Positions 1 to 28,526 of a stretch of DNA of 28,526 bases are shown here, in pieces (position 1 is the first letter of the stretch; the number at the start of each line of letters is the position of its first letter). The stretch covers positions 1 to 28,526 of the forward strand of contig JAHYJR010000009.1 of assembly GCA_019429005.1 (NCBI GenBank), given 5' to 3'. The translations under genes were made by a program, and so were the position numbers. This DNA comes from Nanobdellati archaeon (GTDB taxonomy: Archaea; EX4484-52; GLR71). The notes beneath the pieces were generated by a model. The model ran no database searches and was not told where the DNA came from. It saw only the letters and a program-made list of their open reading frames with translations.

Positions 1-1178
1 TTAAGATCCTTATTACCTGCAGAATTTATTTTTTCAATTATCAAATCAATTGTATGTACATATTGTGCAAAAACCATTGCTTTTTTTCCAGAAACAACAT
101 GTTCTTCAAGTAGATTTTTCAAAACGTCTAATTTAGGATGTTCAAAATCGGAAATATAAAGTTTTTCAATAAGATCAAAAGCATTCTGTATATCTTTATT
201 TGCAATAATTAATTTTGTTGCTTTTGTAGTCGTATCAGAAAAAAGCCGTTTAAGATACGCATACGTTTGGGGCACACCCTGACTTTCAAGAAGCTCTAAT
301 GCATGGCTTATTTTTATAAGAGCTGAGGCTTGTGATATTGCTTCAAATAACATAGGATCCTTATCGTATGCCAAACGAGAACCAATATTTTTTTGAAGTT
401 CTAAAATTTCGCGCTTTTTAGGTTGTGTTGTTGAAATCAAACCTTTTGAAGATAAAAATTTCACAATAGTTGCAATGTAATTATTTATATAAGTCCGGAT
501 TAAATCAAATTCTTTTGGACAATCTAATTTTAACCAATCAATTGAGGTTTCCATAACATAATCTTTTACATCCCAATCAGTTTCACTTTTGACTTCAATA
601 TTATCTATAAAAAGATTTGAACAGATACGCCCTACTTGTTCTTTTGTACCACCAGGACTTGCAGTAAGACCTAGAATCAATGGCTTTTTTGCAGATTCCA
701 TATATTTTTTTGCGATAAAAGTATAAGCATAATTCCCGCTTGCACGATGAGCCTCATCAAAAACGATAAGATTGAACACATTTAAATTTAATAACCCTTT
801 GAAAATATCATTCTGTATAACTTGAGGTGTTGCAAAAATAACATGATTTTCATTATAGATCACACCTCTATCTTTTGGAGATACAGCACCAGTCAGAATT
901 GTGAATTTACCTATAATCTCAGGTTTCATAACAGATTCAAAACTTTTTAGATGCTGTTCCACTAATGGTTTTGTAGGTGCCATTATAAGGACTTTAGAGC
1001 CTTTATCAATATGAAGACGGTGTGCTGCAATACCCACACCAATAATTGTCTTACCAATACCAGTTGGAAGAACAACAAGAGAATTCTTTTTTGAACAACC
1101 TGCAATTATAGATTCCTGATAACGCCTAAGCTCTATTGTGTTATCTTTTATAAGCGGATGCTTTATGAATTCAGTCAT
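1..1178 (-). CDS. Hef/FANCM-like (ERCC4-type) DEAH-box helicase, 3' end runs off the window
   Basis: Hand translation from ATG 1178: MTEFIKHPLIKDNTIELRRYQE...LVVLPTGIGKT (motif I), LIVFDEAHRASGNYAY (motif II), GLTASPG (motif III). Frame is open at the window edge, so it is absent from the ORF track. Confidence 0.92.
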   Translation of the reverse strand, partial: MTEFIKHPLIKDNTIELRRYQESIIAGCSKKNSLVVLPTGIGKTIIGVGIAAHRLHIDKGSKVLIMAPTKPLVEQHLKSFESVMKPEIIGKFTILTGAVSPKDRGVIYNENHVIFATPQVIQNDIFKGLLNLNVFNLIVFDEAHRASGNYAYTFIAKKYMESAKKPLILGLTASPGGTKEQVGRICSNLFIDNIEVKSETDWDVKDYVMETSIDWLKLDCPKEFDLIRTYINNYIATIVKFLSSKGLISTTQPKKREILELQKNIGSRLAYDKDPMLFEAISQASALIKISHALELLESQGVPQTYAYLKRLFSDTTTKATKLIIANKDIQNAFDLIEKLYISDFEHPKLDVLKNLLEEHVVSGKKAMVFAQYVHTIDLIIEKINSAGNKDL

Positions 1179-1278
1179 AGATTACAATAGATAAAAAAAG
1201 ATAAATAAAGATAGTATAAATTAAAAAAGATAAAAATAATAATAAAAATTAAAAAAATGATATATTAGATTTAACTAA

Positions 1279-1446
1279 TTATACCAAAGCTACACCCATT
1301 GTAATAAGCATAAATAAAATTACAAGAGCTACACCTGCACCAATTGCAAAACCAAAGCCTTGAACCATAGCCTTTTCAAGGACTGAAAGGCTAGTTTCAT
1401 CTATGTTTGTAAGGTTATCATAATGTTTCATTAAAATTTTTTTCAT
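1279..1446 (-). CDS. 55-aa single-transmembrane protein resembling Mtr small anchor subunits (MtrF-like)
   Basis: MKKILMKHYDNLTNIDETSLSVLEKAMVQGFGFAIGAGVALVILFMLITMGVALV*. GGTGAT Shine-Dalgarno at 1451-1456 just upstream of the ATG. The C-terminal GFAIG + hydrophobic helix recalls MtrF/B/G anchors. The CDS is likely; the MtrF assignment is tentative. Confidence 0.6.
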   Translation of the reverse strand: MKKILMKHYDNLTNIDETSLSVLEKAMVQGFGFAIGAGVALVILFMLITMGVALV

Positions 1447-1531
1447 AAATATCACCGATGAATAATATTATCCATAAAGGGTATATATAAGTTTAGGTTG
1501 TTATGAAATAAAAAATAGCCTTTATTAAATC

Positions 1532-2872
1532 TTAAAATAATTTATTTTCTCTTCTTGAAAAACAGGAACTTCCACCGACAAGACACTTTGGTTTACAAAG
1601 ACTGTTCACACACCGTGCCATCATAGATGCACCAAGAGCAAGACCATCTTCTACAGCATAGACCTCATAACCGTCAAGCATAGCATCAACAATATCAAGC
1701 TTATTGCCTTCTATTGCAGCACGACCCGTAAGACCCAAAATATAAGAATCTATGTATTTTTTAGATTCAGTTACAAGCACATCGATTAAAATTGCAGAGG
1801 TATTATCTATCGTATCATAGATAGCTTTCTGACCATAAGTTTCAAATAAATCACGACCAATATCTGATATTTTTCTAAGATCTGAACCATTTATACCCAC
1901 ATCAATACCTATAATTTCAATATCTTGTTCTTTTGCCTTATCAAGATATACAGGCACCATACCACACACATCTTTATTGACAGAACCTACAGAAATATAA
2001 TCCATAAGTTTAGATGAGAAATCCAAAGAACCCTCATTAAGATAATCTGCATCGCCAGACTCTAATTCACCAAGATCCATAACAGATGGATAATCATCAG
2101 TTGCAATACTGCTGACTAAAGCATCAAATATTCCACCATAAAGACCGACAAAACAGACTTTTGTCATATTATCATCAATAACTTTTCCGGCAAGAGTTGT
2201 GCCACCATCTATGAATATACCAGAATCAATATACGAATCTGAACCGAATACGCACTGTTGAAACTGTTTATTAGATTTATTAACTTCAAAAGATATTGCA
2301 TCTTTCAAGCCAGCAACCACAAGGTCGCTTTCCATACTGTTTGCAGTCACACTGTCAGGCATAACATTTGCGACATAACCGTCAAATGGCAATTTGTCAT
2401 AAACAGAATATTTCTTAAGAGATTCGGGTATATCTTGTATCATCTTTTTAGAAGGTATACCTGTATTTAAACAACCATTTGCAAGAGATATTATTATATT
2501 GTCAAGGTCTTTTGAATTATCCATACCTGCAACAATACCTGTAGACCTTACTGCAAAATCAAGATCTTTTGTGTTTAGGCGTAAATTGAAAAAAGTCTTT
2601 CGGATTGCATCTGAAATATAATCTGACAATTCAGATGTTCCTAGATTTTTGCCTAAGACAGTCTTGAAATCGTTACCATCATCAACATCACGTGTCATAG
2701 ACACACCTTTTTCTAAAAGATATGTTTTTTTGCTTGGAAACTCTGTTGCTGTAAGAATCGTTTTTACGGTTGTGTTTCCGACTTCAACAGAAAGGCATGT
2801 GAAATACTTATTTGGATTCTTCCGGAATTCTTGTACATCAAGAGTTTCGTGAACAATAGAGTGTAAAACCAT
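1532..2872 (-). CDS. Methanogenesis marker protein 14 (DUF2114)-like, ASKHA/actin-like ATPase fold
   Basis: Family-type motifs SVEVGNTTVKTILTAT, DLDFAVRSTGIVAG, LANGCL, NSMESDL, DGGTTLAG, GLTGRAAI, VEDGLALGASMMARCVNSL. Confidence 0.85.
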   Translation of the reverse strand: MVLHSIVHETLDVQEFRKNPNKYFTCLSVEVGNTTVKTILTATEFPSKKTYLLEKGVSMTRDVDDGNDFKTVLGKNLGTSELSDYISDAIRKTFFNLRLNTKDLDFAVRSTGIVAGMDNSKDLDNIIISLANGCLNTGIPSKKMIQDIPESLKKYSVYDKLPFDGYVANVMPDSVTANSMESDLVVAGLKDAISFEVNKSNKQFQQCVFGSDSYIDSGIFIDGGTTLAGKVIDDNMTKVCFVGLYGGIFDALVSSIATDDYPSVMDLGELESGDADYLNEGSLDFSSKLMDYISVGSVNKDVCGMVPVYLDKAKEQDIEIIGIDVGINGSDLRKISDIGRDLFETYGQKAIYDTIDNTSAILIDVLVTESKKYIDSYILGLTGRAAIEGNKLDIVDAMLDGYEVYAVEDGLALGASMMARCVNSLCKPKCLVGGSSCFSRRENKLF

Positions 2873-3049
2873 CTTTAATCAACAAATTATACATAATAAC
2901 AAAATACTAACAACAATAATAGAAACTATAATAGTATAGAATCGAATATTACATATTATAACAATACTAAATATATCACCAAGCAATAATTTAAAACTTA
3001 TGAGTGATAAAATCTATAAGTATATAAAATTTAAAAAATATTTTTTAGT

Positions 3050-4684
3050 ATGAGTGATTCTTCAAAAAAGAATATCTGGCCTTTAATAAAACCAGATATA
3101 ACTATACTAAATGAAGACGGATATGTTGCAGTTGCAACTTTAGATAACAAAAAACTTGATTTCTCTGATGTAAAAAATGTTTTGATACAAGGCCCTTTAA
3201 TAACTGAAAATGTAGGTATTGAAAAGCTTGTCATTAATACAGTAACAAATCCCTACATTAGATATCTTGTACTTGTTGATAGCGAAGTTATGGGTCATAA
3301 ACCAGCACACACAATAAATGCACTTGTCGAGAATGGAATAGATGAAGATACAAAAAGGATTATTGGTGCAGAAGGTGCTATACCGAATATCCCAAACATT
3401 AATGATGATATAATTGCGCATTTTAGAGAACAAATTGAAATCGTAAACCTTGTAAAAGATTATAACCCAGATCTACAAGTGCTTTCAGATGATATATATT
3501 TAGAAACTATAAAAGAACAAATTGCAAATTTACCTAAAAAAGATTCTTTTACAACTTATGAACATAAAATTGACTTACCACTTCTTGGAACACCGATGAA
3601 AGAAATGAAACCAAGAATATCTGATAATATAGCTAACAGCATGATATACCCTACTGCATCTCATCCGTTTAATGAACTTAGAGGAGGTACAGACATATCA
3701 TCTTGGAATCGTAAAATATCTAATATAGGCGGAACATTACTTGGAGGATACCCTGGACAGTTTCCAATCTTTATGGGTGGAAGCATATTCTATAAAGGAC
3801 ATGATATCCTAAAAGATTCAAAAAAAGGTATTTTTGATGAAAAAAGAGCAGAAGAATTAATATTATGCCAAGATGCATTATCTTCAAAATATAACATTCC
3901 ATGCTTTATTGACCTTGTTGCAGACACTAAAGAAGCTGCTGAAAAATACATATTATTTTTTACTGAAATAAGTGATTCACCGTTTGCTATTGATTCAGGA
4001 GTCTCTGATGTTAGAATACATGCTGCACAATTTGCAGAGGAAATTGGACTTGGAAACAGATTAATCTATAACTCACTTAACATGGGTATTGATGAGAAAG
4101 AAGCGTCATACTTACAAAATAATCCGCCACAAAATGCAATTGTCCTCGCATATTCAAGTGAATATGGATTATCAAAAAAAGAGGATGTATTATATTCAAG
4201 AGGTCTCGTAACTCATGACGAGATTCTTAAAATGAATCGTAAAGAACTTACAAAACTTGCAAGGACAAGTACATTATCATTTGCAGAAGCAATAGGAATC
4301 CCAAATATACTTATTGATACAGCAGCAGTTAGCGGAATGGATGGCTTGATTGCACTTGAAAAATTCAATGATTATGGTTATCCTTTAGGTTGTGGTGCAC
4401 ATAACGTGATTCAAGATCCAAAAAATAGCTATGCTAGTGTTAGTATAAATGCAATTTCAAGAATAAAGGGTGCGGATTTTCTTTTATATGGACCAATAGA
4501 TAGCTCAAAAGAAAACTTTTCTTCAATGAACCAAATAGAAAAAGTTATGGGCGATTATAATACTAAATCATTTAATATAATTCCAGCAACAAAACATCCT
4601 TTTTGGGGCGAGGAGGATAAAGATGAATCTTGTAGACCCGGAATATGTACAAGACCATGTCGTAAGACAAATATTGTGCCATAG
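3050..4684 (+). CDS. MtrA-MtrH fusion (cobamide-binding domain + pterin methyltransferase TIM barrel), soluble MtxA/MtxH-like
   Basis: aa ~1-165 MtrA-like (WPL...VAVATL...TENVGIEKLV...NPYIRYL...SEVMGH...IIGAEGAIP...FREQIEIV, His83). From aa ~219 MtrH-like (IGGTLLGGYPGQFP...GSIFYKGH...KGIFDEKRAEELI; PFAIDS; LIYNSLN; PLGCGAHN; GADFLLYGPI). No TM helix seen. Confidence 0.9.
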   Translation: MSDSSKKNIWPLIKPDITILNEDGYVAVATLDNKKLDFSDVKNVLIQGPLITENVGIEKLVINTVTNPYIRYLVLVDSEVMGHKPAHTINALVENGIDEDTKRIIGAEGAIPNIPNINDDIIAHFREQIEIVNLVKDYNPDLQVLSDDIYLETIKEQIANLPKKDSFTTYEHKIDLPLLGTPMKEMKPRISDNIANSMIYPTASHPFNELRGGTDISSWNRKISNIGGTLLGGYPGQFPIFMGGSIFYKGHDILKDSKKGIFDEKRAEELILCQDALSSKYNIPCFIDLVADTKEAAEKYILFFTEISDSPFAIDSGVSDVRIHAAQFAEEIGLGNRLIYNSLNMGIDEKEASYLQNNPPQNAIVLAYSSEYGLSKKEDVLYSRGLVTHDEILKMNRKELTKLARTSTLSFAEAIGIPNILIDTAAVSGMDGLIALEKFNDYGYPLGCGAHNVIQDPKNSYASVSINAISRIKGADFLLYGPIDSSKENFSSMNQIEKVMGDYNTKSFNIIPATKHPFWGEEDKDESCRPGICTRPCRKTNIVP

Positions 4685-4701
4685 TAAGATCTGTGATTAT
4701 T

Positions 4702-6057
4702 ATGAATAATATAATAAAAGATCCAAACATATTACGTGGAAAAACATTTCCAAATGTTTGGAGACAATATCTTGATGACATAAACCGGAATGGCCTTAGA
4801 AATTATACTGAAGAAAAAGGCATAATTAATGAAAATTTCTGTACGCTTGCTGTTATCACAGACGTAAATAGTGGTAAGATACTTCCAGATGAATACAATA
4901 CAATTTCTGAAGCTAATATGCCCGGATACCTTAAAGAATATGGAAGCATAACCTGCATGGATAATCTTGATTTTGAATATACATATGGTGAACTTGAATG
5001 TGATCATTTTGGATATAATCAGCTCGAAGATGCTATCAGTAAAATCCAAAATAATCCAGAAGGAACATATGCTACAATGAGATGGGATCCTCCAGTCGCA
5101 TGGGATACAAAAAGTAGACCTTGTCTTGTATCTTCAATATGGAAAGAATTTAATGACGCAATACATACAATACAGATTGTAAGAGTGCATGATATAAAAG
5201 GAGGGATACCTGCAAACAATTACGGAGTTACAAACGCTTGGGGACAAAATGTATCTAACGCACTTAACATACCACTTGGTGATGTAGCATATCTTTCAAT
5301 AGTTCCGGATTTTAGAGATACAAATCTTAAAGAGGTTGAAACTATAACAAGATCATATGAAAACTGTGATCGTAACCTTATACCTAAAAACAGATCACAT
5401 TTACCAGGACCTGTACTTGTGAAAGCAAATGATATTAATACAGCATATCAAAAAGCAAAAGATGCATTTAAAAGACATTCAAAAGAAAATGTTAGTCAAA
5501 AGGAATTGATTCTTGGTGTATTTATAAGAGATGTAGATACAACAAACACAGACTATTATAATCTAGAGATTGTAGAAAAAACATTAAATGGTGAAAATGT
5601 TGTTGGGAATCGTCTCTGTAACTTTGAAGGTTATCCTGAAAGGACTGCAGAATATCTAAGAGGACATATCCGTGAGATTAAAGCTATGGATGATGATAAA
5701 TTTGACATATTTAAACAAGCACTCCCTAGAAAAATTGACCAGATTGAACAAAATGTAACTGGAAAATATGGTCTGATTGAAATGCCAAATCTTGTAAGAG
5801 TTGGTATGACACCATATGATCCTGTAAAAGATAAAAAAGGTACAGATACAAACCTTCTTTGGGCACAACCGCTCATACGTGGCGGTAGAATGAACATGGT
5901 CGGCGTTTATTTAGATTCTTCTACAGACGATTTCTCTGATGATTTCTCAACCATTGCAGGCATACAAAATCATATAACTGAGCGTGTCAATAATGAAACA
6001 GGACAGAAACTTGAAAATGGAAGTATATTTATTCAATATGCACCAATACATGATTAA
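4702..6057 (+). CDS. Thymidylate synthase-fold protein with two tandem archaeal-type TS domains (first keeps the catalytic Cys, second degenerate)
   Basis: Domain 1: FEYTYG...NQL...NNP...WDP...PCL...RVHD..GIPAN. Domain 2: GNRL...DQI...PNLVR..YDP..D...IRGGRMNM without PC. ATG 4702 preferred over GTG 4693 because GTGAT looks like the SD. Starts 17 nt after the mtrAH stop. Confidence 0.8.
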   Translation: MNNIIKDPNILRGKTFPNVWRQYLDDINRNGLRNYTEEKGIINENFCTLAVITDVNSGKILPDEYNTISEANMPGYLKEYGSITCMDNLDFEYTYGELECDHFGYNQLEDAISKIQNNPEGTYATMRWDPPVAWDTKSRPCLVSSIWKEFNDAIHTIQIVRVHDIKGGIPANNYGVTNAWGQNVSNALNIPLGDVAYLSIVPDFRDTNLKEVETITRSYENCDRNLIPKNRSHLPGPVLVKANDINTAYQKAKDAFKRHSKENVSQKELILGVFIRDVDTTNTDYYNLEIVEKTLNGENVVGNRLCNFEGYPERTAEYLRGHIREIKAMDDDKFDIFKQALPRKIDQIEQNVTGKYGLIEMPNLVRVGMTPYDPVKDKKGTDTNLLWAQPLIRGGRMNMVGVYLDSSTDDFSDDFSTIAGIQNHITERVNNETGQKLENGSIFIQYAPIHD

Positions 6058-6075
6058 CTGTGTTAAAACCATCAG

Positions 6076-6955
6076 ATGATAAACATGAAACCTGTAGATT
6101 TACATATACACACAAATATGTCTGATGGAAATATATCTTCTGAAGAAATAATAAAAATTGTTTCAGGTAAACTTTCAGCTATAGCTTTTACAAACCATGA
6201 AAGCATAAAAGCATATGAAAATGTTACTGTTGAACTTGGAAAAAAATATAATGTTTAAATTATAACAGGAACTGAAATAAATGTCAATCATAACGGTATA
6301 AATTGTGAGATACTAGGATATCTGTTTGATTCTAAAGATGAAAAACTAAATTGTTTTTTAGATAAACTCAATAAAACAAAATTAGGTTCAATTAAAAAAT
6401 TAATTGATATAATTAATTCTGAAGATATTTTGAATAAACCGATAGATATTGAATCTTATTTTTCTAAATCAAATCATATAAACAAACATCATGTCGCAAA
6501 AGGTATGATTGAAAACGGTTATAATGACACAAAAGATACAATATTCAAAAACTATTTTACTATAGATAAAATAAAACAAACAGAATGGAAATTTCCACGA
6601 CTTAAAACAGCATCAAAGATTATTAGGGATGCAGGTGGTGCGGTTGGAATTGCACACCCTGAAAGGATAGCTATTCAAGATAAACTCAAATTCATAAAAG
6701 ACATAATGCCGCACATCACAATAATTGAAGCGATATATAACTATCGTGAATTTAGGAACTCTAAATAAAATAAACAATTCAGACAGGATTCTGAAAAAAA
6801 AAATAACCTTTGCAAAAAATGAAGGGCTTTTAATCTGCGGTGGATCTGATTTTCATTATCTTAACAAAAATGAAGAAAATGTTCTTGGTAAATTTTCCAT
6901 ACCCTATGAGTATCTTGAAAAGATAAAAGAAGCTAATTTGAAACATAATAGATAA
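6076..6955 (+). pseudogene. PHP-family (YciV/TrpH-like) metal-dependent phosphoesterase, disrupted
   Basis: DLHIHTNMSDG, FTNHE, (in-frame TAA 6256-6258) ITGTEIN...EILGY, AHPER, then GGSDFH in the +1 frame. Second TAA at 6766-6768 and an A10 run at 6794-6803. Confidence 0.85.
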
Positions 6956-6975
6956 AATACAGTTTTTTGTTTTGA

Positions 6976-7587
6976 TTATTTTTTTCTTACAGTTCCAATA
7001 CCCGGAAATACAGCATCATAATCCCTAAAAAGCTTATACTGTGCATCTTTATCCTCAGTCCGATATAATTTTTTCTGAGTAACATTAGAAATGTCATCAA
7101 ATACATTTACATCACCCCAACCATTTGGGTTTGGAAATGCATAAAATGGTATATGTTCAGGCACACCCTCAATAAAGATAGTATTTATATCTGAACCAAT
7201 ACTTCTTGCATGGTATGATCTATGTGCACCATCCTCTACCAATATAACACCACCATCAATATCTGACCTATGTGTTATCACAGGAAGCAATGTATATGTA
7301 AAAGTGCCATCATCTATAACGTAGCCTTTCTCAAGACAATAGCTGTTTATATCAAATTCGTTAATCAAAGTCTTATGTAAAATATCCTGCATCTTAATAC
7401 GATCTTCTAAGACATAGAAAGCTGTAGGTGATAATTCATCTGTATGGAACTTCTTAATAGATACATTTGCTTCTTTATATGGACAGATTTCCGAATTAAA
7501 AAGAAGTGGCGTATTCTTTATCCCTGAGATAAGATCTTGAGTTGATAGTTCATCACAGATTTCAATATTAAGAGGATTATCTTGCAT
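6976..7587 (-). CDS. Hypothetical protein with ParB/Sulfiredoxin-like motif
   Basis: 203 aa. LSPTAFYV...LLPVI...ILVEDGAHRSYHA..IG resembles the ParB/Srx P-x(n)-DGxHR core. Confidence 0.55.
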   Translation of the reverse strand: MQDNPLNIEICDELSTQDLISGIKNTPLLFNSEICPYKEANVSIKKFHTDELSPTAFYVLEDRIKMQDILHKTLINEFDINSYCLEKGYVIDDGTFTYTLLPVITHRSDIDGGVILVEDGAHRSYHARSIGSDINTIFIEGVPEHIPFYAFPNPNGWGDVNVFDDISNVTQKKLYRTEDKDAQYKLFRDYDAVFPGIGTVRKK

Positions 7588-7662
7588 AATTAATTTTAAG
7601 ATTTAAAGAATATAAATGCGAACAAATTAAGTTTATATTTATATCGGATGAGTTATAACATA

Positions 7663-7881
7663 CAAATATTTAACAGAAAATATTTAACAGAAAATATTTA
7701 ACAGAAAATATTTAACAGAAAATATTTAACAGAAAATATTTAACAGAAAATATTTAACAGAAAATATTTAACAGAAAATATTTAACAGAAAATATTTAAC
7801 AGAAAATATTTAACACACAATATTTAACAGACAATATTTAACAGAAAATATTTAACAGAAAATATTTAACAGAAAATATTT
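7663..7881. repeat. Non-coding 14-bp tandem repeat (AAAATATTTAACAG) x ~15.6
   Basis: 15 full units at 7663-7872 plus a 9-bp partial. Single-base variants in units at 7663, 7803, 7817 and 7831. No spacers. Confidence 0.97.
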
Positions 7882-7983
7882 GAAAATAATAAAAAACTAA
7901 TTTCAAAAAAAATAAAATTAAATTTAAAAATAATAAAAATAGATTTATATAGAATTATACTATTATCTCTAACAAAATCTAGA

Positions 7984-8646
7984 TTAAAGATATTTGTTTT
8001 TCGTTAATATTGGATTTAAATGACTTAAAGTCTTATTAAAAAGTGCACCAATAGAATCCTCTTTTGTATGCCTGAAACCAATCTTAACAGTATCAAGCAC
8101 AACAACATTATCGTAATATTCTGAAAGTTTCAAGTAATTATTTCTTGCAATAATCTGCTTTTGAATATTTGACTCATCACGATTCATTGCTTCATTTCGA
8201 CTCGATAATCTCTCTGATGCAAGATAAGGTGGGATATCATATATAAGTATCAGACTTGGATCTGGCATAAAACTGTTAATCTCTTTAATATCTTGATAAG
8301 ATAAATCTCCAGATGTCTGTGATGCGAAAGTTGATGTTAAACCCCTGTTTGATATTACGTTTGTGCCTTTTGCTAAATTGGGCTCAATAACTGTCGATAA
8401 AAGATAAGCCCTATCAGCTGCAAAAAGATGTGCTTTTGTTCGATCATCAAATGCAACATCAGACGATTTTAGATTTGTTGCTTTCAAAAGAGCACCTATC
8501 GGATTCGCTGTAGGCTCCTGAACAAAAATACAATCTAAAGCATTTTTATCAACATAATGTTTAAGCAAATCTACTTGTGTATCTTTTCCAGAACCGCTTA
8601 TACCATCAAGAATTATGTAATTACCGCGTTCATTGTTTGGAACCAT
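7984..8646 (-). CDS. tmk: Thymidylate (dTMP) kinase
   Basis: P-loop ILDGISGSGKDTQ, QEPT, LFAADRA, VISNRG (canonical DR), PDPSLILIYD. Confidence 0.88.
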   Translation of the reverse strand: MVPNNERGNYIILDGISGSGKDTQVDLLKHYVDKNALDCIFVQEPTANPIGALLKATNLKSSDVAFDDRTKAHLFAADRAYLLSTVIEPNLAKGTNVISNRGLTSTFASQTSGDLSYQDIKEINSFMPDPSLILIYDIPPYLASERLSSRNEAMNRDESNIQKQIIARNNYLKLSEYYDNVVVLDTVKIGFRHTKEDSIGALFNKTLSHLNPILTKNKYL

Positions 8647-8785
8647 GCATATTATTTTAAAAAAAATATTATAAATCTATCTGTATTTCATAGTGGTAAC
8701 ATGTATAAAATTAATTTAATCTTATAATTGTATAGATGATGATACAATACCTAAAAAATCAACACATAAAACATATTGCCTAGAC

Positions 8786-9085
8786 ATGCCTACAGATGAA
8801 ATGATGACACAATATCTCTTAACTAGTTGGGATTATCCTGAAGAGACAGGTATAAAAACAATATCATTAAAGAATATAGAGGTACTATATTCATATTCAT
8901 ATACTTTAGAAGAATTATTGACAGAATTAGATAAAAATCATGAGAATAAAATTACAAGAATAAATATGGAGCTTTCAAGCTATTTTCCAGATGCTATTGA
9001 GTGCGTTATAAAATACATCGATAAGAACGCAGAAACAGCTATAAAGACACTTGAAGGTACAAATGAAGCATATATGGTAAAATAG
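8786..9085 (+). CDS. Hypothetical protein
   Basis: 99-aa acidic ORF filling the tmk-HerA gap. No recognisable motif. Confidence 0.6.
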   Translation: MPTDEMMTQYLLTSWDYPEETGIKTISLKNIEVLYSYSYTLEELLTELDKNHENKITRINMELSSYFPDAIECVIKYIDKNAETAIKTLEGTNEAYMVK

Positions 9086-9120
9086 AATCTATAAAAGTAT
9101 AAGCCCTATTTATAACAAAC

Positions 9121-10392
9121 TTAATCTTTAATTGCAATAGGGCTTCCACCAGCGTGCCAGCTCATTCTTGGCCTGACTCTGACAGGAATAAGTTTTTCGG
9201 AATTATCATCTAGAACTAATGCTGCACCTTTGACTTTTGGAAGAGTGTCAAAATAATTCTCAATACCATATTTCATATAAGATTGCATGACTTGTGTCAA
9301 TGCATCAATATCTTTTGATGATGTCAACCTGTGAGTCAGCACAAGATCGCATTGGCTTATAGCTTCTTGATGTAGTTTATTTGGCATCTGTGTCGCAAGA
9401 ACTAAAGATACGCCAGGTTCACGGCCAACCTTTACCCACTGAAGAAGCGGTAGCGATGCTGCGGTTGTTCCAACCATAGGAAGGAACTCGTGAGCTTCAT
9501 CAATAAACATCCAAGTTATAGGCATGTGACCTTCACCAGAACCACCCTCAAGACTTTCTTCTTCTTCCATACGCCTTGCTTTAATACGTGCGTCAAGAAT
9601 TTTCCTTGAAAGAAGTCCCACAACAAGAGATTTTACACTCCAGCCACCGCTTGCTTGAGAAAAATGACTTACATCTATAACTGTAACTTTACCAGGTTTT
9701 ACAATGGAATGTATATTTGACCCATCTTGATTAAAAATACCCCATTCATCTGCAACAATAAACCTATTTATCAAATTTTCTTTTGTAAGTTTCTCTGCAT
9801 CTTCGTCCTTTATGACTTCAATTATATCATCAATTGAATAATTTCCAGTACCTAATATCTGTTTCATAACACGTTGTAATAAAATACCCATTTCAGTATC
9901 AAGTTCAATATTAAAACTTAAGGCCCAATCAGATGTATTAAGCTCACTTGGCTTGAAACTGAAAATAGAGTCAAATGGAACATTATCATCTTCAAACAAT
10001 TTCTTATGCCCAAACGGTATCATCAGATTGATGTCAAAAGCTCTAGGTTTAAGTCCCCATTCTGAAAGAAGCTCACTATCACGATCATTTGGATATTTCA
10101 TACTCCAATAGATACCCATTGTATCTATTACAACGCCTGCAAGATTACGCCTGATATTGTCTGGAAAAAGCATTAATTCTTCAATAAGATTCCCCATTGT
10201 ATAGGATTTACCTTGTCCACGTTTACCAAAAAGACCTAATATATGTGGTCTTGAAAGATCAAAAAGAACAGGAGTAGTAAGATGAGTTTCCCCTTTATCG
10301 CCAACAATATGTTTTGCAATATAGCCCATACCTTTTGAACCATATTTAGCAAGATCGAAAAGATCACGACCTACAAGAATCTCATTAAGCAT
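9121..10392 (-). CDS. HerA/FtsK-family (DUF87) ATPase
   Basis: Walker A GKRGQGKS, VIDTMG, Walker B FIDEAHEF, GREPGVSLVLATQ. Confidence 0.88.
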   Translation of the reverse strand: MLNEILVGRDLFDLAKYGSKGMGYIAKHIVGDKGETHLTTPVLFDLSRPHILGLFGKRGQGKSYTMGNLIEELMLFPDNIRRNLAGVVIDTMGIYWSMKYPNDRDSELLSEWGLKPRAFDINLMIPFGHKKLFEDDNVPFDSIFSFKPSELNTSDWALSFNIELDTEMGILLQRVMKQILGTGNYSIDDIIEVIKDEDAEKLTKENLINRFIVADEWGIFNQDGSNIHSIVKPGKVTVIDVSHFSQASGGWSVKSLVVGLLSRKILDARIKARRMEEEESLEGGSGEGHMPITWMFIDEAHEFLPMVGTTAASLPLLQWVKVGREPGVSLVLATQMPNKLHQEAISQCDLVLTHRLTSSKDIDALTQVMQSYMKYGIENYFDTLPKVKGAALVLDDNSEKLIPVRVRPRMSWHAGGSPIAIKD

Positions 10393-10510
10393 AGTTATTA
10401 TTAGAAGTCATAGAATAAATAGATATGTTTATCTAAATATGCAAGAAGATGAACTTCAAGTAAGCTCTATGCACACTATACCCTTAAGAATATCAGACCA
10501 CGATTTTCCT

Positions 10511-10603
10511 CGTTCTTTAAGAGCATACGCAGAATCCTACTATTTTGTAATACTTTGTTGATGATTTGTTGTTTTGCGTTCTTTAAGAGCATACGCAGAA
10601 TCC
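10511..10603. repeat. 27-bp perfect direct repeat pair (CGTTCTTTAAGAGCATACGCAGAATCC) separated by 39 bp
   Basis: Copies at 10511-10537 and 10577-10603. Confidence 0.92.
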
Positions 10604-10920
10604 GACAGACTATAATCTGCAAACTTAAGCTCGTTCGCATCATATAAAAGATATACCAAAGGATTGCTTTTGACATATTCAGACGCTTTCGTACTTGATT
10701 CAGATCCATATATAAATTCATTTGAATTTAATCCTGTTGCAACTTCAATTTTTTTTGAATTTCCACTTTCATTAAGTACCCTATCTATACCATACAATAA
10801 AACATTCATCAAATTCTTAGGATGGATACCCCTAAATATAATATTGACCGAAGTATCAAGCATCACCTGTACAATATATCTTAAAGAATCTTTTCTATAC
10901 AGATCAAGCATAGTACCCAT
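10540..10920 (-). CDS. Hypothetical protein, possibly truncated by a 66-bp duplication/insertion
   Basis: 126-aa ORF with GGTGAT immediately upstream. The 3' end spans a 27-bp direct repeat. Confidence 0.6.
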   Translation of the reverse strand: MGTMLDLYRKDSLRYIVQVMLDTSVNIIFRGIHPKNLMNVLLYGIDRVLNESGNSKKIEVATGLNSNEFIYGSESSTKASEYVKSNPLVYLLYDANELKFADYSLSDSAYALKERKTTNHQQSITK

Positions 10921-11179
10921 ATCACCATTATGTTTAAGTAATTATGTATTTAAAAACGTTGAAAATTATGGATCCTTAGAAGATATCAAAGATTCTGACA
11001 TAGTCATATTATAAATTGGTATGAGATTTCCATTAATTTCGACTTCATCCTCATCACGAATTAAATCATACATATAATTAAGAGCATCAACAGCCATAAA
11101 AACACATAATCCTACAATTACCTGAATATTTATTTTTAAACCTATGCAAAATAATATAAAAATCAAAAAAGTATAATAA

Positions 11180-11383
11180 ATGATGAGCGAACACAAAATA
11201 AAAATATCTGATAAAGATAATGACTCTCTTAAAAACGCTATTGAAAACGCGATACAACTAGCATCAGAGAATCGTGTTGGTATTGATATTGAATTTGATA
11301 ACGAAGATATTAAATACAAAGGTATAAAGATAAATGTGAATGGAAAGCTCAATATAAAGTGCTCAGGCGATAATAATGATTAA
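11180..11383 (+). CDS. Small hypothetical protein
   Basis: 67 aa. Overlaps the start of the next ORF, consistent with translational coupling. Confidence 0.55.
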   Translation: MMSEHKIKISDKDNDSLKNAIENAIQLASENRVGIDIEFDNEDIKYKGIKINVNGKLNIKCSGDNND

Positions 11384-11585
11384 AGCAAGACTATCTATAG
11401 ATGATAAAGATATGATATCTGCTATTGTCAAAGGCAATGAAATTGATATTGATATTCTTGATTATATGAAAGTTCTTAGAACACCAAAACTTGTTAAGAT
11501 TGCACTGAACCTGAAAAGTATATCCTCTGGAAAATATAAGGTAAACATAAAGAAAAACTTTTTCTCCAATATATTTGGAAAATGA
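11376..11585 (+). CDS. Small hypothetical protein
   Basis: 69 aa. AGGCGA SD-like sequence upstream, coupled to the previous ORF. Confidence 0.55.
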   Translation: MIKARLSIDDKDMISAIVKGNEIDIDILDYMKVLRTPKLVKIALNLKSISSGKYKVNIKKNFFSNIFGK

Positions 11586-11649
11586 TTAATTAAATAATTG
11601 ATTAAACGACTTTCAAAGCAATATTATTTAAATCAAAAAATATTAAAAT

Positions 11650-12270
11650 TTAAAAAATACCCATTAATAGGAACGCAAAAAGTAGCATAGCTCCCCAAAT
11701 TGCCTTATTATACTTAAATACCTTATAGCCATCAAAAGGTACTACAGGTATCAAATTAAACATAGCAAGGAATGCATTTACATATGCTATTGATAAGGCA
11801 ATTGAATAGTTTGAGAAAAACAATATCATAGTAAGTGCAACTATTAAATTTACAATTGGTCCCGATCCAGATACGATTGCATCTTCTTTTTTTGTGAGTT
11901 TTGTTCTAGAAACACCAAAGTGATCTATATAACCACTATAGACTACAACTGCACCAGGTGCGGCTATCACAAAATTGCCATTTGTAACAACTGCAAGAAT
12001 GAATGCCCATTTAAGACCAGACCACCAAATCTGATATTGTGCTATACATTTATAATGCATGGCTGAAAACTTATGCGCAAGCTCATGTGGAATAAATGCA
12101 AAAATTATTATAAGAAAATATAAAATAAAGCCTACGAGTATATTTGTTAAAGACATTGAAAATACGCTTAAACCCGGATAAAAAAAAACAAATGCAAGTA
12201 TTACAGATGAAAGAAGAATATCTTTAATTTCTTTAAATGTAAAACCCAATTGCTTTAATTTTTGTTTCAT
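11650..12270 (-). CDS. Site-2 protease (peptidase M50) membrane metalloprotease
   Basis: HELAH, SGSGPIVN, FNLIPVVPFDG and several TM helices. ATG 12270 taken as the likely start. Confidence 0.9.
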   Translation of the reverse strand: MKQKLKQLGFTFKEIKDILLSSVILAFVFFYPGLSVFSMSLTNILVGFILYFLIIIFAFIPHELAHKFSAMHYKCIAQYQIWWSGLKWAFILAVVTNGNFVIAAPGAVVVYSGYIDHFGVSRTKLTKKEDAIVSGSGPIVNLIVALTMILFFSNYSIALSIAYVNAFLAMFNLIPVVPFDGYKVFKYNKAIWGAMLLFAFLLMGIF

Positions 12271-12430
12271 AAAAACCAACTTACTTCTTACATTTAGAGA
12301 GATACCTATAAATAACAATCAAAAACGCTTAAAAAAATATTAAAAATAGTGTAAAAATAGAAAAATTTTAAAAAAAATATATTATGTGGGACAAAATCCC
12401 ATCATAACATTTTAAGTTAGATTATAAAAT

Positions 12431-12928
12431 TTAACTTATATCAGCAGAGTCTGAAATTGTTGCAGCAACACTACCTGCGATTGGATGTGGTATACCATCA
12501 GATGTATACTTTATTGTTAGACTACCGTCGTAACAAGCTCCAGCAGCACCTGGTGTATTTATAGCAGCAGCAAGAACTGTAACCGTACATGCAGTACCTT
12601 TAGGTATTGTAGTACCAGTACAACCAACGCCTACACTTGTAGTTATGTTTGTTGTTGCAGAACCTATTTGTGTCAAAGTTATGTCATTACCCATAGCGTT
12701 TGTTATTTTAATCATAACCTCACCATCTGTATCGACTGCAAATCCTTCAACTAACATGTTTGGTGACTTGAAATTTGTAGTATCTGTACATGAACCTCCA
12801 AAAAGACCCATCTGAAAAAGAACACCAGCGACAACAACAATTGCAAGAAGTGCCCAACCGTAAGTCATAAGATACTCTGTTGCGGATTGTGCTTTCTTTA
12901 TTCCTTTATTATTAAATATATTCAACAT
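12431..12928 (-). CDS. Archaeal type IV pilin (class III signal peptide), likely the major pilin
   Basis: KKAQSATEYLMTYGWALLAIVVV. GGAGG SD precedes ATG 12928. Four Cys in the globular part. Confidence 0.88.
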   Translation of the reverse strand: MLNIFNNKGIKKAQSATEYLMTYGWALLAIVVVAGVLFQMGLFGGSCTDTTNFKSPNMLVEGFAVDTDGEVMIKITNAMGNDITLTQIGSATTNITTSVGVGCTGTTIPKGTACTVTVLAAAINTPGAAGACYDGSLTIKYTSDGIPHPIAGSVAATISDSADIS

Positions 12929-12993
12929 TTTAATTTCCTCCATTTATCTTTAAAGTTTGATAAACTTAGTATAAACATAATATGTTTTTTTAG

Positions 12994-13010
12994 TATATAT
13001 ATAATTTTCG
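12994..13010 (-). promoter_or_regulatory. BRE + TATA box upstream of the pilin gene
   Basis: Minus strand reads CGAAAA-TTATATATA, matching the archaeal BRE/TATA consensus about 65 nt above the start codon. Confidence 0.6.
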
Positions 13011-13042
13011 GTTTAATGTGTTATTAATTAAGGTCCATAAGA

Positions 13043-14167
13043 CTATAACCCACCCATCAAAACAAAAAGGATATGTTTTGCAATAAAGAAAATCACGATA
13101 GATACCACTACAAATATAGGGCTGTAATTAATACCACCTTTGATGTTTCCATTCTTGATAAGAGAAATCACAAGACCTGCAAAAAAGTTTGTTATAAATA
13201 TAGCAGTAATTGCAAAACCATCGAAAAATGCAGGGTCTACAGATGGTGCTGATGGTGATATTGACATAAGTGAAGAACCCATATTCTTTGAACCAAAATC
13301 ACCCATCCCACCCCACATATCAATTGTACTTGAAATAAGATAGCTTGAAATTGCAAACATAATAGGAGATGCGATAACGCCGGCAATTATAATAAATATA
13401 AGATACATCTGGATACTTGAATTTATCTCTTTCTTCAACACCTTTGCATTCTCAATATCATTTGCACTTTCTTCAAGAAGTGTTGCAATCTGACCACCGT
13501 TTTTCATACCTTCAACAAGAAGATTTATTACACGTTCAAGATGTTCAGAATAAATGTTATCTGTAAGTTTTTTGAACGCTTTTTCAGGTTTTATACCACT
13601 ATAAATCATAAATGCAGTTTTCTTTATTTCAACAGATAATGCACCAAATTCTTTTCTTGCAGAAAAGATTAACGCTTTATCAATAGTATAACCAGATTTT
13701 ATGTTTGATGAGGCCAATATAAGCACATCAGATAAAATCTTTTCAACATCTTTTGTCCGATTATCAGCCATCACAGTATAAATAATATAAGGTACAAAAA
13801 AGGACACTACAATAAAAAACAATGAAATTGTTAAAAACAAATAGGTAGGCATAAGTAAAAACAAATTTGCAACAACAAGCAAAGCTAAAAATAAGAACAT
13901 GAAAAATCTACTAATAATTACAGCTTGATGATCTATTGGATGTTTTATACCAGCATAAATTGCTTCTTTTTCTAGTAAGGCACGATATTTTGCCGGATAT
14001 TTATGATATATAGCTTTAACATAATCTTTTTGTACATCTTGATACCCTTTAATATTTGAATTAGAACGTTTCCTTTTTTGAGATGTTGAGTGAGTTGAAG
14101 GTGTATTCTGTTCACTATATGATTCAGATTCCATAGACCCCTTATCAACGATATCATCATCAGACAT
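13043..14167 (-). CDS. Type IV pilus/T2SS F-family membrane platform protein (TadC/FlaJ-like)
   Basis: ASSNIKSG..IDKAL...EFGALS.E, GG.IA.LLE, multiple TM helices. Start uncertain (14167-14179). Confidence 0.88.
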   Translation of the reverse strand: MSDDDIVDKGSMESESYSEQNTPSTHSTSQKRKRSNSNIKGYQDVQKDYVKAIYHKYPAKYRALLEKEAIYAGIKHPIDHQAVIISRFFMFLFLALLVVANLFLLMPTYLFLTISLFFIVVSFFVPYIIYTVMADNRTKDVEKILSDVLILASSNIKSGYTIDKALIFSARKEFGALSVEIKKTAFMIYSGIKPEKAFKKLTDNIYSEHLERVINLLVEGMKNGGQIATLLEESANDIENAKVLKKEINSSIQMYLIFIIIAGVIASPIMFAISSYLISSTIDMWGGMGDFGSKNMGSSLMSISPSAPSVDPAFFDGFAITAIFITNFFAGLVISLIKNGNIKGGINYSPIFVVVSIVIFFIAKHILFVLMGGL

Positions 14168-14179
14168 AAAACATAACAC

Positions 14180-15043
14180 CTATAACCTTACAAGTGGTCT
14201 TTTTGTCTTGACCACATTTATGAAAAATATCTGAAACCCTACTAAAAACACTAATATTAAATAAAATACCTTATTGCCAAAACCAGTACCTACAAAAGTT
14301 GAAAGAAGCATGAATAACGTTATACCTAAGGATGGCATAATAACACCAATCATCATATACATCATAGTAAAAGGATTAAGTTCCTGACCATATTTCTTTA
14401 TTGAAATCATCTGTTCTTTTATGATATTATTAACACTAGTCTTAAGAGGTTTTTCAATATCAGTACCAGTTCTCAAAGCATTAAGTATCTGCCAAAAAGA
14501 TTTCCTATAAAGATAAGAGGGGCTTGTGATAACACTTTCCTCAATCGCTTCAATTTCAGATTTCCCACCATTTATCTGTTTCAATATATGTTTCATTTCA
14601 AGAGATATTTCACCATAATTTTCTGAGATTGATACAAGCGCATTATAAAGAGGGATACCGGAGCGAATATTAATTAGAAGATGACGAAGTGCATAAGGAA
14701 GTTCCCTATCAAGCTCACGACCTCTTTTTTTTGCGATGATTTTAGGTTGATATAATTCAGAATAAAGACTAAACATAAACAAGATAGGTACTATAACAAT
14801 ACCTAGCATGTAGATGCTTGAAATCCTCGTAAAAAGACCTAATAACAAAAAAGATACAAGAACTAAAAGCGATAAATTTGCAGATTTAAAAATTGATAGA
14901 GCTATATGTTCATTAAGACTTTTTTTTATTCTTGCCTGAGAAAGATCAATTTCAATATTAATAAAATACGGTGCTATATTTTCACCAAAATGCCTAAAAA
15001 TTTTAGGAATTGGTTTATTTTTAGATATTACCATAACAACCAT
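14180..15043 (-). CDS. Type IV pilus/T2SS F-family membrane platform protein (TadB/C-like)
   Basis: ELPYALRHL...SGIPLYNAL...YGEIS.E, YGQELNP, TM helices. Confidence 0.88.
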   Translation of the reverse strand: MVVMVISKNKPIPKIFRHFGENIAPYFINIEIDLSQARIKKSLNEHIALSIFKSANLSLLVLVSFLLLGLFTRISSIYMLGIVIVPILFMFSLYSELYQPKIIAKKRGRELDRELPYALRHLLINIRSGIPLYNALVSISENYGEISLEMKHILKQINGGKSEIEAIEESVITSPSYLYRKSFWQILNALRTGTDIEKPLKTSVNNIIKEQMISIKKYGQELNPFTMMYMMIGVIMPSLGITLFMLLSTFVGTGFGNKVFYLILVFLVGFQIFFINVVKTKRPLVRL

Positions 15044-15096
15044 ACACCAAAAACATTAAAAATCACACAAAGACTTTCTAAACAATAAATTAACTA

Positions 15097-17010
15097 TCAA
15101 TTTATACCAATAATCTTTTCAGGAGACCCATTAGATTTTGCAAGTTTAACCACGGCTCCCTCATCACGATAATATTCTGCAATGATTTTTCCAACATTGT
15201 TTATATCTTTAATACCCTTATCTAACATCCATTGAAGTACAATCTGTTTTTCAACTAAATTCTCTTCAATTTCAGTCTCATTCATACCAGTATAAAGATT
15301 TATCTCATTTATCAACCGTATAAGACGCCCTTTTCGAATAAATGTATCAGTATGCACGTCCCACTTATATACTACGTTTACCTCATTTGAGACATCTACA
15401 GGAACTATTTCTGCAACTTCAAGAGTTCTTCTAACACCCATACGTCTCTGACGATATTGAACAACCATAAGGTGTAATGCACTGATTAAAGATGCGGGAA
15501 GATTCATAGGTGGATTTATAAGACGTTGATATGCCTGTTCAGCACGATCAGAATGAAATGTAGCATAAGCAGAGTGACCAGTCCGAATTGCTTCAAACAT
15601 AACTTCGGCTTCTTTTCTACGCCGAATCTCTCCGATAATAATCCTGTCAGGTCGCATCCTCAACGAATTTACAAGGAGATCAAGCATAGATACCTTACCT
15701 TGACCTTCTGCATTTGCTTCTCTTGCAGATAATGGCACCCAATGTAAAAATTTAGGTAATTGTATTTCACGAGTATCTTCAATTGAGATGATTCTCTGAT
15801 TTGGTGGTATAAACGGTATAAGCGCATTTAAAAGAGAAGTCTTACCACTTGCAGTACCACCTACAACAAGTATATTAAGCTCATATTGTAATGCAAGCCA
15901 AAGAAGTGCTGCAACTTCCTTTGAAAGTGTGTTTATCTTAGGATCTATAAGATGCACAATAGTCCAAGGATCTCTAGAAAAACGACGAATTGTTAAAGTG
16001 TTACCTTGAGAAGATATTGGAGATATCGTTGCATTAACACGATCTCCTGTTGTAAGGTATGCATCCATAAGAGGATGAAGATTTGTTATTTGCCTTCCAA
16101 CTTTACGCCCAATAGCACCCGCATAATTATATATCATCTCTTCGCTTTTGAAAAGAATATTTGTCTTTACCCAACCAAACCTTTTATGATAGACCCAAAC
16201 TGGCTCAGAACTACTATTTACAACAATCTCTTCAAGATTATCATCATTTAAAAGAAGTTCAATATCACCAAGACCTAACATCTCATGAATCAGATTACCA
16301 CTGATTAAATTCATCTCTAGTTTTGATAGCCCTGGAAGATATTTATCAATAAGTTCATAAGACCGTTCCATAAAACGTTTCTTTATAGTTATTATCGCTT
16401 GAGGATCCACAAATTCTTTAGTTGTTATATCAACTGAAGAGATTATCTCTTCACGGATTTTATCAACAATTGCTCTTGTTGCTGGCTGAATAAGTGCACG
16501 TTTTATATCATAGATTGGTACATATTCTTCCAAAGTTGTATAAATAGTAACTCTAGCTGGAACATTATCTGCTATAAGATCATATTCCATCTTGATTGTC
16601 CTATCAGCACCGATTTGTTTAGGATGTGTGTCAACAGATTTATTTGGTTTAGATATGGTTTTATGGAGAGGTTTATGATCTGATTTAGATATGGTTTTAT
16701 GGAGAGGTTTATGATCTGATTTAGATATGGTTTTATGGAGAGGTTTATGATCTGATTTAGATATGGTTTTATGGAGAGGTTTATGATCTGATTTAGATAT
16801 GGTTTTATGGAGAGGTTTAGATTTAGTAGTAATCTTTTTTTTAGATGAACTCTTTGAATTTGATTTATGTGTCTGTTTAGGTATAATGTCATGTACTAAT
16901 TTAGAAATGGCCTTCTTTAAAACCTTAGAAGTTGAACCTGAAACAGACTTAGGATGTGATTTATTTGATGTTTTAGTTGATTTATCCACATTTACCGATT
17001 TTTTTACCAT
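15097..17010 (-). CDS. Type IV pilus assembly ATPase (CpaF/VirB11/FlaI family) with low-complexity N-terminal extension
   Basis: GGTASGKTS, SIEDTREI, SLRMRPDRIIIGEIR, TGHSAYATFH. Confidence 0.93.
   Translation of the reverse strand: MVKKSVNVDKSTKTSNKSHPKSVSGSTSKVLKKAISKLVHDIIPKQTHKSNSKSSSKKKITTKSKPLHKTISKSDHKPLHKTISKSDHKPLHKTISKSDHKPLHKTISKSDHKPLHKTISKPNKSVDTHPKQIGADRTIKMEYDLIADNVPARVTIYTTLEEYVPIYDIKRALIQPATRAIVDKIREEIISSVDITTKEFVDPQAIITIKKRFMERSYELIDKYLPGLSKLEMNLISGNLIHEMLGLGDIELLLNDDNLEEIVVNSSSEPVWVYHKRFGWVKTNILFKSEEMIYNYAGAIGRKVGRQITNLHPLMDAYLTTGDRVNATISPISSQGNTLTIRRFSRDPWTIVHLIDPKINTLSKEVAALLWLALQYELNILVVGGTASGKTSLLNALIPFIPPNQRIISIEDTREIQLPKFLHWVPLSAREANAEGQGKVSMLDLLVNSLRMRPDRIIIGEIRRRKEAEVMFEAIRTGHSAYATFHSDRAEQAYQRLINPPMNLPASLISALHLMVVQYRQRRMGVRRTLEVAEIVPVDVSNEVNVVYKWDVHTDTFIRKGRLIRLINEINLYTGMNETEIEENLVEKQIVLQWMLDKGIKDINNVGKIIAEYYRDEGAVVKLAKSNGSPEKIIGIN
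16648..16819. repeat. 36-bp in-frame tandem repeat x ~4.8 encoding (SDHKPLHKTISK)n
   Basis: Unit TTTAGATATGGTTTTATGGAGAGGTTTATGATCTGA at 16648, 16684, 16720 and 16756, partial at 16792. Confidence 0.97.
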
Positions 17011-17127
17011 TATAACACCAACCTAACAAGAATATAGCTATATAAATACTTGTAGGACGTTGCTATTAAAGGTTTTGTAATACCTATACATATATAAAAT
17101 GTTACTACTAAGTAATACTGTGATAAT

Positions 17128-17319
17128 ATGCCAAATGATTCAAATATTTATAAAGTAATAGTAGAGGGATTATATCCTAAAAACGATGCTATTGTTCAAG
17201 AAAGTCTAGTTAAAATTGAAATGGTATTTATACCAAAACCATATGTACCAACTTTGATTGGACGGACAGCAAAGTATTCTGATGAAAAGCCATATGATGG
17301 CGGGGTTGAAGTTCTTTAA
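17128..17319 (+). CDS. Small hypothetical protein
   Basis: 63 aa with GTGAT upstream. Converges on the next gene. Confidence 0.5.
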   Translation: MPNDSNIYKVIVEGLYPKNDAIVQESLVKIEMVFIPKPYVPTLIGRTAKYSDEKPYDGGVEVL

Positions 17320-17324
17320 AAAAA

Positions 17325-18128
17325 TTAAGAATATAGTTTAGATATTAATCTTGTGAAGATTCCAAATTTAGTCTCTATAATATTATGTTTTTTCTTGAGT
17401 TCTTCACCTTTTTTTTCAATCTCTTTAACTTGTTTTTCAAGATCTTTCGGATGTTTCTCATCAATAATAGAGGAAAGTTTCATAATAACATGAAGATCTA
17501 CTTTAAGAGCATCTTTAAGATTTTGAATCTTTGAAAGCTCATCTTTAGTTTTCTTAATCAAATCATGTTTAACAGAAACTATATTTATAATCTTATTAGA
17601 CTCATCACGAAGCTTCTTTTCTTTATTTTCAAGCATAGCTTCAGACATTTTTAAGAGGTTTTCTTCCTTATCAATCTTAAAAATTCGTGATTCAATATCA
17701 TCTTGTTTCTTTTTGAAATTTTTAAGTTCTTCTTGAAAATTATTTATCTTAAGAAGATCCTTATTAAGTATTGATTCAAAATCGTTTATGTGCTCTTGTG
17801 CAAGATTAATATCGGTTTCTTTAGTATTTAAATATTTTTGTAAGTTTGAAATTTCCTCAGTTGAACTTTCTTTAAGCAATTTAATCTTACTTTTTTTAGC
17901 ATCAATATTTTTTTTTGTTGCTTTAAGAACAAGATCTCCAGTAGAATCATAAAGTGTTGTGATAAGATTTTCAGAATTCAATGCATCTGCCCATGCTTCA
18001 AGTATTTCTGGATTCTTATTTAGGCGTCTTGAAGCATCTTTAACAGAGATTTGACCCTCTTCAATTACAAGAGATAAAAGGGAATCAACACCTGTTTTTA
18101 AAATAACTTCTTTCCATTCGTCTGACAT
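17325..18128 (-). CDS. Hypothetical protein, N-terminal winged-HTH-like segment + long coiled coil
   Basis: TGVDSLLSLV...ISVKDASRRL....ILEAWADAL...LI followed by K/E/L heptad-rich sequence. Confidence 0.75.
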   Translation of the reverse strand: MSDEWKEVILKTGVDSLLSLVIEEGQISVKDASRRLNKNPEILEAWADALNSENLITTLYDSTGDLVLKATKKNIDAKKSKIKLLKESSTEEISNLQKYLNTKETDINLAQEHINDFESILNKDLLKINNFQEELKNFKKKQDDIESRIFKIDKEENLLKMSEAMLENKEKKLRDESNKIINIVSVKHDLIKKTKDELSKIQNLKDALKVDLHVIMKLSSIIDEKHPKDLEKQVKEIEKKGEELKKKHNIIETKFGIFTRLISKLYS

Positions 18129-18223
18129 AAAAATACACTATATAAAAAGATATTTAAAATAATAATTGTTATTATTTATTTAATTAGATAATTATTATTT
18201 AATCTATATAAAGGTGATATTAA

Positions 18224-18439
18224 ATGGCAGAAAATGAAATTATTACAAAAGAAGCATCTATAGGCGACACATTAACAAAATATCCAGAAGTTATTGAAAT
18301 ATTTTCTAAATATGGATTCCATTGCTTAGGATGTGCTGCATCATCATTTGAAAGTATAGAAGAAGGTGCATCCGCACATAATATTGATATTGATAAGTTT
18401 ATGGGCGACCTCAATCAAGCAATTTCTAAAAAAGAATAA
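18224..18439 (+). CDS. DUF1858 domain protein
   Basis: ITKEASIGD.L.KYPE..EIF..YGFHCLGC.....ESIEEGA..H.ID. GGTGA SD upstream. Confidence 0.85.
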   Translation: MAENEIITKEASIGDTLTKYPEVIEIFSKYGFHCLGCAASSFESIEEGASAHNIDIDKFMGDLNQAISKKE

Positions 18440-18493
18440 AACTGAAAGCCTAAAAACCAAAGCTATATTTAAAGACACATACAATTAATAGCA

Positions 18494-18934
18494 ATGGTAA
18501 AAAGAAAAGGTCAAGCAGCACTAGAATATATGATTATACTAATGATAGGTCTTGTTCTCATAACACCAATTATAATCGAAGGCAACAAAAAGATATCTGA
18601 CTTAAGATCAACAACTGCAGCTTTAAAAATTACTGAAACACTAAATGCAATTTCAGATACATCAAGATTAGTATATTCACAAGGAGTACCTGCAAGAATC
18701 ATTATTGATGTTGAATTGCCCGAATATATTAATTCAATCAATATAACAAATAAACACATCATAATTACGCATGAAACCGAACGTGGTATCTCTGATTTTG
18801 TTGAAACCTTTGATTTTAATGTGACTGGAGATATTTCGATATTAAGTGGATTGAAAAAAGTCAAGGTTGAAGCTATATATGATATTTCTGATAAAGTTTG
18901 GGTTAATATCAGCGAGATTAAAAGGATTTATTAG
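18494..18934 (+). CDS. Minor pilin-like protein with class III signal peptide
   Basis: KRKGQAALEYMIILMIGLVLI...VYSQG. Confidence 0.8.
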   Translation: MVKRKGQAALEYMIILMIGLVLITPIIIEGNKKISDLRSTTAALKITETLNAISDTSRLVYSQGVPARIIIDVELPEYINSINITNKHIIITHETERGISDFVETFDFNVTGDISILSGLKKVKVEAIYDISDKVWVNISEIKRIY

Positions 18935-18994
18935 TTAGATAATTTTAAAAAAGTTATAATAAGTCACCGTATGCTCAGATGACTATCAGAAAAC

Positions 18995-20440
18995 TCAACC
19001 TTTTATAACACCCATAGGCTTAAGTTTCGCAACCAATTTGCCAATGCCTGCATTGTTGCTGACATTTACAACCTCATCAATGTCTTTATACACTTGAGGT
19101 GCTTCTTCAACTACGCCTTTCCAAGATGCAGTCTTTAGTAAGATACCTTGAGATTCAATTTGTTTTTTTATCTGATCGCCTGTAAATTTGTTTATAGCTG
19201 CAGACCTAGACATCACACGACCTGCACCGTGTGCTGTTGAACCGAAAGATGCTTCTTCAGCACTGTCAGTTCCAACAAGAAGGTATGAAGATGTGCCCAT
19301 AGAACCTGGGATTATCACAGGTTGGCCAGTCTTTCTATAAATTGATGAAATTTCTTCACGACTAGGACCAAAACTTCTTGTAGCACCTTTTCTATGCACA
19401 CAAACTTTTTTTGTTTTACCATCAATTTGATGTTTTTCCATTTTTGCAATGTTATGTGTAACATCATACACAAGATCCATCTCAAGGTCTTCAGGACTCA
19501 TCTTCAGTATACGTGAAAAGCTCTCTCTAACCCAATGAGTTATCATCTGCCGATTTGCCCATGCATAATTTGCTGCAGCAGACATTGAATTAAAATAACG
19601 TTCGCCTAACTCAGACTTTATTGGTGCATATACAAGTTGACGATCTGGAAGTTTGCTCAGGTCAGAACCTAATGTGCGCTCCATCTCACGTATGTAATCA
19701 GAACAAACTTGATGACCTAAACCCCTAGAACCGCAATGTATCATAACACAAATCTGGCCCTTAAATATACCAAAAGCTTCAGCAGCCTTCTTATCATAGA
19801 TCTCTTCAACATATTGCACTTCTAAAAAATGATTTCCGGAACCTAAACTTCCAAGCTGAGGCAGACCACGTTTCATTGCATTATCAGAGATGTTAAGATC
19901 CGTTACATCTATTTTACCGTTATCTTCATGACGTTCAAGGTCCTTTTTAAAACCATAATTATTATCAACTGCCCATTTCGCACCATCATGAAGAACATCC
20001 ATAAGCGTATTTTTATTAACCCGTAATGAACCTGCACGACCTACACCTGATGGAACCTCAGTATACATCAGATTAAGAAGTTCTGGAAGTGCTTTCTTAA
20101 TTTTATCTTTCTCTAAGCTTGTCCTTACAAGACGAACACCGCAATTGATATCATAACCAATACCACCTGGAGAAATCACACCTTCATCAAGGTCAAATGC
20201 AGCAACTCCACCTATAGGGAAACCATAACCTTCATGAGCATCAGGCATAATCATTGCTTGTTTCTGAATCCCGGGTAGTTGTGCGACATTCATTATCTGA
20301 TTCAGACTTTTATCCAGCTTGATTTTATCCATAAGAATATCAGATGCATATATTATTACAGGAACCTGCATAGCACCTTCTTTTTCAATTTTCCAGGAAT
20401 AATCATTAAGTCTTGTAAGTTTCATAATTATCATTTCCAT
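18995..20440 (-). CDS. rtcB: RNA-splicing ligase RtcB
   Basis: MPDAHEGYGFPIGG, GYDINCGVR, GSGNHFLE, HCGSRG, HRKGAT, STAHGAGR. Confidence 0.97.
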   Translation of the reverse strand: MEMIIMKLTRLNDYSWKIEKEGAMQVPVIIYASDILMDKIKLDKSLNQIMNVAQLPGIQKQAMIMPDAHEGYGFPIGGVAAFDLDEGVISPGGIGYDINCGVRLVRTSLEKDKIKKALPELLNLMYTEVPSGVGRAGSLRVNKNTLMDVLHDGAKWAVDNNYGFKKDLERHEDNGKIDVTDLNISDNAMKRGLPQLGSLGSGNHFLEVQYVEEIYDKKAAEAFGIFKGQICVMIHCGSRGLGHQVCSDYIREMERTLGSDLSKLPDRQLVYAPIKSELGERYFNSMSAAANYAWANRQMITHWVRESFSRILKMSPEDLEMDLVYDVTHNIAKMEKHQIDGKTKKVCVHRKGATRSFGPSREEISSIYRKTGQPVIIPGSMGTSSYLLVGTDSAEEASFGSTAHGAGRVMSRSAAINKFTGDQIKKQIESQGILLKTASWKGVVEEAPQVYKDIDEVVNVSNNAGIGKLVAKLKPMGVIKG

Positions 20441-20501
20441 TTAAACTTTAAAAAATATAGCATTATAAGATTTTATTTGTTTTTATTAATACCATAACTT
20501 A

Positions 20502-20921
20502 TTACACATCACAGATAACATGTGCTACCCACACACCATCTATCTTTTTAATTGACATTTCATTATAAGTAACAGCTTTAACATCTGGCTTGATCTCATA
20601 TTTACTTAAATCAGTATCACCAGAAACTTTAGCTTTTAGAGTATAATTATCACCCGAGTTCTCAATCTTGGCTGAAACCGAATGAGGAACAAAACCTTCT
20701 GAATCAAATAATACTAGAAATTCCTCTAAAAAATCATAAAGAAGAGATTCTAAACTTTCAGAAGACACAGAAATATACTTATCTACAACAGATTTAATTT
20801 TTTCAGTATCAGTCATGATATTGAACATAGCAAGAACTGCATTTGAAAAAGTCTCAGAATAAGTTGAACCATATGCTTCAAAACGAACATCTGCAGTGTG
20901 TGGAATAAATTTGAAACGCAT
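20502..20921 (-). CDS. Archease (RtcB cofactor)
   Basis: HTADV, KAVTY, C-terminal DV. Immediately upstream of rtcB. Confidence 0.95.
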   Translation of the reverse strand: MRFKFIPHTADVRFEAYGSTYSETFSNAVLAMFNIMTDTEKIKSVVDKYISVSSESLESLLYDFLEEFLVLFDSEGFVPHSVSAKIENSGDNYTLKAKVSGDTDLSKYEIKPDVKAVTYNEMSIKKIDGVWVAHVICDV

Positions 20922-20944
20922 AAAACTTACCAGTAATAAATATT

Positions 20945-21031
20945 TGGCGCCGAGAGAGTGATTTGAACACTCGAGTCCTTACGAACACCAGATTTCCAGT
21001 CTGGCGCTATACCAGGCTAAGCGACCTCGGC
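20945..21031 (-). tRNA. tRNA-Ser(GGA), CCA encoded, no intron
   Basis: GCCGAGG/TCTCGGC acceptor, CCAGA-CT-GGA-AA-TCTGG anticodon arm, long variable arm, GAGTG-TTCAAAT-CACTC T arm, G-CCA end. Confidence 0.96.
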
Positions 21032-21100
21032 ACAACTATAAACTTAAACTTATTAATTAATGGTCAATTGAAATATTTAAAGAAAAAAAACATGAAAGAT

Positions 21101-21409
21101 TTAATCTTTCAAATCAATCTCGATATGAACACCATCGGGAATCTGAATTCTCATGATATTCCTAAGAGCACGCTCATTAACGCTTAAATCAAGAACACGC
21201 TTATGAATTCGCATTTCCCATTTCTCATAAGTTTCAGTACCGTCGCCACATGGAGATTTTCTAGTAGTTACTTTTAGTTTCTTAGTAGGTAATGGCATAG
21301 GACCACTAACCGTAGCACCCTGCTTTTGAGCCATAACTTTAATACCCTCAACTAAAGTATCTAATTTTAAGTGATCAACACTTGATAATTTTATTCTTGC
21401 GACTTGCAT
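21101..21409 (-). CDS. rpsJ: 30S ribosomal protein S10 (uS10)
   Basis: MQVARIKL...GPMPLPTK...RKSPCGDG...WEMRIHKR. ATG 21409. Confidence 0.97.
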   Translation of the reverse strand: MQVARIKLSSVDHLKLDTLVEGIKVMAQKQGATVSGPMPLPTKKLKVTTRKSPCGDGTETYEKWEMRIHKRVLDLSVNERALRNIMRIQIPDGVHIEIDLKD

Positions 21410-21425
21410 AATAATACACTTTTTG

Positions 21426-21462
21426 GTAAAAATAAAAATAAAATATGTGCAAAGATTGCACA
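21426..21462 (-). terminator. Hairpin + T-tract between tuf and rpsJ
   Basis: TGTGCAA/TTGCACA 7-bp stem (21446-21462) followed on the minus strand by TATTTTATTTTTATTTTT. Confidence 0.5.
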
Positions 21463-21472
21463 CAGATTAAAC

Positions 21473-22762
21473 TTATTTAGCTTTTTTTGGTTCTACTTTT
21501 ATAGGTACATGATCAAGACACATACCAGCTGCGATTGTTGTACCCATATCACGGATAGCAAATCTTGAAAGCTGTGGCATAACTGAATTTTTCTCTAATA
21601 CAAGAGGTTTTGTTGGCCTACATCTGATTATAGCAGCATCTCCAGTCTTAATGAAATCAGGATTCTCTTTTATAACTTCACCAGTTGATGGATTAATCTG
21701 TTTTACAAGCTCAGTAATCTGACATGCGATATGTGAAGTACCAATGTGGAATACAGGTGTATAACCTTTAGTAATTACGTTTGGATGATGTATAACAACA
21801 ATCTGTGCAGTAAATTCTTCTACAACAGTTGGTGGATTATCAATAGGACCAATAACATCTCCTCGTTTCATCTCATTCTTACCAAGACCTCGGATACTTA
21901 CACCAACGTTATCTCCAGGCTCTGCTTGTGGCATCTGCTGGTGGTGCATTTCTATTGTTTTTACTTCACCAGTATAACCTGAAGGCATACAGATTACTTT
22001 GGAACCTACTTTCATAACACCAGTTTCAACTTTTCCTACAGCAACAGCACCAATACCACTAATTGTATATACATCTTGAAGACACATTCTAAGTGGTTTG
22101 TCAGTTGGTTTTGGAGGTAATACAAGCTGATCTAATTGTGCAAGTAATGTGTTACCTGTAAACCATGAAAGTTTATCAGACGTAGTTGCAATATTATCAC
22201 CAATCCAAGCACTTACAGGAACAACAGGAGTATCTCCACTGTAACCTACAGTCTTTAGAAGAGCTAATGCATCTGCTTTAACTTTTTCAAATTTAGCTTG
22301 ATCATAATCAATAGTATCCATCTTGTTTACTGCAACTATCATCTGTGAAACGCCAAGAGTTTTACATAAGAAAACGTGTTCTTTTGTCTGAGGCATAAGA
22401 CCTTCAGCTGCTGCAATAACTAGAATTGCTGCATCTGCTTGACTTGCACCAGTAATCATATTTTTTATGAAATCTCGGTGACCAGGAGCATCAATTACTG
22501 TAAAGTAATACTTATCAGTATCAAATCTCTTGTGAGCAAGATCGATTGTTACACCTCTCTCTCGCTCCTCTTTAACACTATCCATTACAAAAGCAAATTT
22601 AAAAGATTCTTTTTTAAGTTCTTTCGCTCGCTCTTCAATCTTTCTCATTTCCTGTACTGGAATGTTATTCGTATCGAATAAAAGTCTACCTATAAATGTA
22701 GACTTACCGTGGTCTACGTGACCTATTGTTACTATATTAAGATGCGGTTTTTCTGCTGCCAT
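21473..22762 (-). CDS. tuf: Translation elongation factor aEF-1alpha
   Basis: [38 protein letters not shown]. Confidence 0.98.
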
Positions 22763-22948
22763 AAAATCATCTCTTCATTAATTATATATACCTATTAAAA
22801 ATTTTAAATATTTATTAATTTATTAGTTATAATGCTCTTAAAACATTTAAAAACTTATGTGTTTTTTCAGGCATTTGATATAAAAACAAATAACCAGACA
22901 CGAATTAACATTTTAACACATAACTTTATAAAGGTTGCTTAGACCCTA

Positions 22949-25144
22949 TTATTCATCAATAATTTGTGGAATTACCTCTTTAAGACCCTTTCGCTTTCTA
23001 ATCTGTAATATTGTCTGATCCCTAACATCTTTTGGTATCATTTCATACACGATATCAACAAGTGATTGGAAACCACGACCAGCTGTAGCTGATTTTAAAG
23101 ATGGCTCAAAACCAAACATTTCAGCTACAGGTAATTTTACAGTTATTACTGCAGTATCACCTTCTTCAATCATATCCATAACCTGACCACGTCTGTTCTG
23201 AACTTCAGACATAACATCACCCATAGTGTTCAGAGGAACATCAAGACGAATTATCTGTTTTGGTTCATATAAAGATGAATCAGACATAAGCATTGCTTGT
23301 TTTATTGAAGAACGTACTGCTGGAAGTACTTGAGATGGACCTCTATGTATTGCATCTTCGTGTAATTTTGCATCAACAATAAGAACACTTAATCCAGTTA
23401 CAGGTTCATCAGCAAGAGGGCCTTTATCACAAACCTCACGGAATGCTTGTTTTAGAAGTTCCATAACTTCATCAAGATATTGTACACCTCTTGATATATT
23501 TATAAGCATATTACCTTCATAAACATCAAGAACTTTTTTGGATTTTTCACGTTCAAAACCAACAGCAATCAGATTTTCAGAGACTTCTTTCTGATCTTGT
23601 TTTCGTACTTTACCATTTCGGATTGCACCAGATGTTATTGCAGTCATAATATCATTAGTTAAAGGCTCAACAATCATATAAAATTTATTGTGTTTGTTTG
23701 GTGATTTACCTTCAACCTCAGTTGAGGTTTTCTTTATACCCTCTTTATAGATAACAATTGGAGGACTTATTATAACATCAATGTTTTTCTCTTTTAGATA
23801 TCGCTCAATCTTTGCTTCAATATGAAGTTCGCCAAGACCTGAAACTAAGGTTTCACCAGTATCTTCACTAATTTTTATAACAAGAGTCTGATCTTCTTTA
23901 GAACGCTGTTGTAATGCAGTAATCAGCCGAGGAAGATCCTTAATGTTTTTAGGCTCAATAGACTTTGTAACTACGGGCTCAAAAACGTGCTTTATACTTT
24001 CAAAAGGAGCAATAATTTTATCAACACCACAAATTGTTTCTCCAGACATAGCACTACTAATACCAGATACAGCAGCTATATTCCCACAAGGAATTGGAGA
24101 TATTGCGTGTCTTCGAGGCCCATAATAAACAGCAACCATCTGAACTCTTGCATCTTTATTTTGATTTACAAGATGAACACTATCACCATCTTTAATTGAA
24201 CCTGAAAATAATCTGACCGCAGCAATTAAACCTGCATGTTTATCAATCTGCGTATTTGTAACTACACCTGAAAGAGGACCATCAGGATTACAATTAAGCA
24301 TAGCTTGACCCTCGGGACTATCCATTTCCCCAGTCCATAATCTAGGAATCCTATAAATCTGTGCAACAGTTGGTGTTGGAAGATGATTAATAGCCATTTC
24401 AAGTACAATTTTATGAAGTGGTGCCTTTTTAGCAAGCTCTTTCTCTTGACCATTTACAGTCATATCAATTATATCTTTAAAAGTCATGTTTGTTGCTTTC
24501 ATATAAGGTATAGAAATCGCCCAATTCTTAAAAGCTGAACCGAATCCCACCCTACCACTGTTTACATCAACCTGCCAGCTCTCTTTGAACTCTTCAGGTG
24601 CAACGTTATAGATAATTGTATTTACTTTTGTAATTATGTTTACAAATCGCTCCTGCATTTGTTCAGGAGTAAATTTTAACTCTTTTATAAGACGATCAAC
24701 CTTGTTTATGAATAATACAGGTTTTACACGCTCTTTTAAAGATTGTCTTAATACAGTTTCAGTCTGAGGCATAACACCGTCAACAGCACATGCAAGAACG
24801 ATAGAACCATCAACAGCACGCATAGCACGAGTTACATCACCACCAAAATCAACATGACCTGGTGTGTCAATAAGATTTACTAGATAATCAGAACCATCAG
24901 AACCTTTATGAACCATAGATACGTTTGCAGAAAATATTGTTATACCTCTTTCCTGCTCTTGTGCATCAAAATCAGTAACCCGCATACTACCTGCAAGCTC
25001 ATCAGAAATCATACCTGCTCCAGCAAGAAGGTTATCTGAAAATGTAGTCTTTCCATGATCTATGTGTGCTGCAATACACAGGTTTCTAATATGCTTCTGA
25101 TCATAAACAATCTTTTTAATTTTATCATACATGTTTTCTGCCAT
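22949..25144 (-). CDS. fusA: Translation elongation factor aEF-2
   Basis: AHIDHGKTT, QERGITI, DTPGHVDF, NKVD, diphthamide loop HEDAIHRG. ATG 25144 (alternative GTG 25153). Confidence 0.98.
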   Translation of the reverse strand: MAENMYDKIKKIVYDQKHIRNLCIAAHIDHGKTTFSDNLLAGAGMISDELAGSMRVTDFDAQEQERGITIFSANVSMVHKGSDGSDYLVNLIDTPGHVDFGGDVTRAMRAVDGSIVLACAVDGVMPQTETVLRQSLKERVKPVLFINKVDRLIKELKFTPEQMQERFVNIITKVNTIIYNVAPEEFKESWQVDVNSGRVGFGSAFKNWAISIPYMKATNMTFKDIIDMTVNGQEKELAKKAPLHKIVLEMAINHLPTPTVAQIYRIPRLWTGEMDSPEGQAMLNCNPDGPLSGVVTNTQIDKHAGLIAAVRLFSGSIKDGDSVHLVNQNKDARVQMVAVYYGPRRHAISPIPCGNIAAVSGISSAMSGETICGVDKIIAPFESIKHVFEPVVTKSIEPKNIKDLPRLITALQQRSKEDQTLVIKISEDTGETLVSGLGELHIEAKIERYLKEKNIDVIISPPIVIYKEGIKKTSTEVEGKSPNKHNKFYMIVEPLTNDIMTAITSGAIRNGKVRKQDQKEVSENLIAVGFEREKSKKVLDVYEGNMLINISRGVQYLDEVMELLKQAFREVCDKGPLADEPVTGLSVLIVDAKLHEDAIHRGPSQVLPAVRSSIKQAMLMSDSSLYEPKQIIRLDVPLNTMGDVMSEVQNRRGQVMDMIEEGDTAVITVKLPVAEMFGFEPSLKSATAGRGFQSLVDIVYEMIPKDVRDQTILQIRKRKGLKEVIPQIIDE

Positions 25145-25739
25145 TTGAATCACTTAAATAATATTTTAATAATTGCTATAAAATGTATAAGAAATACACC
25201 ATTTTTAAATTTATAAGTATAGCTCTATTTGTATTTGAATTATTACAGTAATTTTATAAATGTATTGATATCAAAACGAATTAAAACAGAATCACTATAC
25301 ACAAAATCAAAATATACAAAAAGTCTATATTTTATTAAAAAAAACCATTTATACCTAAATAAACATAAAAATGCTATTAAAAAAAGAGGATTTGAAATAG
25401 TATTTATTTTAAAAAAAACATTTAAAATCCATAAAAAATATATTGTTCTTTAAAAACAGATTCCATAAAAAGATTATCATTATTAGATTATATAAAATAC
25501 CTAAAAATATAACAATATTTAAATAATTGTACAAACTAAGAATACGTATGGATACAAAAACAAATGCTAAAACAAATAGCATAACACTATTTGAAAATCC
25601 TAAATTTAACTTCTAATATTTTTACTATATATAGGTCTAGGTTATCCTAACCAAATAAAAATTATCCTTATTGGTTTGGATTTTAAACTTAGACTAAATA
25701 AAACATACTTAGGTAGTTAAAAGATTAAAGGTGGTACAG

Positions 25740-26291
25740 ATGAAACAATATTTAGAAAATAATGATAATGTACAAAGAATATTGCCAGAAGGTAATAAAT
25801 ATGGAAATAACAGTTCAGATGAATTTAATATTGAACTTGATGGAAACAATAGAGGGATTTTTAAAACATTTGAATATCCAAGCATACCCTTTTAAATTAA
25901 TGGAAATGATAAATTATTCAAAGCAATTTTAGATTGCACTGAAGAAAATAATACATCGTTTAAAGACGAACTAAATAAAGACCAAGCTGCACAAGATATC
26001 ACTAATAATATTTTTGATAAAATGAATTAAAAACAGGTTTTTAGCAAACAAATATTAGACACACTACTATCAAAAGCATATATTAACCCCTTCAATAACA
26101 GTAACAAGTCATCTTTTGTGTCAGGAGGTCTTGATAGTTTAGAAACAATATTGCCATCAATTAAAAAAAATACAGATAAACTTAAATGGAAACAAATCGG
26201 CTTTAAATTATTAAACATCATAGGTAGAAGCTATGAGCAAATTGATAAAGCTATTGATACTCTCAAACAAATGAACGGAGATGACAAATAA
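25740..26291 (+). pseudogene. Hypothetical gene interrupted by two in-frame TAA codons
   Basis: AAGGTGG SD, ATG 25740. One frame is otherwise open to TAA 26289-26291, with internal TAA at 25893 and 26028. Confidence 0.55.
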
Positions 26292-26315
26292 ATCTCAGAT
26301 GAAGAGCTCAATAAT

Positions 26316-28526
26316 TCACTTCAACTTAAATGCCAGCTTAATCTTTGCGCCGCCAAGAGACAATTCCTTAATATCAAGACCTTGTGGTATCTTAAGTTCA
26401 AGCAAATCAGCTTGAACTGGATGTTTTATAATATCTGCAAATTTATCAAGGCAACCTAAAACCATCTTATCAGTTGTTTCAATATATAGCTCAATCCGGT
26501 TTTCAATCGTTAGTTTAAGTTCTTTACGATAACCATTCATCTTATGAATCAAATCTCGTGACAAACCTTCTTGAATAAGTGCATCAGTTAGTTTTGTGTC
26601 GAACTTTAAAGATAACGTTTTACCATCTTTAAGATTAACTTTCTTGACATTAACCTCTTCTTTTATAAGATCAAGATATTCAACTTCTAATTTGACACCA
26701 GAAATTTCAAGACTTGCAAGAACTTGTTTAACAGGAATTCCGCATTTCTCACGCTCAACCATAGATTTACTCACAATATCCCTTGTCAAATCCATATTTT
26801 CGCTAAGCTCAATAGAAATCAGTTTCGTTTTAGCTTTGGGCCAAGATTCAAGATGTACAGATTCACATTTTGTTTCCTTATTTACAGAAAGATATATTGA
26901 TTCTGCAATAAATGGCGTTATTGGAGCCATAACTTTTGAGAGATTCACAAGAACATATGCAAGTGTTTTTATTGCACCATCTTTTGTTTTTTGGTCTGCA
27001 CTTTTGAACCTATCTCGACTTCGCCTTACATACCAAGTAGACAATTCATCAATAAAGGAAAGTACACTACTTGAGGCTGTTATCGTATCGTATTCTTCAA
27101 GAGATTTTGTAACACCCTTAATAAGAAGATTAATCTCACTTACAATCCACCTATCCATTATATGATCATTTGACGGTTTATCTACAACAGTATTATCTTT
27201 ACCAAACAAGCCATAGAAACTGTTGACATTACCAAGCAACATAATCAGTTTCCTATATATCTCTTTAACACCATCTTCCCTAAAATTCATATCTTGAGCT
27301 CGAGTTAGTTGCGATGACATAAGGTAGAACCTTAGACAATCTGCACCATATTGTTCAAAAATCTTATTTGGACTAGGGAAATTCTTTTTGGATTTAGACA
27401 TCTTACTCCCATCTTCAGCAAGTATGTTTCCACTAACAACAACATTCTTGAATGGTATCTTATCAAAAAGAATTACAGATAACACATTCATATAATAGAA
27501 CCACGTACGAACCTGTCCAACATATTCTGACACGAAATCAGATGGGTAATTATCATCAAAATGTGCTTTATTTTCAAAAGGATAATGCTTTGCAGCAAAA
27601 GGCATACTTCCAGACTCAAACCAACAATCTAGAATCTCAGGTATTCTTGTCATTTTTTTGCCACAATCGCATTTGAGATGAATCTTATCAACTATATGCT
27701 TATGAAGATCAACATCATCTTGAACTTTCTCTATAGCATGTTCTTTAAGTTCAGCTATACTACCAATTACAATAGACTTTCCGCAACAGACATCATCACA
27801 GACCCACATTGGAATTGATGTACCCCAATAACGGTTTCTTGATATTGTCCAATCAGGAGCAGTTTCAATAATGTTTTTTGCACGCTTATGTTTGATGCTT
27901 CCAGGATACCAATTAATCTCCTCATTTTTTTCAATCAATCTAGGTTTTATTTTTTGAATGTTTACAAACCAAGAATCAACCGCATTATAGAAAAGTGGTG
28001 TTTCACATCTATAACAGAACGGATATGAATGCGCATAATCATCTGCTTTAAATAATAAATTGCGTTCGTTCAAATCATCAAGTACAAGCTTATCTGATTT
28101 TTTGAACCAGTTACCAAGCCATTCTTTAGGTCCAAGCACAAGCTTACCACCGGAATTAACATGTTGGATTATCGGAAGATTATGCTTTTTAATCATCTCA
28201 TAATCAAATTCACCATAGATTGCCATGTGGACTATACCAGTACCATCTTCAGAAGATACGTCAGAGCCACCATCTATTATGTAATGACCTTTCTTATCTG
28301 AAGGTATGACATATAATGGCTCATAATCCTTACCAAGAAGAGCTTTACCTTTTAAGGTGTCAATCACTTTGTAAGGTTTATCCATAACAACATCAAGACG
28401 ATCTTTAGCAAGTATGAAAAACTGATTGTCTTTTTCAACTTTTACATAAGACAATTTAGAATTAACTGCAAGTGCAACGTTACCAATAAGTGTCCATGGA
28501 GTTGTTGTCCATGCAAGGACAAATGT
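26316..28526 (-). CDS. ileS: Isoleucyl-tRNA synthetase (5' part outside the window)
   Basis: AWTTTPWTL at the window edge, GTGIVH, DWTISRNRYWG, CWFESGSMPF, KMSKS, STWYVRRSR. Confidence 0.96.
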   Translation of the reverse strand, partial: TFVLAWTTTPWTLIGNVALAVNSKLSYVKVEKDNQFFILAKDRLDVVMDKPYKVIDTLKGKALLGKDYEPLYVIPSDKKGHYIIDGGSDVSSEDGTGIVHMAIYGEFDYEMIKKHNLPIIQHVNSGGKLVLGPKEWLGNWFKKSDKLVLDDLNERNLLFKADDYAHSYPFCYRCETPLFYNAVDSWFVNIQKIKPRLIEKNEEINWYPGSIKHKRAKNIIETAPDWTISRNRYWGTSIPMWVCDDVCCGKSIVIGSIAELKEHAIEKVQDDVDLHKHIVDKIHLKCDCGKKMTRIPEILDCWFESGSMPFAAKHYPFENKAHFDDNYPSDFVSEYVGQVRTWFYYMNVLSVILFDKIPFKNVVVSGNILAEDGSKMSKSKKNFPSPNKIFEQYGADCLRFYLMSSQLTRAQDMNFREDGVKEIYRKLIMLLGNVNSFYGLFGKDNTVVDKPSNDHIMDRWIVSEINLLIKGVTKSLEEYDTITASSSVLSFIDELSTWYVRRSRDRFKSADQKTKDGAIKTLAYVLVNLSKVMAPITPFIAESIYLSVNKETKCESVHLESWPKAKTKLISIELSENMDLTRDIVSKSMVEREKCGIPVKQVLASLEISGVKLEVEYLDLIKEEVNVKKVNLKDGKTLSLKFDTKLTDALIQEGLSRDLIHKMNGYRKELKLTIENRIELYIETTDKMVLGCLDKFADIIKHPVQADLLELKIPQGLDIKELSLGGAKIKLAFKLK

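What the first reader, a model, noticed from the sequence alone, without database searches (positions are those of the whole stretch)
3050..4684. Single-chain, anchor-less MtrA-MtrH fusion with intact cobalt-ligand His
Seen: an MtrA-like domain (His83, codon 3296-3298, in SEVMGH) is joined by a ~50-aa linker to a full MtrH-like barrel, with no C-terminal TM helix. Established: the equivalent His84 ligates cobalt in Methanothermobacter MtrA, and MtrA and MtrH are normally separate subunits of the Na+-pumping complex. Inference: this is a self-contained methyl-pterin:cobamide module, like the core of MetH, that needs an external methyl acceptor.
Basis: partly seen in the sequence, partly recalled or inferred. 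Interest (0 to 1): 0.75.

Follow-up and report, generated by a model that had tools for sequence, protein, structure and literature searches.

The report
Fused MtrA–MtrH beside thymidylate-synthase gene
A tiny symbiotic (DPANN) archaeon that makes no methane carries a rare one-chain fusion of the vitamin-B12 methyl carrier MtrA with the methyl-pterin enzyme MtrH, placed directly before its only thymidylate-synthase-like gene, which hints at an undescribed B12-linked way of making the DNA base thymine.

Summary
ORF 3050-4684 (544 aa) joins an MtrA domain (His83 aligns with the cobalt ligand His84) to a complete MtrH barrel through about 48 residues. It has no membrane helix. The contig is a genuine DPANN contig, and neither McrA nor MtrE was found in the genome. 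Such fusions are rare: one other appeared among the 150 best of 769 hits in 1.84 billion representative proteins. Soluble MtrA plus MtrH as separate genes is already in print.

The new point is the partner. Eight bases downstream lies the only thymidylate-synthase-type gene found in the genome, a divergent tandem ThyA-like protein. Across the 42 genomes of the same order:
- MtrA is fused to ThyA in 10 genomes.
- MtrH sits directly before ThyA in 4.
- MtrA directly follows a dCTP deaminase in 4, or a dCMP deaminase in 3.

Best reading (about 0.5): the fusion loads a methyl group from a scavenged methyl-pterin onto its corrinoid, and the ThyA-like enzyme passes it to dUMP. No biochemistry supports this yet. 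Four searches of the held paper library found no paper that makes this link.

This scan reached a similar reading earlier on other DNA (DPANN and Asgard windows). Those are AI notes, not independent evidence.

The parts
3050..4684 (+). Single ORF, 544 aa (P0001): soluble MtrA-MtrH fusion
   Evidence: open frame, with both Pfam domains over their cut-offs. Below every NCBIfam equivalog cut-off: TIGR01114 171.9 against 271.4, TIGR01111 116.4 against 249.15, MtgA NF047990 132.6 against 550.
3050..3565 (+). MtrA-like corrinoid-binding domain (residues 1-172)
   Evidence: best solved relative is 8q3v_A (E 3.6e-29). Glu53-Asn54 and His83 align with Glu54-Asn55 and His84. The motif GAIPYIEN reads GAIPNIPN here.
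3296..3298 (+). Codon CAT for His83, the predicted lower axial cobalt ligand
   Evidence: The role of His84 is taken from PMC4915002 (passages read).
3566..3709 (+). Linker of about 48 residues (173-220)
   Evidence: Lies between the NF002126 match (up to 172) and the MtrH match (from 221). No family matches it.
3710..4603 (+). MtrH-like pterin-binding barrel (residues 221-518)
   Evidence: best solved relative is 8z9u_B (E 2.9e-42), then an MtrH of a solved Mtr complex, 9qtp_o (1.9e-33), then MtgA 6sj8_A (1.2e-29). The His451-Asn452 motif is kept. About 20-30 extra residues near 380-425 lie opposite gaps in P0006 and the solved relatives.
4631..4660 (+). C-terminal Cys528-x4-Cys533-x3-Cys537 tail, function unknown
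   Evidence: The other fusion, P0006, lacks it.
4693..6057 (+). P0002, 454 aa: divergent tandem ThyA-like protein, probably co-transcribed (8-base gap)
   Evidence: TIGR03283, 84.4 bits (cut-off 174.55), 2 stretches; the N-half matches a ThyA profile by hhalign at 96% probability; the model's best PDB folds are CMP/dCMP-modifying ThyA-fold enzymes, then thymidylate synthases (E 8e-11 to 4e-8). C-half: hhalign is not significant; the language-model look-up gives 0.91 to ThyA clusters, which is a lead only.
5122..5124 (+). Codon of Cys144 of P0002, aligned with the catalytic Cys of ThyA
   Evidence: Invariant column C144, together with R164, D167 and N175, in 17 sequences. See also the alignment.
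1532..2872 (-). Methanogenesis marker 14 (DUF2114), transcribed divergently from the fusion
   Evidence: TIGR03285, 295.4 bits against a cut-off of 274. Pfam E 2.9e-87. Found in 1 of 42 genomes of the order, G000 only. The same family follows mtrH by 13 bases in a canonical mtrEDCBA..H operon, L034.
2873..3049 (.). A+T-rich 177-base divergent intergenic region (presumed promoters)
   Evidence: Sequence read. No promoter scan was run.
7984..8646 (-). Thymidylate kinase, 1.9 kb downstream (context)
   Evidence: PF02223, E 3.7e-28.

Best explanation
P0001 is a soluble one-chain methyl-pterin:corrinoid methyltransferase. Its MtrH barrel takes the methyl group of a scavenged methyl-pterin (methyl-H4MPT or methyl-THF) and puts it on cob(I)amide held by the tethered MtrA domain. 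That domain then swings to the enzyme encoded next, the ThyA-like P0002. There Cys144 activates dUMP, so that C5 attacks the methyl-Co(III) and gives dTMP and Co(I) directly. The logic is that of MetH, with a thymidylate-synthase fold in the place of the homocysteine domain. The reaction is redox-neutral, so no dihydropterin is made. The divergent neighbour, marker 14, may be an ATP-dependent helper that keeps the corrinoid active. Shown: the domain architecture, the conserved ligand residues, the absence of an anchor, and the gene linkage. Inferred: cobamide binding, the pterin donor, the coupling to P0002, the direct methyl transfer, and the role of marker 14.
For: 1. Architecture and residues.
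2. No Mtr pump and no methanogenesis: one MtrA and one MtrH match in the genome; McrA and MtrE were not found (genome 93.55% complete).
3. P0002 starts 8 bases after P0001 and is the only ThyA-type match in the genome. ThyX, thymidine kinase, SHMT, MTHFR, FolD and DHFR were not found in G000. Thymidylate kinase is present.
4. Domain fusion: MtrA and ThyA lie in one reading frame in 6 of 8 genomes of the sister genus g3 and in 4 of 5 genomes of family f2. Pfam confirms both domains in the four examples scanned. 54 of 84 database relatives of that fusion carry both PF04208 and PF00303. The catalytic Cys is invariant and the MtrA His is at least 90% conserved across 16 aligned fusions.
5. MtrH lies directly before ThyA in 4 of 8 genomes of genus g8, and within 5.2 kb in 2 more.
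6. MtrA directly follows a dCTP deaminase in 4 of 6 g8 loci examined, and lies within 2.7 kb of it in the other 2. A dCMP deaminase precedes mtrA-mtrH in 3 of 3 g5 genomes. So two different dUMP-making enzymes are linked to MtrA.
7. MtrA and ThyA co-occur in 23 of 42 genomes, MtrA occurs alone in 4, ThyA alone in 5, and neither in 10. These genomes are kin, so the count is not a statistical test.
8. Marker 14 sits next to mtrH in a true mtr operon.
9. The cofactor use of methanogen-type ThyA is described as unsettled (PMC9012536 and PMC9931769, passages read).
Against: - There is no biochemistry for any member.
- P0002 is below the TIGR03283 cut-off and has no Pfam hit. By alignment it lacks the equivalents of ThyA Ser167, His207 and Tyr209 and of the Arg-Arg pair. 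The residue numbering is recalled from E. coli ThyA. P0002 may therefore bind another nucleotide.
- The genomes with MtrA-ThyA fusions have no MtrH (0 of 8 in g3, 0 of 5 in f2) and no Pterin_bind protein (0 of 42 genomes over the cut-off). Their corrinoid would need an unknown methyl donor.
- In most fusions Glu54 is Ala, and in G010 (f2) the His is lost.
- G011 and G014 keep SHMT and MTHFR, so an ordinary methylene-pterin route is open to them.
- ThyA of this type in the five Altiarchaeota-titled loci and in the Methanobacteriota and Nezhaarchaeales loci has no MtrA or MtrH within the stretch fetched.
- The MtrA domain of G000 groups with anchor-type MtrA, not with the ThyA-fused clade. This is a long branch in a quick tree.
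- A B12-dependent ribonucleotide reductase was not found in G000, and corrinoid uptake genes were not examined.
Confidence: 0.5

Rival explanations
1. P0001 is an ordinary soluble MtrAH that only moves methyl groups between an unknown methylated substrate and the pterin pool, as proposed in print for non-methanogens. ThyA uses methylene-pterin in the classical way. The gene linkage reflects a shared scarce cofactor, not direct methyl hand-over.
For: [quoted passage not shown] MALP mtrAH has been proposed as a methyl-THF:CoM methyltransferase (PMC6147122). G011 and G014 hold SHMT and MTHFR, and in G011 these lie within 17 kb of mtrA-mtrH and ThyA.
Against: G000 lacks MTHFR, SHMT, FolD and DHFR matches, so methyl-pterin could not reach the methylene level by known enzymes. 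This rival does not explain why the corrinoid domain itself is fused to ThyA in 10 genomes that lack MtrH. It also does not explain why MtrA follows dUMP-making deaminases.
Confidence: 0.22
2. The MtrA-like domains linked to ThyA no longer carry a corrinoid. They serve as a pterin-handling, scaffolding or regulatory domain of a pterin-dependent thymidylate synthase.
For: In most MtrA-ThyA fusions Glu54 is Ala, and in G010 (f2) the His is lost. MtrA domains recur with the uncharacterised 'PterinBD-DUF4346' domain. No corrinoid uptake or synthesis genes were shown.
Against: P0001 itself keeps Glu53, Asn54 and His83. The His is at least 90% conserved in 16 aligned fusions. P0001's MtrA domain is joined to MtrH, whose known job is to methylate that corrinoid.
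Confidence: 0.12
3. P0002 is not a thymidylate synthase. It makes another C5-modified pyrimidine nucleotide, for example for modified DNA, and P0001 supplies the one-carbon unit.
For: The best structural matches are the CMP hydroxymethylase MilA and flavin-dependent dCMP hydroxylases, ahead of thymidylate synthases. The 3'-OH-binding His/Tyr equivalents and the Arg pair are missing.
Against: The Asn that goes with uracil specificity is kept (N175, invariant; its role is recalled). No other dTMP source was found in the genome, yet thymidylate kinase is present.
Confidence: 0.12
4. The fusion is an assembly or frameshift artefact, or a recently fused and dying gene.
For: In three relatives (G018, G023, L033) mtrA and mtrH lie in the same frame and are separated by a single stop codon. 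One base change or sequencing error could therefore create a fusion. No reads could be laid.
Against: The ORF has a 48-residue linker with no stop. Both domains keep their key residues. A second, independent fusion (P0006, 32% identical) has the same order of domains.
Confidence: 0.04

Closest known systems
Soluble 'MtrAH' (separate mtrA and mtrH genes without mtrB-G) of non-methanogenic archaea and bacteria, and the cytoplasmic MtrA homologues of methanogens
   Same: The same two families, no membrane anchor, the His ligand conserved, and a function that is unknown or only hypothesised (PMC9635834, PMC6147122, PMC4915002; passages read).
   Different: Here the two are one polypeptide. That is rare: 1 other among the 150 best of 769 hits. 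The gene sits in a thymidylate context, not a Wood-Ljungdahl or methanogenic one.
MtrA-H, the Na+-pumping methyl-H4MPT:coenzyme M methyltransferase of methanogens
   Same: Homologous MtrA and MtrH. In the complex the cytoplasmic MtrA domain shuttles between MtrH and its acceptor site (bioRxiv 10.64898/2026.07.03.736320, passages read).
   Different: No MtrE or McrA was found in the genome, there is no transmembrane helix, and the scores are below the NCBIfam equivalog cut-offs. The acceptor cannot be the MtrCDE/CoM site.
Cobalamin-dependent methionine synthase MetH
   Same: The same logic: a pterin-binding barrel and a corrinoid domain in one chain, with the corrinoid moving between donor and acceptor modules.
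   Different: No homology to MetH's Pfam domains. MtrA binds cobalamin in a different mode (PMC4915002). The acceptor module is a separate protein of thymidylate-synthase fold.
Uncharacterised MtrA-ThyA fusion proteins (PF04208 + PF00303) of DPANN, Thermoprotei and some bacteria
   Same: The same pairing of a corrinoid domain with a methanogen-type ThyA. They occur in the sister genus of this genome.
   Different: In G000 the MtrA domain is fused to MtrH instead, and ThyA is a separate tandem protein. The fusion-bearing genomes lack MtrH.
Methanogen-type thymidylate synthase (NCBIfam TIGR03283)
   Same: The N-half of P0002 aligns over 205 columns and keeps Cys, Arg, Asp and Asn.
   Different: 84.4 bits against a cut-off of 174.55. 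It has a second, degenerate half, and several substrate-binding residues are changed.

Membership tests
MtrA (PF04208), corrinoid-binding domain | Profile match over the curated cut-off | tested here: met
   119.6 bits against 25.
MtrA (PF04208), corrinoid-binding domain | His84 cobalt ligand with its Glu54/Asn55 partners | tested here: met
   His83, Glu53 and Asn54 align without gaps to 8q3v_A. Their roles are taken from PMC4915002.
MtrA (PF04208), corrinoid-binding domain | Consensus GAIPF-[YF]-x-EN meander | tested here: inconclusive
   It reads GAIPNIPN: GAIP is kept and the rest is changed.
Membrane-bound MtrA subunit of the Mtr complex (TIGR01111) | C-terminal transmembrane anchor, equivalog score, and mtrB-G partners | tested here: not met
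   Highest hydropathy 1.36. 116.4 bits against 249.15. MtrE not found. MtrB, C, D, F and G were not searched.
MtrH (PF02007 / TIGR01114) | Pfam match over nearly the whole profile | tested here: met
   Profile positions 3-291 of 299, 188.4 bits.
MtrH (PF02007 / TIGR01114) | NCBIfam equivalog cut-off | tested here: not met
   171.9 against 271.4. The subfamily NF002142 gives 205.1 against 287.
MtgA (methylcorrinoid:THF methyltransferase, NF047990) | Equivalog cut-off | tested here: not met
   132.6 against 550.
MetH | S-methyl_trans, Pterin_bind, B12-binding and activation domains | tested here: not met
   Pfam reports none of them at E up to 1.
Cobamide-dependent methyltransferase (functional class) | Bound cobamide that cycles between Co(I) and methyl-Co(III) | not testable with these tools
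   Needs purified protein.
Methanogen-type ThyA (TIGR03283), for P0002 | Equivalog cut-off | tested here: not met
   84.4 against 174.55.
Methanogen-type ThyA (TIGR03283), for P0002 | Catalytic Cys and the Arg/Asp/Asn of the RSHD...N motif | tested here: met
   C144, R164, D167 and N175 are invariant in 17 sequences.
Methanogen-type ThyA (TIGR03283), for P0002 | Ser of RSHD, the His and Tyr of SAHIY, and the Arg-Arg pair | tested here: not met
   P0002 reads RVHD and SIVPDF, and has TY where relatives have RR.
Methanogenesis marker 14 (TIGR03285), for the neighbour | Curated cut-off | tested here: met
   295.4 against 274.

The most novel reading that the evidence does not exclude
A third kind of thymidylate synthesis. 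A ThyA-fold enzyme methylates dUMP with a methyl group carried by a cobamide on an MtrA domain. The cobamide is loaded from methyl-pterin by MtrH (here fused to MtrA). No dihydropterin is formed, so no DHFR, SHMT or MTHFR is needed. The cytoplasmic MtrA homologues of unknown function, and methanogenesis marker 14 as the carrier's ATP-dependent activator, would belong to this system.
Probability: 0.3. Interest if true: 0.92.

Novelty: new variant of a known kind. Interest (0 to 1): 0.72.

Why it matters
Thymidylate synthesis is known in two forms, ThyA and ThyX, and both use methylene-folate. A corrinoid-linked form would be new enzymology.

It would explain how genome-reduced symbionts with almost no folate enzymes still make thymine. 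It would give a function to the soluble MtrA/MtrH genes that are scattered through non-methanogens and to the extra cytoplasmic MtrA copies of methanogens. It would also make the unsettled cofactor question of archaeal ThyA directly testable with two or three recombinant proteins.

Even if the bold reading fails, the locus shows that 'methanogenesis' genes (MtrA, MtrH, marker 14) have been put to use in nucleotide metabolism in a non-methanogen.

Tried and rejected
- Complex prediction. I submitted G014 ThyA (two copies) with G014 MtrA, each with its own alignment. The verdict was 'no answer' (scores 0.01 and 0.02; the mark is 0.32). This counts neither for nor against binding.
- Sequencing runs for 2800-6100: none was listed, so the fusion junction could not be checked with reads.
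- Locus of the other fusion, P0006. The metagenome scan with P0006 alone confirmed no relative. A second scan with the P0001+P0006 alignment gave 41 MtrH-type loci but not P0006's own contig.
- Relatives of P0002. The word-based search found none at E up to 0.001, and there was no PDB sequence match.
- Structure of P0002. Mean pLDDT was 55 and the C-half was under 50, so the pseudo-dimer reading of the C-half stays unproven. hhalign of the C-half was not significant.
- Structure of marker 14. Mean pLDDT was 44.5 with only 3 sequences, too poor for a fold search. Pfam at E up to 10 showed nothing beyond DUF2114. The EutA/BcrAD-like hits of the language-model look-up score 0.82-0.83 and are leads only.
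- The 452-458-aa ORFs next to mtrA-mtrH in g5 are not relatives of P0002.
- 'Fused' g5 genes. One search reported open frames of 528-529 aa for G018 and G023, but these hold an in-frame TAG.
- The first ThyA alignment was too diverse for the genome scan (error), so I used a narrower one.
- Papers. '8Z9U' gave 0 papers. PMC177745 (Nyce and White 1996) is not held.
- Supplements were not opened. The single-gene MtrA and MtrH trees and the marker tables of PMC9635834 are in its supplement and may already list DPANN MtrA/MtrH or marker 14.
Full report
**The observation**

ORF 3050-4684 (+) is open for 544 codons.
- Pfam finds MtrA at residues 7-138 (E 1.5e-34) and MtrH at 221-504, covering profile positions 3-291 of 299 (E 2.1e-55).
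- NCBIfam carries the MtrA match to residue 172 and the MtrH match to 518. All scores stay below the equivalog cut-offs for MtrA, MtrH and MtgA.
- Codon 3296-3298 is CAT = His83. In an ungapped alignment to the solved M. marburgensis MtrA (8q3v_A), His83 falls on His84 and Glu53-Asn54 fall on Glu54-Asn55. The conserved GAIPYIEN reads GAIPNIPN.
- Passages of PMC4915002 state that His84 is the cobalt ligand, that Glu54 is its hydrogen-bond partner, and that cytoplasmic, anchor-less MtrA homologues exist in many methanogens and some non-methanogens.
- The highest 19-residue hydropathy in P0001 is 1.36. A canonical-type MtrA (P0041) reaches 2.34 at its C-terminus. No anchor is therefore predicted.
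- The MtrH part keeps the His-Asn motif. Its Asn aligns with the residue that differs (N to A) between two deposited MtgA sequences.

**The organism**

- The window is a whole 28.5-kb contig of a genome of 1.08 Mb, with about 30% G+C, 93.55% completeness and 1.1% contamination.
- EF-2 on the same contig is 69-71% identical to EF-2 of the sister genus and 58-64% identical to those of the rest of the order. The contig therefore belongs to this lineage.
- Most record titles of relatives read Candidatus Nanohalarchaeota, Nanobdellati or Aenigmatarchaeota. Two carry other labels, Methanosarcinales and Bathyarchaeota.
- McrA and MtrE were not found, and there is a single MtrA and a single MtrH match.

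This is a DPANN-type archaeon that is not a methanogen.

**How unusual the fusion is**

- HMMER against 1.84 billion representative proteins gave 769 hits at E up to 0.001. Among the 150 best listed, only P0006 (516 aa, 32% identical) matched through both domains, and Pfam confirmed both. Fused forms ranking below the listed 150 cannot be excluded.
- The word-based search gave 4 hits, including the query itself, and no other fusion.
- In the 42 genomes held for the order, no other genome has both domains in one uninterrupted ORF.
  - G018 and G023 have mtrA and mtrH in the same frame, separated by one TAG.
  - G011 has them in different frames.
  - Family f6 has them on different contigs.
- Soluble 'MtrAH' as two genes is in print for non-methanogens, with the guess that it feeds methyl groups to the Wood-Ljungdahl pathway (PMC9635834, PMC6147122; passages read).

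The fusion is therefore a rare variant of a known pair.

**The neighbours**

Downstream: P0002
- P0002 (454 aa) starts eight bases downstream. Its N-half is a divergent methanogen-type ThyA:
  - TIGR03283 gives 84.4 bits against a cut-off of 174.55.
  - hhalign gives 96% probability over 205 columns.
  - Cys144, Arg164, Asp167 and Asn175 are invariant in 17 sequences.
- The best PDB folds of its model are MilA, flavin-dependent dCMP hydroxylases and thymidylate synthases (model pLDDT 55).
- The C-half is probably a degenerate second copy: TIGR03283 reports two stretches and the language-model look-up gives 0.91. hhalign does not support this, and the model is poor there.
- By alignment P0002 lacks the Ser of RSHD, the His and Tyr of SAHIY, and the Arg pair.

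Upstream and further downstream
- Upstream and divergent lies methanogenesis marker 14 (DUF2114), over its curated cut-off. It was found in 1 of 42 genomes of the order.
- Thymidylate kinase lies 1.9 kb further on.

**Linkage in relatives**

| Group | Arrangement | Count |
|---|---|---|
| g3 (sister genus) | MtrA and ThyA in one frame of 419-517 aa | 6 of 8 genomes |
| f2 | MtrA and ThyA in one frame, MtrA domain degenerate | 4 of 5 genomes |
| f8 | 594-621-aa proteins homologous to the g3 fusion; the C-part is not recognised as ThyA | 2 of 2 genomes |
| g8 | MtrH directly upstream of ThyA (61-80 bases between profile matches) | 4 of 8 genomes |
| g8 | MtrH 0.7 kb or 5.2 kb from ThyA | 2 more genomes |
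| g8 | On separate contigs in one genome; neither gene found in the other | 2 genomes |
| g8 | Stand-alone MtrA 10-16 bases after a dCTP deaminase | 4 of 6 loci examined |
| g8 | MtrA 1.3-2.7 kb from the dCTP deaminase | 2 of 6 loci examined |
| g5 | dCMP deaminase, then mtrA, then mtrH; ThyA about 10 kb away | 3 of 3 genomes |
| g12 | The three genes on different contigs | — |

- None of the g3 or f2 genomes has MtrH.
- In G011 (g5), MTHFR and SHMT lie beside ThyA.
- Only the G014 dCTP deaminase was scanned with Pfam. The others were recognised by 83-88% identity to it.
- Over the order, MtrA and ThyA co-occur in 23 genomes, MtrA occurs alone in 4, ThyA alone in 5, and neither in 10. These genomes are kin, so this is not a statistical test.

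**Beyond the order**

- 54 of 84 database relatives of the g3 fusion carry both PF04208 and PF00303. Submitters' names include DPANN, Nanohaloarchaea, Aenigmarchaeota and Thermoprotei.
- In 16 aligned fusions the catalytic Cys is invariant and the MtrA His is at least 90% conserved. Glu54 is mostly Ala, and the G010 (f2) member has lost the His.
- A Falkowbacteria locus and a Chloroflexia locus encode MtrA-ThyA-DUF4346. Oscillochloris, a Patescibacteria locus and a Micrarchaeum locus encode ThyA-DUF4346 with an unassigned N-terminus.
- Of the 35 ThyA loci fetched, MtrH was present in 9, all from this order. The five Altiarchaeota-titled loci and the Methanobacteriota and Nezhaarchaeales loci had neither MtrA nor MtrH in the stretch held.
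- Of 41 MtrH-type metagenome loci, none had a ThyA by BLAST.

**One-carbon context**

| Enzyme | Result |
|---|---|
| ThyX | Not found in G000 |
| Thymidine kinase | Not found in G000 |
| SHMT | Not found in G000 or G002; not searched in G010 |
| MTHFR | Not found in G000, G002 or G010 |
| FolD | Not found in G000, G002 or G010 |
| DHFR | Not found in G000, G002 or G010 |
| MttB | Not found in G000 |
| Pterin_bind | 0 of 42 genomes over the cut-off |

- G011 and G014, which have MtrH and a stand-alone ThyA, do have SHMT and MTHFR.
- A B12-dependent ribonucleotide reductase is present in G010 and G011 but was not found in G000.

P0002 is thus the only candidate dTMP-forming enzyme found in G000. 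No known enzyme found there could convert a methyl-pterin to a methylene-pterin or re-reduce a dihydropterin. The genome is 93.55% complete.

**Origin**

- In a quick tree, the MtrA domain of G000 groups (SH-aLRT 95) with P0041, an anchor-bearing MtrA, and with P0071, close to the MtrA of true mtr operons. It does not group with the order's own MtrA or with the ThyA-fused clade. Its branch is long (1.85), so this placement is tentative.
- The MtrH domain falls in a supported set of 15 that holds canonical MtrH, the order's MtrH and P0006. The set is unresolved inside.
- Marker 14 follows mtrH by 13 bases in a Pfam-verified mtrEDCBA..H operon (L034). It lies 4.5 kb downstream of mtrH in another locus, L035.

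A plausible but unproven history is that G000 acquired mtrA, mtrH and marker 14 from a methanogen-type cluster, followed by loss of the anchor and fusion.

**Mechanism**

The reading that fits most facts is a MetH-like relay:
1. MtrH methylates the cob(I)amide held by the tethered MtrA domain.
2. That domain delivers the methyl group to dUMP, activated by Cys144 of P0002.
3. The products are dTMP and Co(I).

- The chemistry parallels SAM-dependent C5-pyrimidine methylation and polar methyl transfer from methylcobalamin to carbon. Both parallels are recalled, not tested here.
- Passages in PMC9012536 and PMC9931769 say that the biochemistry and cofactor use of archaeal and methanogen ThyA are little studied.
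- The weak points are:
  - the lack of any assay;
  - the altered substrate-binding residues of P0002;
  - the absence of MtrH in the genomes that carry MtrA-ThyA fusions;
  - the presence of SHMT and MTHFR where MtrH and ThyA are separate genes.
- I put the coupling to P0002 and thymidylate metabolism at about 0.65, and direct methyl transfer at about 0.3-0.35.

**Literature and earlier notes**

- Searches of the held library:
  - 'thymidylate synthase' with 'MtrH': 1 paper, unrelated.
  - 'thymidylate synthase' with 'MtrA' and 'corrinoid': 0 papers.
  - 'thymidylate synthase' with 'MtrA': 11 papers, none on this topic judging by title and abstract start.
  - 'DUF4346': 0 papers.
- Marker 14 appears in 2 papers; I saw the listing only.
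- The library lacks most subscription journals, and supplements were closed.
- Earlier AI notes of this scan, on other genomes, describe:
  - DPANN operons and fusions that join MtrA, MtrH and ThyA;
  - Asgard single-chain ThyA pseudo-dimers that sit behind a corrinoid/pterin methyltransferase gene.
- Windows sharing short words with P0006 are such Asgard windows.
- I saw these notes only after reaching my own reading. They agree with it but are not independent evidence. I could not fetch those loci.

Noticed in passing
window 1532-2872 (-); L034:6317-7813; L035:13538-14986: Methanogenesis marker 14 (DUF2114) occurs in this non-methanogen, in 1 of 42 genomes of the order. In a true mtrEDCBA..H operon it directly follows mtrH. 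It has ASKHA-like motifs (VEVGNTTTK, DFGTT), and weak language-model hits to EutA and BcrAD ATPases (0.82-0.83) suggest a corrinoid reactivase. This is unproven.
   Followed up: partly
window 4631-4660: The C-terminal tail of the fusion carries Cys-x4-Cys-x3-Cys. The other fusion, P0006, lacks it. It could be a metal or Fe-S site. Two database proteins (P0207, P0208) join an Fe-S domain (PF04060) to MtrA.
   Followed up: no
L006:2400-2440 (G018), L115:4170-4225 (G023), L033:~10555-10780: In three unrelated loci, mtrA and mtrH lie in the same reading frame and are separated by a single stop codon (TAG in G018 and G023). This could be a fusion or fission intermediate, or possible read-through.
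   Followed up: partly
L016:8586-9452, L017:3072-3938, L022:2389-3219, L027:1929-2894: An EamA/DMT-family transporter gene recurs next to ThyA or the MtrA-ThyA fusion in three families (f6, f2, f7). It is a candidate importer of the cofactor or the methyl donor.
   Followed up: no
L015:3585-5334 and L020:2340-4089: Two RimK-like ATP-grasp ligase genes lie divergently upstream of the MtrA-ThyA fusion in genus g3. Enzymes of this family are recalled to glutamylate pterin and F420 cofactors.
   Followed up: no
L092:8110-9576, L096:9365-10918, L090:9515-10969: Bacteria (a Falkowbacteria MAG, a Chloroflexia MAG, Oscillochloris trichoides DG6) encode ThyA joined to the uncharacterised 'PterinBD-DUF4346' domain, and two of them also have an N-terminal MtrA domain. 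No held paper mentions DUF4346.
   Followed up: partly
G018:C25:3260-5779: G018 has a ThyX-type frame of 430 aa with two Thy1 stretches next to SHMT, in addition to its methanogen-type ThyA. Some members of the order therefore hold two thymidylate synthase types.
   Followed up: no
window 6430-6768 (+): A 112-aa ORF matches only the middle (positions 125-206 of 275) of the RNase RNM / PHP-phosphatase models. It may be a gene remnant.
   Followed up: no
window 13043-17010 (-) and 18494-18934 (+): A type IV pilus or archaellum-like set: a PilB-type ATPase, two T2SSF-family membrane proteins, and a protein with a class III signal peptide.
   Followed up: no

Follow-up and report, generated by a model that had tools for sequence, protein, structure and literature searches.

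Two predicted thymidylate synthase folds in one chain behind an MtrA-MtrH gene: a possible cobamide-dependent route to dTMP in a small archaeon

Where does the methyl group of thymine come from in an archaeon whose only recognisable gene of the thymidylate synthase (TS) fold lies directly behind a gene for a corrinoid methyltransferase? The established routes to dTMP are ThyA and ThyX only. The question is raised by a stretch of 28,526 nucleotides from a Nanobdellati archaeon (contig JAHYJR010000009.1; the window), in which three adjacent genes for soluble-looking proteins encode a tandem TS protein (TS-TS), an MtrA-MtrH fusion and methanogenesis marker 14. This locus ties together three questions, namely those of the archaeal TS, of MtrA and MtrH in non-methanogens and of marker 14. 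Archaeal thymidylate synthases are described as barely characterised in the available text of PMC9931769, and the accessible part of PMC9635834 calls it unclear what MtrAH does outside methanogenesis.

The TS-TS reading frame (4702-6057, plus strand) is intact and encodes 451 amino acids counted from the ATG; an alternative in-frame GTG start at 4693 would give a product of 454 residues. A promoter scan with a sigma-70 model, which is unsuited to an archaeon, stayed at chance level. The first domain, TS1 (approximately residues 1-225; 4702..5376, plus strand), is matched by NCBIfam TIGR03283 over residues 10-203 with E 7e-24, at 84.4 bits against a cut-off of 174.55. Pfam PF00303 gave no match to TS-TS at E 0.1 and none at E 1 across the genome. 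Motif sites were matched by alignment to the classic ThyA of a relative (genome G015, locus L076), which carries PPCH, RSVD...PFN, DRR and THIY. The residues of note in TS1, in the numbering of the window protein, are K39, Y76, Y95, R127, C141, R161, D164, N172, S199 and R205. As an earlier note on this DNA had read, TS1 keeps the PC motif with the predicted nucleophile (Pro140-Cys141; Cys codon 5122..5124, plus strand) and an Asn at the uracil-selecting position, which is Asp in cytosine-specific enzymes (Asn172; codon 5215..5217, plus strand). The three motif changes that the note listed are also in the sequence. The RSxD phosphate motif of ThyA has become RVHD (R161-V162-H163-D164, then IKGGIPA-N172), with Arg and Asp kept and Ser lost, the site of the RR pair reads P119-EGTY, and the HxY sugar-binding motif is replaced by SIVPDFR (S199-IVPDF-R205; 5296..5316, plus strand), with Arg205 at the Tyr position. 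Every core catalytic residue of ThyA that could be placed by alignment is kept; no reliable position was obtained for the counterpart of the Glu that activates folate.

The second domain, TS2 (residues 231-451; 5392..6057, plus strand), has neither the Cys nor RSxD. The whole-chain AlphaFold2 model of TS-TS reached a pLDDT of 82 and a pTM of 0.86, with a low-confidence insertion in TS2 at approximately residues 323-364. TS1 (approximately residues 6-223) matched TS-family structures with Z 20-23.6, some 200 residues aligning at an rmsd of about 2 A. The best structural matches were an FAD-dependent dCMP hydroxylase from a phage (Z 23.6) and MilA, a CMP hydroxymethylase (Z 21.4), and classic TS structures scored Z of about 20-21, at most 3 units below the top. 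A PDB sequence search with the TS-TS protein returned nothing useful. Modelled alone (residues 231-451), TS2 reached a pLDDT of 80.6; the alignment behind this model misplaced roughly the first 40 residues, which fits the low model confidence there. When this model was searched unfiltered against 48,161 chains, the top seven were all of the TS family (Z 12.2-13.7, rmsd 2.7-5.7 A, 140-169 residues aligned) and the next chain fell to Z 5.0. Its Foldseek matches were TS-family throughout the top ranks listed. HHalign between a 20-row TS2 profile and a 22-row short-TS profile gave 98.6% with E 8e-16, and a control with the profile reversed gave E 0.89; in the profile alignment, Leu takes the place of the Cys in TS2 and LDSS that of RSHD. 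The idea that TS2 adopts another fold was rejected on the strength of the seven top chains and the HHalign value. As modelled, TS-TS joins a TS fold with the catalytic residues to a second TS fold without them, in agreement with the earlier proposal of two TS folds with a single live site, which had been said to fall if the C-terminal half were not a TS fold. The presumed geometry is that of a pseudo-dimer, in which TS2 would stand in for the partner subunit and complete one active site.

A HMMER search of 1.84 billion representative sequences with TS-TS found 77 proteins, and a word-index homologue search gave no matches. The six best relatives are proteins of 811-906 amino acids with MtrA-like and mostly also DUF4346 domains before TS1 and TS2, and the five-domain fusion group (P0001-P0006 and P0010) includes one protein from a Chloroflexota record. 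In a quick tree of 91 TS domains, the TS1 of the window nests with six five-domain relatives (SH-aLRT 95) and then with nine proteins of a second subgroup of the same clade (97), apart from the other TS sequences of the phylum. Next to this clade stand four rows of stand-alone pseudo-dimers, one of them a fragment (support 87). The branch of the window protein is long (1.72 against a median of 0.65). From the tree and from the alignment of TS2 with its relatives, we read TS1 and TS2 as descendants of the five-domain MtrA-like/DUF4346/TS/TS clade that have shed the accessory domains.

The earlier note had allowed for a decaying gene whose Cys and Asn are not conserved in homologues. All 19 aligned homologues have Cys141, together with Arg161, Tyr95 and Ser199, and Asn172 is invariant in all seven of the closest group, together with K39, R127, D164 and R205. 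Three of these, K39, R127 and R205, are basic residues that TS1 has gained and that do not vary in the subgroup, whose alignment including the window protein holds 31 invariant columns. The loss of HxY is common to the whole five-domain clade; at V162 and D203 the window protein departs from every one of its six closest relatives. By these alignments the motif changes are mostly clade-wide and not decay, and the gene is genuine and intact and belongs to an uncharacterised clade of TS pseudo-dimers.

The RR pair is more complicated. TS2, which is alignable with 19 relatives, does carry the Arg seen earlier in PNLVRV at the second RR position (Arg366 in L364-V-R366; codon 5797-5799), and yet this residue is not conserved, being found in two of the seven subgroup proteins, namely the window protein and P0001, one of its six closest relatives. 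Among the 20 rows at this site, SRR occurs in three stand-alone proteins, HNN in nine (all nine of the next subgroup) and Lys in the fragment P0031. The three with SRR are the sister stand-alone pseudo-dimers P0007, P0008 and P0014, in which TS1 has no RR. In T4 dCMP hydroxymethylase the RR pair comes from the opposite protomer, according to the accessible part of PMC6400193. Donation between protomers, on which the earlier note relied, thus fits the ancestor, as the RR-site counts and the T4 precedent indicate, while the Arg of the window TS2 does not hold up as a conserved phosphate ligand. The alignments suggest that phosphate binding has probably been rewired in the subgroup of the window protein.

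What does the rest of the cell offer for dTMP synthesis? The source genome comprises 1.08 Mb and is 93.55% complete. In this assembly we found no other ThyA and no ThyX (PF02511), and TS-TS is the only gene found with a TS fold. DHFR, SHMT, FolD, Fhs, MetF, a PF02441 flavoprotein and MetE did not pass their cut-offs, thymidine kinase reached only E 0.06, below cut-off, and a search of the genome for a BtuF-type binding protein found none. The genome has genes for a dUTPase-family protein, a dCMP-deaminase-like protein and a dTMP kinase, the last of these in the window (7984..8646, minus strand; TIGR00041, over cut-off). A stand-alone DUF4346 gene lies on another contig (C7) and is 36-51% identical to the copies of relatives; searched genome-wide, a profile of the N-terminal part of the relatives matched only this gene and the MtrA domain of the locus. 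TS-TS is likely the only recognisable thymidylate-making enzyme of this archaeon, the absences being those of an incomplete genome. It is not ThyA by motif or score and probably does the job of ThyA, and we are fairly confident that its product is dTMP. The earlier note had suggested a non-standard substrate or methyl donor. The second half of this suggestion gains from the context, with MtrA-MtrH upstream and neither DHFR nor SHMT found. The first half loses ground: dUMP is the likelier substrate, because TS-TS is the only TS candidate and genes for dUTPase, dCMP deaminase and dTMP kinase are present, with no thymidine kinase found over cut-off. A dCMP-specific enzyme was rejected on account of Asn172 at the base-selecting position.

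The gene directly before TS-TS encodes a fusion of 544 amino acids on the same strand, whose stop codon lies 17 nt before the TS-TS ATG. Its MtrA-type corrinoid-binding domain (3050..3560, plus strand; PF04208, E 1.5e-34) aligns to the structures 8q3v and 5laa, and its MtrH-type methyl-pterin:corrinoid methyltransferase domain (3710..4684, plus strand; PF02007, E 2e-55, over cut-off) has MtrH and MtgA matches in the PDB. The available text of PMC4915002 gives Thr53, Glu54, Asn55, Gly57, Asn64 and the cobalt ligand His84 as the corrinoid site of MtrA. At the sequence level, the domain of the window keeps T52, E53, N54, G56, N63 and the predicted cobalt ligand His83 (codon 3296-3298). Among 7,996 scored candidates, this fusion itself was the only one with both the MtrA and the MtrH domain in one chain. 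Divergent from this gene lies methanogenesis marker 14 (DUF2114; 1532..2872, minus strand; TIGR03285, 295 bits, over cut-off). The 40 homologues among the matches listed are 32-36% identical to it, and the labelled ones belong to Methanomicrobiales or Methanoperedens. No relative was found in the PDB by single sequence or by profile. Marker 14 presumably carries actin-fold-like motifs. It is tied to Mtr in the accessible parts of PMC4153887 and PMC9635834, and we consider it a candidate for keeping the cobamide active.

Behind TS-TS follow a broken PHP phosphoesterase gene (6076..6955, plus strand; in-frame TAA at 6256-6258, frame change near 6725-6768) and a ParB-CE gene with a ParB/sulfiredoxin fold (6976..7587, minus strand; PF24392, E 1e-22). 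A ParB-CE homologue (30% identity, E 2e-26) also lies upstream of the closest TS relative, P0001 (locus L023). Since marker 14 and ParB-CE each occur in only one of 42 genomes of the phylum, both of them, together with TS-TS, look horizontally acquired, as far as sequence comparison can tell. The exact gene order was not found at a second locus: the related-locus scans gave none (the scan with P0001 returned one locus), and searches of metagenomes with the window protein and with P0002 were empty. PADLOC had no match for TS-TS, MtrA-MtrH, marker 14 or ParB-CE, so a known defence system was rejected.

We then asked how TS, MtrA and MtrH occur together in the phylum. The survey covers 42 genomes of about 13 genera, which are kin and not independent, with MtrH in only four genera, and we therefore claim no statistical test. 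Archaeal-type TS was counted as the 28 TIGR03283 matches, minus the classic ThyA of G015 and a 105-aa edge fragment in G033, plus G016 and G021, whose TS are MtrA-TS fusions that our TS profile also detected. This TS is present in 15 of 15 genomes with MtrH and in 25 of 27 with MtrA; three genomes (G012, G020 and G031) have it without MtrA. Stand-alone DUF4346 was found in 14 of the 15 MtrH genomes versus none of the 27 others (a weak match in G010 lies inside a fusion and was excluded), and MetF in 11 of 15 versus 2 of 27. MtrA occurs in none of the eight genomes with a strong ThyX (E below 1e-60); two MtrA genomes have a weak tandem Thy1-like gene. DHFR exceeded its cut-off only in G015, beside the classic ThyA, and this genome has no MtrA. 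At 14 MtrH loci of relatives, MtrH stands immediately before TS in four and after dCMP deaminase-MtrA in three. In G011, genes for dCMP deaminase, MtrA, MtrH, TS, MetF, SHMT and DUF4346 are clustered within 17 kb, with a chain order of SHMT, MetF, MtrH, MtrA, TS. MetE was found in one of five genomes tested and is absent from the other four, the source genome included; G011 has none. Fusions of TS to an MtrA with the His occur in two other genera, and P0069 is another such protein. Among P0001-P0081, a motif scan could read 19 MtrA-like domains and found no His in 18 of them; it missed at least two that bear it (P0069 and P0080). Because the MtrA-like domains of the closest relatives have no His, the usual partner module of this TS clade may not bind B12 in the His-on form.

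With TS-TS directly behind the MtrA-MtrH gene, the methyl group likely comes from B12. We propose, at a probability of roughly 45%, a third thymidylate chemistry, in which a cobamide-dependent enzyme of the ThyA fold passes the methyl group of methyl-Co(III)-MtrA directly to dUMP, in a folate-less symbiont that uses the methyl-pterin of its host and needs no DHFR. The narrower claim, that dUMP is methylated by a methyl-cobamide that MtrH has loaded on MtrA, has about an even chance as judged from sequence and gene context. TS2 would replace the partner subunit and leave one complete active site. By the chemistry of the family, Cys141 would add to C6 of dUMP, Asn172 would select uracil, and the phosphate would be held by Arg161 with K39, R127 or R205. 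MtrH would transfer the methyl group from a methyl-tetrahydropterin of the folate or methanopterin type, probably scavenged from the host, to the Co(I) that His83 of the MtrA domain would ligate. In the least certain step, the activated C5 would attack CH3-Co(III), and loss of H5, assisted by Tyr95, would yield dTMP. Marker 14 might reactivate or reload the cobamide, and the stand-alone DUF4346 might serve as a further subunit. Overall, the methyl group would pass from serine (or the host) to methyl-pterin, to methyl-cobamide on MtrA and to dUMP on the TS. No dihydropterin would be formed on this route and DHFR would hence not be needed. The route would explain the missing DHFR, the MetF of G011 in the absence of MetE, and the repeated fusion or adjacency of MtrA/MtrH and TS. 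The Cys-activated C5 would take up a methyl cation, as it does from SAM in RNA m5U and DNA m5C methyltransferases; little precedent is known for a carbon nucleophile that accepts a methyl group from cobalt heterolytically.

Several observations count against the cobamide route. The genome has neither MetF nor SHMT as a source of methyl-pterin and no BtuF-type protein; 14 MtrA-positive relatives have no MtrH, SHMT or MetF; the MtrA-like domains of the closest relatives are His-less and the TS2 Arg is not conserved; the window protein has its long branch and a broken gene adjoining; and the co-occurrence rests on about 13 genera of kin, four with MtrH.

The strongest competitor, which we consider rather unlikely, is ordinary ThyA chemistry, with methylene-tetrahydropterin as donor of both carbon and hydride and with MtrA, MtrH and DUF4346 supplying, carrying or regenerating the pterin or serving an unrelated methyl acceptor. 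The placeable core catalytic residues, all of them kept, would be explained, and DUF4346, which follows SHMT in relatives, is named a pterin-binding domain by Pfam and matches the tail of a dihydropteroate-synthase-like protein. The fused family is moreover dominated by His-less MtrA-like domains, and according to the available text of PMC9931769, extracts of Methanosarcina make dTMP from formaldehyde and tetrahydrosarcinapterin, which is methylene-level chemistry and also counts against the cobamide route. However, the genome offers no SHMT, FolD, Fhs, MetF, DHFR or PF02441 flavoprotein for making methylene-pterin or recycling dihydropterin, and the 12 top flavoprotein loci of relatives resemble UbiX, not a pterin reductase, by what we take to be the UbiX motif. 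MetE, an alternative methyl acceptor, is missing from four of the five genomes tested, the source genome among them. For the source genome, the possibility that MtrA-MtrH feeds a core methionine synthase was rejected for want of a PF01717 match.

An unlikely reading is that the enzyme acts on another nucleotide (UMP, dUDP/dUTP or uridine in RNA) or makes a non-methyl product, perhaps in a mobile modifying or defence cassette with ParB-CE and the phosphoesterase. The replaced HxY and the gained basic residues speak for it, as do the two modifying enzymes at the head of the TS1 structure list and the apparent acquisition of TS-TS, ParB-CE and marker 14. But Asn172 points to uracil, classic TS structures score within 3 Z units of the top, PADLOC recognises none of the locus genes, and such a reading would leave the cell without a recognisable source of dTMP. 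Least probable, and in our opinion improbable, is a truncated, decaying remnant of the five-domain fusion that lies beside MtrA-MtrH by accident: the three missing N-terminal domains, the long branch with its private V162 and D203, the broken next gene and the arrangement not found a second time stand against an intact 451-codon frame with 31 invariant subgroup columns and a confident model, a cut at a domain boundary with the missing domain types present as separate genes, relatives that also have MtrH directly before TS, and no other dTMP route found.

If the cobamide route is true, B12-dependent carbon methylation joins DNA precursor synthesis, and thymine synthesis without DHFR in many small archaea is explained. 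The locus would then be a compact machine consisting of a one-site pseudo-dimer, a fused MtrA-MtrH loader and a marker-14 activator, and orphan MtrA/MtrH pairs and DUF2114 would gain a function. Half-the-sites reactivity has been studied in an enzyme of which the pseudo-dimer is a naturally occurring one-site form (available text of PMC5981203). As the pseudo-dimer, a His-bearing B12 relay and a candidate activator come together at a single locus, the proposed chemistry is directly testable. A literature search of titles and the beginnings of abstracts, mostly outside subscription journals and supplements, found no link between TS and MtrA, no B12-dependent TS and no tandem TS, and none of PMC9635834, PMC4153887 and PMC4915002 has the word 'thymidylate' in its main text. 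The gene association may already be in print. The Pfam names 'ParB-CE' and 'PterinBD-DUF4346' may stem from a comparative-genomics study.

How does the locus compare with known systems? The methanogen-type TS of TIGR03283, the best library match, shares with TS1 the fold and the YTYG, PC, RxxD and Asn motifs. The window chain differs in having two domains and scoring below cut-off, in the loss of RR from the live domain, and in the changes from RSHD to RVHD and from SAHIY to VPDFR. Classic ThyA (EC 2.1.1.45, PF00303) has the same fold, Cys nucleophile and Asn selector, whereas the window protein has no PF00303 match, aligns with only residues 1-226 of the 264 of the E. coli chain and belongs to a genome in which neither DHFR nor SHMT was found. 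The five-domain fusions share with the window protein TS2, the loss of HxY and a ParB-CE neighbour. In contrast to them, its accessory domains are separate genes (MtrA at 3050, DUF4346 on C7), its MtrA, which forms one protein with MtrH, retains the cobalt His, and marker 14 is adjacent. The stand-alone pseudo-dimers P0007, P0008 and P0014, a probable sister group (87), have the same two-domain plan but differ in SRR in TS2, SAHIY in TS1 and Asp at the position of Asn172; the P0007 cluster has two members labelled Lokiarchaeota. TS-fold cytosine modifiers (T4 dCMP hydroxymethylase, MilA and phage AfhB) have the short TS fold and the top structural scores. They use Asp for cytosine, the dCMP determinant being Asp179 in the part of PMC6400193 available, whereas the window protein has Asn.

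Modular corrinoid methyltransferases such as MetH combine a methyl-pterin methyltransferase with a His-ligated corrinoid protein. The same two components, as at this locus, form the soluble MtrA/MtrH pairs with marker 14 of non-methanogens such as Thorarchaeia (accessible text of PMC9635834). Unlike in these pairs, MtrA and MtrH are one chain here, and the proposed acceptor would be a nucleotide carbon on a TS fold and not a thiol.

Two candidate start codons are available to the gene for the duplicated thymidylate synthase (TS), a GTG at 4693 and an ATG at 4702 (window 4693-4704), which leave 8 nt and 17 nt, respectively, between the upstream stop codon and the start. Downstream on the forward strand lies a PHP phosphoesterase gene (window 6076-6955) that is interrupted by an in-frame TAA and a change of frame, and is either a pseudogene or the product of an assembly error. 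A 14-bp A/T-rich unit is repeated almost perfectly in tandem (window 7664-7881; 15.6 copies, 98% matches) in the interval that separates the ParB-CE gene from that for dTMP kinase. Further along, a perfect 36-bp coding repeat (window 16642-16867; 4.8 copies, 100% matches) encodes part of the N-terminal tail of what we take, from its motifs, to be a type II/IV secretion-type ATPase, within a pilus-like operon. Elsewhere in the genome, the reverse strand of contig C8 stays open for 12,128 codons (15692-52078). This frame contains Cys-rich repeats, and after it comes one of 1,393 codons with a comparable composition.

A stand-alone DUF4346 gene (115 aa) is found on contig C7 of the same genome (33524-33871, L078). 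Across the phylum, the presence of such genes mirrors that of MtrH nearly exactly, and in two genera they are preceded by SHMT. In the relatives G018 and G023, a gene for a 430-aa Thy1 (ThyX-like) double-repeat protein, both repeats of which are weak matches, lies on contig C25 less than about 1 kb from the SHMT-DUF4346 pair.

MtrA-TS fusions of 594-611 aa are encoded in the relatives G016 and G021 (L045:370-2154 and L046:322-2157). Their MtrA part has the His, and their TS part, which is very divergent with long insertions, was matched neither by TIGR03283 nor by Pfam. Another homologue, P0038 (786 aa), consists of an MtrA-like domain, a TS domain, DUF4346, a second TS domain without Cys and a further DUF4346. 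This is a separate duplication, and it suggests that the one-site pseudo-dimer has more than one origin. The stand-alone pseudo-dimers P0007, P0008 and P0014 carry Asp at the uracil-selecting position, a residue that suggests they act on a cytosine substrate.
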